NCBI GenBank assembly: GCA_050951805.1
Contig: JBMNJT010000002.1
Span: forward strand, 1,216,001-1,280,000
Direction: 5' to 3'
Origin: Bacillota bacterium
Lineage (GTDB): Bacteria > Bacillota > DTU025
DNA length: 64,000 bases
In this document: positions 1-64,000 of the stretch, in pieces
Numbering within the stretch: position 1 is the stretch's first letter
Layout of the letters: each line of letters begins with the position of its first letter
The notes under the pieces: generated by a model
What the model was told of the DNA's origin: nothing
Database searches by the model: none
What the model saw: only the letters and a program-made list of their open reading frames with translations
Program-made: the position numbers and the translations under genes

Positions 1-868
1 GAGATTCGCGTCGAACTCCGATGTATTCTCCGCTGTCTGCGGAGCCTTAGCCTTTGTGCTGCGTTCAGTCGATGCCGTCCCAGACCTGGAGCCTGTTAAG
101 CCCACAGCAGGATGGGGCCAGACGGGTGCAGTATCTAGGCAATGGCGGGGGCCGGGCGCCTCATATGGAGGTGAGCCTCAACATCTTACCATCTCGTCAT
201 GGGATCGGGAGAGCGCGTTCCGTGAGGTGAGGCCTGCGTCCGGACTGGGCGTTGCTCTTGGGCTGGCTCCGGCAAGATCAGGCCTTGCAGGCGCGGTCCC
301 TGAGGTTATTGGACAGCTGGATGATACGTATATTCTTGCGCAAGGTGCCGAAGGCTTGGTCATAATAGATCAGCATGTCGCACACGAACGTATTTTGGTG
401 GACAAATACCGGGAGGAATTCGCGAAGGAGAAGCCGTCTGTCCAGCTCCTTCTGACACCTGAGATCGCAGAGATAGGCGCGTCGGACGTGGAGATCGTGG
501 CCAAACACGGAGACGTTCTGTCGAGAATGGGTTATGATCTAGACCTGTTCGGTGCGACCTCTGTCGTGATCAGAGGAGTCCCCTCTCAGAGCGCCGGGGT
601 GCCGCCGGCAGAGTCGCTCATGGCCGCCATCGAAGGGATTGTCTCGGCGCCTTCAGGGTCTGATCCCGGATTGCTGGCAGATCATATCGCGGTGTCGCTT
701 GCATGCCGCGGAGCGGTGAAGGCAGGCGATTCTCTCACTATTGCTGAAATGAAGTCTCTTGTGGAGAGGTTGTTCGAATCTGAGGATCCCTATCGGTGTC
801 CGCATGGACGGCCCGTGGTCGTGCTAGTGCCGGGGGATGCGTTGGCAAGGAGTTTTGGGCGCAAGTAA
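1..868 (+). CDS. mutL: DNA mismatch repair endonuclease MutL, C-terminal part (5' end outside window)
   Basis: DQHVAHER endonuclease motif, ACRGAVKAG, CPHGRP; context upstream of miaA. Confidence 0.95.
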   Translation, partial: RFASNSDVFSAVCGALAFVLRSVDAVPDLEPVKPTAGWGQTGAVSRQWRGPGASYGGEPQHLTISSWDRESAFREVRPASGLGVALGLAPARSGLAGAVPEVIGQLDDTYILAQGAEGLVIIDQHVAHERILVDKYREEFAKEKPSVQLLLTPEIAEIGASDVEIVAKHGDVLSRMGYDLDLFGATSVVIRGVPSQSAGVPPAESLMAAIEGIVSAPSGSDPGLLADHIAVSLACRGAVKAGDSLTIAEMKSLVERLFESEDPYRCPHGRPVVVLVPGDALARSFGRK

Positions 869-1219
869 ACCGCCCCACGCCGAAAGGCAGGGGATTACTG
901 ATTGGTGCACTGTGGCTGATGGTTAGGCAAAAGTGGTGAATAGAACACCTCACGTTTACGAGGCCTATGGGTACGTCACACCTAAAGCATGCTAGATCTC
1001 GAGAAGGGTGTTTGGAGGGCCAATAGGGCACATAGCGTGTCCATGGGTTTCAGCTATTTGACAAGGTTGAGTATATGTGCCTTGTCTTCGCAAGACGTAT
1101 CACAGGCTATTGTGACATTTGGCACAAGGATCTCGGCATCGGCCAATGCTGTACGAAAGGAGGGAAAACGCTACTTCCCCCCATATCTGAGTGAGGGGGT
1201 CTTTGTAGCGTGACATTTG
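865..1219 (+). mobile_element. Non-autonomous, internally deleted IscB-type IS200/IS605 element (PATE-like) with eroded iscB fragments
   Basis: 5' end GTAAACCGCCCCACGCCGAAAGGCAGGGG like omega-RNA/HEARO 5' hairpin; fragments YGYVT, GFQLFDKVEY, ARRITGYCDI; 3' hairpin AAAGGAGGG..CGCTACTTCCCCCC..GGGGGTCTTTGTAGCG homologous to 22278-22345; followed by ATGAA. Confidence 0.75.
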
Positions 1220-2065
1220 ATGAAGGACGTTGGCCGTATTGCCGTGACTACATCCGCGCGGGGCGGACGCCATCAGGTTGATCTTGGAATAAGACTTGCA
1301 CACGAGCTTGGTGCGCCTTTCATAACGAGGGCAGGGAGATCGTTGCAATCTCTTGCGGACGCTTACAGCGAGGATGGTCGTGGCGAGCTGGAAGCGTTCA
1401 TGGTTGTTGAGGCGGACAGGATAAGCGTTGTGAGGTTGGCGGATGCGGGCAGGCGCAGTGCGGAGTTGTTCTTCCATCCCGGAATGGCCTTGTCGAGGAT
1501 TCGTCGACTGAAGCAAGGTGGAGTAGACCAGATGGTTGAGGCCATGGGAATATCCTCTGGCGATCACGTGCTCGACTGCACGATCGGCTTGGCGTCAGAC
1601 GCTATAGTCTCTTCATGGGTTGTGGGAAGCCGTGGACGGGTTGTGGGAGTGGAGGTCAGTCCGGTTCTTTCCATTATCACCCGTGAGGGGCTCACGAGCT
1701 ACACCGAGGCAGATCCAGACGTCCTAGATGCAATGAGGCGCATAGAGGTGGTCGCCTCAGATCATCTGGACTATCTCAGGTCATGTGCAGACAAGAGCTT
1801 TGATGTAGTCTCCTTCGATCCCATGTTTAGGGAGCCAGTGACGTCATCCGCAGGTATTGCCCCCATACGGCCCTGGGCATGCCACACGCCACTTTCCGTG
1901 GAAGCGCTTTCGGAGGCTTGCAGGGTGGCACGCAGACGTGTCGTCGTCAAGGACAGGGCGGACGGGGATGAACTTGACAAGCTGGGCGTGGGCCATAAGA
2001 TCGGGGCAAAGAAGAGTCGGCAGGAATATGGGGTGATATTCGTTGAAGGAGAGCGAAAGGACTGA
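1220..2065 (+). CDS. Class I SAM-dependent methyltransferase (RsmJ/SAM_MT-like)
   Basis: FFHPGMA, VLDCTIGLASDA, FDPMF motifs; usual position between mutL and miaA. Confidence 0.85.
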   Translation: MKDVGRIAVTTSARGGRHQVDLGIRLAHELGAPFITRAGRSLQSLADAYSEDGRGELEAFMVVEADRISVVRLADAGRRSAELFFHPGMALSRIRRLKQGGVDQMVEAMGISSGDHVLDCTIGLASDAIVSSWVVGSRGRVVGVEVSPVLSIITREGLTSYTEADPDVLDAMRRIEVVASDHLDYLRSCADKSFDVVSFDPMFREPVTSSAGIAPIRPWACHTPLSVEALSEACRVARRRVVVKDRADGDELDKLGVGHKIGAKKSRQEYGVIFVEGERKD

Positions 2066-3122
2066 CCGGGTAAGGGAGGCGTCTCGGGGAGAGAGCGTCG
2101 GGGATGGTATAGGCCGAGTGGGAAATGGGGCTGGGCATCCGGGTGAACCTGACTTTCAAAGAAGGCCGCCGCTTCTCGTCATAGTCGGCCCCACCGCTGT
2201 CGGCAAGTCCGCAGTTGGCATGGAGCTTGCGCGCAAGCTTGGAGGGGAGATAGTGTCAGCCGATTCCATGCAGGTCTACCGGGGCATGGATATTGGCACA
2301 GCTAAGCCTTCCCAAGCGGAGCGGGCGGAGATCCCCCATCACCTTATAGATGTCGCTGACCCCGACGAGATCTTCTGTGTAGCCCGGTATCAGGAGATGG
2401 CCAGGGAAGCCATACGCGACATAGCGGCTCGAGGGAGACTGCCAATCATGGTGGGTGGGACCGGGTTGTATGTGGACGCGGTTGTCCGCGGTTTCCTATT
2501 CCCCGATGAAGGGCGAAATCCCAACATACGCCGCCGTCTTGAGAGAGAGGCTGAAGTGACAGGGAGCCCGGCGTTGCACGTTCGTCTTGCCGAGGTGGAC
2601 CCTGTTGCGGCAGAGCGAATACACCCCAATGACCTGAGGCGAATAGTGAGGGCGTTGGAAGTTTACGAAGTGACCGGGATGGCCATATCCGAGCTCCAAC
2701 GCAAACACGAAGGAGAGAGCGAGTTTGACACGGTCATCTACGGACTGCGCATGGCGCGCCAGGCGCTAAACAAGCGGATAGACGACCGTGTGGACATTAT
2801 GGTCGAGCAGGGCCTGATCGACGAGGTTCGCTCGCTGATGGAACACGGCTATGATCCGAGATACACTGCAGTGCAGGCTATAGGATACAAGGAGTTTGCC
2901 TTGTACCTTGCCGGGGAGGAGAGCCTCGAAGAGGCGATCGACACATTGAAGCGGGAAACGAGGAAATATGCGAAGAGGCAGATGACATGGTTCCGCAGGA
3001 ATCCCAACATACGTTGGATCGATGTGGAGTGTGGCAGAGGGCCTGAAGATATTGCAGATGAAATCGCAGCGTCTATTGAGAGCTGGCTCAAAGGAGTGGG
3101 ATTTTCTGTTGGATCGAAGTGA
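2043..3122 (+). CDS. miaA: tRNA dimethylallyltransferase (true start probably downstream of 2043)
   Basis: GPTAVGKS, DSMQVYRGMDIGTAKP, VGGTGLY, YAKRQMTWFR. Confidence 0.97.
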   Translation: MKESERTDRVREASRGESVGDGIGRVGNGAGHPGEPDFQRRPPLLVIVGPTAVGKSAVGMELARKLGGEIVSADSMQVYRGMDIGTAKPSQAERAEIPHHLIDVADPDEIFCVARYQEMAREAIRDIAARGRLPIMVGGTGLYVDAVVRGFLFPDEGRNPNIRRRLEREAEVTGSPALHVRLAEVDPVAAERIHPNDLRRIVRALEVYEVTGMAISELQRKHEGESEFDTVIYGLRMARQALNKRIDDRVDIMVEQGLIDEVRSLMEHGYDPRYTAVQAIGYKEFALYLAGEESLEEAIDTLKRETRKYAKRQMTWFRRNPNIRWIDVECGRGPEDIADEIAASIESWLKGVGFSVGSK

Positions 3123-4389
3123 AGTGGCCCACATTCTCGGGGTCGATGACGATATCATGGAATTGGCTTCCTGCGTACACGAAGAAATATCGGACGAGAT
3201 AGCGACAGTAAATTCGATATGCAGAATTAATACCGCTCGGGTGCTTGAAGCCTTAGCCAAGGCAGGCCTGAGCGACTATCATTTTGGGGGCACGACAGGG
3301 TATGGCTATGACGACATCGGGCGTGACTGCCTTGAAGAGGCATTCGCACACGTATTCGGCGCCGAGTCGGCATTGGTGCGAATACAGATTGTTTCGGGAA
3401 CCCATGCGTTGGCAGCAGTCATCTTCGGTGTACTCCGCCCCGGGGATCTTCTGGTGTCGGCCTTTGGAACGCCTTATGACACAATGGTCACCATGATCGG
3501 ACGGGACAGGCCGGTGCGCGGATCTTTGGCAGAATACGGCATAGATTACCTTGAGGTGCAACCTGCCGCCGATGGTGGGCCTGACTTCGAGCAAATTGCG
3601 AGCGCTTCAAGGGGCGCCAGGATGGTGATGGTGCAAAGGTCTCCAGGATACTCGTGGCGAAGGTCCCTCGGCATTGATGAGATTGGCAGAATCGCTAGAT
3701 GCGTCAAGGAGGCTAACCCTAAGGCTATAGTCTTTGTCGACAATTGCTACGGCGAGTTCGTGGAAACTCGGGAGCCCACCGCTGTCGGCGCTGATGTGGC
3801 GGCTGGTTCGCTCATAAAGAACCCTGGCGGAGGCATTGCTCCGTGCGGAGGATATATTGCAGGACGCGCCGATATAGTGGAGATGGCGGCGGAACGGCTA
3901 ACAGCCCCCGGACTAGGCTGTGAATGCGGCCCGAGCCTTGGATATACGCGTCAGCTGGCTCAGGGTCTCTTCATGTCTCCACTGATTGTGGGCGAAGCGG
4001 TCGCCGGCTCCATCTTCGCGGCGGCCTTCCTAAGTAAGCTGGGATATGAGGTTTCACCCTGTCCGGGCCAGGCACGTCACGACATAGTACTTGGCGTAAG
4101 GCTTGGATCGGCAGACGTGGTCTCCTCATTCTGCCAAGCAGTCCAATCGGCGTCTCCGGTTGATGCAGCTGTTCGTCCCATAGCAGCGCCGATGCCAGGA
4201 TACGCAGATGAAGTCATAATGGCCGCAGGCGCTTTTGTCCAGGGATCGTCAATTGAACTTTCCGCAGATGCGCCGCTTCGGCCGCCTTACGACGCATACT
4301 TGCAGGGCGGACTCATCAGGCATCAGGTCGAATTTGCCATGCTCAAGTTCGCGCAGGATGTGAAGGAGAAAGCTAGAAGTAGGGAGTAG
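3109..4389 (+). CDS. Methionine gamma-lyase family / aluminium resistance protein (YnbB-like)
   Basis: GYGYDDIGRD, VSGTHAL, VDNCYGEF, GSLIKNPGGG; TTG start after AAGGAG. Confidence 0.9.
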   Translation: MDRSEVAHILGVDDDIMELASCVHEEISDEIATVNSICRINTARVLEALAKAGLSDYHFGGTTGYGYDDIGRDCLEEAFAHVFGAESALVRIQIVSGTHALAAVIFGVLRPGDLLVSAFGTPYDTMVTMIGRDRPVRGSLAEYGIDYLEVQPAADGGPDFEQIASASRGARMVMVQRSPGYSWRRSLGIDEIGRIARCVKEANPKAIVFVDNCYGEFVETREPTAVGADVAAGSLIKNPGGGIAPCGGYIAGRADIVEMAAERLTAPGLGCECGPSLGYTRQLAQGLFMSPLIVGEAVAGSIFAAAFLSKLGYEVSPCPGQARHDIVLGVRLGSADVVSSFCQAVQSASPVDAAVRPIAAPMPGYADEVIMAAGAFVQGSSIELSADAPLRPPYDAYLQGGLIRHQVEFAMLKFAQDVKEKARSRE

Positions 4390-4425
4390 ACGATAATAGC
4401 CTGTGCACGTGTTGCCAATTGAGTA

Positions 4426-5676
4426 TTGGAGGTTGATTGTCCCATGTTGCCTGCGAAAAAGTCGCGCACGAGCCTTTGCGCTATCGCCTTTCTTTGCATT
4501 ATGGCGGTTTCACTGGCAGCGCCGCATGGCGCAGATGCCGTTTGGGCAGCCGAGACGGTACGCAGCCTACTTGAGCTCCCAAGTGCCGATCGGGCTCTGG
4601 GGAATAACGATGGTGCAACCCTCGATTGCCTTGTAATACAAGAATCTGGTCTTGCAGTGGCTACGCATGTTGTTGAAGTGGATCTCGTTGCGGGCATGAA
4701 CAAGGTAAGAGTTGCTGGCGTTTCCGACACAATACAGTGCGGCGCTGCCGAGATCATTTCGGGTACCGTCCCATTTACTGTAGTATCTGCGGCAACAAAC
4801 AGGGCTGCCGGGGAGCTCATCTTCAGTGTGAAGGCTGAAACCGCGTCCCATGCAGTCTTCAGGGTGGCCTACCCGCTGTCAGGGCTCACATGGAGCGCAT
4901 CCTACAACGCGGTGCTGGAGCCTACTAAGGACGCTGCTGGGATCTGGGGGTGGTATTCGATACATAACGAGACAGACTGTGATCTCGCACCGGCTAGGAT
5001 AGTCTTGATGGGTGGATCCACTAATCCTCTCGGGTCAAAGCCGGGCTTCAAGGGGGATTCTGCTCTGGGGAAGACGGTTGCGACAATAGATTCTCCTGAG
5101 ATGATTCCAGCGGGTTCGCAGCGGAATATCAGGTTTGCCGGCGGAGCGGCAGTGCCCGCGCGCCTCGTTTATGTAGTTGATTGGGGACCGATGGCGATAC
5201 TCGATTCTTCGTCACAAGGAAAGGGCGAGCGTCCCGTCATGCTCGGCTTGGAGTTTTCGGCGTCCAAGGAGACCGGGTTGGCGTACCCTCTTCCCGGGGG
5301 ACGCATATCCGTCTTCAGCCTATCTTCGGATGGGACGACATTTTTCCTCGGCGAAGACCTTGTTTCCCCGTGCCAGAGCGGAACAACACTCATCGCGAAG
5401 GTGGGGCCTGCTGTTTTGCTTACTGCGGAACGGACTCGCACAGATCAGCGCAAGGTGGGCACGAGCAGTTGGGAGGAGGCCTACCAGGTGAGGATAGCGA
5501 ACGCCGGAACGGCGAGTGTCACCGTCATCAACGTGGAGGAGTTTCCGGGGCAGTGGACTATTCTTCAAAGCAATATTCCAACTCCTCCGATCGTCTCGGG
5601 GCGGGCGCAGTTCAGTGTCAATGTTCCCGCAGGCGGGCAGGCAAATATTCTTTTCAGGGTTAGATACACACTTTGA
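4426..5676 (+). CDS. Exported DUF4139-like protein
   Basis: Signal peptide; GLTWSASY, GWYSIHN, GLAYPLPGGRI..FLGED motifs of DUF4139 family. Confidence 0.65.
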   Translation: MEVDCPMLPAKKSRTSLCAIAFLCIMAVSLAAPHGADAVWAAETVRSLLELPSADRALGNNDGATLDCLVIQESGLAVATHVVEVDLVAGMNKVRVAGVSDTIQCGAAEIISGTVPFTVVSAATNRAAGELIFSVKAETASHAVFRVAYPLSGLTWSASYNAVLEPTKDAAGIWGWYSIHNETDCDLAPARIVLMGGSTNPLGSKPGFKGDSALGKTVATIDSPEMIPAGSQRNIRFAGGAAVPARLVYVVDWGPMAILDSSSQGKGERPVMLGLEFSASKETGLAYPLPGGRISVFSLSSDGTTFFLGEDLVSPCQSGTTLIAKVGPAVLLTAERTRTDQRKVGTSSWEEAYQVRIANAGTASVTVINVEEFPGQWTILQSNIPTPPIVSGRAQFSVNVPAGGQANILFRVRYTL

Positions 5677-6542
5677 GGAGTGGTTCGGCCTTGCACTCTT
5701 TTCCCCGTGGCGCCGTGGTAAGTAATTCGTCAGGCACATGCATTGCAATAGAGAAAGACATGGCTAGCCAGTTCGTGGGGGTCATTCCCGAGCCCGAGGA
5801 GGCTGTCTCCCGTATTGCCCGGAATCTGCAGCTGGTTTACGGGATCGGTCCGGTGAGGGAGGCTGGGCTTAAGGAAGAGGGCTATGCGACCCTTTTCGAT
5901 CTGCTTTCCCATGAAAAATGGGGCCAGGGAGCCCGTCCTATCGTGGAGGCTCTCGAGCGCGCTGATGGATGGGAGCTTTTGCGCTACGGGGTGCCTGGTC
6001 TGGATATTTTGGCCTTTTGCGCCCCCGAAGAAGTTGTTTTCCTCGACATCGAAACAACCGGGCTTTCCAGCACCTCGGCACTGTTCATGGTGGGCATGAT
6101 CATTCCGTCGGAACGAGGCCTCATCCTGCACCAACTCTTCGCCAGAGAATATGAAGAGGAGCCTGCAGTTATCGAGGAGACGCTCGCGCGGCTCGCGGAC
6201 GCGCGGGCGGTTGTAACCTATAATGGCAAGAGCTTCGATATGCCGTTTCTTCTGAGGCGCCTGGCTTACTATGGACGGGAAGACAACCCGCATGCTGCCA
6301 TCGTCGATCTTTGCCCCCCGGCCAGACGCAAATACTCCTTTTCCTTGCCCAATTGTCGACTCTCCACAATACAGACCATGGTCCTCGATGTTCCAAGGGA
6401 CGGAGACATCCCCGGTTCGCTCATTCCCGGGCTCTACAATGACTGGGTCAGGACGGGAGATGCGGAGAAGATCATCCCCGTGCTCGACCACAATGAACTC
6501 GATCTTGTTGCCATGGTTGATCTCCTTCCTTTGCTCATCTGA
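5673..6542 (+). CDS. RNase H-like (YprB/RNase_H_2) 3'-5' exonuclease with helix-hairpin-helix; start possibly 5760
   Basis: LVYGIGP HhH, FLDIETTG, YNGKSFD, HNELD. Confidence 0.85.
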   Translation: MRSGSALHSFPRGAVVSNSSGTCIAIEKDMASQFVGVIPEPEEAVSRIARNLQLVYGIGPVREAGLKEEGYATLFDLLSHEKWGQGARPIVEALERADGWELLRYGVPGLDILAFCAPEEVVFLDIETTGLSSTSALFMVGMIIPSERGLILHQLFAREYEEEPAVIEETLARLADARAVVTYNGKSFDMPFLLRRLAYYGREDNPHAAIVDLCPPARRKYSFSLPNCRLSTIQTMVLDVPRDGDIPGSLIPGLYNDWVRTGDAEKIIPVLDHNELDLVAMVDLLPLLI

Positions 6543-6547
6543 ATCCG

Positions 6548-6577
6548 GCATAATTCCCCCCAAGTCTCATATAGATG
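6548..6577 (+). promoter_or_regulatory. Possible sigmaE-type promoter for spoIVA
   Basis: GCATAAT-N13-CATATAGAT upstream of spoIVA; imperfect match. Confidence 0.3.
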
Positions 6578-6666
6578 TAGCGTCTGAGAGCAGGTACAAC
6601 CCACGTGCATCCTGCAGGGGTGTGAGGCCGCCTCCACCCGGACTCGATGCGAGGGAGGGCGAATGG

Positions 6667-8145
6667 ATGGAGAAGTTCGATATCTTCCGGCACATTGCGG
6701 AACGCACGGGGGGAGACGTGTACATAGGTGTCGTCGGTCCGGTGAGGACGGGCAAATCTACCTTCATATCGAGGTTCATGGACCTCATCGTTCTGCCGAA
6801 CATGAAGGACGCCTACGAAAAGGAGCGGACCCGCGATGAGCTGCCCCAGAGCGGCGCCGGAAAGACCATCATGACGACTGAGCCCAAGTTCGTCCCGGGC
6901 GAGGCGGTAGAGATCACGCTGGGGGAGAACATCAAAGTGGCTGTCAGAATGGTGGACTGCGTAGGTTACACGGTTCCTGGGGCGCTGGGGTATGAAGAGG
7001 CTGACGCTCCCAGAATGGTACGGACCCCCTGGTACGAAGAGGAGATCCCTTTTCAAAGAGCAGCTGAAATTGGCACGGAGAAGGTGATTCAGGAACACTC
7101 TACTATCGGGTTGGTGGTCATAACAGACGGTTCGATTACTGAGATCGGAAGGGAAGCATACATCGATGCTGAGAGAAGAGTTATAGCGGAACTGAAGGAG
7201 CTGGGAAAGCCGTTTATAGTTGTCTTGAACTCTACGCATCCTGAAGCGGAATCCACACGTACCCTTGGAGAGGCTTTGGCGCGAAGTTACGACGTGCCGG
7301 TCATACCCGTTGATTGTCTCAACATGTCTACGGCCGACATCATGCAGGTGCTCGGCGGCGTGCTGTATGAGTTTCCGATTCGCGAGATCAGTGTAAAGAT
7401 GCCTGAATGGGTGGTGGAGCTGGAGGATTCGCACCCTGTTCGCACGGGATTCGTCTCCATAGTACATGAGGCGGTCAGCGCAATTGATAAAGTGCGAGAT
7501 GTTTCTGAGGCAGTGCGGATTCTCGGAACGGCTAAGAATGCCGAGTCAGCGACGGTGACCCTTCTTGACATGGGCACCGGTAGGGTATGGATCGAAGTTA
7601 CTGCTCCCAAGTCGCTTTTCTACGCTGTGATATCCGAGATGAGCGGACTGGAGGTGGCCGGAGATTCCGATGTCATCAGGATGATGCGCGACTTGACACA
7701 TGCAAAGCGAGAATACGATAAGGTTGCTGTGGCGCTTGAACAGGTCAGAACGACAGGATACGGTATAGTTGCGCCATTTCTGGACGAGATCTACTTTGAA
7801 GAGCCCGACATAATCAGGCAGGGTAATCGGTGCGGGGTCAGGCTCAAGGCGATGGCGCCCTCGATCCATATGATAAGGGCGGACATAAGGACGGAAGTCA
7901 CCCCGCTCATGGGGACTGAAAAACAAAGCGAGGAATTTGCGGAGCAGATAGCTGAAGATTTCGCGGAGAACCCGTCGAAGATATGGGAGACCGAGTTCCT
8001 CGGAAGGTCGATGCAAGACTTGATACGCGAAGGCATCGAGGCCAAACTGGCACACATGCCCATTCACGCTCAGGAGAAACTTCAAGAGACATTACAGAAG
8101 ATCGTTAACGAAGGCAGCGGAGGTCTGATCTGCATAGTACTCTAG
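6667..8145 (+). CDS. spoIVA: Stage IV sporulation protein A
   Basis: MEKFDIF start, GVVGPVRTGKSTFI, MTTEPKF, C-terminal NEGSGGLICIVL. Confidence 0.97.
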   Translation: MEKFDIFRHIAERTGGDVYIGVVGPVRTGKSTFISRFMDLIVLPNMKDAYEKERTRDELPQSGAGKTIMTTEPKFVPGEAVEITLGENIKVAVRMVDCVGYTVPGALGYEEADAPRMVRTPWYEEEIPFQRAAEIGTEKVIQEHSTIGLVVITDGSITEIGREAYIDAERRVIAELKELGKPFIVVLNSTHPEAESTRTLGEALARSYDVPVIPVDCLNMSTADIMQVLGGVLYEFPIREISVKMPEWVVELEDSHPVRTGFVSIVHEAVSAIDKVRDVSEAVRILGTAKNAESATVTLLDMGTGRVWIEVTAPKSLFYAVISEMSGLEVAGDSDVIRMMRDLTHAKREYDKVAVALEQVRTTGYGIVAPFLDEIYFEEPDIIRQGNRCGVRLKAMAPSIHMIRADIRTEVTPLMGTEKQSEEFAEQIAEDFAENPSKIWETEFLGRSMQDLIREGIEAKLAHMPIHAQEKLQETLQKIVNEGSGGLICIVL

Positions 8146-8308
8146 CTGCCAGCTGCTTTAGCTACGTCTGGAGCCGTAGATGGCACGGCGGTGTATCTGA
8201 CCGCATCGCCCGGTCCTGTTTGATATGGCCATTTTCGAAAGCCCTTGAGGCGGAAGTAATAAAGGCTTACGTCGCGGGAAAACATACTGATGGAAGGGGG
8301 CTGAGGAC

Positions 8309-8581
8309 ATGACCAAGTCAGATCTTGTGGATTCGGTTGCCGTCAAGACAGGAATGACAAAGAAGGACACTGCAAGAACAGTAGACGCGATCCTTGAAAC
8401 CATAAAGGAGCAGCTGAAGGCGGGAGAGAAGGTGCAACTCGTCGGCTTCGGCAGCTTCGAGGTGAAGAAGAGAGAGGCAAGGGTAGGAAGGAATCCCAAG
8501 ACCATGGAGGAGATACGAATTCCGGCCAGGAATGTCCCGGTGTTTAGAGCGGGAAAAGAGTTGAAAGAGTCGGTTCTCTAA
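8309..8581 (+). CDS. hup: DNA-binding protein HU
   Basis: VQLVGFGSFEV, GRNPKT, 90 aa. Confidence 0.97.
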   Translation: MTKSDLVDSVAVKTGMTKKDTARTVDAILETIKEQLKAGEKVQLVGFGSFEVKKREARVGRNPKTMEEIRIPARNVPVFRAGKELKESVL

Positions 8582-8698
8582 GCAATGCCCCGATGTCGCC
8601 AGAAAGAAAGGGCGGGGCCCGGTCGGTGACTGACTCGGGCTCTGTGGGGTGTGTGCGACCTGCTGTGATCGTGTTTCAAGCGTAGCTTGCAATGACAG

Positions 8699-9469
8699 CT
8701 ACGCTTTTTTCGGTCGTCCATCAGAGAAATCGAGGTCAACATAGGCCGACTTCTTCCGGGCCGCCTGTCCCATGATCAAGCCTACAAGGACGTCCGGAAG
8801 GAACTCCTCCAGAACCATCTTCCCTTCAGCATGAACGAAGAGCGGTTCCCATCTGCGGTATCCGGCGTTTCTGTACTTCGCTTTGATGATGCAGGTGTCA
8901 GAATCCGCAGTGATCACCTCAGCTTGCACGATCAGCCATGTTTCCGGATCGACATAGAGCTTCCAGCGAAGGGGGGAGGCGGTTCCGGGACGGGAAATGG
9001 CCGATATCACCCACCCATCGTTGCTATGCCCATCTTCAAAGCGCGGCGTAACCGATGACTGTCTTGCGGTGCTCGGTCGGGCTAAGACAGAAAGCGTGTA
9101 ATTCTCAGACACGAATTGAGCTGGGTCGATGAATATTATGCCCTTCCTGGGACGAATGGTCACGCCGAGCCATTTGACTGCAAGGTTGTTGGGGCGGGAG
9201 GCTAACACCTGTACATTGGCGGTCAGGACATTTCGTCCGCCCAGATACACTCGGGCAGTTGCAGGGAGCTCGAAGCTGGTCAGGTTCTCTTGAGCACGCA
9301 ACATGTTGTCGAGAACCATCTGTGCCTCGTCAACCCCATTTCCGGCGGCACCTGTGGCGGCCGAGAACCCAACAAGTCCGCACATCACAACAAGCAGTGT
9401 GACCGCGTACGCAGGTAACATGCGATCATACCTGCCTAGAAAGCTCTTGTTCGCACTGAAAAGCTTCAT
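8699..9469 (-). CDS. Exported protein, possibly LolA/RseB-like fold
   Basis: Signal peptide, beta-rich body with KLYVDPETWLI motif typical of LolA-like proteins. Confidence 0.45.
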   Translation of the reverse strand: MKLFSANKSFLGRYDRMLPAYAVTLLVVMCGLVGFSAATGAAGNGVDEAQMVLDNMLRAQENLTSFELPATARVYLGGRNVLTANVQVLASRPNNLAVKWLGVTIRPRKGIIFIDPAQFVSENYTLSVLARPSTARQSSVTPRFEDGHSNDGWVISAISRPGTASPLRWKLYVDPETWLIVQAEVITADSDTCIIKAKYRNAGYRRWEPLFVHAEGKMVLEEFLPDVLVGLIMGQAARKKSAYVDLDFSDGRPKKA

Positions 9470-9488
9470 TTATCGCCACAACCTTAAA

Positions 9489-10619
9489 TCATTGTCTATT
9501 ATGTGCCATGTGGCACCTGACCAAGTGATCATCTTGAGGTTCGGTGCTAGCACCCGAGGCCGTATCTGAGTGAGATCCGCCAAAGGCGCTAGCGGAGCCG
9601 AAAGATAGCGACAGCAATTCTGGTGACGATTTTTTGCAGACCGGGGCGGCCTGTTCGCATCTTGGCCAGAATTGACACGCGTTTGCAATGTGTGCCTGGC
9701 TGCTATCGATCATGCTCTCGGCTTCAATAGATGTAGCGAAAGACGCCTGCGCCGGACTGTGCCCCCGGCCGTTTCGGTTCCGGCGGCGACGCCCCCCAGT
9801 TCCCGGTATTGCCCCAAGTAGCTGACGTGTAAACGGATGGAGCGGCCTTTCGTATAGAGCGTCGGTTGGGGCAAACTCAACGATTTGGCCTCCGTACATT
9901 ACCGCTACCCTGTTGCACATGTGATAGACCACGCGCAGATCGTGGGCGATGAGGAGGTATGATAACCCGTACTCGTTCTGCAAGTCTTCAAGAAGCGAGA
10001 TTATCTGAGCCTGCACCGACACATCAAGGGATGATAGGGGTTCGTCAGCGACTATGAACTCGGGCTGAGTGGCAAGCGCCCTCGCTATTGCAACGCGCTG
10101 GCGTTGGCCGCCGCTGAGTTGATGAGGATAGCGCTCAAGGTAGTCAGGTGAAAGCCCTACCCGGGTCATCAAGGAACGTGCTTCCTCGTAGCGGTGGCGG
10201 GGAGGAACGCCTCTGGCAGCAAGCGCGACATCGATTGTTTGACGCACAGTATATCTCGGGTTGAGAGAGCTGTAAGGGTTTTGGAATATGATCTGGGCGC
10301 GATGTTTCAATTCTGAACGATCGATCGACTTCTGTCCCCAGATAGGGGTATTGCCATAATACACTTGCCCTGATGTTGGCTGGAGAAGCCCCACCATGAC
10401 GCGGCCAAAAGTACTCTTGCCACAGCCTGACTCGCCAACGAGACCTACTGTTTCACCAGGGTATATCTCCATGCTCACGGCGTCCACGGCCATTACTTGT
10501 CTGGCGGAGAGGCCTGTCAGCCTGCGTGAAAGGAGTGATTCAGACATTACAAAATGCTTGGATACACCTACCGCTGAAACCAGGGGCTTGCGACAGGTCT
10601 GCGCAGTCATCAAACCCAC
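9489..10619 (-). CDS. Peptide ABC transporter ATPase (DppF/OppF-like)
   Basis: [21 protein letters not shown], oligo_HPY tail with CQFWPRC. Confidence 0.92.
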   Translation of the reverse strand: MGLMTAQTCRKPLVSAVGVSKHFVMSESLLSRRLTGLSARQVMAVDAVSMEIYPGETVGLVGESGCGKSTFGRVMVGLLQPTSGQVYYGNTPIWGQKSIDRSELKHRAQIIFQNPYSSLNPRYTVRQTIDVALAARGVPPRHRYEEARSLMTRVGLSPDYLERYPHQLSGGQRQRVAIARALATQPEFIVADEPLSSLDVSVQAQIISLLEDLQNEYGLSYLLIAHDLRVVYHMCNRVAVMYGGQIVEFAPTDALYERPLHPFTRQLLGAIPGTGGRRRRNRNGRGHSPAQASFATSIEAESMIDSSQAHIANACQFWPRCEQAAPVCKKSSPELLSLSFGSASAFGGSHSDTASGASTEPQDDHLVRCHMAHNRQ

Positions 10620-10825
10620 CTCCGTGAAAGCATTATAACATCCCTACGCGATGAAAGAAGCCAATGCACAAAAGTCTTTTAAGATAATTCATACAAAGTT
10701 GATCCGCGAGAGCAGCGAATATGTAGTTTGAGCCCAGCTGAGGAGCAATTTGACAACGTGACGGTTTGGTGGTAGCATAGATCAAAGAAGAGTAGATCAT
10801 AGAGGGTATGATCATGCGCCGCCAG

Positions 10826-10965
10826 GCGCAATCGCTGAATCTTCCCAGCAGGGGAGAGCGGGGGACCCATATCATATGGCAGGGGCGAATCCTGCAGGTG
10901 TGCAGGTAGGGCTAATTCCTTCAGCCCGAGCCCGTCAGCTAACCTCGTAAGCGCTAAGAAGGGAC
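10826..10965 (+). ncRNA. c-di-AMP (ydaO/yuaA) riboswitch
   Basis: GCTGAAT..AGCGGGGGACCC..GGGGCGAATCC..GTAGGG..CCCGAGCCCGTCAGCTAACCTCGTAAGCG consensus blocks. Confidence 0.9.
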
Positions 10966-10973
10966 GCCCATTT

Positions 10974-10999
10974 AACCCAGGGATGTCCCTGGGTTTTTT
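10974..10999 (+). terminator. Intrinsic terminator of riboswitch expression platform
   Basis: AACCCAGGGA-TG-TCCCTGGGTT followed by T-run. Confidence 0.8.
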
Positions 11000-11167
11000 G
11001 TCATGTCGCCTGTATGGCGTCGGCCATACTGTGCGGGCTCAGGTTTTAAGTCCGCGCTTAGCAGGCATCCGCAGACTGCCCCCGTTTTTCCCCAAGATAA
11101 TTGCATACGTCATGAAGCATGATGAATCGGTTTTTCCCAAGTAAGCTTGTCTTAGGAGGTTGGTGTC

Positions 11168-12721
11168 ATGAAATCACGGACTATTCTGACAACTCTCATT
11201 ATAGCCATGATTCTGGCTTTTGGCTTTCTGTCTACAACCACGGGTCAAACCAGGAAACAACTGTCTGTAGTAATAGATACGGACTCGACCCGCGCCGATG
11301 AAGCACAGGCGATAGCTCACAATCTGCGGGCCATTGGGGTATCTGCCGATGTGCGGATATGGGAGTGGAATGCGCTCAAGGAAAGGATTCAGGCGGGTGA
11401 ACGACAGATGTACTTGACTGCCTGGGGAAGCGCCTATTTCGATCCTTTCGACATCATAGTGCCCAAATTCTACAGTGGCGACCGGGGCAACTACTCCGGT
11501 TATAGCAATGCTCGTTTCGACGCGGCCCTCGATCGAGCTCTTCGAGCTGTCGATAACGACGCGCGCAGGGAGGCGTATTTCGATGCCCAGCAGATCCTGT
11601 ACGATGATGCTCCGGCCATATTCGGATACTCTCTGATGGAAGTCGAAGCCGCACGGTCGGACGTGCTCAACTGGCAGCCGTCAATGGATTCTCGCGTCAA
11701 CCTGCACGATGTTGGGTTGGCCCGGGGCGATACGATCGTAGTGGGCCTGTACGCCGACAAGATACTGACATTGGATCCCGCTGCCTATCGCGACAGACCC
11801 ACTGAAACGGTTATTCGCAATATGTTCGACGCCCTCGTGACGCGCACATGGGATGGGAAGGTAGTCCCGGAGATTGCAGAAGCGTGGAAAGCGGTCTCGG
11901 ATACAGAGTATCTATTCAGGATTCGCAGGGGCATAAAATTCCATAATGGGGACTTGCTCGATGCCGATGACGTGGTTTTCACGTTTGACCGAGTGCTGAG
12001 GGAAGGCGCCATGGGTGGCCGCACATCGCCGCGCAAAGGCCTGTTGGGTCCGGTCGAAAAAGTGGAGAAGGTAGACCAGTATACGGTCAGGTTTGTTCTG
12101 TCATCGCCATTTCCCGTATTGCCGCAGGCACTGGTCCACTTTCAGATAGTGCCGCGAAAATACGTGGAGCGAGTTGGCGATGAAGCGTTTGCAAGAAAGC
12201 CTGTTGGCTGTGGACCGTTCAAGTATGTAGAGGGGCAATTTGATGACAAGATCGTAATGGAGAGGTTCGACGACTACTACGGCGGATCTCCCTCTATTCC
12301 TCCGGTGGGGCCGGCTCGGGTTAAGCGGGCGATCTTCAGGATGATGCCTGACCCCACTGTGCGTGTGGCTGCTGTGAAGACAGGGGAGGTCCACATCATC
12401 CAGTCGGTTCCGTCGCACATGGCAGCAGCCTTGGTCCGCGACAAGAACATCCAGGTCAAATCGGTTGAGGGAACCCGTGTTTACATGGTAGAGATGAATT
12501 GTAGGCGTCCGCCTTTTGATGATCCAAGGGTTCGCAGGGCCATGAATTACGCAGTGGACTGGGACGCAATTTTGAGGACAGTCTATGCCGGAAACGCCAC
12601 GCGTCTTGCAACCGCCTTCTTGCCGAGCGGGTTTGGTTTCAACCAGAGCATTGTTCCGTACAAGTATGATCCTGCGCGCGCCAAGGCGCTTCTTGCAGAG
12701 GCAGGTTACTCCACCAAATGA
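11168..12721 (+). CDS. Family-5 peptide ABC substrate-binding protein, apparently circularly permuted
   Basis: TLDP, KFHNG..DDVVFTF, GCGPFK, YDPARAKALLAEAGY present but canonical C-terminal block is placed first. Confidence 0.9.
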   Translation: MKSRTILTTLIIAMILAFGFLSTTTGQTRKQLSVVIDTDSTRADEAQAIAHNLRAIGVSADVRIWEWNALKERIQAGERQMYLTAWGSAYFDPFDIIVPKFYSGDRGNYSGYSNARFDAALDRALRAVDNDARREAYFDAQQILYDDAPAIFGYSLMEVEAARSDVLNWQPSMDSRVNLHDVGLARGDTIVVGLYADKILTLDPAAYRDRPTETVIRNMFDALVTRTWDGKVVPEIAEAWKAVSDTEYLFRIRRGIKFHNGDLLDADDVVFTFDRVLREGAMGGRTSPRKGLLGPVEKVEKVDQYTVRFVLSSPFPVLPQALVHFQIVPRKYVERVGDEAFARKPVGCGPFKYVEGQFDDKIVMERFDDYYGGSPSIPPVGPARVKRAIFRMMPDPTVRVAAVKTGEVHIIQSVPSHMAAALVRDKNIQVKSVEGTRVYMVEMNCRRPPFDDPRVRRAMNYAVDWDAILRTVYAGNATRLATAFLPSGFGFNQSIVPYKYDPARAKALLAEAGYSTK

Positions 12722-13743
12722 TCCGCCTCAGTCGCACACAGGCCAAGATAGTAGAGAGAATCCTGGCCACCATACCGCTGGCGCTCGGTGTGGCAGTAGC
12801 CGCTTTCATCTTCATGAGGGCCATCCCTGGTGACCCAGTAGACATCATGATGGGGGAGGCAGCGTGGACTTCTGAAGAGGAAATGGCGGCTCTTCGAGGG
12901 GAAATGGGACTGGATGAGCCCATGCACGTGCAGCTTTGGACCTACTTGAAGCAGGTTTTCAAGTGGGACCTGGGGTATTCGATTGTCAGGTCTCGTCCCG
13001 TGGCCGACATTATCCGGGAAGCTCTGCCGGCCACCATAGAACTGGCTGTATTTGCCATGCTGTTCGCATTGGCAGTAGGTATTCCGATTGGAGTTGCGTC
13101 TGCCCTAAATCCGAATTCCTTCATGGATAGGGTCGGAACCTGCTTGTCGCTCGTGGGCGTATCGCTTCCCGCCTTTTGGTTAGGAATAGTCGGTATTCTT
13201 ATATTCTCAATGATATTGGGCTGGCTACCAACATCCGGGCGCATAGCATATGGAGCACAGCCAGCGCACGTTACCGGATTGCTGGTGCTGGATGCGTTGA
13301 TCACCGGAAACCTGCCGGCTCTGGGCAATGCCTTGAAACACATTTGTCTCCCGATGATCACGTTGGGGCTAGGAGTTGCAGCAGTAGTGGCTCGGGTAAC
13401 GCGCTCAAGCATGCTTGACGTGCTCAGTGCCGACTATGTGCAGTTCGCAAGGGCCAAAGGTGTTCCGGAGAGGGACGTGACGTGCCGCCATGCGCTCCGC
13501 AATGCAATGATACCAACTGTGACCCTGGTTGGTTTGCAGTTCGGCTCTCTGCTGGGTGGAAACATGATTGTAGAGACGATCTTCGGATGGCCAGGCTTGG
13601 GCAGGGTAGTCGTGGATGCTATCTTTGCCCGCGATTATCCGGTAGTGCAGGCGTCGGTGATGGTTTATGCTCTCACGTTCGTCCTTATAAACCTTGTTGC
13701 CGACATTATTCACACTGTTTTGGACCCGAAGATAAGTTTGTAG
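12718..13743 (+). CDS. Peptide ABC permease (DppB-like)
   Basis: PGDPV, PAFWLG, ARAKG, VETIFGWPGLG, RDYPVVQ. Confidence 0.93.
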   Translation: MIRLSRTQAKIVERILATIPLALGVAVAAFIFMRAIPGDPVDIMMGEAAWTSEEEMAALRGEMGLDEPMHVQLWTYLKQVFKWDLGYSIVRSRPVADIIREALPATIELAVFAMLFALAVGIPIGVASALNPNSFMDRVGTCLSLVGVSLPAFWLGIVGILIFSMILGWLPTSGRIAYGAQPAHVTGLLVLDALITGNLPALGNALKHICLPMITLGLGVAAVVARVTRSSMLDVLSADYVQFARAKGVPERDVTCRHALRNAMIPTVTLVGLQFGSLLGGNMIVETIFGWPGLGRVVVDAIFARDYPVVQASVMVYALTFVLINLVADIIHTVLDPKISL

Positions 13744-13746
13744 GAG

Positions 13747-14682
13747 ATGGGGAAAATGGGCCACGTTTCTATTCCATCAGATGAACTGTGCAAAGGCGTA
13801 ATATCGACAGCCCGTACCGTCCCGTATGTGCGCGCGTCGCGACGCAGGGGAACGGTGAAGCGCCTGTTGGCTCACGGTGGTGGCAGAACAGGGCTGATAA
13901 TCGTCGCCGCGTTTGTTCTTGTGGCGGTCCTCGCCCCTGTTATCGCTCCGTACGCTCCAGATGAGGTTGACCTCGACTCGTGGCTGATCCCGCCGGGGTT
14001 CGGATCAGGTCACCTCCTCGGCACTGACCAGTTGGGACGGGATATTCTGTCTCGGATTATCTACGGATCAAGAGTTTCCATCCTCGTGGGGCTTACGACC
14101 ATCTTGATATCGTCCGTGGTCGGCATCGGCCTCGGAATGTTGGCCGGTTATTACGGTGGAGCGTTGGACCGCGTTCTCGCGCGCTTCACTGAGTTGCTCC
14201 TTGCATTTCCATACCTGATTTTTGTCATAGCGATCATGTCGGTAATAGGCCCTGGTTTTTGGAATCTCGTGTGGGCTCTCAGCTTCAAAGGATGGGTGGA
14301 GTTTTACCGGTTGGCAAGGGCGCTTACCATGTCAGAGAAGAATAGGGAATACGTCGATGCAGCAAGAGCTCTTGGACGCTCGGATGGAGTCATTCTCGTC
14401 CGGGAGATTCTTCCGAACATCTCCAATTCAATGCTGGTGCTTGGGACGCTCCGCATGGGCAACATGATCATGACGGAATCATCTTTGAGCTTTCTAGGCC
14501 TGGGGATTCCTCCGCGAATACCCGCGTGGGGATCTATGATCGCAGATGGTCGCAGGTACATGCTGGGCGCTTGGTGGGTTGCAACTCTGCCAGGAATAGC
14601 CCTTGCGCTCTTGGTGCTGGGCATGAACTTGTTAGGAGAAGGCCTTCGCGACGTGCTTGATCCGAAGATGATGGAAGGATGA
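13747..14682 (+). CDS. Peptide ABC permease (DppC-like)
   Basis: HLLGTDQLGRDILSRIIYG, EYVDAARALG, LSFLGLG. Confidence 0.93.
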   Translation: MGKMGHVSIPSDELCKGVISTARTVPYVRASRRRGTVKRLLAHGGGRTGLIIVAAFVLVAVLAPVIAPYAPDEVDLDSWLIPPGFGSGHLLGTDQLGRDILSRIIYGSRVSILVGLTTILISSVVGIGLGMLAGYYGGALDRVLARFTELLLAFPYLIFVIAIMSVIGPGFWNLVWALSFKGWVEFYRLARALTMSEKNREYVDAARALGRSDGVILVREILPNISNSMLVLGTLRMGNMIMTESSLSFLGLGIPPRIPAWGSMIADGRRYMLGAWWVATLPGIALALLVLGMNLLGEGLRDVLDPKMMEG

Positions 14683-14688
14683 TGGAAA

Positions 14689-15765
14689 ATGGCATACCCG
14701 TGCGCCGCAGATAGCACGCTGCTTGAAATCTCTGGATTACAGACAATCTACCCGACTGCGCGCGGGGAGGTTCAGGCCGTGAGGAACGTAAGCTTTTCTG
14801 TCTCTCAAGGCGAAATAGTGGGAGTAGTGGGGGAGTCGGGGTGCGGAAAGAGCGCCCTGCTCCTATCCATCATGGGGCTTCTTCCGTCGCCTGGACGCAT
14901 TGTGGGAGGCAGGGTTATGTTTGGAGGGACTGACCTTGTAGACCTTTCTGAGGCAGAAATGCGAACGATTCGTGGCAAGGAGATCGCCATAATATTTCAG
15001 GATCCGATGACCGCGCTCAATCCTGCCTATCGAGTTGGTGAACAGATAGCAGAATCTTTGCGGGTGCATGGTATGGTTCCAGTATCTGCAGGTGACACCG
15101 GAAGGTTATGCGGAGATGGGGGCGGGTTGGGCCCGAGAATGAGGAAGACACGATCGCGTAAGCTGTCTGCCGCCGAAGAACGTGAGTATGTATTCGAGCT
15201 GATGCAGAGTGTAGGAATACCCATGCCCGAGCAGAGACATCTGGATTATCCTCACCAGTTCAGCGGAGGCATGCAGCAGAGGATAATGATCGCGATCGCC
15301 TTGGCTTGCAAGCCGAAGCTTCTTCTTGCAGACGAACCAACTACTGCACTGGACGTAACCATCCAAGCTCAGGTGCTCGACTTGATAGATGAGATCAACG
15401 AGACCACCGGAACTGCTGTCGTCCTTGTCACGCACGACTTGGCTGTGGCAGCAGATTTCTGCGATTCTATAGCTGTGATGTATGCGGGGCAGATTGTGGA
15501 GCGAGGGCCAACAGAAGCGGTTATGGAGGGATCAGCTCATCCATATACCCGCGGCCTGCTCAGATCCATGCCCGTGCTGGGAGAGAGGAAGCCTCTCAGG
15601 CCCATAATGGGCGAAGTCCCGGATCTTGCAAACCTGGGCCCGGGGTGCAGTTTCGCTCCAAGGTGTGACTTTTCAGAGGATGTGTGTTTTGAGAGGGCTC
15701 CGGATGTGAGCATCGTGGAAAAGGGGCATGAGGTCAGATGCCATCATCACTCGGGCGCGTTGTAG
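14689..15765 (+). CDS. Peptide ABC ATPase (DppD/OppD-like)
   Basis: [29 protein letters not shown]. Confidence 0.93.
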
Positions 15766-15983
15766 CCTGGTGCGAATGATCGGTGAGTGCCAGTTATCGG
15801 CAGTCCGGAATGGTCTATGGGGTATGCTCCCGCGAAATGCTCAGAATTGGCGATCTCAAGCCCCATCGTACTCATTCATACAGCCTTTTACCAATGTCTC
15901 TTAAGGTCTTCCGCCGACTCACGCGGCGGCAGGCCACACTTGAATAATTCACGCCCGGTGGGGAGGACACGCAAAATCACTGC

Positions 15984-18140
15984 TCAACTGGAGTAGAAAA
16001 CTCTCTTCACGCGGATGCCTATCCGGCTGAGCAACTCATTGGTTATCGTTCCGGCATCGGCAGCTGCTTGTTCTGCCGTGATCTCCGCAGAACCGTCTCT
16101 GCCGATCAATGTGGCGACATCGCCGCGCTTCACGTCCGGGATCCCGGTGACGTCGACCATCAGCTGATCCATGCATATTCGGCCTATAATGGGTGCACGG
16201 CATCCATGGATCAATACTGAGCCTCTGCCGCCCGAGAGATTGCGTGGAATCCCGTCCCCGTACCCGATTGGGAGGATGGCGACACAAGTATCACGCTCGG
16301 CAATGAAGTGGCGACCATAGCCGACGCTTTCCCCGGCTGTAACGGTTCTAACAAGCGAAACCCGTGCCTTCAACGACAGGACATTTTTTATGTCCAGGTG
16401 GAGCCTGGTCTGATCATGGGGCGAGCTCAGTGTGCCGTACAATGCAATCCCGACTCTTGCATAATCGCATTTAAGCATTGGATAGTTAAGGAGGCCATAA
16501 CTGCTTTGAACGTGTATCTTGGGAAGGGTGACGTTTTGCTCCCGGAGCGTCTCCAGGAGATGGTAAAACCTATCTATCTGCATTTCTGTAAATTGAGCGT
16601 CTTCCGGTTCCATGCTATCTGAGACGGAAAGGTGAGTGTAGATTCCGTCAATACAAAGATTCTTGAGGCCGAAGATGCTGGCAATCTCCGATACATGATC
16701 CCAGGGCTCTCCCATACGGTGCATGCCGGTGTCCACTTTGATGTGGACGTGTATTGGTTTCCCGCAAGCATTGAGGCGCACAGCGTGTTCTCGATCGACG
16801 ACTGTCTGCGACAAACGGTAGCGGGCGAGCTCGCCAGCTCTTTCGGGCACAGTGTAGCCGAGTATCAGGATTGTTCCTCTGATTCCATGTTTTCGCAGGC
16901 GAATTCCTTCATCGATAGCGGCAACCGCGAAGGCATCGATTCCTATCTGATTCAGATGTTTTGCAACTTCCACATCGCCATGCCCGTATGCATTGCCTTT
17001 GACGGCAGCCATTAGTTTACATCCATCCGGCATAGCTTTGCGCAGGACTTGGACGTTGTGGCTCAGGCAGGTTAGGTCGATCTCAGCCCACGCCCTGTCC
17101 ATAGTGGCGTGTTCAGGAGCGAGCTCTCTGTTTTGAAAGACTCGCAGCAACAACAGGATCGCTTCTGCGGCAGCAAGGGAAGATACTGCTACGGCAAGAA
17201 AATGGATGACGCTGTTAGCTATCAGCCATCGTTTGAGGCCCGCGGCTTTGGCAAGCCATCGAACGAGTATGATCATCATGGGATGGACTAAATAGATGAG
17301 CGTAGAGATGTCCCGCAGCTCTTTGCGCGTTTTGCCATTGATGTGTAGCAGGCTCTGAAAAAGGAGAGCCGCGCAGGGCAGGAGCGTAAGGTACATGCTA
17401 TCGTGCCTTGGGATCCCGCAGGTGTGAAGGAGAAGCGCTTCTGCCAGCATAAGAAGAAACGCAACTGCCAGCCCCGTAAAGCACGCCTTTGGCTGCAGGC
17501 GCCTCGCTGGCGGGGCCATCATGGCGCCAAGCAATAGAAAGACCGGAGCGAAGAAAAGTCCGTTCCGCGTGTAGTCCGAAACTGTGAAGACTGATGCATA
17601 GAACGATTGCAGGAATGGCACTCTTTCTGCAATTCCGTAGTAGCTGTCGCCGAACAGGCCGACCAGGTAGAGGATGAAGGCTATGCCAAAGGCGTGGCCA
17701 GGGCCGAGCCTTTTCAGCAACAGCCAGGCAATGGTCGCGCCGATCATCGCTGCCGGCAGATACCATAAGTGATAAAACGTGCCGTCAAACACAATGTCCT
17801 TCAGCAGTTCTTTGGCCAGATGTTCAGTTCTGAAGGTTCCCGCATAGATGTTGACAGGGAGATACAGCAAAGTTGAAATGGCGTACAACGCGGCCGTTTT
17901 CCTCAGAAAGCGAAACAGCCTTGCGCGGTCCGCTTCGCTGTCTGTCGCCTTTCCACGAAACAGGAAAAATCCTGAGGTCATGAAGAAGAACGGCACTGCT
18001 ACACGGGCAATTATCCTTGTCAGGATGAAATCAGCGGTCCCGTTCACTGACGACAGGGGGGAAGTGTGGTTAGCCACTACGAGAAATGCAGCGATTATTC
18101 TGAAGTAATCAATACCGGGGAACTCTTCCTGCAGATTCAT
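15984..18140 (-). CDS. vanT: Membrane-bound serine racemase VanT
   Basis: N-terminal multi-TM domain (IDYFRIIAAFLVVANHTSP) fused to PLP racemase (VKGNAYGHG, RICMDQ). Confidence 0.93.
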   Translation of the reverse strand: MNLQEEFPGIDYFRIIAAFLVVANHTSPLSSVNGTADFILTRIIARVAVPFFFMTSGFFLFRGKATDSEADRARLFRFLRKTAALYAISTLLYLPVNIYAGTFRTEHLAKELLKDIVFDGTFYHLWYLPAAMIGATIAWLLLKRLGPGHAFGIAFILYLVGLFGDSYYGIAERVPFLQSFYASVFTVSDYTRNGLFFAPVFLLLGAMMAPPARRLQPKACFTGLAVAFLLMLAEALLLHTCGIPRHDSMYLTLLPCAALLFQSLLHINGKTRKELRDISTLIYLVHPMMIILVRWLAKAAGLKRWLIANSVIHFLAVAVSSLAAAEAILLLLRVFQNRELAPEHATMDRAWAEIDLTCLSHNVQVLRKAMPDGCKLMAAVKGNAYGHGDVEVAKHLNQIGIDAFAVAAIDEGIRLRKHGIRGTILILGYTVPERAGELARYRLSQTVVDREHAVRLNACGKPIHVHIKVDTGMHRMGEPWDHVSEIASIFGLKNLCIDGIYTHLSVSDSMEPEDAQFTEMQIDRFYHLLETLREQNVTLPKIHVQSSYGLLNYPMLKCDYARVGIALYGTLSSPHDQTRLHLDIKNVLSLKARVSLVRTVTAGESVGYGRHFIAERDTCVAILPIGYGDGIPRNLSGGRGSVLIHGCRAPIIGRICMDQLMVDVTGIPDVKRGDVATLIGRDGSAEITAEQAAADAGTITNELLSRIGIRVKRVFYSS

Positions 18141-18901
18141 CCCAAATGCCTCCATAATGTCACCACAAAGCCATCATCGTTGTTCCCGGATACCTGAAAA
18201 GGGATTCTGTCCGGCAGTTCGATTTCAACCTCCTGACCTGGTTCGACGGGGACATGAAAAATCTCGAAGTCGTAGTTGTCGTGCTTGATCCGAAGATGTG
18301 CTCCGTCGAAGGGAAAGTGCTTGAGGCAGTCAGTATACTCCTCCAGCGTAAACTCATTTCCCCTGATCAGTTGGGAATGGGGATAGCCAACGTAGCGAAA
18401 ATGCCAGGGCTCGTGTGCAATTTGGGTGATGGATTCCCGTCCAGCCGGGTAGCGCTGGATGAATCCATACTGTACTGACAGCTTCCGGAACTCTTGACAG
18501 ATTCCGGTGTAAGGGAAGTATGGCCGGATGAAATCGATGTCCGGCCTGTTTTCTCCCAAATCGATTGCTAGTCCGGTCTGGTGCTCGCTGCATCCCACAG
18601 TTGCGACGTATTTCTTCGTAAACTCCTTCCCGTTTTCGCGCATGGAATCGGCGTATATAGCCTGCTGTTCCTGCATCGTGCGATAACCGCTGACTGGTAC
18701 GATTTGATCCTCGCATTGCAAGAGAGCAGCCACTTCTGCCAGCATCCTTGCTGTTTGCCTTTCTAGAACGATCTCGGGAAAGGCAGGGCGAATAGGCACA
18801 AGCACTTCATCGGCTGGTGTCGTCGCAAGTGGATGAGAGGGATTGACGAGGATGAGGTTGCCCTTGCCAATGTCCTCTGCATAGAGTTTCAGCGTTCTCA
18901 T
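18137..18901 (-). CDS. vanXY: D,D-dipeptidase/D,D-carboxypeptidase VanXY
   Basis: M15B motifs SGYR, SEHQTGLAID, EPWHFRYVG; no TM anchor; between ligase and vanT. Confidence 0.85.
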   Translation of the reverse strand: MRTLKLYAEDIGKGNLILVNPSHPLATTPADEVLVPIRPAFPEIVLERQTARMLAEVAALLQCEDQIVPVSGYRTMQEQQAIYADSMRENGKEFTKKYVATVGCSEHQTGLAIDLGENRPDIDFIRPYFPYTGICQEFRKLSVQYGFIQRYPAGRESITQIAHEPWHFRYVGYPHSQLIRGNEFTLEEYTDCLKHFPFDGAHLRIKHDNYDFEIFHVPVEPGQEVEIELPDRIPFQVSGNNDDGFVVTLWRHLG

Positions 18902-19953
18902 CGGTCGATCGCCAGCCTTATAAGCGTGTCTACAATCTGCTCAAAGCTCATTCCAATCCCCTTTAGCATGTTGGGATACCGGCTATGGGTGGTGAAACCG
19001 GGTATGGTGTTGACTTCATTGAAGACGATATCTTCTTCAGGAGTGAGGAACATGTCAACTCGCGCGTACCCCGAACACTCCAGAGCCCTGTAGATGACGA
19101 TAGCTGTTTGCTTGATGCGTGCAGCAGTCTCCACATCGATCCGCGCAGGCATATGGATCTTCGAAGTTTTCAACGTATATTTCTCGGTGTAATCGAAGAA
19201 GCCGTTGCAGAGCTCGATCTCGTCCACCTCTCCAATGGTGAGTACGTCATTGCCGAGGACAGCACAGCCGACCTCGAATCCATCAATTGATTCCTCTATT
19301 ACTACTTTTCTATCGTGTTCGAAGGCAGCACTGACTGCACAGGCAAGCCCGCTTTCCTGGGAAACCTTAGTAATGCCGAAGGAGGAGCCGGCATTTGCCG
19401 GTTTCACAAAGAGTGGGTATTTCAGGTGCGCAATCCGCTTAAGCAGCTCCGCTTCGGAGACGTAAGAGTGCAGCACAATCGATGGAGGTGTTTTTACTCC
19501 AGCCAGGCTGACTATTCTGTGAGCTATGTCCTTGTCCATGCACATGGCTGAGCTCAATACGCCACATCCAACACAGGGGATGCCCGCCATTTCCAGTAGG
19601 CCTTGAACTGTTCCGTCCTCGCCGTTCTTCCCATGTAGAACCGGAAAGGCAACGTCGATTCGGGTCGTGGTTACCTTGTTGCCGTGAAATTCAAGTATCC
19701 CATGGGTATTTCGATCGGGAGAAATGATGGCCGGAACGGAGACGCTGTGATCCATCCACGTATTGTCCTTGATCTGCTCCACAGGACCGGTGAATCTCAT
19801 CCAAGCTCCCTGGCGGGTAATCCCGAGCAGTATCAAGTCGTATTCTTCAGGGTTGAGGTTGGTGATTACCGAATAGGCCGACTGCAGCGATATTTCATAC
19901 TCCGTGGAAGATCCGCCGAATATCACGGCTACTCTTGTTCGTTTCATGTTCAT
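18898..19953 (-). CDS. vanG: D-alanine--D-serine ligase VanG-type
   Basis: PVLHGKNGEDG, omega loop FDYTEKY, NEVNTIPGFT; operon with vanT. Confidence 0.9.
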   Translation of the reverse strand: MNMKRTRVAVIFGGSSTEYEISLQSAYSVITNLNPEEYDLILLGITRQGAWMRFTGPVEQIKDNTWMDHSVSVPAIISPDRNTHGILEFHGNKVTTTRIDVAFPVLHGKNGEDGTVQGLLEMAGIPCVGCGVLSSAMCMDKDIAHRIVSLAGVKTPPSIVLHSYVSEAELLKRIAHLKYPLFVKPANAGSSFGITKVSQESGLACAVSAAFEHDRKVVIEESIDGFEVGCAVLGNDVLTIGEVDEIELCNGFFDYTEKYTLKTSKIHMPARIDVETAARIKQTAIVIYRALECSGYARVDMFLTPEEDIVFNEVNTIPGFTTHSRYPNMLKGIGMSFEQIVDTLIRLAIDR

Positions 19954-20449
19954 GACTCCTTGTCTCTACGGTCTTGGCGTTTACGTGGTGTTCTGCGGGT
20001 TGACAGCGGCGGGGGATGAAGGCCTCCGCAAGCTGTTTCCTTCTCAAACACGCAACGTAATCTATGAAGTAGAAACGCCTGCGTGATTCGTTAATCTAAC
20101 CTTATCCGAATCAGGCAGGCTAAAAAGTAGGCTCTGCTTGTAGAAATCTTAAGAAATACTTACGGACGACTCATTGTTCTGTTAATCTCGGCGGCCGGTG
20201 CATTTGATTGTGCTCAAGGTGGTTTCACCCGATTGGCGAATTGTTATGGGATAAAAGTGTGTGGGGGAAGCCAACACAAGACAGGAAAGCAACATGGGAG
20301 GAGAGATATGAGGAACGAGATGGGTGAGCCGATAGCCAATCACGGGTATGGCTCCGCATGTCTCGCGCAATTCGGATGACATGGCGAATTGCGGCGACGT
20401 GATTCGCGTCGCGAGTGCATGGTGCAGAGCGGGGGCAATTGCATCATGA

Positions 20450-21604
20450 TTATCCAACTGTTCCATCTTGATTCGGGAGCGTAACGGTGAAAACCGTTCG
20501 TTCCTCGTTGCTTGTGGCTGTGATGTTGCCTCCATGTGCAGTAACGATCTTCTTGGCGATGGCAAGGCCCAATCCTGCACCGCCAGAATTCGTAGAACGA
20601 GAGGCATCAAGCCGGAAGAACTGGTCGAAGATCGTCTCTAGCTTGGCGGATGGAATGGGATCGCCTTGATTGGCAAAGACGATGATTACGCTTTGATCTT
20701 CCTGGCGCGCGGAGATGCGGATGATGCTGCCTCGATAGCTGTAGGCGGCGGCGTTCTTGAGGATGTTGTTGAAAACGCGGGCCAACTTGTCTGCATCTCC
20801 CCACAATGTGAGGCCATCAGGTGCATCAACGACCGCTTTCTTGCCCTCGGGCTCCAGCATGGGATAGAATTCATCCGCTACTTGGTTCAACATGAAGGAG
20901 AGGTTTATCTTGCCCTTGTTCAGTACGATGGATTGCAGGTTGAACCTAGTGATCTCGAAGAACTCATCGATCAGCTGCTCCAGCCGGTAGGCCTTTTCCA
21001 AGGTGATGCCCACGTATTTGGCTCTTTGCTCCGGCGGCATGTCGGGGGCTTCATCCAGAAGGCTCAGGTAGCCAATGACGGAGGTGAGAGGCGTTTTGAT
21101 ATCGTGTGCCAGATAGACCACGAGGTCATTCTTGCGTTGCTCCGCTTCCTGCGCATCCCATTTTTGTCTTTCCAGCGTTCCTTTTATCTTGTTCAGCTTT
21201 GTTTCCATGTGTGCTAGTTCAGGTGATAGGATTATGTCGCTGCCGGGTTTGTCAACAAGCTGATCGATCCCGGCACTGATCTCGTCGAAGTATTTGGCAA
21301 ACCATGACAGCGAGAACCTGAGGAAAATCAGTATGAAAACGATGATAGCGATGAACACGTATAGAAGGGCATTGTCGCTGAATACTTCTTGCCAAATGCG
21401 ACCAGCTTCATCGTTGGACAGGTGAAATGCTTTTTCTAGGAAGTTCACAACGTTGGGCCGGAAACGCCACATGGTTAGTAGGCACAGAAAAAACACTACT
21501 GCAACTGCGGAGAGAACAATCAGAAGCATCCTGCGAAAGACTTTCTTCTTTAGTCTTGAGTAGTCGCCTTTGTCCCTTTTCCTATTTCTCAATCTTGTAG
21601 CCAA
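20450..21604 (-). CDS. vanS: Sensor histidine kinase VanS
   Basis: YLAHDIKTPLTSVIGYL, two TMs, GAGLGLAIAK. Confidence 0.9.
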   Translation of the reverse strand: MATRLRNRKRDKGDYSRLKKKVFRRMLLIVLSAVAVVFFLCLLTMWRFRPNVVNFLEKAFHLSNDEAGRIWQEVFSDNALLYVFIAIIVFILIFLRFSLSWFAKYFDEISAGIDQLVDKPGSDIILSPELAHMETKLNKIKGTLERQKWDAQEAEQRKNDLVVYLAHDIKTPLTSVIGYLSLLDEAPDMPPEQRAKYVGITLEKAYRLEQLIDEFFEITRFNLQSIVLNKGKINLSFMLNQVADEFYPMLEPEGKKAVVDAPDGLTLWGDADKLARVFNNILKNAAAYSYRGSIIRISARQEDQSVIIVFANQGDPIPSAKLETIFDQFFRLDASRSTNSGGAGLGLAIAKKIVTAHGGNITATSNEERTVFTVTLPNQDGTVG

Positions 21605-22277
21605 CTCCCCATACCGTCTTTATGTATTTGGGATTTTCCGCAGAATCGTTCATCTTCTCCCTCAGATGGCGGATGTGCACCATGACCGTGTTGTTACTAG
21701 TAAAATACTTCTCACCCCATACCTCGCGGAACAACTCTTCGGAACTGACCACGCGGCCCCGATTGGATGCCAACATCCACAGGATGTCAAATTCTGTCGG
21801 GGTTAGGGATAACGGCCTCTCGTTGAGCGTGCATTCATGGGCATCCTTGTCAATGACCAAGCCTGCAGACGCGATCACATTCTCCTCATCAGCTGGTTCA
21901 GAGGGATTGTACCTTGTGTACCTGCGAAGCTGCGCCTTAACTCGGGCCACCATCTCGAGCGGTCGGAATGGTTTTGTAATATAATCGTCTGCGCCCAGTG
22001 TGAGGCCTGTGATCTTGTCGATCTCCTCATCCTTCGCCGTGAGCATGATGATAGGGAAGTTGTGTTTCTCCCGGATCTTTTGGCAGATCTCAAACCCGGT
22101 CATGTCGGGGAGCATCACGTCCAGGATTGCCAGATCCAGTGGTTCACTTTCTACAAGGGCTAAGGCATCCTGCCCGTTATGGGACTTGAAAACAATGTAG
22201 TTCTCGTTTCTTAAGTACAGTTCAATCAAGTCTGCGATGGCTTTCTCATCATCAACAACTAGTATACGGTCATTCAT
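21582..22277 (-). CDS. vanR: Response regulator VanR (OmpR family)
   Basis: ILVVDDE, GADDYITKPF, NTVMVHIRHLREK, KTVWGVGY. Confidence 0.92.
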   Translation of the reverse strand: MNDRILVVDDEKAIADLIELYLRNENYIVFKSHNGQDALALVESEPLDLAILDVMLPDMTGFEICQKIREKHNFPIIMLTAKDEEIDKITGLTLGADDYITKPFRPLEMVARVKAQLRRYTRYNPSEPADEENVIASAGLVIDKDAHECTLNERPLSLTPTEFDILWMLASNRGRVVSSEELFREVWGEKYFTSNNTVMVHIRHLREKMNDSAENPKYIKTVWGVGYKIEK

Positions 22278-22670
22278 CAAACATCACGCTACGGAGATTC
22301 CCCTTCAGGTGTGGGGAGGAAGTAGCGTTCCCCCTCCTTTCGCACAGCACTGTGCTTGCAGCTTCCTTTGAACATATCTGGACGCTTTGTTGGCTACTCC
22401 TTGTGCACTTGCCTGATTCGGTTCTTAGCTTGTTTCGAGAGATCCCAAGTGCCCGGCTCTACCGTTGAGTTGCCACTTGCATCTGTACGATGGAATTTCC
22501 CAAGCCTTGCACATGTGTTTGCCTGCTCGGTGATGTACCCATGAGTTACGCCAACATTCGGGTGTGCTTTTCGTGACCGAAATCCCAACGCATTATCCCC
22601 AAGAACACCGCAACGGAAAGGTCAGCGGGGGCTCTTGCAAGCCCCTACCTTTAGGCTTGGAGTGGTTGAT
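22278..22670 (-). mobile_element. Second non-autonomous IscB-type IS200/IS605 element (PATE-like)
   Basis: Minus strand begins ATCAACCACTCCAAGCCTAAAGGTAGGGGCTTGCAAGAGCCC; iscB remnants FLGIMRW, VTHGYIT..GKFHRTDA, RQVHK; 3' hairpin homologous to 1147-1219; abuts ATGAA of vanR. Confidence 0.8.
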
Positions 22671-23292
22671 CGTCCTCAATTCATTATACCTTTCCTGACG
22701 GGCCTGTGCCCTACGACATCATCTACATCCTGGATCCGAGATGAGATGCTCGATCCGTGGATAATCCGTGTGACGGCTGCGGATTGTGGGTCGCAGGACA
22801 GACTGACAATGGCGAAGCTGTCTCTAGTGCCATGAATTAACCTGATGATTCGAAGAAGGGCTGTTGCCTTACCGAAGCGAAGACAGATGGAGGCTCTGAA
22901 GGAGATTGTATTTTGAGGAGTGGGAGAGGGCTGAGTCAACCGGCGCAAGCTTGTCAGTGATCAACAGAGCTTCTGGGGAAATCGAGACGGACTGGTACAG
23001 CCGCCTCACAGGAGTGGAGTTGGAGCAGGCAAGATAAGAATGGGGGAGGGGCACGTAGTATTCGCAAAGAAGAGGGCCTTATGGCATTAGTTGTCATGGC
23101 TAGAGCAAGTTCATGTCCAATGTGTTAGTGCCTACAGCTTCTTTCTTTGAATCGCAGAGCCCTTGCTTTGGGAAACCTAGCTGCTATCCCACAGCAATGG
23201 CGAGGAAGCTTGGTTTGACTGTAGCTATCCGCATTCATGAGCACTTGCAAGCATTTGGAAATGTCAATATCTTAAGTGGTGAGGTGAAAAAC

Positions 23293-24135
23293 GTGGATCT
23301 CCTGCCGATTGGCAAGATGGCAGCTTTGAATCACACTTCAGTTCAGACTTTGAGGTATTATGACAAGATCGATTTGCTGAAACCGTTATATGTTAATCAG
23401 GATACAAACTACAGATACTACGATATCAAGCAGAGCGCCATACTAGATATGATTGGGTATATGAAGTCTTTGGGAATGTCCTTGGAGCAGATAAAGGAGC
23501 AATTTGATAAGGAAGATATTGAGGCGATCAAGGATATTCTCGAGCGGCAGAGCAAGAACATCGATGAGGAGATCAGGAAGCTGCATCATATGAAAAAAGG
23601 CGTAGAGGCTTGCATACGGAATTACGATAGGTATTTGCAGATGCCCCAGGAGGGCGAGATAACCTTCGAGTTCATACCGGATAGAAAAATCTTCTGCTAC
23701 GACGGGAAAGTAAATATCTACGACCACGGGCTCGACAATTACGAATACATCCTGAGAGAGCTAAAGAAACAGGTAATCATCGAAGATCTGCCCATGGTTT
23801 ACTTTTGCAACGTAGGATCTATATTGCGAAAAGAGATGATTGATGCAGGCAGATTCGTCTCTTCAGAGATATTCGTGTTTGTCGACAACGACTTTGAGGA
23901 GCAAGAGGGCATAGAGATAATACCTGCAGGAGATTACGTGTGCATACATTTTCACAGCTTTTGGAACGAAAAGGCGAACGCCCGAAAGCTGTTTCATTTC
24001 ATACATGAAAACGGATACGAGATAGTGGGAGACTACATATGTGAAGTAGTCGCGGAACTACCGATCTTTGACAATAACGAACGAAATATGTTTGTTAAGC
24101 TGCAAATACCGATACAAGCCCCAAGAGATGGTTGA
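23293..24135 (+). CDS. MerR-family regulator with GyrI-like effector domain
   Basis: IGKMAA..TLRYYDKIDLLKP..YRYY; BmrR-like C-terminus; GTG start after GAGGTG. Confidence 0.88.
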   Translation: MDLLPIGKMAALNHTSVQTLRYYDKIDLLKPLYVNQDTNYRYYDIKQSAILDMIGYMKSLGMSLEQIKEQFDKEDIEAIKDILERQSKNIDEEIRKLHHMKKGVEACIRNYDRYLQMPQEGEITFEFIPDRKIFCYDGKVNIYDHGLDNYEYILRELKKQVIIEDLPMVYFCNVGSILRKEMIDAGRFVSSEIFVFVDNDFEEQEGIEIIPAGDYVCIHFHSFWNEKANARKLFHFIHENGYEIVGDYICEVVAELPIFDNNERNMFVKLQIPIQAPRDG

Positions 24136-24162
24136 CTCTATTCGTACAATAGAGATTACACT
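24132..24162 (+). promoter_or_regulatory. MerR-type promoter with 19-bp spacer and dyad operator
   Basis: TTGACT-N19-TACACT with CTCTATT/AATAGAG inverted repeat. Confidence 0.8.
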
Positions 24163-24235
24163 TGAGTCGAAGACCAACAACAGGGAAGGGACAACGCACG
24201 AACGTCCTATCAAAAAGCGCAAGGGGGATGGTGTA

Positions 24236-25264
24236 GTGAGAGAGAAGATTAGAGTCATCCAGTACGGTTGCGGTAAGATGGGCAAGTATTTTCTACGGTA
24301 TCTGTATGAGAAGGGCGCAGAAATAGTTGGCGCAATCGATCTCGACCCTGCACTTGAAGGCAAAGATGTTGGCGAAGTTGCGGGACTCGGGTTCAAGATC
24401 AACGTGCCGATCAGTTCGAATGCTGAGAAGGTTTTCGGTGAATGTGATGCGGATGTGTGCGTAATCGCAACTAGAAGCCTGATGCCTGATGTGTATGATG
24501 CCTTTGCTCTTGCTGCAAAGCACGGGGTTAACGCAATTAGCACCTGCGAAGAGGCCTTCTATCCGTGGAATACTTCACCAGCGTTGACCAATCGTTTGGA
24601 TCGATTGGCTAAGGACAACAACTGCACTCTGGCGGGATCAGGGTATCAGGATGTGTTCTGGGGCAACCTGATCACGACACTGGCAGGCTCTAGCCACAGA
24701 ATTGAAAGAATAGAGGGCGTCTCCAGCTATAACGTGGAAGATTACGGAATCGCCTTGGCGGAAGTCCATGGAGCCGGACTTAGCCTTGAGGAATTCGATA
24801 AGCAGATTGCTCAAAGCGACTCCTTGCCGTCCTTTATGTGGAATGCAAATGAGTGGCTGTGCTCGCAGTTCGGATGGTCCATCAAATCGACTGAGCAGAA
24901 GCTGGTGCCAACAACCCACGACAAGGATATCAAGTCAGAGACGCTAGGCAAGGTAATTCCTGCAGGCCATGCCACAGGCATGTCTGCGATTGTGACTACG
25001 GTAACGAACCAAGGGCCTATCATAATCTCTGAGTGCATCGGGAAAGTCTATGCGGAAGGCGAATTTGATAGGAACGATTGGTCTATCATTGGAGAACCAA
25101 ATACAGTAGTCAAAATCGCCCGTCCGGCCACTGTGGAACTGACATGCGCAACTGTTGTGAACCGTATACCACAGCTATTGCAAGCTCCTCCGGGATACTA
25201 TACGACCGACAAAATGCCGCCGGCACGGTACATAAGTTATCCGTTGCATTTCTACGTTAAGTAG
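24236..25264 (+). CDS. 2,4-diaminopentanoate dehydrogenase / native amine dehydrogenase family protein
   Basis: QYGCGKMG Rossmann motif, STCEEAFYPW, TCATVVNRIP. Confidence 0.75.
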   Translation: MREKIRVIQYGCGKMGKYFLRYLYEKGAEIVGAIDLDPALEGKDVGEVAGLGFKINVPISSNAEKVFGECDADVCVIATRSLMPDVYDAFALAAKHGVNAISTCEEAFYPWNTSPALTNRLDRLAKDNNCTLAGSGYQDVFWGNLITTLAGSSHRIERIEGVSSYNVEDYGIALAEVHGAGLSLEEFDKQIAQSDSLPSFMWNANEWLCSQFGWSIKSTEQKLVPTTHDKDIKSETLGKVIPAGHATGMSAIVTTVTNQGPIIISECIGKVYAEGEFDRNDWSIIGEPNTVVKIARPATVELTCATVVNRIPQLLQAPPGYYTTDKMPPARYISYPLHFYVK

Positions 25265-25289
25265 TAAAGATCAGGCAAGAAGGGGAAAG

Positions 25290-25329
25290 ATGCCGGTTGG
25301 GGTAGACACTTACCCTAGCCGGCATTTTC
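25290..25329 (+). terminator. Probable intrinsic terminator
   Basis: ATGCCGGTTGGGGTA..TACCCTAGCCGGCAT + TTTT. Confidence 0.55.
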
Positions 25330-25552
25330 ATGATGTGCATAGCACGGACGCCGATCGAATGGAGGTTCTTAGACGCACAGATCTTCATGTGCTAGTGGCT
25401 GGTGACATATGGCCCTTGCTCGTAGACCCGTTGCTTTTTCTGTGAGGAATCTTCATGGCTCAAAAAGAGATTCTCAAATGGCCATTGACAACCTTTGGCA
25501 AGCGCTCTCGGAGTGGATAAGATCAGACCTTACTGAGGAAATCTATGGCGTG

Positions 25553-27147
25553 TGTCAACCGACTGTGAAAATGTCACCCCTTTTGGGGGTTAATCCGACT
25601 GAGAAAATGTCACCCCTGTGGTTGTGTTCCGCTGGCGACCCGCGCATTATGCTCAGGCTCGCGGCCGAGTCAAGGATCGGCCTGCGGCCTGCTTTGCTCC
25701 TTGACTCGGCCTCTGCGCCTGATTGAGATTAGGGTGCCGCCAGCGGGAAACTGTTGTTTTGTCTGTTTTTGGTCTGGGTCGCCTCGCGTGCTTGCTGAAT
25801 GTGTTGTTGACGCTCGTAGCTCGCACGTTTCCATGGATGATCATCCGGGGGCTTCCATGGCATCCTCGGGGCTTTAGGCTCTTGGGCTGCAGCCGAGGTT
25901 GAGTCTTCGATTGCCGGTGTGGAGTTGAACTCGGCTAGGCTGTAGCATTTTCCCTTGTAGAGTGCGTTGATTGACCCGTCCATGTGCGTAAGCACGAAAA
26001 CGGGATCCTTCCTGGCCAATCCGACAACGTGGCCGTATGCATCCAGAAGACGGAACTTGGTGCCATGGTAGGATATGAGTGATCCTCCCAGCCCTTGACG
26101 AGATTCCCTGATCGAAAGAATCATGTCGAGATCCATGTCGGGAGTCAGAAGACGAAAAGCGGGTGTCTCATCAGCTGCGGGAACGGCAAAACGGGCGTTG
26201 TACCTAGGAATATATCCGGGAAGGAACTGATTTGCCTGTTCGATTGTATTGATTCCGGCAAGGCGCATCTCAATAGGCAGCCTTCCCTGAAGCGTCTCCC
26301 ATGCGCGCTCAATACGGCCCTTTGCTTGAGGCGAATGCGCTGGTATGTGAGTGATCTGTAGTTCATCGAGAATGCGGCCTATCTGGGTAAGATTAACCCG
26401 CTTTCCCTGGAGTTGTTCTTCGATGGTGAGCTTGTCCATCTTGGGCGAGAAAAACATGGTATGGCGGTCAGAATACAAGCACAGCGGTATGCCGTTGTTC
26501 TCGAGCACCTGACGGAACACATGGAGGTATCCTATGATGTCTTCCTGAGGCCTGAAATACAGGCCCAGGATGGCTCCGGTGGCATCATCGATGATCCCAT
26601 GAAGCGACATAGCTGGGCCTCTTCCTTCGAGCCAGTCATAGGGACTGGCATCGCATTGGAGCAAGATCCCCGATTGGGGTTTTCGCTCTCGCATGCGTCT
26701 GTGGCGCGGGGCTCTTTTGGTGGAGCACACTATCCCGGCCCTCTTAAGCAATCGTTGTACAGTGCGTGGACTCACCGAGATCTGATAGCCCTCTGCCATG
26801 AGCTCGGACATATGGGTGCAATTTGCGTCTTTCAGGTCGGTCTGAGCTAGCTCGATGATGCGTGCCGCGATTGATGGGTCTAAAGCATGCTTGGGCTTGC
26901 GTCCGGCATTGCCATGCCCTAGGGCCTGGATTCCGTTACTCTGCATCTCCTTTTTGATCCGTTTGATCTGGCGGACACTTAATCCAAGCATGTTGGCAGC
27001 CTGCGCGTTTGTGATTTGCCCGGCGGCAAGCTGATCCATTACGAAGACCCTCTTCCGTAATTTTTCCGTCAAGATGATGTCCCCCTTGTTCATGGGTGAC
27101 ATTATCTCAGACGCGTTATGGGGTGACAATATCACAGACGCGTAACA
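25553..27147 (-). mobile_element. IS1202/ISNCY-like insertion sequence with 16-bp target duplication
   Basis: TGT..ACA ends with doubled subterminal repeats (AAAATGTCACCC / ATAATGTCACCC); GGAAATCTATGGCGTG at 25537-25552 and 27148-27163. Confidence 0.88.
25729..27093 (-). CDS. rve-type DDE transposase (ISNCY/IS1202)
   Basis: HTH, QCDASPYDW, IDDATG, YSDRH, PQAKGRIER. Confidence 0.92.
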   Translation of the reverse strand: MNKGDIILTEKLRKRVFVMDQLAAGQITNAQAANMLGLSVRQIKRIKKEMQSNGIQALGHGNAGRKPKHALDPSIAARIIELAQTDLKDANCTHMSELMAEGYQISVSPRTVQRLLKRAGIVCSTKRAPRHRRMRERKPQSGILLQCDASPYDWLEGRGPAMSLHGIIDDATGAILGLYFRPQEDIIGYLHVFRQVLENNGIPLCLYSDRHTMFFSPKMDKLTIEEQLQGKRVNLTQIGRILDELQITHIPAHSPQAKGRIERAWETLQGRLPIEMRLAGINTIEQANQFLPGYIPRYNARFAVPAADETPAFRLLTPDMDLDMILSIRESRQGLGGSLISYHGTKFRLLDAYGHVVGLARKDPVFVLTHMDGSINALYKGKCYSLAEFNSTPAIEDSTSAAAQEPKAPRMPWKPPDDHPWKRASYERQQHIQQAREATQTKNRQNNSFPLAAP

Positions 27148-27164
27148 GGAAATCTATGGCGTGT

Positions 27165-27193
27165 TGCCTACGGGCTGAATGTCTGATATAATA
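27165..27193 (+). promoter_or_regulatory. sigmaA promoter of tRNA-Pro
   Basis: TTGCCT-N17-TATAAT. Confidence 0.6.
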
Positions 27194-27209
27194 AAGCCTG
27201 CAAAAAGAT

Positions 27210-27287
27210 CGGGGCGTGGCGCAGTTTGGCTAGCGCGCTTGCTTGGGGTGCAAGAGGTCGGGAGTTCAAATCTCCCCGCTCCGACCA
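27210..27287 (+). tRNA. tRNA-Pro(GGG)
   Basis: Cloverleaf, anticodon arm CTTGC-TTGGGGT-GCAAG, GTTCAAATC, CCA end. Confidence 0.95.
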
Positions 27288-27295
27288 TTGAGTTT

Positions 27296-27325
27296 AGCCC
27301 CGAAACGGAGGTTTCGGGGTTTTTT
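27296..27325 (+). terminator. Intrinsic terminator after tRNA-Pro
   Basis: CCCCGAAAC-GGAG-GTTTCGGGG + T-run. Confidence 0.8.
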
Positions 27326-27359
27326 CGACTCTAGAAGCTGTATCAGGAGGTGTAGCCAA

Positions 27360-28241
27360 TTGGACCTGATTGCCACTCCCGTTGAGGCTCTCAAGGATAG
27401 ACTCGAACTGACTGCCAGGCGGTTTCGCAGGAGAATGGAAGGGCTCGACCGGAAGTCTGTCGGGATTGCGCTCGGAAGTGGAGCAGCGCGCGGGATGGCC
27501 CATATTGGTGTGCTCGAGGTCCTTTTTCACGAAGGTATTCACATAGACGTCGTCGTGGGATGTAGCATGGGCGCCGTTGTGGGTGGGTGCTATGCCTCTG
27601 GCATGGAAGCTGAAGCCATCGAAGAGGTGGCTGTTTCCATTAACAAGCTGGACGTGGCTCGCCATGTTGACCTTGTTTCTCCAACTAGTGGAGGACTGAT
27701 GGCTGGCTCGAAGTTGAGCGCGCTGTTGAAAGAGCTCACTGGGGAGAAAACCTTCGACGAGCTGAGATTCCCTTTTGCATGTGTTGCTGCAGACATACTA
27801 ACCGGTGATGAGGTGCCGATCGATGATGGATACGTCTATGAAGCAATGAGGGCTTCGTCCTCTATACCGGGCGTATTTCAACCTGTCGTCCATGGGAAAC
27901 GTGTACTGGTTGACGGCGGAATACTCAATCCTGTGCCCGCCAACTATCTTCGCGCCCTTGGGGTCGACCTCGCTATTGCAGTGGACGTAATGCCCGTGTT
28001 GAGGCCATCCGAGGAACAGCTTGGCCGTGTTCCGTCAATACCTTCAACCCTAATAAACTCCTTTGACATCATGGGAAGGCTCGTTGCAGCGCCCCTCACA
28101 CGCCTTGCGGATGTAGTTATCAAGCCCGACGTGGGTGAGGTCTTCGGCGCTGAATTATGGAGGGCCCCGGAGCTCATTGAGAAAGGGCGGGAGGCTGCAA
28201 AGGCAGCCATCCCGGCAATATGCAAGGCTTTGAAAGTCTGA
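27360..28241 (+). CDS. Patatin-like phospholipase (RssA/NTE family)
   Basis: LGSGAARGMAH, GCSMG, LVDGG; TTG start after AGGAGG. Confidence 0.9.
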   Translation: MDLIATPVEALKDRLELTARRFRRRMEGLDRKSVGIALGSGAARGMAHIGVLEVLFHEGIHIDVVVGCSMGAVVGGCYASGMEAEAIEEVAVSINKLDVARHVDLVSPTSGGLMAGSKLSALLKELTGEKTFDELRFPFACVAADILTGDEVPIDDGYVYEAMRASSSIPGVFQPVVHGKRVLVDGGILNPVPANYLRALGVDLAIAVDVMPVLRPSEEQLGRVPSIPSTLINSFDIMGRLVAAPLTRLADVVIKPDVGEVFGAELWRAPELIEKGREAAKAAIPAICKALKV

Positions 28242-28307
28242 ACTGTCATGAACCTGCCACTTGCCGACTATCGTATTGTGATAAGGCAAGCCGGAGGTGA
28301 ATGTAGC

Positions 28308-29234
28308 GTGGAATATGATTCCATCAACGTCGATATGTCTCAGGCGTGGGCTGGAGGATCGTTTTCGGAGCGGGAAACCATGGGTGTCATGGAGGAGATG
28401 CGGTTCTGGCTCCGCATAATGTCGGATCACGCCAAACTGATTAGAAACGGATTCGATCTAGCGGAAGAAGAGCTATTCCGCTTTGCGGACGCTTTGGCAG
28501 AAAACCTAGATGGAATGTTAGCTCGGGTTCAGTCTGTAAATCCTCCATTTTCGCCCGGCGAAGTTCAATCCTTCATAGCTGAGTCAAATGCCGTTGTTGT
28601 GCCCCTCAGGGAGTTCAAGGCCGACCTGGAAGTGGCAATCCGGGAGTGCCGAGTGATGACCGATCGTCCAGCAGAGCTTATTGACCACGTAAGGAGAGAA
28701 GCTGAATTCTTCCTCGGGATTATAAACGGTTTGGTTGGCGGCCCGATTCCCACTAGGTGCAATCTAAAGATTCCTACCCCGCCGGGGAAGGAGAGCGAGC
28801 CTGCAGCGCTTGCGCCGCGCAGCCTCATATCATGCATGGGACAATTTGCACAGTCGATCCTCCTCGACGGTATTCTGTTCTTCACGCACATCAACGGGGA
28901 ACATGCCCAGGTTCTGTCCATTTACTTCAGGCCTGAAATCCAAGAGGAACTGGCGGAAACGACCAAGGGTTACGGGAACAGACTTCTATGTCTGCTAGAT
29001 GAGATGACAGGCAAGATCGTGCAGGGTTCGAGTTTTCAGGAGATGAAAGATGTGGTGACTCGGATCAGGGAAGCTACGATACCCTGGCTCGAGCATCTTC
29101 GGACTCTCAAGACTAAGATCGGTTCCTGCAGCGTGCCAACGGGTCAGGTCAACTTCCCGTATTCTCTGCTCGATCATATGGAACGTGAAGGCATGTATTC
29201 GATTGAATTGCTCGATATGGCTCTGAACATGTAA
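28308..29234 (+). CDS. DUF2935-domain protein
   Basis: FWLRIMSDHA, IDHVRREAEFF, second repeat EHA / LDHMERE. Confidence 0.75.
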   Translation: MEYDSINVDMSQAWAGGSFSERETMGVMEEMRFWLRIMSDHAKLIRNGFDLAEEELFRFADALAENLDGMLARVQSVNPPFSPGEVQSFIAESNAVVVPLREFKADLEVAIRECRVMTDRPAELIDHVRREAEFFLGIINGLVGGPIPTRCNLKIPTPPGKESEPAALAPRSLISCMGQFAQSILLDGILFFTHINGEHAQVLSIYFRPEIQEELAETTKGYGNRLLCLLDEMTGKIVQGSSFQEMKDVVTRIREATIPWLEHLRTLKTKIGSCSVPTGQVNFPYSLLDHMEREGMYSIELLDMALNM

Positions 29235-29592
29235 TTCTATTGCTAATGCTGATAGAATCCGCGCGTGGGGGCCGACGAGGCCCCTCGCGCGTTTACTGGG
29301 TTGCTCACCTTATGGTAACCAAGAGGAACATCGCGGCGCACAGGATTTGTCTGGCGGTCTACAGTTGCGTAGCCGTATTGGGCCTAGTCGTCTGCATTAT
29401 GCACGTGCCTTGGTAGGTCGGCAGGAATGGGTCAGCAGTTGCCGACACCGCTAGGGTGTTGATGGTCTTTCCGACTCAACTGCGCAAAGCGGAGCAAGCC
29501 GGCTCTGTTGCAGTCGCATGTGGATAGGCCCGCGCAAGGCGGGCCCAACGAGCGATTTGCCCTAGCACGGGCGCATGGTCCCTATTACGGCT

Positions 29593-29715
29593 TTATGGCC
29601 CAGGCGCATCGAATAGGCAATGGGAGATGCAACAGACCAAGAAGCAAACGAAGAAGACGTGTAGCCAAAACCACCATCCGAAGAAGAAATGTTCGCCCTT
29701 TACAGGATCTGGCAT
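29593..29715 (-). CDS. Putative 40-aa membrane peptide (below ORF-track cutoff)
   Basis: GGAGGTG RBS; MPDPVKGEHFFFGWWFWLHVFFVCFLVCCISHCLFDAPGP; hairpin downstream. Confidence 0.55.
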   Translation of the reverse strand: MPDPVKGEHFFFGWWFWLHVFFVCFLVCCISHCLFDAPGP

Positions 29716-29983
29716 TGCGCGCTCACCTCCATGATAACCTATGGCATCTTATGATCTAACGCGAAATCGGGAATTGTGAACAAAGCACTGATTTTCACTG
29801 GAGACACTGCGCCTATCAGGCGGTCATGCCTCCGAGACTCCGCGGCACTTGCTATGTGGTGCAGTAAACGATATTATCGTGTCAGAAGCCCGCAGGTTGC
29901 GGGAACATAGTCGGCGTCGTTTTCGTTATAACTATGTAGAACTTACAATGACGCCGATGCAGAAATAAGGTAGGCGCAGGTTT

Positions 29984-30853
29984 ATGGATAATGGCATCGA
30001 GAATGATGGCGCAGTCGGCAAAGGCGAGTCGGCAGTCGCTTCCGCGCACGACGCCGTATCGAGCGGCCCATGTTCGGGTGAGCGTCCTGATTTATGTCCG
30101 GATGAGGGACGACCTGCCGATGAACGAATTGAGAATGTAGACATTAGAAGCGAATCGGACGACGTAGACATCGAAGGAATGATGGTTGGAGCTATCGCTG
30201 ATGAAGCAGCGGCAGCAGCAGAGGCAGCGCGTCTAAGGGAAGCAGCCAGCAAGCGAGAGGCTGCGTTTCGCGAGGTAAGAGAGTACGTGCAAGCAATACT
30301 CCTTGCAATAGTCTTGGCTATGGTTATTATGACATTTATCGGGCGTTCCTTCGTTGTGGAAGGAGCTTCAATGGAGCCAACGCTCCACAACCGTGAACGC
30401 ATAATCGTGGAGAAGGTCTCTTATAGATTCCGCGAACCTGCGAGAGGTGAAATCATCGTCTTGAAGAATCCTTGGAGGCCTGACCAGTCCGGAATGGCCG
30501 CTGCCATGGAAGCCATGCGGGAGCTCGTCGATTTCAGCGGATCCATGAGGCCGTACATCAAGAGAATCGTGGCCGTTGCAGGCGACAGGGTTCAGATCAA
30601 AAATGGCGTTCTGTATCTTAATGGCAAACCCATTGACGAGCCGTATATACTTGAGCGCCCGTGGTCGGATTATGGGCCCGTTATAGTCCCTGAAGATCAC
30701 GTTTTTGTCCTCGGCGACAACCGCAATAACTCCGATGACAGTAGGGGAAGCGTGGGATTTCTCCGGGTCAACCGTATAGTCGGCAGAGCCTGCGTTCGCT
30801 ACTATCCGTTTGACAGGATGGGTGTATTGAAGGCGCCGCCGGTGTATGAGTAA
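29984..30853 (+). CDS. lepB: Signal peptidase I with acidic N-terminal extension
   Basis: GASMEPTL, YIKRIV, GDNRNNSDDSR. Confidence 0.92.
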   Translation: MDNGIENDGAVGKGESAVASAHDAVSSGPCSGERPDLCPDEGRPADERIENVDIRSESDDVDIEGMMVGAIADEAAAAAEAARLREAASKREAAFREVREYVQAILLAIVLAMVIMTFIGRSFVVEGASMEPTLHNRERIIVEKVSYRFREPARGEIIVLKNPWRPDQSGMAAAMEAMRELVDFSGSMRPYIKRIVAVAGDRVQIKNGVLYLNGKPIDEPYILERPWSDYGPVIVPEDHVFVLGDNRNNSDDSRGSVGFLRVNRIVGRACVRYYPFDRMGVLKAPPVYE

Positions 30854-30992
30854 TAATGTTAGGTGCATGACACCGTAGTCCGAGATAAGCTTGAGGCATG
30901 CGAATGACAATAATGCCCCTGAGCGCACGCTCCGGGGCGTTATTGTTTGCGCGGATGGCAACCTCTTTCATACGGAGGGAGACCGGCCACGA

Positions 30993-31463
30993 TTATCGCC
31001 CATCAGAAAGGTCTGAAGTGCAGTGGGCGCACCGAATAGCTTTGACTGGTATCTCCGACAGACAGTATGGGCACTCTTTTGTGGAAGGCGCAGATGCACA
31101 TGGCGCTTCTTCGTTTTCAATGGCCGCAGCGGCTGTTGCCCGGAGAGTGTTAATCCATCTCACGATTAGAAAGAGCGAAAAGGCGACTACAAGGAAATCG
31201 ATGACGTTGTTTATGAACAGCCCGTAGTTGATGGTGGGGGCGCCGGCCTCGTTCGCCTGCGCCAAAGTGGCGTATCCGTTGCCAGACAAGTCAATGAAGA
31301 GGTTAGAGAAATCGACCTTTCCTACAAGAAGGCCTATGGGCGGCATGATTATGTCATTTACCAGAGACGATACGATTTTTCCGAAGGCGCCTCCGATGAT
31401 TATTCCTACAGCCATGTCGATTACATTGCCCTTTACCGCGAATTCTTGGAACTCTTTTAGCAT
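30993..31463 (-). CDS. mscL: Large-conductance mechanosensitive channel with C-terminal CxxC ribbon
   Basis: [25 protein letters not shown]; CPYC..CAHC tail. Confidence 0.95.
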
Positions 31464-31608
31464 TAGTTAATCACTCCTTCGCCGATAAAGCGGCGTTCCC
31501 GTCACAATTGGAAAACTCGGTTTGGTCAATCATATACCTGCTGCAAATGAAAAAACTGCAATAGGCCATCTTAAGGCTGATGCAGTCTAGGGGAGTTTGT
31601 GTTGAACA

Positions 31609-31692
31609 TGGTGCGAGAGGAGGGATTTGAACCCTCACGGTTTTACCCGTCAGATCCTAAGTCTGATGCGTCTGCCGTTCCGCCACTCTCGC
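31609..31692 (-). tRNA. tRNA-Leu(TAG)
   Basis: Anticodon arm TCAGA-CTTAGGA-TCTGA, long variable arm, CCA. Confidence 0.95.
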
Positions 31693-31721
31693 ACGTACTG
31701 CTGCGAGCCGAGGCATAAGAA

Positions 31722-31798
31722 TGGTCGAGGTGCCGGGATTTGAACCCGGGGCCTCTTGGTCCCGAACCAAGCGCGCTACCAAACTGCGCTACACCTCG
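31722..31798 (-). tRNA. tRNA-Pro(CGG)
   Basis: Anticodon arm CTTGG-TTCGGGA-CCAAG, CCA. Confidence 0.95.
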
Positions 31799-31971
31799 AC
31801 CTTGCGCCCCTCAGAGCACATCAATAGTATATGGCATTGCCGCAGTGGTGTCAAACCAAATCGCGCCGGAATTTGTTGATCCGGAATGCTGAGTGCTCAG
31901 CGCAAGGGCAAGCATGGAAGACCTGCGAAACATGTGCCATAATTAGTACAGGATAGAAAGAGGGAGATGTC

Positions 31972-32751
31972 ATGGCAGAGGAGAAGCAACTCACGCTCTT
32001 CGAACATGGTGATGCGGAAGATTCCATGGTGGAACAGATGAACCTATGGAGCGCCGAAGCAGAGTCGAATCAGTCGACTGCGCAGGCAATACCGTCCTGG
32101 TCCGCAGCTGCTCATATAAGCGCTCCTGTGGCTGTACCTTTATCCGCTCATCCAAAGGGGCTGTGGGAAACGAGTGTTGTCAGGGCCCCCGACCTGCCGG
32201 ATCTTGATGCAGTAGCGCGCGAGGCAAAAGAGTGTAGACGCTGTAAGCTGGGTGGTATGCGGAAGAATGCAGTTCCTGGAGAAGGGAATCCGCATGCGCG
32301 AATAATGTTCGTTGGTGAGGGACCTGGCGCCGACGAGGATGCGCAAGGGAGGCCGTTTGTGGGAGCTGCGGGAAGGGTTTTGGACAAGCTCATTGCATCG
32401 ATGGGCTTGAAACGCGAAGACGTTTTCATAGGGAATGTCGTGAAATGCCGTCCTCCGGGCAATCGTGTGCCAGCACCTGATGAAGTGGAGGCTTGCATGC
32501 CCTACCTGGCGCGTCAGATCGAGCTGATAGATCCGGACATACTCGTAATCTTGGGCGCCACGGCGCTCAAAGCTTTGGTTGACCCGAACGCTTCCATCAC
32601 GCGAATGCGAGGCAAATGGCTTGAGCGAAGCGGGATCCGGATAATGCCCACATTTCATCCGGCGGCTTTGCTTCGCGATACCAGCAAGAAAGCCTTGGTC
32701 TGGGAAGACATGAAGAAGGTCAGGGCCTGCATGAAAGACTTTGAAGCGTAG
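31972..32751 (+). CDS. Family-4 uracil-DNA glycosylase
   Basis: CRRC, GEGPG, FVGAAG, KCRPPGNR, HPAALLR. Confidence 0.93.
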   Translation: MAEEKQLTLFEHGDAEDSMVEQMNLWSAEAESNQSTAQAIPSWSAAAHISAPVAVPLSAHPKGLWETSVVRAPDLPDLDAVAREAKECRRCKLGGMRKNAVPGEGNPHARIMFVGEGPGADEDAQGRPFVGAAGRVLDKLIASMGLKREDVFIGNVVKCRPPGNRVPAPDEVEACMPYLARQIELIDPDILVILGATALKALVDPNASITRMRGKWLERSGIRIMPTFHPAALLRDTSKKALVWEDMKKVRACMKDFEA

Positions 32752-32824
32752 GGGGAAGAATAACTGCGAGCGCAGACTAATACTCTTCCGATGAGGGCAA
32801 TGACCTTGAGGAGGTGCGGAGATT

Positions 32825-33226
32825 ATGAGGGCGGGTGCTCCGAAACGTGAGAGCGACCGCGCCCAGATCCCCATTTGGAAGCTGGTTGCGCTCGGTTGCG
32901 GCGTTTGTTTCCTTGCCACACTGGTACTGTCCGCCGTCGGTGGAATACTCACGACCCTGTTTACCTTCGACCCTACTACTATCAATAACGCTGTTCCCGT
33001 CATAGGATATCTTAGCGGGGGAATAGGTGGTCTCTGGGCAGGCAAGAGGGGAGGCAAGAATGGGGGGAGAAACGGACTCTTGATCGGTGTGGTCTACCTT
33101 AGCATCGTTCTTCTGATATCTGCAGCCGTCGTCAGGGAACCCATGAGCTTGGCATCGGTTTTCACACGTGGGATGTCCACGATAATCGTTTCAACTCTCG
33201 GAGGGATCATCGGCGTCAATTTATAA
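32825..33226 (+). CDS. TIGR04086/YrzE-like membrane protein
   Basis: Four hydrophobic helices, GG..AG..G..G, LGGIIGVN end. Confidence 0.7.
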   Translation: MRAGAPKRESDRAQIPIWKLVALGCGVCFLATLVLSAVGGILTTLFTFDPTTINNAVPVIGYLSGGIGGLWAGKRGGKNGGRNGLLIGVVYLSIVLLISAAVVREPMSLASVFTRGMSTIIVSTLGGIIGVNL

Positions 33227-33423
33227 GGTGGTAGCTACAACAAAATGCGTGTCGACAAGATTCGAGAACGTCTGCCTGGGCAGCCGGCGTATGCTGGTTG
33301 CCTATTCTTTTGGTACAATCGGTCGTGAGCAGGGCAAGGAGGAATCTGCCGACCAATGGCGAACGATTAAACCAACTGGAGTGAATCTTTAGTCCCACAA
33401 AATCCGACAAGGGGGAATGATAG

Positions 33424-33783
33424 ATGATTCACCTCGCGCGTGAGGATGTTCTGCGGGGGCTTGAGCGTTTCAGGAGCATCGCGAAGCAAGATTTCCTCGC
33501 AAGCGGCCTCACGGAAAATCCGGAGTTTTGGGCGGCTCAAGCAGCAGCCCGACGGGCACAGTACGATCAGCTGATAGAGATTATTGAAACATCTGGAGTT
33601 CCGCGGGCCATAGAGAAGGCGATAGAATGCTACAACGAACTGCCGAACCTTTATGATGAGCCCGAATTCGGTCAGCCGGAGACGCGTGGTAGAAAACAGG
33701 CGCTTGAGGTCTTCTTCAAAGCGGTTGGCGTAGACCGCAAAACAATAAGGGATGCTCGGGGGCAAAAGACGGCGCGCATGTAG
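33424..33783 (+). CDS. Hypothetical protein
   Basis: 119-aa ORF with GGGGGA RBS; no motif recognised. Confidence 0.65.
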   Translation: MIHLAREDVLRGLERFRSIAKQDFLASGLTENPEFWAAQAAARRAQYDQLIEIIETSGVPRAIEKAIECYNELPNLYDEPEFGQPETRGRKQALEVFFKAVGVDRKTIRDARGQKTARM

Positions 33784-33878
33784 GCGCGTTTTGCTTTTTT
33801 ATACAGGGCATTTCCTCTGTAAACATATAGAAGCCGGGCGGGATGAATCCAGCCCGGCTTCGCTGTGGTCCACAAAAA

Positions 33879-34505
33879 TCAATGAATCTTCCTTACCAGC
33901 CCGATAACCTTTCCCAAAAGCATGGCTTTGTCGGTGATTATGGCAGAGAAGGCTGGGTTCTCCGGCTCGAGCCTCACATGATTACCGTCGCGATAGAAGC
34001 GTTTGACTGTTGCCTCATCCTCAATTAAAGCCACTACGATATCGCCATTTTCCGCGGTGGGCTGTTTTCTGACAAGAACATAGTCGCCATCGAGTATGCC
34101 TGCACCCACCATGCTTTCGCCGGACACCTGAAGCAGGAAGGAATCGCACTCCCCAGCTAAAGAGCGGGGGAGAGGGAAGTAGTCCGCAATGTTCTCAACA
34201 GCGAGAATAGGCTGCCCGGCAGTGACCCGCCCCACCAAGGGAACGTTCAAGACATCGCGAGCGGGCAGAGGCATGCGGTCGACGCCCATGATCACTTCTA
34301 TTGCTCGAGGCTTGGCCGCATCGCGGCGTATGTATCCCTTACGTTCGAGGGATGAGAGATATCCGTGGACAGTAGAGGTCGATTTCAACCCTACAGCTTG
34401 ACCAATCTCTCTGACCGATGGCGGATAGCCTCGCTCTTCGATTTGATCGGATATGAGTTGGAGGATCTGTTCTTCTCTGGCGCTAAGCATAGCCAAGCCC
34501 ATCAA
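33879..34505 (-). CDS. lexA: SOS repressor LexA
   Basis: [26 protein letters not shown]. Confidence 0.97.
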
Positions 34506-34550
34506 CCCCCTTCAGCTGAGGAAAGTATATCACAGCAGCCGAGCTGTTGC

Positions 34551-34626
34551 AAACATTCGTTCGGTTCAGCCCTTGACACAGAACATATGTTCTGTTAACC
34601 TTGGATTGGGTCCAGAACATCTGTTT
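34551..34626. promoter_or_regulatory. Three SOS (GAAC-N4-GTTC) boxes between lexA and yneA
   Basis: AAACATTCGTTC (34551), GAACATATGTTC (34581), GAACATCTGTTT (34615). Confidence 0.85.
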
Positions 34627-34644
34627 GCCAAGGGGGAAGCATCT

Positions 34645-35049
34645 GTGGACAAAGAGGGAATGGTGAATGCAAAGGAATATGGCAGACGATCCAAACCCCG
34701 CAGGGCCAAATCGAGGCCGCTCGCCATCCGCGTCAATTTCGAGAAAGCTGCATTTATCCTAGCTGCGATGGTGCTTGCCACAGTAGGCCTCACATTGGCG
34801 TTCTCTCAGAGGCCATACGTGGCTCCGCCGCTAGAAAATCTAGAAACGGTCACCGTGACTGTGCACCCAGGGGACACGCTATGGGGCATTGCGTCGCGGT
34901 TCTCAGACGGCAATGTTGACATTAGGCACGTGGTGCGCACAATCTCGGAGCTGAACGGATTGGAAGGCTCAATAATCCGGCCCGGGCAGGGCATCCTGGT
35001 TCCTGTTGAGCGGCCACAGGTGGCCGGCATGAGACGGCCATGGCGCTGA
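34645..35049 (+). CDS. yneA: LysM-domain SOS cell-division inhibitor (YneA-like)
   Basis: TM helix + VHPGDTLWGIA LysM; divergent from lexA. Confidence 0.8.
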   Translation: MDKEGMVNAKEYGRRSKPRRAKSRPLAIRVNFEKAAFILAAMVLATVGLTLAFSQRPYVAPPLENLETVTVTVHPGDTLWGIASRFSDGNVDIRHVVRTISELNGLEGSIIRPGQGILVPVERPQVAGMRRPWR

Positions 35050-35101
35050 GCGGCCCGCCGGAAGCGCGACCCCATGTTGGGACATGAGTGGGGGGTTGTG
35101 A

Positions 35102-35760
35102 GTGCCGGAACTGCACAGATGTGCGAGGCAATTGCGGACAAAACGGTGATCAATGCCACATGTGTGCAACCCAAGTGCCTGACTGGGGATGGGAGGCAAT
35201 CTGGTCTATCGTGCGCCGAATGATCCGCTGCCCGCCAAGTGGCAACTACGAATTGATTTCGCGGACCACTCCGGTTTCACGTGCAGACCGTGGTGGTTTG
35301 GATACTTTCACATCGCCCAACTCCACAGACTTGATGACCCCCCGATGGTCGGCGCTCTCGGCCCATCGCCCCTCGACGAGGCTTTCACCTTGGAGATCTT
35401 TCGCACGCTCGTGCGTAGCCGGCACGGCTGTGTCAAGGCGTTTCTTCTGGACCAGCGAAACATTTCAGGGATCGAGAATGCTTACTCCCATGACGTGCTT
35501 TTTGCAGCAGGAATCCATCCGCAGCGCCAACTTTCAAGCCTTGCTGATTCCGAAGTGGCAGCGCTATACAGCTCCATCCTATCAGTTCTTAAGGCTTCAG
35601 TGGATCTGGGTGGGGCTTCTTATGAACTCGATTTCTACGGACACCCGGGAGGCTTCACAGAGGACAAGCTTCTTGTAGGGTATGCGGCAGCCTTATCGCG
35701 AAGATCAAAACCGGTCGCACCAATTCATTTATCCGTCCATCATGCCAGCCCCTATAGGCA
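35102..35760 (+). pseudogene. Eroded Fpg/Nei DNA glycosylase
   Basis: GTG-PEL start, LGMGG, LGPSPL, KAFLLDQRNISGI H2TH and CPSCQ zinc-finger remnants in different frames. Confidence 0.75.
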
Positions 35761-35796
35761 CGGGATCTCGGATCACCATGACCCAACACAGATATA

Positions 35797-35824
35797 ACGT
35801 CGCATAATACACATTATGTTAACT
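35797..35824. other. Chromosomal dif (XerC/D) site
   Basis: ACGTCGCATAA-TACACA-TTATGTTAACT; gene orientation converges here. Confidence 0.88.
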
Positions 35825-36281
35825 TTACGTGTACCAAGAAAATCGCATTTCATTGATGCCCGCGATCAGAATCGGGTTTTCGGAACTAGCCAGATTCTGA
35901 TTTCTCTTGACTTTTGGGCAAGTCTGGCGTCAAAAGTGAGTATGACGCCTTCTGAAGGCCTTCTTGGAGACGCAGAAACCGACATATCGTTTCTCGGGCC
36001 TCTGCGATCGCCTACAAGCAGTGTTGGTTTGCAATGAAGCAATCACCGGTGCAATGAGGTTTGCGACGCTCACAGAGGCTCACAGAGCGTCAGTTCTGCA
36101 GTAGATCGCCGAAGGAACAAGTTTGCGGCACACACCCGGGTGTGCGCCGCAAAATCCCTTGCTCAACTGCTGCGCGGTCATGAGCAAAACAAAAAATCAT
36201 TATGAGTGCGAATCTACATGAGTCGTGAGGCTGCAAGATGCCGCCAGAATGGCTTTCAGGTTAACATAAAGCCAACCAACC

Positions 36282-37385
36282 TCATCTTACGAGGATATCC
36301 GGTCGCGCTATCTCACTGCCGTCATTGCCTTGTATTGAACGCATCGGCCAATTCCCGGTTTGCGTTATGATGTCGGGGCCGTCCTTCGTGGCGATGATCG
36401 TGTCTTCGCTTCTTATGCCATGGACGATCGGGTTCCAAGCGAAAGCCTGGTTTTCCAGGACCGTCTCTTGACTGGAGCCTGTTGCTAGGTAGTCCCGAAC
36501 CAGATATCCCGTGGCTCCGCCCAAGTGGTGCTTTTTCCATTCGTCAGGATAGCCAACGTCCTCATAGGCCCGGACGGCGGCATCAAAACACTTCGAGACT
36601 GGTTGACCTGGACGCGTTGCACAGATTGCGGCTGCTTCGATCCGGATTGCCGCATCATGCCATGCTCTGATGTGATCTGGGATCGGCCCTATGCAAACCA
36701 TCCTTGTGGCGCTCGCAGATAGCCCCCATCTACTGCCAGCAACTGTTAACATGGCGTATTTTTCCATGCGGGAGTAGGTCGGGGTGGGTTGGCTATTGCT
36801 CGTATTCCTTCCATCTGTCGCAATAAGTGTAACCCGCGGAGCGATTCCTGAATCAACCAGCCGCACTGCAAGAAGAGAAGAGATTTTATGTTCAGTCATG
36901 CCAGGTTCCACACAACGCGCTACTTCTTCCAAAGCTTTGCCCAGCTGACCTCCGAGCCACCTGTATCGGTCGATCTCCTCGGGTTCGAGTTTGAATCTGA
37001 GGGGCGCAATCTCATCGCCGTAGTAGATTGCGCCGCTCATCAGGACATCGGCGCCTACAGCGTTCCTCGCGCCGAAACTGTCTGGGTCAGGCAGCCCCTC
37101 ATACCATGACCTGGAGATCAGCTTGAACCCCTTTTGTTCTAGGCACGAATTCTGGTTGAGCCTTGCGATTTCGGCCTCATCCGCTGCTACATACGCTGAA
37201 TCCTCAGTAACCACGGCGCAGGCAGCTACGCGTCCAGTTGTCTCATCCACCGAAGGCGCCTCGCCTCCGGTGATCCAGGCGAAGTTTGAACGCTCCACGA
37301 GCAGCATGGCGTCTAGGCCCCTTTCTAACATGAGCCGACGCACTTTCTCCAATTTGTTTTGAACTTCCCGTTCCATGAACATCAC
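36282..37385 (-). CDS. M24 family (Xaa-Pro-like) peptidase
   Basis: Creatinase-like N domain, HHLGGATGY, RSEDT. Confidence 0.8.
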   Translation of the reverse strand: MMFMEREVQNKLEKVRRLMLERGLDAMLLVERSNFAWITGGEAPSVDETTGRVAACAVVTEDSAYVAADEAEIARLNQNSCLEQKGFKLISRSWYEGLPDPDSFGARNAVGADVLMSGAIYYGDEIAPLRFKLEPEEIDRYRWLGGQLGKALEEVARCVEPGMTEHKISSLLAVRLVDSGIAPRVTLIATDGRNTSNSQPTPTYSRMEKYAMLTVAGSRWGLSASATRMVCIGPIPDHIRAWHDAAIRIEAAAICATRPGQPVSKCFDAAVRAYEDVGYPDEWKKHHLGGATGYLVRDYLATGSSQETVLENQAFAWNPIVHGIRSEDTIIATKDGPDIITQTGNWPMRSIQGNDGSEIARPDILVR

Positions 37386-37391
37386 CCCTGC

Positions 37392-37610
37392 TCAGTGGCT
37401 ACATGTGCCACATGATCCACCAGCGCACGAACCACATGATCCGCCTGAAGACGACGAAAACGTCGATCCGCTCTTGAAGCCGAAAGAGGAGAAGAGTTTC
37501 TTAACCTCGTCGCTCCCACACTTTGGACATTTGACATCGGCACAACAACCGGTAACTAGCTCTTCAAATTTCTCACCGCATTTGGCGCACTTATACTCGA
37601 ATATTGGCAT
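37392..37610 (-). CDS. FmdB-family zinc-ribbon protein
   Basis: MPIFEYKCAKCG..CPKCGS. Confidence 0.88.
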   Translation of the reverse strand: MPIFEYKCAKCGEKFEELVTGCCADVKCPKCGSDEVKKLFSSFGFKSGSTFSSSSGGSCGSCAGGSCGTCSH

Positions 37611-37625
37611 TTGTGTCCCTCCTAG

Positions 37626-38411
37626 TCATGCCATGCCAAGAAGTGACAACATGGTCTTGGCATTTACCGCGGCTTGCCCGGCGTGGCAATTATTGAACAA
37701 AACGAAAGCACGCTTCGTGGCCTCTGCGAGACGCTGTATTTTTGGCGCCCACTCAAGGAGCTCTGCTTCGGTGTATAGATAATTATAACGTTCCCAAGCT
37801 TCATTATGTTTCCACCACGTCTTAGCATTTCTCCCGTGAAACCTTACATAAGCAATGGGAGACGTATATACGGCAAGAGGTGGAAAGAGCCCCCGTAGGT
37901 TGGGTTCATCCACACAGCAAAACCCCATTCCCGCCCCTTTGAGCAGGTCGAACGTAGACTGGGATACCCATTCCACATTCCTGAACTCGACCACGATGGG
38001 GATATCAGGCAGCAGTGCAGGAAGGCGCTGGACATAACTGCTATTTTCGGGAGTCCTCTTAAAGCCCCATGGAAACTGGCAGAGAACACAACCCAGCTTG
38101 CCTTCACTGACTAAAGGTGCCATCGCTTTGGAGAATGTCTGGAATGCCTCTGCGATATCATCGCTGTCACGAGAAAGCTCATGAGTCATACTTCGATGTG
38201 CCTTTACGCAAAAGCTGAAATTCTCGGGAGTCCTGCGAGACATGCCTCCAATGGTCTTCGCATCCGGCATGCGATAGTATGTGAAGTCCAGCTCCACCAC
38301 GCTGAATTGAGTTGCATACCATTCGAGCATCTCCCGATCGGAAATGCTTTCTGGGTAGAAAACGCCTCGCCAATCCCTGTAGCTGAACCCACAAGTTCCA
38401 ACCTCTATCAC
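37626..38411 (-). CDS. DUF72 family protein
   Basis: [31 protein letters not shown]. Confidence 0.88.
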
Positions 38412-38773
38412 GGCGAAGATCCCTCCATCAGCTTGAAGACAAGCTCTATGAATCCATCCTTGAACGAGAGTTCTGCCGGAGGTTTCCCGAAGGACTTCAC
38501 CTCTGCTATTTCTTGGACATCACTTGGCTTGCCCACAGCAAGCACATAAGCAATGTATACAATCCCCTTGGAACTGTTTACCCCGTTGGTCACTGTGTAC
38601 CAGCACAGAGGCTTCAAGTCGTCTACCAGAGCCCCCGCTTCCTCCAACAGCTCGCGACGGGCGGCCTCTTCAGGGCTTTCCCCCTGCTCTATTTGTCCTC
38701 CGGGAAACTCCCAACCTGCGCGGCGGACATTTCGAACCAGAAGGAGCTCCCCGTCTGTTACAGGCACGACCAA
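38408..38773 (-). CDS. NUDIX hydrolase (start uncertain; frame open further upstream)
   Basis: [24 protein letters not shown] Nudix box. Confidence 0.85.
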
Positions 38774-38882
38774 GACACTGTCAGGTTTTGACCATTCATC
38801 CTCAGGAGGACGACCACTAAACCAAAGATCTGTATGGACTCCGGGCCCGTCCAGCTTGATGAAGCCTCTTTCGTCGGCCTTG

Positions 38883-40037
38883 TCAGTCTTCCAACTCCCT
38901 ACCTCGAATCACACCCTTCGACCCATACCTTTGAGAAAGCTCGTCCAACACGTCGTCAATCGCACAGTTCCGATTGTCCGATCCGAAAAGCGAAAGCTGC
39001 CGACAATCGGATAGCCCGGATACAGATAGGCCGATAAGCCTGACAGCCATGCCCATATCAATTTCGTCCAGCAAAGTACATGCAGTGTTGTAGATGGTAT
39101 CGTAATCATCGAAGGGTTCGGCCATGGTCTTGCTTCTCGTCACTTGGCTGAAGTCTGCAAACTTCACTTTAACTGTCACGGTTCGCGCGAGCTTCCCCGC
39201 TCCGCGCAGCCTTGACCCAACCCTGCGGGCATGTTGCGCCAGGTATTGCACAAGTTCGTACCGGTCTGCGATATCCTCGTCGAATGTCGATTCAGACCCG
39301 AAGGATTTCTGCTCCTCATCTGCAACCACTGGGTCATCATCGATCCCGCGAGCCAAATCGTAGAGCTGTGCTCCCCATTTTCCATACTGCTCTACAAGCC
39401 ATTCCTTTGACCAGAGGCGAAGATCCTCTACGGTTTCAATGCCGTATCGTGCGAGAGACCTCTCCCCCTTTTCGCCCACTCCCCATACATCTCGTACTGG
39501 GAGAGGAGAGAGAAACGCGTCCACATCTTCTGGACAGATCACCAAGAGCCCGTCTGGCTTGGACTTCGATGAAGCCAGTTTGGCCAAGAACTTGTTTTGT
39601 GCTATGCCTACAGACGCCGTAAGCCCCGATGCATCCTTTATGGCCTGTTTTATCTGCGTGCCCAGATCCAAGGCGTCTGTGTAGAAGTGTTCACACCCGG
39701 TCATGTCGAGAAATGCCTCGTCTATGGAGACCTGTTGCATGATGGGCGTGAACGCCTCTAAGACACGCATTATTTCCCTTGACACCTGCACATATCGGGC
39801 CATGTTGCCCGGCACGAAAATGGCGTGAGGGCACAACCGCGCTGCCTGTGACATCGGCATCGCCGACCTCACACCATAGGCGCGCGCTTCATAGGAACAC
39901 GTAGACACCACAGCCCGAACGCTGTCACGAGGCCCGCCAACGATAACGGGTTTCCCGCGGTAATCGGGGTTGTCAAGTGCCTCTACTGCCGCGAAGAAAC
40001 AGTCCATGTCGACATGGGCGATGGTACGTGTCCACAC
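38883..40037 (-). CDS. dinB: DNA polymerase IV
   Basis: [30 protein letters not shown] clamp motif. Confidence 0.95.
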
Positions 40038-40043
40038 ACGAAA

Positions 40044-40628
40044 TCACTCAACTTTTTTTATTATGGTTACCAGGTCGCCGTTGCCTAGGCAGGCCGCGTT
40101 GGCTTCATCGGTGTCGATATGAAACTCCCACGTGTAGGAATCATCGACACGTACAAGAACTTCATCAAAAATGAGTGCTCGAGCCCCATTGACCTTGGTC
40201 ATTACAATGTCTTTATCCTTTAACCCGATGCGCTCGGCCTCCTCAGGAGTCATGTGGATGTGCCTCTTGGCCACTATGACGCCGACTGGAATAGTGATCT
40301 CGGCTTTCGGGCCAATGAGCTTGATTCCAGGCGAACCGTCCAGGTCACCTGAGTCGCGCACCGGAGGTTGCACGCCAAGCTTGAAAGAGTCGGTGCGGGA
40401 AATCTCGACCTGAGTCCGTTTGCGAACTGGACCGAGAACGCGAACTCTTGAAATAGTGCCTTTGGGGCCAACAACATCGACAGTCTCCTCAGAAGCATAT
40501 TGCCCTCTCTGGCTCAGATCCTTCCTGACTGTCAGCTCGTAGCCTTCGCCAAACAACGTATCCAAATCCGCACGGGAAAGATGGAGATGACGATTGGATA
40601 CTCCAACAGGAACCTCGTATAATGACAT
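40044..40628 (-). CDS. pduL: Phosphate propanoyl/acetyltransferase PduL
   Basis: VSNRHLHL, RHIHMTP, HIDTDEANA. Confidence 0.93.
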   Translation of the reverse strand: MSLYEVPVGVSNRHLHLSRADLDTLFGEGYELTVRKDLSQRGQYASEETVDVVGPKGTISRVRVLGPVRKRTQVEISRTDSFKLGVQPPVRDSGDLDGSPGIKLIGPKAEITIPVGVIVAKRHIHMTPEEAERIGLKDKDIVMTKVNGARALIFDEVLVRVDDSYTWEFHIDTDEANAACLGNGDLVTIIKKVE

Positions 40629-40712
40629 TACCCCTGCCTCCTATGTCAATGCGATACACGATTACATGATAGCCTGTGTAGCCAGCAAAAGCAATTGAGG
40701 CCGGCCAGCAAC

Positions 40713-42276
40713 CAGGAATTCCGCATATGCGTTTCGGCCTGGCAGGATACGGCATGCAGATGCCGCATGGTGTATAGCAATAAACCCCAGGCCCAATTGC
40801 ATCGTCTTCCATAGGTTCTCCCAGTCTACCTCGCCAACTTGCCGCTTGTTCAACCAGGGCTGGCTCTCGGGAGCAACTCAGTTATGGGCTGGCATAGCGT
40901 TTCCATCCCCACTAGCATCTGTCTTGCCAGCTCTTTCAGCGTTACGCCTCTTCCAGGAGCATCTTTCAGGTTCCTGTAGGCGAACAGCATCATCAGGTTG
41001 AAAACGATGCAGAACAAGGCATACATCGTCTGTATACCGTTAATGTCGTGCGTGTAGCAGTGATCAAAGCCCCAGTTCTGCTTGAGGTCGTTGAAGATCG
41101 AGTTCTCGATATCCCAGCGGCGGTGCATTATCTGCCAGACGATTGCCGCATTCACAATGCTTTTGGGAGCGGTCGTTACGATATGGTATACTGTCGGCTC
41201 AACCTTGACGACTTCGCCACGGCACGTCGTAATCTTGGTTTCAACGACCTTCAGGCACCGCAGCGGACGATCTACGCCATCCCAGCTTGTGAAGCCTTCT
41301 TCATCCCATATCTCTACGCTGTAGGTCACCCCATGGTTGATCGGGATGGGTTCGCCTTTCGGTGTTATTATCCCCACAAGCTCCACATCTGGGGAGCGAT
41401 CGGCCACGAGCCCATCCATGTCGCGTACCAGGTGGTAGTTGTCCTGTTTCAACTTTATGATGATCCACTTGCCAAGGGCGCTTACGGCGTTTATGAACGG
41501 CGCCTGGGCATACAGGGCATCCGCGCATATCATGTCGCAATATCGCCAGTTGCGATGCTGAGCCTTCCCCAAGAGCCGAATTGCCGCCGTAACCTCATCC
41601 TCCCCGGGCTCGATGCGCTCAATGTCCAAGATCAGGTGAGGGTGAGCACCTACGTAGGACAGCACCGCTGCACGTTCGTAATATTCGACCGCTCCGTTTG
41701 ACAGCGTACGCTTGGACCATTTGAGCGCCTCGACGGACGATGCTGCCGTTATAGGATCTGAATCCGCTGTAGTCGGCGACTGCCAGCCAGCGTCCCAAGG
41801 TATCAGCGCTAGGCTTTTTTCGGGTATGTATAAACCTGGCGAGCTCGCCGCTCTTTCCCTGCGTTCGATCTGGTACAAACTGCCCACTCTAGCTGCAATG
41901 GAGGCGACAAAAAGTGCTATAATGGTTGCACAAGGGTAATGTGGGTTCACTCTTGAGTTACGACATCCCGTAGCGAACTCATGCAGCCCAAACACCTTGT
42001 TTGCGTAATCAACAAATTGCTTTAGTCTATTCATCTTCCCCGCACCTTTGTTTTAACTTGCTGGGTTGAATGTCGAACAACTTCGACCTTAGGTGCGGGG
42101 ATTCTTTCTATCTCCAATCAGGGAATTACCCCCTCATATTGCTCTTCTGATAAGTTGCAATCGTACCACTTGAACGACATCATTTTCGAAAGTCCCTAGA
42201 ACACTGGTAATCGTCCCCGGCCAGTATCATGCAGCACTTCCGAACTCCTCACAATCTACGGCATGCGGAACTTCTG
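40713..42276 (-). mobile_element. ISAs1-like (DDE_Tnp_1) IS, degenerate copy
   Basis: CAG-starting imperfect IRs; GGCCAGCAA duplicated at 40703 and 42277; near-identical to 45542-47253 with deletions. Confidence 0.85.
40850..42034 (-). pseudogene. Inactivated transposase
   Basis: Compensating frameshift and deletion remove the IDGT catalytic segment present in the intact copy. Confidence 0.85.
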
Positions 42277-42291
42277 GGCCAGCAAAGGGTG

Positions 42292-43638
42292 TTACAACAC
42301 GCTACCTCTTTCGATAACGCTCCTATACCACCTGGCACTGGATTTTGGGATCCTCTTGAGAGTAGTATAGTCAACGTAGATTATCCCAAACCTCTTGGAA
42401 TAGCCGAAAGCCCATTCGAAGTTGTCAAGTATTGACCAGAGATAGTATCCTTCCACCTCCACACCGTCTTGCATCGCCCTATGCAATTGGATAAGGTGGG
42501 CGCGGATATACTCCATGCGTTCTCGGTCGTCGACTAAGCCTCCAGAGCTTACCTGATCGTCGTAGGCAGCCCCGTTTTCCGTGATAAAGACGGCGGGAGG
42601 ATCGTAGTCTTGCTCGATCCGGAGCAAGAGGTCGTACAGTCCTTCAGGATAAACCTCCCAACCCATTGCGGTTACAGGCCTGTTCGTCCTTACATGAGAG
42701 AGTTCGAGAGGCTGTGCCTCTGGGTCGGCTTTTACCACGGCCCTGCTGTAATAGTTGACTCCCAAGAAATCGGTTGGAGTCGAGATGATTCCCATGTCTT
42801 CAATACTTATAGATGGTGCACCGAAGGCCCGCAAATAAAGCTCCATGATATCTTCTGGATATGAGCCTAGAAAGAGCGGATCCGCATACCACCGGTTCAG
42901 ACAGCCGTCCCACCGTCGTGCGGCCAATACGTCGCACTCATTGGAAGATGCGGGATAGACCGGACTCATGTTCAGGGTTATCCCTATGCGGGCACCTTGC
43001 CGGGAAAGGTCCCTGAAAGCCCTCACAGCTTCTCCATGCGATAGAAGGATATTGTGAGCTGCCGCAAGGGCTGACGGCATGTGGGAGACACCAGGAGCGT
43101 GCTCTCCTGTCCCGTAGCCCAAGGTTGCAGCCACCCATGGTTCGTTGTGTGTTATCCAGAGATCAACTCTATCTCCCAAGGCTTCAAACATGTAGGCTGC
43201 GTAATCAACAAAGTATTTTGCTGTGTCGCGGGCTATCCACCCTCCCTTATCCTGTAAAGCCTGGGGAAGGTCCCAATGGTACAGAGTCGCCATCGGCCTT
43301 ATGCCGGCTGCAAGCAACTCGTCTACAAGCCTATTGTAGAAATCGACGCCTTTTACGTTCGGGCGTCCGCCTCCGACGGGGAATATCCTTGGCCATGCAA
43401 TGGAGAAGCGATATGAATTGAGCTTCAATGATTCCATCAAGGAGACATCCTCTGAGAATCTATGATAATGATCGCATGCGATGGCCGGAGTGTCTCCGTT
43501 CACGATCTTCCCCGGGATGCGACAAAACCTGTCCCATATGGATTCGCCTTTGCCGTCTTCTAGCGTAGCACCTTCAATCTGGCATGAAGACGATGCTGCT
43601 CCCCAGAGAAAACCATCAGGGAATGTGTGTAGCGTCAA
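42292..43638 (-). CDS. GH1 beta-glucosidase
   Basis: FLWGAASS, THNEP, ITENG, DNFEWAFG. Confidence 0.95.
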   Translation of the reverse strand: MTLHTFPDGFLWGAASSSCQIEGATLEDGKGESIWDRFCRIPGKIVNGDTPAIACDHYHRFSEDVSLMESLKLNSYRFSIAWPRIFPVGGGRPNVKGVDFYNRLVDELLAAGIRPMATLYHWDLPQALQDKGGWIARDTAKYFVDYAAYMFEALGDRVDLWITHNEPWVAATLGYGTGEHAPGVSHMPSALAAAHNILLSHGEAVRAFRDLSRQGARIGITLNMSPVYPASSNECDVLAARRWDGCLNRWYADPLFLGSYPEDIMELYLRAFGAPSISIEDMGIISTPTDFLGVNYYSRAVVKADPEAQPLELSHVRTNRPVTAMGWEVYPEGLYDLLLRIEQDYDPPAVFITENGAAYDDQVSSGGLVDDRERMEYIRAHLIQLHRAMQDGVEVEGYYLWSILDNFEWAFGYSKRFGIIYVDYTTLKRIPKSSARWYRSVIERGSVL

Positions 43639-43768
43639 GTTGCATCACCTACTTTCAGCGATAATTCCAAACTTCAACACAGGGCGACGAATCCCTCCGA
43701 CCCCAGCGAGGTTGGAGATGCATATTACTTCAACCGCAGATTTGGGCAGAAGCTCCGGGCACGGTCAT

Positions 43769-45532
43769 GATGGTGTAACTTTAGAGTAGGACGGGGAGAG
43801 GGAACGGGTTAGCGACGAAGAAGAGAGACCACAAAGTCCTGGAAGACGTTCCTGAGCGGGACGTCGCGGTGAAGTAATCCACCATCCAGCGCCCAGAAAG
43901 GTGGTCTCTCTATGGATGAGTTTATTCGTCGTGTTATGGATGCATTCCTGCAAGGGGTAGAGGATGTTGTGGCCGCTTTGTGCAAGGGGATGTCTGCTCC
44001 GGAGGCGGAAATGATGATCAAGGAACGTTGCGACAACCTTGCGGTAGCAATGTATTCGGAATACCTGAAAGAAGTGGACAGGCAGGTGCGTAACGACTTA
44101 GAGAACCGTAAGGGCTGGGTTGTGAACAAAAGAAGAGACAGCCGTTCAATCTTGAGCATCATGGGAAACGTTGAATATGAACGAACTTACTACCACAACG
44201 AAGGGACAGGCGAGTACCGGCACTTGTCAGATGATGTATGCGGGATAACGCCCCATGCACGCATTACGCCACTCTTCAGAGCGAACCTTGTGGAGAACTC
44301 ATGTGATATGTCGTATGGAAAGGCGGGCGAACTCACGGGGAGGTGCGCAGTAAGCGATCAAACTGTTATGAATTCGCTGAAGAAGCTCAAATTGGATCTG
44401 CCGACAAGTAATGACGGTGCACCAGCCCAAGAGAAGCGGAAGGTTAAGAAGCTGTATATCGAGGCCGACGAAGATCATCTCAGCGGGAATAGGAATAAGC
44501 GAATGCGGTTAGAACCGAAGCTTGTATACGTTCATGAGGGTCGAAAGAGGGTTGGACGTGGCCGCACCGAGCTGGTGCACGCGAAATACTTTGGAGGAAT
44601 GTACAAGGACCCTGAGGAGCTCTGGTGGGAAGTATACTGGTACATAGAGCAGACTTATGATATCGACTCCATAGAGATAATCTTCGTCACTGGGGATGGA
44701 GCCAACTGGATAACGTTTGGGGCCGAATTCATGGTGAATGGGGTGCGCTTGCCTGACCTGTTCCATCTACGCAAATACATTGTAGCTGCTTGTCATGGCG
44801 ATAAAAAACTGATGAGCAAGCTATGGAAGGCAGTAGATTCAGCAGAGCGCAGCAAAACCTTCGAGATTCTGGATGAAGCGGGATCCACCACGGTAACTAA
44901 GGGTCAGGCAAAATCCGTTGAGAGATGCCGCACTTACATATCGAATATGTGGGGCGCAATCGAAAACCGGCGGAGGTATTACCAGGAAGTAGTAGGTTGC
45001 AGTGCAGAAGGCCATGTAAGCCACATCTATTCGGATCGCATGTCCAGCCGCCCGATGTCATGGTCCGAGGAAGGGGCCAACATCATGGCCAAGCTGCGAG
45101 TGAAAAAGGCCAACGGCGAATCTGTAAGTGCCTGCGCCTTACCCAGCACAGCTCCCCGATTTGGGAGCATTAAGATCGACCAGGGTAAAGCTCAACAGCT
45201 ATGCTCGGAGGCAAAGACTATGGTTAGAACTAGCGGGAAGTGTCTGTGCAACCAGCTGGGCAACGTGCCAGTCCTAAAGGGCAAGGCCAGCTTTACTGCG
45301 CGGGTATTCAGGGAACTTCGGGATTCTATAGCCATATGATATGGGTCCGTTGTTGACGGCCATTGTGATTTTCCCGAGGGGGAATACGCTACTTCGCATC
45401 ACTCATATGCAACCAGCATCAAACAATAGCGCTGGATAAAACAAGCTTATACGGTTTTAACGACAGAGTCGGCATACCGGGATTAGCCAATGGTCTCTTA
45501 GCTGTTCTTTCCTACAGTAGGTTGACGCCGTC
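43769..45532 (+). mobile_element. ISLre2-family IS with 9-bp target duplication
   Basis: Ends GATGGTGTAAC / GTTGACGCCGTC; CACGGTCAT at 43760 and 45533. Confidence 0.85.
43912..45339 (+). CDS. ISLre2 (UPF0236) transposase
   Basis: YIEADEDH, GDGANWI, DLFH, GCSAEGHVSH, MSWS. Confidence 0.9.
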   Translation: MDEFIRRVMDAFLQGVEDVVAALCKGMSAPEAEMMIKERCDNLAVAMYSEYLKEVDRQVRNDLENRKGWVVNKRRDSRSILSIMGNVEYERTYYHNEGTGEYRHLSDDVCGITPHARITPLFRANLVENSCDMSYGKAGELTGRCAVSDQTVMNSLKKLKLDLPTSNDGAPAQEKRKVKKLYIEADEDHLSGNRNKRMRLEPKLVYVHEGRKRVGRGRTELVHAKYFGGMYKDPEELWWEVYWYIEQTYDIDSIEIIFVTGDGANWITFGAEFMVNGVRLPDLFHLRKYIVAACHGDKKLMSKLWKAVDSAERSKTFEILDEAGSTTVTKGQAKSVERCRTYISNMWGAIENRRRYYQEVVGCSAEGHVSHIYSDRMSSRPMSWSEEGANIMAKLRVKKANGESVSACALPSTAPRFGSIKIDQGKAQQLCSEAKTMVRTSGKCLCNQLGNVPVLKGKASFTARVFRELRDSIAI

Positions 45533-45541
45533 CACGGTCAT

Positions 45542-47253
45542 CAGAAGTTCCGCATGCCGTAGACTGTGAGGAGTTCGGAAGTGTTGCATGATACTGGCCG
45601 GGGACGATTACCAGTGTTCTAGGGACTTTCGAAAATGATGTCGTTCAAGTGGTACGATTGCAACTTATCAGAAGAGCAATATGAGGGGGTAATTCCCTGA
45701 TTGGAGATAGAAAGAATCCCCGCACCTAAGGTCGAAGTTGTTCGACATTCAACCCAGCAAGTTAAAACAAAGGTGCGGGGAAGATGAATAGACTAAAGCA
45801 ATTTGTTGATTACGCAAACAAGGTGTTTGGGCTGCATGAGTTCGCTACGGGATGTCGTGACTCAAGAGTGAACCCACAGTATCCCTGTGCAACCATTATA
45901 GCACTTTTTGTCGCCTCCATTGCAGCTAGAGTGGGCAGTTTGTACCAGATCGAACGCATGGGAAAAAGCGGCGAGCTCGACAGGTTTATACATACCCGAA
46001 AAAAGCCTAGCGCTGATACCTTGGGACGCTGGCTGGCAGTCGCCGACTACAGCGGATTCAGATCCTATAACGGCAGCATCGTCCAAAAGGCGAGGAGGAA
46101 CAAGGTTCACGCATATGGGACTATCTGCGGGTGGCGGGTTGCCGCGATAGACGGCACGGAGACCTTTTGCACCCAGAGCCCGACGGCCGAGGCGCTCAAA
46201 TGGTCCAAGCGTACGCTGTCAAACGGAGCGGTCGAATATTACGAACGTGCAGCGGTGCTGTCCTACGTAGGCGCTCACCCTCACCTGATCTTGGACATTG
46301 AGCGGATCGAGCCCGGGGAGGGTGAGGTTACGGCGGCAATTCGGCTCTTGGGGAAGGCTCAGCATCGCAACTGGCGATATTGCGACATGATATGCGCGGA
46401 TGCCCTGTATGCCCAGGCGCCGTTCATAAACGCCGTAAGCGCCCTTGGCAAGTGGATCATCATAAAGTTGAAACAGGACAACTACCACCTGGTGCGCGAC
46501 ATGGATGGGCTCGTGGCCGATCGCTCCCCAGATGTGGAGCTTGTGGGGATAACGCCGAAAGGCGAACCCATCCCGATCAACCATGGGGTGACCTACAGCG
46601 TAGAGATATGGGATGAAGAAGGCTTCACAAGCTGGGATGGCGTAGATCGTCCGCTGCGGTGCCTGAAGGTCGTTGAAACCAAGATTACGACGTGCCGTGG
46701 CGAAGTCGTCAAGGTTGAGCCGACAGTATACCATATCGTAACGACCGCTCCCAAAAGCATTGTGAATGCGGCAATCGTCTGGCAGATAATGCACCGCCGC
46801 TGGGATATCGAGAACTCGATCTTCAACGACCTCAAGCAGAACTGGGGCTTTGATCACTGCTACACGCACGACATTAACGGTATACAGACGATGTATGCCT
46901 TGTTCTGCATCGCTTTCAACCTGATGATGCTGTTCGCCTACAGGAACCTGAAAGATGCTCCTGGAAGAGGCGTAACGCTGAAAGAGCTGGCAAGACAGAT
47001 GCTAGTGGGGATGGAAACGCTATGCCAGCCCATAACTGAGTTGCTCCCGAGAGCCAGCCCTGGTTGAACAAGCGGCAAGTTGGCGAGGTAGACTGGGAGA
47101 ACCTATGGAAGACGATCTCCGGTCCCCCATAACAGCGGATTTGGGGGAAAGGGGGATGTATCAGCGCAATTGGGCCTGGGGTTTATTGCTATACACCATG
47201 CGGCATCTGCATGCCGTATCCTGCCAGGCCGAAACGCATATGCGGAATTCCTG
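45542..47253 (+). mobile_element. ISAs1-like (DDE_Tnp_1) IS, intact copy
   Basis: IRs CAGAAGTTCCGCATG / CATATGCGGAATTCCTG; (C)CACGGTCAT on both flanks. Confidence 0.88.
45784..47067 (+). CDS. DDE transposase
   Basis: AIDGT, ADALY, RWDIENSIFNDLK. Confidence 0.9.
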   Translation: MNRLKQFVDYANKVFGLHEFATGCRDSRVNPQYPCATIIALFVASIAARVGSLYQIERMGKSGELDRFIHTRKKPSADTLGRWLAVADYSGFRSYNGSIVQKARRNKVHAYGTICGWRVAAIDGTETFCTQSPTAEALKWSKRTLSNGAVEYYERAAVLSYVGAHPHLILDIERIEPGEGEVTAAIRLLGKAQHRNWRYCDMICADALYAQAPFINAVSALGKWIIIKLKQDNYHLVRDMDGLVADRSPDVELVGITPKGEPIPINHGVTYSVEIWDEEGFTSWDGVDRPLRCLKVVETKITTCRGEVVKVEPTVYHIVTTAPKSIVNAAIVWQIMHRRWDIENSIFNDLKQNWGFDHCYTHDINGIQTMYALFCIAFNLMMLFAYRNLKDAPGRGVTLKELARQMLVGMETLCQPITELLPRASPG

Positions 47254-47330
47254 CCACGGTCATCCCGCGCCTTGACAATGGCTCTGATGGGTTGTAGAAT
47301 CTATTTAGTCGCAAGATGAAGTCTTTTCGC

Positions 47331-47406
47331 AGGGGAGTAGCTCAATTGGTAGAGCATCGGTCTCCAAAACCGAGGGCTGCGGGTTCGAGTCCTGTCTCCC
47401 CTGCCA
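47331..47406 (+). tRNA. tRNA-Trp(CCA)
   Basis: Anticodon arm TCGGT-CTCCAAA-ACCGA, CCA end; TTGACA..TAGAAT promoter upstream. Confidence 0.95.
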
Positions 47407-47413
47407 TTATTTC

Positions 47414-47451
47414 AAAAGCCACCTGGCTAAGCTCAGGTGGCTTTTGCTTTT
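47414..47451. terminator. Bidirectional intrinsic terminator
   Basis: AAAAGCCACCTG..CAGGTGGCTTTT between convergent tRNA-Trp and CoA transferase. Confidence 0.8.
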
Positions 47452-47474
47452 GTTCGTGTGCTTAGGCGTGCGCT

Positions 47475-48137
47475 TTAAACAACGGTCATGACTCCTACTT
47501 CATCCGGAATATACAGCCTTGCTTCTGTTGCAGCCAGGACCTCTCCTATCGTCACGTCTGGCGCAATTTCGCGCAGCACCGCCCCTTCAGGGGTAAACTC
47601 TATGACGCAGAGTTCCGTGACGAGCAGGTCTACTTCGGCTGTGGCGGTCAATGGCAAAGTGCATTTGCGCACCACTTTCGATCGGCCGTCTTTGGTCCTA
47701 TGTTCCATTGCTACGATGACTCGCTTTGCGCCTACTACGAGATCCATTGCGCCGCCCATTCCGATTATCCGTCCCGGAACGGCCCAATTGGCTAGATTTC
47801 CGTCCTGATCCACTTGTAACCCGCCGAGGATTGTTACATCCACGTGCCCTCCGCGGACTATCGCAAAGGACGTTGCTGAATCGAAGAATGCCCCGCCAGG
47901 CTTTATGGAAGAAGGTTGTCCGCCGGCGTTCACAAGATCCGGGTCTTCACGACCCGGTTCCGGAGGATCTCCCATGCCTACAAAGCCGTTCTCTGAGTGA
48001 AGGATAATGTTCACGTCGTGAGCAAGATGGTTCACGACGAAGGTCGGCAGGCCGATTCCAACGTTCACGACCTGTCCGGACTTGAGTTCTTGTGCTACTC
48101 TCCGTACGATAAGCTCTCGAGGTTCTATTGCCGCCAC
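47475..48137 (-). CDS. atoA: Butyrate/acetoacetate CoA-transferase beta subunit
   Basis: VNVGIGLP, SENG, GMGGAMDL. Confidence 0.88.
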   Translation of the reverse strand: MAAIEPRELIVRRVAQELKSGQVVNVGIGLPTFVVNHLAHDVNIILHSENGFVGMGDPPEPGREDPDLVNAGGQPSSIKPGGAFFDSATSFAIVRGGHVDVTILGGLQVDQDGNLANWAVPGRIIGMGGAMDLVVGAKRVIVAMEHRTKDGRSKVVRKCTLPLTATAEVDLLVTELCVIEFTPEGAVLREIAPDVTIGEVLAATEARLYIPDEVGVMTVV

Positions 48138-48138
48138 T

Positions 48139-48798
48139 TCAGCTCACCCCTACAACTGCGTCTACGAATATGCCAGGGGTCATCACGTGATCTGGATCGA
48201 TACCGCCTATATCACGGATCTCGCTGGCCTCCGCTACGACGTAGTCAGCTGCCATAGCCATGAGCGGATTGAAGTTTCGAGCCGATTTGCGATACACCAA
48301 GTTGCCTGCGCGGTCTGCCACGTGTGCTCGAAGAAGTGCGATGTCTGCTCTCAGTGGAAGCTCTAGAAGATATGTATGACCTTCCAACTCCAGCTTGATC
48401 TTCCCTTCTTCGGCTATGGTTCCCACGCCTGTAGGCGTCAGTATGCCCCCAAGTCCGGCTCCTCCGGCGCGTATTCTCTCTGCCAGTGAGCCTTGGGGAC
48501 ACAATTCCACCGCGAGTTTTCCCTCGTCTTTCTGAGCGATTGCAGTGGGGTTCATACCCATGTAGCAGCAGATGAGCGTAGATACTTGCCCGTTGGCGAA
48601 TAGTCTCCCGTATCCCCGATCAGGCATCGCTGTGTCATTCACAATCAATGTAAGATCGCGGACTCCCCTTCGTATCACCTCGTCTACGAGCGTCTCTGGC
48701 GAGCCCACCGCCAGAAAGCCACCGATCATCAGAGTCATGCCGTCGGTAAGGCCTTCGAGCGCTTGGTCAAGCGTTCTCAGCTTTGGCACGCTTAGCAC
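48139..48798 (-). CDS. atoD: Butyrate/acetoacetate CoA-transferase alpha subunit
   Basis: IGGFL, PQGSLAERIRAGGAG, ARNFNP. Confidence 0.88.
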   Translation of the reverse strand: MLSVPKLRTLDQALEGLTDGMTLMIGGFLAVGSPETLVDEVIRRGVRDLTLIVNDTAMPDRGYGRLFANGQVSTLICCYMGMNPTAIAQKDEGKLAVELCPQGSLAERIRAGGAGLGGILTPTGVGTIAEEGKIKLELEGHTYLLELPLRADIALLRAHVADRAGNLVYRKSARNFNPLMAMAADYVVAEASEIRDIGGIDPDHVMTPGIFVDAVVGVS

Positions 48799-48807
48799 TC
48801 ACCTCCG

Positions 48808-49623
48808 TTATTTCTTGAGCTCCAGCATCTCCCTGGCTTCGTCCGGAGTGGCAACGTCCCTGCCTAGTTCACCTGCAATTCGAGCAATTCTGGCAACAAG
48901 CTGGGCATTGCTTTTTGCGAGGACACCACGGGAATAGTAGATGTTGTCCTCAAAACCCACTCGCACGTTGCCGCCTAGCACTATGGCAACAGCTGCAAGC
49001 TGAAGTTCAGCCCTGCCTATGCCAGCAACCTGCCACATGGTTCCAGGCGGGAGACTGTTGACGCAATGCATCAGGTCGGGCACGGTTCCAGGTATGCCTC
49101 CTGGCACGCCCATAACGAAATCAAAATACAGGGGTTCTTCTACAATATTTCGTTTGGCAAGTCGAAGTGCATTCGCTATGTGCCCAACGTCGAAGCACTC
49201 CAGTTCTGGCTTGACCCCTTTTTCCTTCATCCTGACCGCCAGGGCCTCGATTGCCTGTGGTTCGTTCATGAATACCTCATCACCGAAGTTGACTGTGCCT
49301 GTTGTGAGCGTGGCCATCTCAGGAGCGAGGTCAAGGGGACGCATTCGTTCCTCAATCGGAGTTCCTACTGCGCCTCCAGTCGAGATCTGCACGATTACGT
49401 CTGTTCGTTTTTTGATCTCTTCTATTGTCTTGCGGAATACCTCAATGTCCTGGGTTGGCTTGCCTTCCTCGTCTCTCACGTGCAGATGGACGATTGAGGC
49501 CCCCGCATTCCTGGCCTCCTCTGCGGCTTTGCCGATCTCTGCGGGGCTGAGTGGAAGGTAAGGCGCCTGTTCCCTTGAAAGTTCCGCCCCTACTAGGGCT
49601 GCAGTGATAATGAGTTTGTCCAA
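48808..49623 (-). CDS. kce: 3-keto-5-aminohexanoate cleavage enzyme
   Basis: AGASIVHLHVR, STGG, RVGFEDN; lysine operon context. Confidence 0.92.
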   Translation of the reverse strand: MDKLIITAALVGAELSREQAPYLPLSPAEIGKAAEEARNAGASIVHLHVRDEEGKPTQDIEVFRKTIEEIKKRTDVIVQISTGGAVGTPIEERMRPLDLAPEMATLTTGTVNFGDEVFMNEPQAIEALAVRMKEKGVKPELECFDVGHIANALRLAKRNIVEEPLYFDFVMGVPGGIPGTVPDLMHCVNSLPPGTMWQVAGIGRAELQLAAVAIVLGGNVRVGFEDNIYYSRGVLAKSNAQLVARIARIAGELGRDVATPDEAREMLELKK

Positions 49624-49627
49624 TTGA

Positions 49628-50068
49628 TTAGCCCTCCTTCTTAGTGGTCTCCGCGTCCTGCCCACAGCCGCAGCAATTGCCTTGCTTGCGTTGCTTATCC
49701 TTCGGGACAACACAGGTCCCACTGGCGCGGGCAACAAGGAGAGGCTCCTCCAGAATAAAGGCTGCTGAAGGATCCTTTGGATCACGGCATGCTTCTATGA
49801 CTTTGTGGGCTTCAAAGGTCATTGCCCGAGAAGTATTGCCCGTTCTCACAATGCGTCCGCGGGCTTCGATATAGTCGCCCGCATAGACAGGGGCCTTAAA
49901 CTCCACCATGTCATATGCGACGAAAAGCCCCTCATCTCCGTCGTGCCTTATAAGGAGTTCAGTGGCGACGTCGCCGAACAGCTGCATTAGCTTGGCGCCG
50001 TCCACCAGATCTCCGCCGTAATGGGCGTCAGACTGACTCATCCTGACCCTGATCATGACTTCTTCCAT
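49628..50068 (-). CDS. kal: 3-aminobutyryl-CoA ammonia-lyase
   Basis: [19 protein letters not shown] hotdog fold. Confidence 0.92.
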
Positions 50069-50093
50069 GGTATTCTCCTTTCGTCCACTCCCC

Positions 50094-50870
50094 TCACCTT
50101 TCTTCCGTCAGGCGCGCGGAAGTGCGGTGCTCCTTTCTTACCAATTCCTGAGCTATGTACGCGGCAACGTGAGACGGCAATGTGCCAGGCCCGAATCCCG
50201 CGTCGAATCCGAGCTCTAGGGCGAGTTCATGGCTGATTCGCGGACCGCCGCAAATCAGGAGCACATCATCCCTTATACCTTCAGCTTCGACCAAGTCTAC
50301 CAGGCGCGTGAGGTTTGCTATATGCACGTTCTTCTGCGTCACAATCTGAGAAACTAGTATGGCGTCAGCGCCTGTTTCTATAGCCCTGGCAACCAAGGTC
50401 TCATTGGGAACCTGGGCCCCCAGGTTGTATGCTCGGAACCAGGGGTACCGTTCCAGTCCGTATTCGCCTGCATAGCCCTTCATATTGATTATGGCGTCGA
50501 TTCCGACGGTGTGGGCGTCAGAACCTGTACACGCGGCGACTACTGTGATCTTGCGACCAAGCTTGTCTCTGATGAAATCGTTTATCTGGAAATAATCCAT
50601 CTGTTCGACTTCTACTTTGGGTATGTGAAGCTGTGTGACGTCCACCGAGTGCACGCATTTGCCATATACGACAAAGAAGGTGAATGGACCTCCAAGGTCG
50701 TGGGCGCTCACGACGTCCACATCCTCAAACCCCATCTTCATCGCCAGCTGGCGCGCTGCTTCTTTTGCCTCAGGCCCGTACCTCAAGGGGAGGCTGAATG
50801 CAAGTTGCACTTTTCCGTCATCAAGGGTGTCGCCGTATGGTCTGACCCTTTCCAAATCTACCTTCGGCAC
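50094..50870 (-). CDS. kamE: Lysine 5,6-aminomutase beta subunit
   Basis: [19 protein letters not shown] cobalamin motif, MKGYAG. Confidence 0.95.
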
Positions 50871-52438
50871 GAACTACACCTCCCACCCCTTGTGAGCCGG
50901 GCCGGTATCTCTTCCGCAAATGGGTTCCAGTATTCTGGATTTCTTTCCACGACTCCGTCGAGTCCTCTGCCTCCATCGGGCGTCCGGGAGATACCGGCAA
51001 ATACCCCATCTTCTATAGCCGCCATCAATCCTGTCTCCCGCGCTTGCTCTAATGTTGTTGTAGCTTTGTTGAGAACCTGCTGAGCTCGGCTTTCCACGAT
51101 TCCGCCGGGCTTGAAGGTTATCTCTTCGCCCAGATTGCGTGCGTTGTTGAAGACGTATTTTGCGTTGCGGATTGCAAGGTATCTGTCGTGTATGTGCGGA
51201 GTGTGAACGGCTTCGGTGAGCATGCCGAGAAGCTGTATGGACTGGCCTGTCATCACTCCTGCCAAGTTGAACATACCGTTCATGAGATACCCTTTGAATA
51301 TGTCGCCTGTCATGTATTTTGTGGGCGGCATGTATTTAAGCGGTTTGTTGGGGAATATGTCCCGGGCCATCTGCGCTTGCGCCACTTCGTAGAGAAACCC
51401 GTTAGTTGTGGCCGGGTCGATCTCGAATGCATGCCCCAGGCCGATCTGCTCGTCAGGCAAGCCTGATCGGTAAGCGAGCGCCTCATTAATGAACTGCGAC
51501 GCTAGCACGATGTGGGCCTCTTCATAAGCGTCTGAAGTAGTAAGATAGTTGTCCTCTCCAGTGTTTATGGTTATGCCGGCGTAGGCATTGAGCATACGCG
51601 AAAAGTGCTGGTCTGCAAAGGTGCGCTTCATGTTGATGTCGCGGAAGAGTATGCCGTACATTGAGTCGTTGAGCATCATGTCAAGGCGCTCCATTGCTCC
51701 CATGGCCGCTATCTCGGGCATGCACAGTCCTGAACAGTAGTTGACGAGGCGGATGTACCTGCCTGTCTCGAGGCTTACCTCGTCAAGAGCCTTTCGCATG
51801 ATGCGGAAGTTCTCCTGGGTAGCAAATGTTCCGCCAAACCCCTCTGTTGTGGCGCCATATGGCACGTAATCGAGCAAGCTCTGGGCGGTGCTTCGTATCA
51901 CCGCGATTATGTCTGCGCCTGATCTGGCGGCAGATTGCGCCTGGCCAACATCCTCATAGATGTTCCCTGTCGCCACTATGACGTATATGAGCGGCTCAGT
52001 TCCAGGGTCAAGCTTCTCAATGAGCTCGCAACGCTTTGCGGCGTTCGCCTCTATTCTGGCAAGGCTTGCTTCAATTGCGTCTTCCAGGACTGCTCTAGCC
52101 CGATCGTCCTCGACGTCATCGAAACTGGCGAAGTCGAGCTCGCCGGCGGCAGCTTTGTCGGCGATGGCCTGCGGAGAAAGGCCTGTTGCCGCCACGGCCC
52201 TCCCCATATGGCAAGCGGCTCCGTCTCCTAGTCTCCCTGCTTCGCGCAACATATCGACTAAGACATTGGGAAGCGGGACCCCTGCGGAATCGACGCCGTC
52301 AACGCCGACTAGGCGCAAGACTGTACGCTCTATGGCAGTCGTAGTTACACGCTCTACACCTTTCATTACCTCGTCTGCTATGTCGCTTGCACATTCCCTG
52401 CATCGCGCTATCTTATCAGTATCCAGGTTGAGTTTCAA
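50858..52438 (-). CDS. kamD: Lysine 5,6-aminomutase alpha subunit
   Basis: YVIVATGNIYED, NYCSGLCMPE, GLGHAFE, KYMPPTK. Confidence 0.95.
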   Translation of the reverse strand: MKLNLDTDKIARCRECASDIADEVMKGVERVTTTAIERTVLRLVGVDGVDSAGVPLPNVLVDMLREAGRLGDGAACHMGRAVAATGLSPQAIADKAAAGELDFASFDDVEDDRARAVLEDAIEASLARIEANAAKRCELIEKLDPGTEPLIYVIVATGNIYEDVGQAQSAARSGADIIAVIRSTAQSLLDYVPYGATTEGFGGTFATQENFRIMRKALDEVSLETGRYIRLVNYCSGLCMPEIAAMGAMERLDMMLNDSMYGILFRDINMKRTFADQHFSRMLNAYAGITINTGEDNYLTTSDAYEEAHIVLASQFINEALAYRSGLPDEQIGLGHAFEIDPATTNGFLYEVAQAQMARDIFPNKPLKYMPPTKYMTGDIFKGYLMNGMFNLAGVMTGQSIQLLGMLTEAVHTPHIHDRYLAIRNAKYVFNNARNLGEEITFKPGGIVESRAQQVLNKATTTLEQARETGLMAAIEDGVFAGISRTPDGGRGLDGVVERNPEYWNPFAEEIPARLTRGGRCSSCRR

Positions 52439-53606
52439 AAGCCACACCTCCCACTGCCGAGAGCCCCGCAACCACGTCAATTACAGGGAGCTCTCTGATA
52501 TGTCTTGAGATCTCGAGTAGCAGATCTGCTGGATCTAAAGGCGCTCTCCACGGGGACGTGGGGTTTATGCTGATCGCGATCACTGGCGCCTTCTCGAGAA
52601 CACACAGCTGTCCCCCGGATGCCTCGAATGCCTCTGCTCCTTGGTTTCCGACTGCCAACCGCGAGGGATCCTTGGCAACGACCATAAATGCCTGCTTTTT
52701 TGGGGACAACGGTTCCTTAGGCCCGCTGGCCGTGTCTGGCGGCGCGGCTCTGCGTCTCTGATTGAGCCTCGAGGCGACCTCAGCCAGAAGAACATCGCCC
52801 ACCGCCCTCCCGCATATGAGGGCAACATCGTCTTCTGTGATGGCCGAGGCAATCTCCTCTTCCCTTCCCAGGATTGTCTTCCATGGAAAGACCTCAATCT
52901 CTCCATCTGCCCGAAGTATTGCCGAGACTCCTTCTTGCATTATGGGCTCTGCAACTTGCACCACGTCTGCCGGAGGCCGGGGCAACTGGAACATGTGAAC
53001 AGCGCGCTCCGTCAATTCGGCAATCCTATTTGCCGAACCGTTTAGAGCCGCCCCTGTGGCCAGGACGAAGGCCCCGACTATGTCGGGCGATGCGAGGAAT
53101 GTTCTTCCCGCCGCTCCGTCCACCAAGATGAGCTCTGCGCCGAATTCTCGCATTCTTCTAACAGCTAGCATCAGGTCGTTCGAATGGTTGCACCCTATCA
53201 CTTCGACATGGCCCGGGGACAGAACCCTCGCCAGGACGATTTCGCCAGCAGGTGTCCAGGCCCCGAGCCGCTCCACCACGTCCAGACTACACGAACCTGT
53301 ATGAATTGTAGATTCGGCAAGAGCAACGAGAGATCCCGCGGGCAGATATATTGGGGGTTTCGGAAGTCCTGTTATGGCATCATACAGTTCGCCATCTCGC
53401 CCGCCGGACGTGACGCCTACCGTGATGCCGTTGGATGTCGCCTGTCGGATCATCCTGTTGAGCACGGTCGTTTTGCCGCAATTCTTTGCAAGGCCGACTA
53501 TGCCGACGCATTTGCCCGGGGCCCCCAGAGCAAGGTTAAGAAGGATCTCTCCTGGATCTCTTGCGACGCTCGAGTCCAACTGGTTCAAGGCTTGACACCA
53601 TCCCAT
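52416..53606 (-). CDS. KamB-like P-loop protein (putative aminomutase reactivase component)
   Basis: GLAKNCGKTTVLN, GRDGE..KP, LVDGA; position between kamA and kamD. Confidence 0.65.
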   Translation of the reverse strand: MGWCQALNQLDSSVARDPGEILLNLALGAPGKCVGIVGLAKNCGKTTVLNRMIRQATSNGITVGVTSGGRDGELYDAITGLPKPPIYLPAGSLVALAESTIHTGSCSLDVVERLGAWTPAGEIVLARVLSPGHVEVIGCNHSNDLMLAVRRMREFGAELILVDGAAGRTFLASPDIVGAFVLATGAALNGSANRIAELTERAVHMFQLPRPPADVVQVAEPIMQEGVSAILRADGEIEVFPWKTILGREEEIASAITEDDVALICGRAVGDVLLAEVASRLNQRRRAAPPDTASGPKEPLSPKKQAFMVVAKDPSRLAVGNQGAEAFEASGGQLCVLEKAPVIAISINPTSPWRAPLDPADLLLEISRHIRELPVIDVVAGLSAVGGVAFETQPGY

Positions 53607-54774
53607 CCATAACAGCCGCGACGCCCTCTGTAGCGGGCTTCGGAATCTCTTCGCAGATGCCGCACTGATGGCACTGGCTGATCTTGTCTTCGGGTTCGGG
53701 ATAAGCGGTGATGACGCCTTCGTAGTTTCGAAGAATTACTTTGGTGTCGGTCTGCGAGATGACATATTGCGGGGCGATGGGGATCTTTCCTCCCCCTCCC
53801 GGGGCATCTATCACGAAAGTGGGAACCGCGAATCCCGATGTATGGCCCCTCAAACGCTCTACGATCTCTATCCCTTTGCCTACCGATGTCCTGAAGTGCT
53901 CTATCCCCATCGATAGATCGCATTGATAGATATAGTAAGGGCGTACTCTGATCTTCACAAGTTCGTGCACGAGCTTCTTCATTATATGGGGGCAATCGTT
54001 CACTCCCTTGAGCAGAACTGTCTGATTCCCAAGGGGTATGCCTGCGTCAGCCAACATCTCGCACGCTCTGCGTGACTCAGGCGTTATCTCCTTCGGATGA
54101 TTGAAATGGGTATTGAGCCACAGGGGATGGTACTTCTTGAGCATATTGCAGAGCTCTGGCGTTATGCGCTGCGGCATGACCACCGGGGTTCTTGTGCCGA
54201 TCCTGACTATCTCCACGTGGGGGATCGCCCTCAGCTCGCTTATGATGTACTCTAGGGTGTCATCTGGTAGGGTGAGCGGATCTCCCCCTGAAATCAGGAC
54301 ATCCCTTATTTCAGGCGTCTCCCTTATGTACTGGATGCCCTGGATCAATTCGTCATGGGTTATGGCGCTGTCGGTATGCCCGGCAAACCTCCTCCTGGTG
54401 CAATGCCTACAGTAGGTTGAACAAACGGACGTGACAAGGAACAGAACCCTATCGGGATATCTGTGAGTTACGTGAGGCACAGGGGAATCCACATCTTCGT
54501 CAAGTGGATCCATGAGATCATGCTCTCCCATGGAAAGCTCCTGGACGACTGGAATTGCCTGTTTTCGAACTGGACAATCAGGGTCGTCAGGATCAATTAA
54601 ACTCGCGTAGTGCGGAGTTATTGCCATGCGTAACCTGGCAAGGCAGCGCTGCACCCCTTCTTCCTCTTCAGGGGTGAGATTGACTACCGACTTGAGCTGG
54701 TCAACAGTGGTTATTCTGTTTCCGAACTGCCAGTGCCAATCGTTCCACTGTTCCTTGGAAACTCCTTCCCACAT
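53536..54774 (-). CDS. kamA: Lysine 2,3-aminomutase (radical SAM)
   Basis: THRYPDR, CSTYCRHC, SGGDPL, PGGGGKIP. Confidence 0.97.
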   Translation of the reverse strand: MWEGVSKEQWNDWHWQFGNRITTVDQLKSVVNLTPEEEEGVQRCLARLRMAITPHYASLIDPDDPDCPVRKQAIPVVQELSMGEHDLMDPLDEDVDSPVPHVTHRYPDRVLFLVTSVCSTYCRHCTRRRFAGHTDSAITHDELIQGIQYIRETPEIRDVLISGGDPLTLPDDTLEYIISELRAIPHVEIVRIGTRTPVVMPQRITPELCNMLKKYHPLWLNTHFNHPKEITPESRRACEMLADAGIPLGNQTVLLKGVNDCPHIMKKLVHELVKIRVRPYYIYQCDLSMGIEHFRTSVGKGIEIVERLRGHTSGFAVPTFVIDAPGGGGKIPIAPQYVISQTDTKVILRNYEGVITAYPEPEDKISQCHQCGICEEIPKPATEGVAAVMDGMVSSLEPVGLERRKRSRRDPS

Positions 54775-54793
54775 ACTGACATCATCTCCGTCG

Positions 54794-55843
54794 TTATCTT
54801 GCATAGAGATCCTCGAATATCTTGCGAAGTTTCGGGCTCTCACGCAGAGTCTCAAGGGCAATTTCCGCGTGTCCGCGGGTATAGCCGTTCCCTATGATCA
54901 TCGTGACGTCACGGCCGACTCCCTCTGCGCCTAGGGCCGCGGCGGTGAAGCTCGTCGCCATGCTGAAGAAATATATGATGCCCATATCGCGTGTTGACAG
55001 TATGGACGACATCTCTGTGCCCGGAATGTTAACGCAGTTGATCGTGACGTCTGCCATTTTTCCGCCTGTCGCCTCTTCAACCATCTTCATGATCTCCAGC
55101 GGCCGCGTAGCATCGCCAGCAATCACAACATCGGCAAATCCTGTTGCCTCGGCCCGGGCTTTACTAGCTTCGCTGTGTGCCAATGCTATTACCTTTCCGG
55201 TGACGCCGGCACGTTTCTTGGCCTCATACATGCAGAGAAGGCCGGATTTACCGCCTGCCCCGATAATGAGCACGGTATCGCCAGGATGCACTAGCTTTGC
55301 GGTCTGTGCGGGGGCTCCCGCCACATCCAAAACTGCCAACGAGAGGCTATCTGGCATGTCATTCGGAAGCTTGGCATAGATTCCGCTTTCGAAAAGGATT
55401 GCATGCCCTTCAATGTCAACTTGGTCGGTATCAAGATGAACTTTGATGATTTTGTCGATGACAAGGGGAGTCAGAGTGAGAGAGACGAGGGTAGCGATCC
55501 TGTCTCCAACCTCAAGATCCGTACTGCCAATAAGATCGGGTCCGATCTTCTCAACAGTTCCTATCAGCATTCCTCCTGAACCAGTAACTGGGTTGTGGTG
55601 CTTCCCTCGGTCAGCGACGATGCCCATCATGATTTCGCCTATCCGTTTCTCGTCATTTCCGGCCTGCTTCTTGATCTGGGTGAAGCTGGCAGCGTCGATA
55701 TTGAGGGTTTGAACATTAATGAGGATCTCGTTATCGCGGACTGCCATCTCATTGTCGATCTTCCATGCAGCCTGCGGCATCGAGCCCTCTGGTTCGATTA
55801 CTCGGTGGGTTCCATACTTACAGCCTTTTGCCAATTGCCACAC
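54794..55843 (-). CDS. kdd: L-erythro-3,5-diaminohexanoate dehydrogenase
   Basis: GCKYGTHRVIEP, HNPVTGSGG, GAGGKSG. Confidence 0.95.
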   Translation of the reverse strand: MWQLAKGCKYGTHRVIEPEGSMPQAAWKIDNEMAVRDNEILINVQTLNIDAASFTQIKKQAGNDEKRIGEIMMGIVADRGKHHNPVTGSGGMLIGTVEKIGPDLIGSTDLEVGDRIATLVSLTLTPLVIDKIIKVHLDTDQVDIEGHAILFESGIYAKLPNDMPDSLSLAVLDVAGAPAQTAKLVHPGDTVLIIGAGGKSGLLCMYEAKKRAGVTGKVIALAHSEASKARAEATGFADVVIAGDATRPLEIMKMVEEATGGKMADVTINCVNIPGTEMSSILSTRDMGIIYFFSMATSFTAAALGAEGVGRDVTMIIGNGYTRGHAEIALETLRESPKLRKIFEDLYAR

Positions 55844-55875
55844 CTCCTATGATACACGCACACAAGAGATAACGT

Positions 55876-55891
55876 TGCAATATCCATGCCA
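55876..55891 (-). promoter_or_regulatory. sigma54 -24/-12 promoter of lysine operon
   Basis: TGGCATGGATATTGCA. Confidence 0.85.
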
Positions 55892-55934
55892 GAGACGAAA
55901 CACGCTGTAGCTGCGCTTGCCCCTGTCCAACGTC

Positions 55935-55968
55935 TGCTCATTTACGGGCAGCTGCCCAATTATGGGCA
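55935..55968. promoter_or_regulatory. Tandem palindromic enhancer (UAS) sites
   Basis: TGCTCA-N4-CGGGCA and TGCCCA-N4-TGGGCA; related site at 57602-57617. Confidence 0.65.
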
Positions 55969-56041
55969 CTGCGTGCGTGACAGTTCGCCACTTCAAGTGA
56001 CATATAGAACTGCCCCGGCCGCTCCAATGACGGACCGTTAC

Positions 56042-57571
56042 TTATTTGTCTGTATAATCGAGATCTTTTCTGCGTATGTCGGAAGCGTCGATGCTGTAAC
56101 GCTTCAGCTTGTGCTGCAGAGTCTGCCTGGGTATGTCGAGGTATCGGGCTGTGGCAGAGATGTTTCCCTCGCATGTTTCGAGTGCAGCCCATATCAGGCT
56201 CTTCTCGATCTGTTCAAGGGTGGGTACCAGCGGCGCCTTGGCCTCTTCCTCTATTGCCGGCGTTGAGTTATCTCGGAACTGGCTGGTGGGCAGGAATCTA
56301 TTGGCTCTAGGTCGGGATGCCGCATCTCCTGGGCCGTGCGAAAGAACATGCGGTGGAAGATGTTCTAGTCCTATGAGTGATCCGTGGGACAACTGGACTG
56401 CTGCTTCAATTGCGTGTTGAAGCTCTCTCACATTTCCAGGCCACGGATATTCCATGAACAGTTCAAATACATCACGGGTTACTCCGTGCACGTTCACGCC
56501 AAATTGTGAGCTGTAGCGCTCAATGAAGTGTTCGGTAAGCGCAGGTATATCGTCTTTTCGCTTCCTCAGAGGAGGTATTTCTATGATGATGACGCCCAGC
56601 CTGAAGAAGAGGTCGCGTCGTATCAGATTGCGTTCTACTGCTGTGGCGGGATTCGAGGACATGGCGGATATTAGGCGCACGTCTACCTTTCGCTCAGAAG
56701 ACTCCCCTATTCTGCGCAATGAGCCCTCCTGCAGCACCCTGAGAAGCTTCGCCTGGAGCGGCAGAGGCATTGCGTCAACCTCGTCGAGAAACAGACTTCC
56801 TCCGTCTGCGACTTCGAAAAGCCCCGGCCGATTCTCTGCCCCGGTGAAGGCGCCCCTCGCTGTCCCGAAAAGTATCCCTTCGAGCAGGGTCTCCGGGAGT
56901 GCGGCGCAGTTCTGTGCTATGAATGGCCGGGCCGCTCGTGGGCTGGAGTTGTGGATCGATTGTACGACGAGTTCTTTTCCGGTTCCGGTCTCGCCGTAGA
57001 TCAGCACTGCGGAACCGCTCTGAGATGCTCGCTTTGCACGGGCCACGACATCCTGCATGTTCTGGCTGACAGCGACTATATCATCAAAGGTGTATCTGGC
57101 CGTTCCTACCTTGACTCGATGGCCAGTCGCCGAGTGCACGCCAGCTGTTGTTATCAGCTCCGCCTGGAGATCAACTACGCGTTCTACTAGCTCTTTCACC
57201 AAGGTAACGTCTTTGGAGACCTCGATGGCGCCTATGAGCTTGGCACCGCTGTAGATCGGAAGTGTTGAGTTCATTGTCGTGATGGTGTCACCCTTGTAGT
57301 TCCGGAATGTCTGCTGCCTTACAGGGGCTGGGCGACCAGTACGAAGGACTGACATCAAGGTGCTTGTATCTTCTGATAATGATGGAAAGACGGATAGAAT
57401 ATGGCGTCCAACAACTTCTTGGGGGTCTAGGTTGTCGAGGGAAGCTGCAATCCTGTTGTAAAAGACTGTGATGCCACATGTGTCAACGATGTGGATTCCT
57501 TCATTGATGGAATCGAGAACGACTCTCAGATCCGCACTGAGGTGTTCAAGATCGATTGAAGCATCACGCAT
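56042..57571 (-). CDS. PAS-domain sigma54 enhancer-binding protein (RocR/KamR-like)
   Basis: GETGTGKE, GAFTGA, WPGNVREL, Fis HTH. Confidence 0.92.
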   Translation of the reverse strand: MRDASIDLEHLSADLRVVLDSINEGIHIVDTCGITVFYNRIAASLDNLDPQEVVGRHILSVFPSLSEDTSTLMSVLRTGRPAPVRQQTFRNYKGDTITTMNSTLPIYSGAKLIGAIEVSKDVTLVKELVERVVDLQAELITTAGVHSATGHRVKVGTARYTFDDIVAVSQNMQDVVARAKRASQSGSAVLIYGETGTGKELVVQSIHNSSPRAARPFIAQNCAALPETLLEGILFGTARGAFTGAENRPGLFEVADGGSLFLDEVDAMPLPLQAKLLRVLQEGSLRRIGESSERKVDVRLISAMSSNPATAVERNLIRRDLFFRLGVIIIEIPPLRKRKDDIPALTEHFIERYSSQFGVNVHGVTRDVFELFMEYPWPGNVRELQHAIEAAVQLSHGSLIGLEHLPPHVLSHGPGDAASRPRANRFLPTSQFRDNSTPAIEEEAKAPLVPTLEQIEKSLIWAALETCEGNISATARYLDIPRQTLQHKLKRYSIDASDIRRKDLDYTDK

Positions 57572-57794
57572 CAGTCACCACCACCGCAGGAACCATTTGC
57601 ATGCCCAACTTTCGGCATCCAACTACAATTGTATCGTACATTGGCCAGAAACAACAGGATGAACCAGGGAGAAGAAACTTGGGAATCCGGGTGTATGACT
57701 GACCCGTGGGTGAGCTAGAAGGAAAAAGATGACTCAGCGGTGGATCGCTTGGCTCCACCAAAGAGTCATCCTACCAAAGCTCCATATACTTCGT

Positions 57795-58712
57795 TCAGTC
57801 TTTTAGGGCACCATCGAGCAGAATCTGGATGAGTTGATCGAAGGAAATCCCTCGCGCCCGGGCGGCGTCAGGCAGAAGGCTCACCTCAGTGAGGCCTGGG
57901 AGCGTGTTCACCTCGAGAACCCATACACTGCCATTCGGTTCGACTATCATGTCGACTCTCGAGTAACCGCGACACTTCAAGGCAGCATGGGCAGCCAAAG
58001 CGAGCCTCTGGCACTCTTTCTGTGCGGCATTTCCAATTCGAGCAGGGATTACGTGCTCAGACATCCCAGGAGTATACTTCGATTCCCAATCGTAGAACTC
58101 GTTCTTTGGCACTATCTCAAGCACCGGCAGCGCCTCTGTATCATGGTTACCTAGGACGCCTACGGTAACTTCCGTACCCTTGATGAACTTTTCGACGACT
58201 GCTTCTTCATCATAGTTGAAGGCGTACGATAATGCATCTTGAAGAGCGCCGTCATCCTTAACTATGCTTATTCCGACAGTCGACCCCTGCGAAGATGGCT
58301 TCACTACACACGGAATGCCGATGCTCAAGGCGCGCTCCAAAGCCGATTGGAACGGGGAATGGCAATCCACCACTACATAGGGGGGAGTAGGGATTCCTGA
58401 CACTTCAAAGAGCGCCTTGGAGATTGTCTTGTCCATGGCGATTGCGCTGGAGAGCACCGATGAGCCGGTGTATGGGATGCCCATCAACTCGAGGGCCCCT
58501 TGTATACAACCGTCTTCGCCGTATTTCCCATGCAACGCGATGAAAGCCACATCGGGGCGGAGCTCGGCCAGCACACCGATGGCGTTGTTTGCCGGGTCGA
58601 CTGATATGACCTCATGGCCTAGCCTGCGCAAGGCGGCCTCTACCTGTGCGCCTGATTTGAGTGAGATCTCTCTCTCACTCGAAGATCCTCCCATGAGGAC
58701 AGCTACTTTCAT
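57795..58712 (-). CDS. ddl: D-alanine--D-alanine ligase
   Basis: GGSSSEREISL, LHGKYGEDG, YDWESKY, LEVNTLPG. Confidence 0.93.
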   Translation of the reverse strand: MKVAVLMGGSSSEREISLKSGAQVEAALRRLGHEVISVDPANNAIGVLAELRPDVAFIALHGKYGEDGCIQGALELMGIPYTGSSVLSSAIAMDKTISKALFEVSGIPTPPYVVVDCHSPFQSALERALSIGIPCVVKPSSQGSTVGISIVKDDGALQDALSYAFNYDEEAVVEKFIKGTEVTVGVLGNHDTEALPVLEIVPKNEFYDWESKYTPGMSEHVIPARIGNAAQKECQRLALAAHAALKCRGYSRVDMIVEPNGSVWVLEVNTLPGLTEVSLLPDAARARGISFDQLIQILLDGALKD

Positions 58713-58777
58713 CTGGGTTTGATCATCCAATGACGTCACCGCCGTTTCTAGCTGAAGTAGACCGACACTGCACACTA

Positions 58778-58993
58778 TCACTTGGGCCAGACACGAAAAA
58801 TCTCCCGCAATGTGCAGGTGGTCGTCTTGATCACTATGAGAAGGTATGCGATTCCGCAGACAAGCAGAAATCCTCGGGCGATTGCAGCATGACGCCACTG
58901 GGCATCGCTCATATCGGCGCTCCGCTTGAACCAGAGCACCACGACGAGAATAACCACGGCAATAACGGATCCGATCATGAGCAAAGCCGCCAT
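58778..58993 (-). CDS. Small two-TM hypothetical protein
   Basis: Two hydrophobic segments, fills gap between surE and ddl. Confidence 0.5.
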   Translation of the reverse strand: MAALLMIGSVIAVVILVVVLWFKRSADMSDAQWRHAAIARGFLLVCGIAYLLIVIKTTTCTLREIFRVWPK

Positions 58994-59023
58994 AGCTTCA
59001 TCACCGATGCATACTATGCCGCC

Positions 59024-59785
59024 CTACAGACGAATGTCCCACTCCTTAAGCATATCCGCTGTACGCCGACAAGTTGCATCGAACCTTAAGGGAGTGATTG
59101 AAACAGCTCCGGTTCTGATGGCTTCCGTATCCAGTCCGTCATCGGATGGAGGGGTATCCGGGTCCCCGGATAGCCAATAGTATGGTCGTCCACGAGGATC
59201 TACCCTACGCTCGAAGATGTTATTATACCGTTGAACCCCCAGCCTGGTGACGGCCACCTTGCCTGAGTTGAAGCCATCCGGAACATTCACGTTGAGCACC
59301 ACCCCTTCTGGCAGGCCCCTAGTGGCCACTTGAGAGGCGAGCTTTGCCGCTACGCGAGCCGCTGGCTCATAGTCTGATGGGTCATATGATCCTGTGGAAA
59401 CCGCAATCGCCGGTATGCCGGCAAACGCGCCTTCGGCTGCAGCAGCTACTGTGCCAGAGTATATGACGTCGGTTCCCAAGTTAGGCCCGCGGTTGATGCC
59501 TGAGAGGACTATGTCGGGACGTTCCGGCAAGAGCTCTTCTAGGGCCAGCTTGACACAGTCGGACGGCGTGCCGCTGACCGACCACGCCTCAGCCTCGATA
59601 CCCCTAAACGCAGTCTTCTCCGCCCGGAGCGGAAGCCCCATTGTCAGGGCATGACTTATCGCGCTCCTCTCTCGGTCTGGCGCGCAGATCCAGAGCTTAT
59701 CTGCGATTTCAGCGATGGCTCTGGCAAGGGCCAGCAATCCAGGCGCCCATATGCCATCATCGTTCGAGATCAATGCTTTGAGAAT
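59024..59785 (-). CDS. surE: 5'/3'-nucleotidase SurE (start uncertain, possibly ATT)
   Basis: SNDDG, GTPSDCV, SGINRGPN, YSGTVAAA. Confidence 0.95.
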   Translation of the reverse strand: MLKALISNDDGIWAPGLLALARAIAEIADKLWICAPDRERSAISHALTMGLPLRAEKTAFRGIEAEAWSVSGTPSDCVKLALEELLPERPDIVLSGINRGPNLGTDVIYSGTVAAAAEGAFAGIPAIAVSTGSYDPSDYEPAARVAAKLASQVATRGLPEGVVLNVNVPDGFNSGKVAVTRLGVQRYNNIFERRVDPRGRPYYWLSGDPDTPPSDDGLDTEAIRTGAVSITPLRFDATCRRTADMLKEWDIRL

Positions 59786-59813
59786 GGGAAAGACCTCCTA
59801 CTGTGACCCAAGA

Positions 59814-60500
59814 CTAGAATCTCTCGATCTCGGCCTTAAGTATCCCAGAAAGGCTGAGAACATGCTGAAGCAAGTCTGCCTGGGCCAACTGGGGATCCCT
59901 GCCAACCATGTTGGACGAGATTGTGACGTCGATCGATACAATAGAATTCTCCCTGTCAACGTTTATCTCGGTTTCGACTATGTTCATTCTGTATTTTCCA
60001 ATTATAGTGGCAATTTCGCCAAGTAGCCCCGGCCGGTCAATGGCGTTCACCTTGAGCACGGCTTCTCCATGTGGAAAGTATTTTCTTTCGACCCTGCTCA
60101 TAATCACCAAAATGAACTGGACCAACACTGTTGCGCCTATTGCCGGCCACACCATTCCCGCTCCAATGGCAAGGCCTATTCCTGCTGTCGTCCAAAGGCT
60201 TGCTGCAGTTGTAAGCCCTCTGATGGAGAGGCCTTCTCTCATGATCGTGCCCGCTCCCAAGAAACCAATGCCGCTGACAACTTGCGCCGCAACTCTGGCA
60301 GGATCGTGCAGACCGGAACCGGCAGGGCCAAAACCATGTATGCTGACAATGGTGATAAGGGCCGACCCAAGGCATACCAAGGAGTGCGTGCGCAAGCCGG
60401 CGGACTTGCCTTGCCTCTCCCTCTCAAGCCCTATTACTGAGCCTATCAATGTTGCGAGGCTCATCAGCCCTAACTGCTGCCAGAGCAAAGCTCTATCCAT
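59814..60500 (-). CDS. MgtC/SapB family protein with ACT domain
   Basis: IGLERE..AGLRTH, AQVVSGIGFLGAG, DRPGLL. Confidence 0.9.
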   Translation of the reverse strand: MDRALLWQQLGLMSLATLIGSVIGLERERQGKSAGLRTHSLVCLGSALITIVSIHGFGPAGSGLHDPARVAAQVVSGIGFLGAGTIMREGLSIRGLTTAASLWTTAGIGLAIGAGMVWPAIGATVLVQFILVIMSRVERKYFPHGEAVLKVNAIDRPGLLGEIATIIGKYRMNIVETEINVDRENSIVSIDVTISSNMVGRDPQLAQADLLQHVLSLSGILKAEIERF

Positions 60501-60519
60501 ACTCCCCCCTCCAATCGCT

Positions 60520-61434
60520 CTAGCTTACCACTCTAGCGTGGGATTCTGCTACAATGCCCATTACTTGCTCGGCGGTTGCGCTCACTAGTTCGCGCGCCTT
60601 GTCCAACGCCTCTATGACGGGAGTAACCGCTTCGTCGCCAGCTATCTCCTTCAATGCTTGCAGGGCGGGAATGCGCAAGTCCTCGTTTTCTATGCATATG
60701 GCGACTAGAGGTTCTACTGCCCTGATATCACCAATTATTCGAAGCGCTTGTATCGCTGCGATTCGGACATCGCGCGAGTCGTCCTCGAGGCAGTCTGCCA
60801 AGACGTCGAATGAAGCTGGATCACCTATCTTGCGCAATGCCTCCACTGCTTCATACCTCACGCCGCGGTCTGCGTCGCGCGCCAACGCAATCAGGTGCGG
60901 CACTGCCCGGTCTTCGCCCATATCGCCCACGAGTTTAGCTGCGCGTTTTCTTACGGTGATGTCTTTAGAACATAGTTTTGCTTCGATCAGGGGCCACAGT
61001 CCATCGCGATCCACAGACTTCAGAGCGTTGCACGCGCTGTAGTAGACGTATACGCTCTCGTCGCGTAATGCGCGGACTAGCGGCAACAACGCCGCATTGC
61101 CGCCGCACGAAGACAGCCCCTCAACCGCCCAGACCCTAACTCCCTCGTCAGGGTCTGAAAGCGAATCTGCAAGCAGAGGGATGCATCTTGAGTCCTCCAA
61201 CTTGGAAAGCCCGTAGGCTGCGGCTCGCCGCGTAGCATCATCCCCGGTTGCCAAGAGGTCGGCCAAGAGTCCCAACAATCGCGTCCTGATAGAAGCTATC
61301 TGATCAGCAACGTTCCGTTTACAACAGATATCCGCGGTTGTTAAGTCCTGCTCCAGGGTTTTAAGTTCCTCAACTAGAGCCTCTATTCGCTTGGAATCAA
61401 CCGATGCTGTAGACAAGAAACGCACCCCCGGCAC
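60520..61434 (-). CDS. HEAT/PBS-lyase repeat protein
   Basis: Repeated D..VR..A..AL..IGD units. Confidence 0.85.
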   Translation of the reverse strand: MPGVRFLSTASVDSKRIEALVEELKTLEQDLTTADICCKRNVADQIASIRTRLLGLLADLLATGDDATRRAAAYGLSKLEDSRCIPLLADSLSDPDEGVRVWAVEGLSSCGGNAALLPLVRALRDESVYVYYSACNALKSVDRDGLWPLIEAKLCSKDITVRKRAAKLVGDMGEDRAVPHLIALARDADRGVRYEAVEALRKIGDPASFDVLADCLEDDSRDVRIAAIQALRIIGDIRAVEPLVAICIENEDLRIPALQALKEIAGDEAVTPVIEALDKARELVSATAEQVMGIVAESHARVVS

Positions 61435-61467
61435 ATAGTCTCAAGGGGCAAAATAATCAGCAATGAG

Positions 61468-62067
61468 TCATTTGGCCCTGAGAGCGAATTTGTTCTCAGT
61501 GCCCGAAAGCAGTCGCTCAATATTCGATCTGTGCCGCACAACGGCCAAAACGGCCAGAATTGCGCAGACTATGACATACGCTGAGGGATATCCCATGAAA
61601 TAAGCGGCTATGGGGGTTGCTGCCACTCCAACCATCGATCCCAAGGACGCATACCTGAAGGCGCACACCAGCCCGAGCCAGACTGCGGCAAGGATCAGGC
61701 CAACCGGCGGCATTATGGCAAAGATGAATCCAAAAGTCGTGGCTATGCCTTTGCCGCCCCTGAATCCCAGGAATATCGACCAGTTATGGCCTGCCACAAC
61801 GGCCAACCCTGAAGCCGCGATCACCCAATCGTTAGCCCCCAGGGCACTCCCTAGCAAGACAACCGCCAGGCCCTTAGAGGCGTCGAGCAGGAACGTCACG
61901 AACCCAAAAGGAAACCCGAGGGTCCGAAGAACATTCGTCGCGCCTATATTTCCACTTCCATGCTTTCTGACATCTACTCCGACCAAAGAAGTCCCTAGCA
62001 GCAAGCCAAAAGGGATAGAGCCGATAACATAAGAGATGGACAAGAGGATTACTGGCGACAATGTCAC
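61468..62067 (-). CDS. plsY: Glycerol-3-phosphate acyltransferase
   Basis: GSGNIGATN, FRGGKGIAT, HRSNI. Confidence 0.95.
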   Translation of the reverse strand: MTLSPVILLSISYVIGSIPFGLLLGTSLVGVDVRKHGSGNIGATNVLRTLGFPFGFVTFLLDASKGLAVVLLGSALGANDWVIAASGLAVVAGHNWSIFLGFRGGKGIATTFGFIFAIMPPVGLILAAVWLGLVCAFRYASLGSMVGVAATPIAAYFMGYPSAYVIVCAILAVLAVVRHRSNIERLLSGTENKFALRAK

Positions 62068-62086
62068 TGGGCTTCACCCTTCCGAT

Positions 62087-63409
62087 CTAGTCTCTCGCTC
62101 TGAACTGCACTATTATGGGTGTTCCGGAAAACTCGAACGCCTCGCGAATGGCATTCTCTAGGTAACGCTTATAGGAAAAATGTATCAACTCCGGGTAGTT
62201 GGTCCAAACCACGAAAAGCGGAGGACGCGACGATACTTGGCTCGCGTAGAATATGCGAACCGCCTTCCCCTTGTCGCTCGGGGGAGGGTTTCGCAGGACT
62301 GCGTCTTGCACTACTCTGTTCACCATCGATGTCTGAATCCTGCGTCGGTGGTGCATTGCCCCTTTCCTCACTGCGTCTAGGAGTTTGGTTATTCCCCTCC
62401 CCGTAAGGGCCGAGACGAAAAGGACATCGGCATATGGCATAAAACTCATCATGGTTCTGATTTTGCGTTCATAATCCCGCGCGAAAGCCTTATCCCGATC
62501 AACCATATCCCATTTGTTGACCGCAATAACCCCTGCTTTTCCTGCTTCATGGGCGTACCCGGCGATCTTCGTGTCCTGCACAACCGGATCAGAAGTACCA
62601 TCTATCACTGTTACCGCCACATCGCATCTGTCCACCGCGGCAAAAGCCCTGAGAACGCTGTACTTCTCCACCCCGGGATCGACCTTGCCTCTTCGGCGGA
62701 TCCCGGCAGTATCAATAATAACATATTTAGTCCCATCGTAATCAAAGACTGTATCGAGAGCGTCCCGCGTGGTGCCGGGTGTATCCGAAACGATGGAACG
62801 CTCTTCACCGAGAATCCTGTTTGCCAGCGAAGACTTCCCCACATTAGGCCTGCCGACCAGCGCCACCCGGATTGGATCATCATCTTTTTCAGCAGGCTCA
62901 TCTGTTTGAGGAGGCAATGCCTGTACAACTGCGTCGAGTAGGTTTCCTATGCCTATTCCATGAACCGCCGAGACGGGCATCGGATCCCCTAGCCCGAGAG
63001 CGTAGAATTCGTAGTCCATGTGGGCCGGATGATCCACTTTATTCGCGGCGAGAATCACAGGTTTTCCGGCTATGCGCAGCAGCTGGGCCACGTCCTTATC
63101 GTCAGATGTGATGCCAGAACGGGCATCTACAACGAAAATGATGACATCAGCCGCTTTCATGGCGTGCTCGGCATGTTCTCTTGTCTGCGTCGAGATGTCG
63201 TCTGCTGGATCGGCCTCAATCCCACCCGTATCGACAATGGCAAAGGATCTACCCGACCACTCTGCCGTGGAGTACACCCTGTCACGGGTAATGCCGGGCG
63301 AGTCGTCCACGATCGACGATCTGCTCCTTATTATGCGATTAAAGAGCGCAGACTTGCCGACGTTAGGCCGTCCAACAATGGCTACGAGCGGTTTAGCCAC
63401 ATCATTCAC
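62087..63409 (-). CDS. der: Ribosome biogenesis GTPase Der
   Basis: Two GRPNVGKS G domains, DTGG/DTAG, KH-like tail. Confidence 0.97.
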   Translation of the reverse strand: MNDVAKPLVAIVGRPNVGKSALFNRIIRSRSSIVDDSPGITRDRVYSTAEWSGRSFAIVDTGGIEADPADDISTQTREHAEHAMKAADVIIFVVDARSGITSDDKDVAQLLRIAGKPVILAANKVDHPAHMDYEFYALGLGDPMPVSAVHGIGIGNLLDAVVQALPPQTDEPAEKDDDPIRVALVGRPNVGKSSLANRILGEERSIVSDTPGTTRDALDTVFDYDGTKYVIIDTAGIRRRGKVDPGVEKYSVLRAFAAVDRCDVAVTVIDGTSDPVVQDTKIAGYAHEAGKAGVIAVNKWDMVDRDKAFARDYERKIRTMMSFMPYADVLFVSALTGRGITKLLDAVRKGAMHHRRRIQTSMVNRVVQDAVLRNPPPSDKGKAVRIFYASQVSSRPPLFVVWTNYPELIHFSYKRYLENAIREAFEFSGTPIIVQFRARD

Positions 63410-64000
63410 CTCGCATTCGGTGGGTGCAGAGCAAGTATTGACTCGACGAGCCCTCGCGCGGTGGTAGGGGCTACCACCACCGGAACGCCCACAGAAGAAG
63501 CTATGCCCTCCACTGTGACATCGTCAAGTAGAGACCTTTCGCCGCTTTTCAGCATCACGTCGGGGATCACGACGAAATCGCCAAGACGACCCCGGGATGC
63601 TTCTTCCTGCAAAGACCGTATGATGTCTGCGCCAACCACCAGTCCGGAAACGGTAATGGATTCTCCGAAGAACTTATTCTCCACAGGCACCAACCGGACC
63701 TTTACCCCGTGAATCCCGTTCAAAGAGTCGCACGCGTCGCGTATTACTCGCGCGCCTAGAACGCCCGTTACCACAGTTGCGCAGATCCTTCCCGGGACTG
63801 AGCATGGAAGTTCTAGAGCGATCTGAGCAAATTCATCCAGAAATAGGCGTGCAAGTCCTATGCCGTTTTCAATCTGAGGATACTCGTCATATGCGTCAGC
63901 TGTAGGAAAAGGCAGAGACGCAAGACAGTAAAACTCATCTGCTGCGTAAACGAAGTGGTTTCCAAAAAGCTTCATGCATTCGTTCTGCGCCGAATCGACT
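63406..64000 (-). CDS. DUF512 (radical SAM/PDZ-associated) protein, 3' part
   Basis: ADEFY, QIENGIG, NKFFG..VSGL; usual position upstream of der. Confidence 0.85.
   Translation of the reverse strand, partial: VDSAQNECMKLFGNHFVYAADEFYCLASLPFPTADAYDEYPQIENGIGLARLFLDEFAQIALELPCSVPGRICATVVTGVLGARVIRDACDSLNGIHGVKVRLVPVENKFFGESITVSGLVVGADIIRSLQEEASRGRLGDFVVIPDVMLKSGERSLLDDVTVEGIASSVGVPVVVAPTTARGLVESILALHPPNAR

Follow-up and report, generated by a model that had tools for sequence, protein, structure and literature searches.

Remains of a probable IscB-carrying transposon form the 393-nt leader of vanR in a predicted vanG-type resistance cluster

Introduction

Insertion sequences in or near the van operons of enterococci alter expression of these operons, and those found in clinical Tn1546-like elements are of the DDE type.

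The closest described relative of the locus reported here is ISGst5 with its protein GstIscB, a member of the IS200/IS605 family. The part of the ISGst5 study cited here gives a transposon-adjacent motif (TAM) of TTCAT next to the left end, a HEARO RNA that is bounded by the right end with its guide encoded outside the element, scarless excision that requires only the TAM and both ends, and a bias in the orientation of the element with the upstream gene (Meers et al., bioRxiv 10.1101/2023.03.14.532601).

The window analysed is a 64,000-nt stretch of a Bacillota genome (GTDB lineage DTU025; assembly GCA_050951805.1, contig JBMNJT010000002.1, positions 1,216,001 to 1,280,000), and all positions given without a contig label are those of this window unless stated otherwise. 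The original prediction, made from the letters alone, had read 393 nt of it as an IscB-derived element wedged between the start codon of vanR and the upstream signals of that gene, and had suggested that excision of the insert could switch on a cryptic resistance. We conclude that the insert is very probably what is left of an IscB-carrying IS200/IS605 transposon of the ISGst5 kind and is now an old, immobile leader of vanR. The case for the IscB origin rests on the concordance of the comparisons given below, each single E-value being modest.

Results

vanR and its surroundings

The vanR gene (21582..22277, minus strand) encodes a protein of 231 aa with the Pfam domains Response_reg and Trans_reg_C, which scores 405 bits with the NCBIfam model vanR_ACDEGLN (cut-off 350). 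On the minus strand the gene starts with ATGAAT at 22277, the product begins MNDRILVVDDE and its N-terminus aligns with those of the orthologues. The first 5 nt of the gene (ATGAA, 22277-22273) double as a transposon-adjacent motif, being TTCAT on the plus strand. The rest of the vanG-type cluster lies at 15984..21604 on the minus strand with all frames open and consists of vanS (20450-21604; NCBIfam VanS 401.7 against a cut-off of 400), the vanG ligase gene (18898-19953; VanG 570, cut-off 495), a vanXY-like gene (18137-18901; VanXY 210, below the cut-off of 250) and vanT (15984-18155; vanT-G-Cterm 577.7, cut-off 460). With vanR, vanS and the genes for the VanG ligase, the VanXY-like protein and VanT in one block, this is a predicted vanG-type D-Ala-D-Ser resistance cluster. 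VanR shares 85% and 81% identity with its orthologues in two sister genera (represented by G004 and G003 respectively), whereas the housekeeping neighbours SAM_MT and Rrf2 are 57-69% identical; as VanR is thus closer across sister genera than housekeeping genes are, the van cluster (15984-22277) looks to have been shared horizontally within the family. The best match to VanR in the same genus is a paralogue with 48% identity. A few kb from the van cluster a 468-aa ORF (25729-27135, minus strand) with HTH domains and a weak match to the rve_3 integrase core adjoins tRNA genes (27210-27284, plus strand, and 31612-31798, minus strand), and this region may be another mobile element or the border of an island. 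The window also holds a c-di-AMP riboswitch (ydaO/yuaA leader, 10823-10967, plus strand, 93.4 bits).

The native flank on the far side of the element (22671..22690, minus strand) reads GGTATAATGAATTGAGGACG and contains GG-TATAAT (22688-22683) and GAGGA (22677-22673), which are likely to be the old −10 box and Shine–Dalgarno sequence of vanR. The GAGGA is now 395 nt from the ATG. The same flank would once have been the guide-encoding flank of an omega-RNA.

Parts and boundaries of the element

The element occupies 22278..22670 on the minus strand (393 nt, in the same sense as vanR) and is now the 5′ leader of this gene, its right boundary being the vanR ATG and its left boundary the flank GGTATAATGAATTGAGGACG. 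At the 5′ edge a covariance model (R1), for which nothing but 11 true HEARO 5′ domains from other genomes was used, has its top match in 78 kb at 22669-22622 (18.7 bits, E 0.02), and at the 3′ edge five paralogous copies all end in GTAGCGTGAYATYYG followed directly by ATGAA. The first part (22622..22670, minus strand), which is the right end of the transposon in the published naming, is a stub of about 50 nt from the 5′ domain of HEARO/omega-RNA with the first helix, a CCCC..GGGG hairpin and a CTTG..CAAG hairpin; the hairpin near the 5′ end of the element is GGGGCTTGCAAGAGCCCC. The rest of the scaffold of about 211 nt has been deleted, leaving some 50 of the 211 HEARO positions, and the first helix is eroded in the vanR copy (two marked non-pairs in the R1 alignment).

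The stub is followed by the remnant of an iscB pseudogene (22289..22611, minus strand) that covers, in the numbering of intact IscBs, residues 259-371 or so with the K.H..DA stretch of RuvC-III, so that about 100 of more than 370 codons are retained. Its translation contains AVFLGIMRWDF, followed by some 90 further codons with a match to IscB residues 272-371 or so. The reading frame is shifted near 22579 and interrupted by an in-frame TAG (22396-22394), and its end has moved to another TAG (22291-22289). By blastx against 30 ORFs of IscB loci the vanR copy matched the loci L044 (E 2e-6) and L052 (E 1e-5), and in the other direction tblastn of the L052 IscB against the whole genome matched the vanR copy at 1238573-1238316 (contig numbering) with E 0.002. 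The 64-aa iscB fragment alone gave no NCBIfam family and no homologue in a search of 5.8 billion proteins, and a custom IscB profile, built from 27 ORFs of which some are probably not IscB, matched only HNH genes in the six-frame translation of the genome. Two such HNH genes (C8:305635 and C2:396759) were considered as IscB and rejected, as their products are 194 and 311 aa long and are without RRXRR.

Next to the pseudogene end lies a subterminal hairpin at the left end of the transposon (22287..22327, minus strand), for which RNAalifold gave the consensus CGCTAC-TTCC-TCCCC-loop-GGGGA-ATCTCC-GTAGCG from seven copies; it is the minimum free energy (MFE) fold in five of the six copies of this genome, the vanR copy being the exception. 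The last 9 nt (22278..22286, minus strand) are the ancestral iscB stop codon TGA (22286-22284), which is in frame with the vanR ATG, and a 6-nt spacer that separates the two. The two ends have subterminal hairpins and are not inverted repeats of each other. Within the relic and vanR, contigs from both RNA libraries of a single study depart from the window sequence at 22286, 22298 and 22436 (and at 22239 in one run), probably through strain variation; the ancestral stop codon begins at 22286.

These results confirm the observations of the original prediction. Its label 'IscB-derived' is supported by the HEARO stub, the iscB pseudogene pieces, the end hairpin of the IS200/IS605 type and the TTCAT/ATGAA flank. 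Sequence and edge checks uphold the proposed boundaries (22278-22670, with the element ending at ATGAAT of vanR and with a −10 box and GAGGA beyond its other end), and hairpins occur as predicted at both ends (GGGGCTTGCAAGAGCCCC at one and CGCTAC..CCCC..GGGG..GTAGCG, 22327-22287, at the other). The −35 region had been described as poor, and indeed a promoter scan did not call the TATAAT site upstream of vanR. The remark that the ends are eroded holds for the first HEARO helix. The TAM and both ends can still be recognized.

Could the relic nevertheless act as an RNA in its own right, whether as a stand-alone omega-RNA or as a riboswitch, a leader or some other structured RNA with a regulatory role? 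It has a 5′ end like that of an omega-RNA and, to judge from RNA-library contigs (see below), it is transcribed with vanR. However, the full Rfam HEARO model (RF02033) gave no match at E ≤ 1 in 5 kb or at E ≤ 10 in the 441 nt around the vanR copy, nor did it match the copy next to mutL at E ≤ 10, the gathering score of this model being 83 bits and the scores of true HEAROs of relatives 96-162 bits. Rfam searches of the region, the whole window and two of the copies returned nothing relevant, the sole row being a chance match (Ms_AS-1, E 1.9) on the opposite strand. Shuffled sequences fold as well as the whole element does (MFE, z −0.11), there is no IscB in the genome for such an RNA to bind, the genes downstream of the six copies are functionally unrelated and their orthologues are without the element. 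We therefore consider a functional RNA to be extremely improbable.

Related relics in the same genome

Five diverged relatives of the element are present in its own genome, and all six relics end directly on the ATG of a co-oriented intact ORF of 156-281 aa. The six downstream genes, which are functionally unrelated and intact with their Pfam domains, encode VanR, a DUF155 protein, a zf-HC2 anti-sigma factor, an ABC-2 permease, a SAM_MT methyltransferase and an Rrf2 regulator. One of the relatives, found by nhmmer and alignment, is in the window (868..1219, plus strand) between the stop codon of mutL and the SAM_MT ATG at 1220, with miaA following; the others precede the genes for the anti-sigma factor (C8:164150-164627), the ABC-2 permease (C2:826289-826807), the Rrf2 regulator (C2:1405284-1405640) and the DUF155 protein (C3:52005-about 52170). 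The three best matches of model R1 in 78 kb are the predicted 5′ ends of three relics, namely the vanR copy, the Rrf2 copy (E 0.28) and the SAM_MT copy (hairpin at 873-893, E 0.53). All five copies tested by blastx match IscB ORFs in plus frames. When five intact IscBs were compared with the 2.75-Mb genome the six relics were the best matches (E 9e-5 to 2.4) apart from two unrelated HNH genes, and the matches were collinear and on the correct strand. Each relic keeps a different piece of iscB (about residues 53-127, 76-156, 259-371 or 367-412), which suggests that full-length insertions decayed each on its own, as opposed to the spread of a miniature element. Open frames of 75 codons in the SAM_MT copy and of 63 codons in the Rrf2 copy end at the ancestral TGA, and the tails of these frames (..AGASVA, then stop) resemble the C-terminus of the IscB of locus L045 (..AGASSAA, then stop). 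The terminal 85 nt or so is the best conserved part of the relics (73-85% identity with no indels), while their interiors have been deleted differently.

A BLAST search of 40 relatives with the element gave only a weak end-fragment in the same-genus genome G002 and a 29-nt chance match in G008. The end-fragment (locus L007, C180, about 340-422) reads GTAGGATGACATTTG followed by ATGAAG and lies some 22 nt short of the likely start codon of a gene for a small membrane protein, hence not directly on it.

A pattern for the end hairpin, which the vanR copy itself does not fit, found no locus in 185,579 species genomes and 21 loci in metagenome contigs, of which 19 are the same five sister relics before the same genes and two are chance matches, with no intact relative carrying this end among them. 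The pattern of the last 20 nt found three loci in genome contigs (Verrucomicrobia, Polyangiales and Saccharibacteria), all of them without the hairpin and thus due to chance.

Empty sites

In the vanR orthologues of the two sister genera (85% and 81% identical at the protein level) the start codon is preceded by GAGGTGA and 5 nt, and these leaders show no similarity to the element. It is an insert and not a native leader of vanR. The vanR locus itself has no close empty site, since its orthologues share only 81-85% identity and have leaders that cannot be aligned. Each of the five sister loci is empty in the same-genus genomes G001 and G002. Insertion was exact, with neither duplication nor loss of target sequence, at each of the three sites with an alignable flank (Rrf2, anti-sigma factor and mutL/SAM_MT). 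The empty sites are GGAGGTGATTCG followed by ATG at Rrf2 and GCGCTCTCTTG followed by ATG at the anti-sigma factor gene, and at the third locus mutL and the methyltransferase gene overlap by ATGA in G001 and G002, an overlap that the relic has split so that its first bases are now the stop codon of mutL.

Comparison with intact IscB elements

For comparison we used iscB loci from two genomes of the class and from 29 in a 400-genome sample of the phylum, whose upstream regions are strong HEARO matches (96-162 bits). The two same-class loci, L041 (G009, C486) and L042 (G012, C169), have an upstream HEARO of 122 and 153 bits respectively, and the iscB copy of G012 has two in-frame TAA codons in the RRXRR domain. 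L043 and L044 are identified as IscB by NCBIfam (418 and 394 bits, cut-off 175). The intact elements L043, L044 and L048 end in a hairpin and 6 to 9 nt, after which come ATTAA, ATGAA and ATGAA respectively, so that ATGAA follows all six relics and two of the three intact elements with a clear end. All three have the same architecture of the left-end hairpin as the relics with changed letters in the outer stem, and L043 also has the string AAGGGAGGGAAC..TCCTCCCC..GGGG..TGACAATTG that is seen in the relics, again with different outer-stem letters.

Mobility genes and the insert in populations

Searches of the genome (97% complete in eight contigs, so that a TnpA gene may lie on an unassembled piece) with PF01797 and NF033573 gave no match to a Y1 TnpA; as positive controls the same two models had matches in six and five of 14 genomes respectively. 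No IscB or TnpB was detected in the genome with PF14239, PF07282 or NF040563, and the only iscB sequences are the pseudogene pieces in the relics. All sampled words of the 1201-nt stretch 21900-23100, insert included, were present in 14 DNA runs from eight studies (bioreactor, landfill, sludge, digester and soil), although some of these runs may be the source of the assembly and not all are independent. Contigs of the four runs examined contained no joint lacking the insert and no indels, bearing in mind that contigs cannot show rare variants.

These findings bear on the proposal of a cryptic-resistance switch, according to which the insert keeps expression of vanRS low until a TnpA acting in trans excises it without a scar, rejoins GAGGA to the ATG and so turns the cluster on. 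Since excision in the IS200/IS605 family requires only the TAM and both ends (as given in the cited part of the ISGst5 study), it speaks for the proposal that the vanR copy still has its TAM, the hairpin of the left end and some 50 nt at the opposite end. Against it are the genome without TnpA, the lack of joints in the contigs of the four runs (where rare forms would not show), the presence of the whole insert-bearing form in the 14 DNA runs, the eroded first helix of the HEARO stub and the five other genes that carry the same arrangement and remain intact. Moreover, the spacing between GAGGA and the ATG after excision would be just 2 nt, short as had been foreseen, as compared with 8 nt between GAGG and ATG in G003 and G004. 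A switch of this kind is therefore very unlikely in this genome. Thus, of the checks that accompanied the original prediction, comparison with the upstream regions of vanR in homologous clusters favoured an insert over a conserved native leader, but the search for junctions without the insert found none in the contigs of four runs, the search of the genome for tnpA and iscB found neither, and with no TnpA and heavy decay the excision switch is not supported in this genome.

Transcription across the element–vanR junction

Two RNA-library contigs of one study bridge the junction between the element and vanR (X15, 22068-22667, and X16, 21900-22637). RNA-library contigs of two studies end at 22665-22667, where the DNA contig continues, and there is no RNA cover upstream of 22678; such contigs may include DNA and are uninformative on strand, level and true ends. 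They hint weakly at transcription that begins a short way upstream of the element, as expected from the TATAAT sequence, and continues through it into vanR. No terminator was called on the minus strand inside the element. The RNA-library contigs also bear on whether the element might be a self-splicing intron or IStron that leaves the mRNA and so restores the spacing between Shine–Dalgarno sequence and ATG. Removal at the RNA level would explain why the element is tolerated at six start codons, and the T-rich boundary region before the element and the G at its end are as in group I introns. On the other hand, the junction is unspliced in the RNA-library contigs, which show no joint, Rfam models of group I and II introns did not match at E ≤ 10 and the interior is recognizably iscB coding sequence. 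The idea, which we regard as barely conceivable, was dropped for want of an Rfam match and because the interior is iscB.

Placement on start codons and translation of vanR

With a crude gene call the genome has 6711 ATGAA sites, of which 5336 are in genes, 1170 are intergenic and 205 are at start codons. Start codons thus make up 205 of the 1375 non-genic sites (15%), and the probability that all six relics would be found there by chance is about 1e-5, an estimate that rests on the crude gene caller and on six relics of one genome. Selection against insertion into genes does not by itself explain this placement. Candidate explanations are that relics on start codons are hard to delete, that the elements benefit from read-through transcription by the host and that the transposon end has been exapted. 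None of the three intact elements with a clear flank (L043, L044 and L048) sits on a long ORF, which favours differential retention. We found no statement on start-codon placement in the cited part of the ISGst5 study or in literature searches on IscB and TnpA.

The last 22 nt of the vanR copy pair with the 16S tail at −6.2 kcal/mol (−4.4 to −6.2 kcal/mol in the six copies), as compared with a median of −5.2 kcal/mol for random sequences and of −8.8 kcal/mol for the first ATGs of long ORFs. This pairing is at the level of chance, suggesting that initiation at vanR is probably weak or is otherwise helped. The vanR copy also retains two short frames, one of 28 codons whose end lies 11 nt before the ATG and one of 26 codons whose end lies 5 nt after it, and with ends so placed termination–reinitiation at vanR may occur. 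As the six host genes and the van cluster are intact while iscB has decayed, we argue that the arrangement does not abolish expression.

It is possible, if doubtful, that the last 90 nt or so have been exapted and now serve as a selected initiation region or leader of vanR and the five other genes, either through reinitiation from iscB frames that stop 6-11 nt before the ATG or through the hairpin, which could bring the conserved AAGGAGG near the ATG. The placement of all six relics on start codons of intact genes would fit this, as would the high conservation of the terminal 85 nt between differently deleted interiors and the ancestral iscB stop codon, in frame and 6 nt before the ATG, at which a start-bearing frame still ends in four of the six copies. 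However, the same end is conserved in the distant intact element L043, and constraints imposed by the transposase before insertion explain the conservation. In two copies, those of vanR and DUF155, the frame leading to the conserved TGA is without a start codon, pairing of the last 22 nt with the 16S tail is no better than random and the z-scores of the terminal folds are unremarkable (+0.33 to −2.3). As noted, start-codon relics may simply be harder to delete, and not one of the three intact elements with a clear flank sits on a long ORF.

A broader proposal, which we consider unlikely, is that IscB elements with a TTCAT TAM are seekers of start codons whose terminal 90 nt or so is later kept as a translation-initiation region of the host. 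As ATGAA encodes Met-Lys or Met-Asn, such elements would land in the sense orientation just upstream of gene starts, host transcription would supply the guide-bearing omega-RNA and the in-frame iscB stop codon 6 nt before the ATG would allow coupled translation of the host gene. If this were true, vanR and five other genes would now depend on a transposon end for their expression.

Discussion

The most probable history of the 393-nt leader is thus that of an IscB-carrying transposon. Entry specific for a single strand beside TTCAT (ATGAA on the other strand) put the element exactly between the Shine–Dalgarno sequence and the ATG of vanR, with the omega-RNA and iscB in the same sense as this gene. 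Later the element was stripped of most of its omega-RNA scaffold and of some 260 codons from the N-terminal part of iscB, and gained a frameshift and stop codons. The relic presumably can no longer move, cut or guide and would be transcribed from the old vanR promoter as a passive leader of 393 nt, with vanR still translated but probably less efficiently than before the insertion.

This is a known kind of element in a new place, the less ordinary point being that every relic lies on a start codon. The locus offers a worked example of the fate of an IscB transposon after its death, and of how such elements come to lie on start codons, in this case that of a glycopeptide-resistance regulator, through their target motif TTCAT, which reads ATGAA on the opposite strand. 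For resistance surveillance it means that this vanG-type cluster has an unusual 393-nt regulator leader and that the presence of the genes alone does not imply their expression. The six relics on six start codons provide a testable link between the choice of TAM, read-through transcription by the host and translational coupling.

Like the IS of enterococcal van operons, the relic is a mobile element in the regulatory region of glycopeptide resistance, but it is an IscB relic and lies in a vanG-type cluster of an organism from landfill, digester and sludge metagenomes. With PATEs, the protein-less IS200/IS605 derivatives exemplified by those of ISGst1 and ISGst5, it shares its small size, its non-autonomous nature and the retention of both ends; the six relics, however, are not a uniform amplified family, as each has a different piece of iscB. 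The first 50 nt or so match the 5′ domain of HEARO RF02033 (GTCAACCACCCC..AAGG..GGGGCTTG..TGAC), but about three quarters of the scaffold is missing and the full model gives no match at E ≤ 10. Differences from elements of the ISGst5 type of Geobacillus stearothermophilus, as far as the cited part of the study describes them, are that iscB is a pseudogene of about 100 codons, that the omega-RNA is a stub of about 50 nt and that the genome is without TnpA. The ends of the relic share only their architecture with the intact elements compared here, and the likeness to ISGst5 is drawn from the motif only. Within the same limits the relic and the ISGst5 type agree in having HEARO at the right end with the guide in the flank outside, iscB in the same sense, the other end abutting TTCAT (ATGAA on the iscB strand), a scarless site-specific insertion and an orientation that matches the upstream transcription unit.
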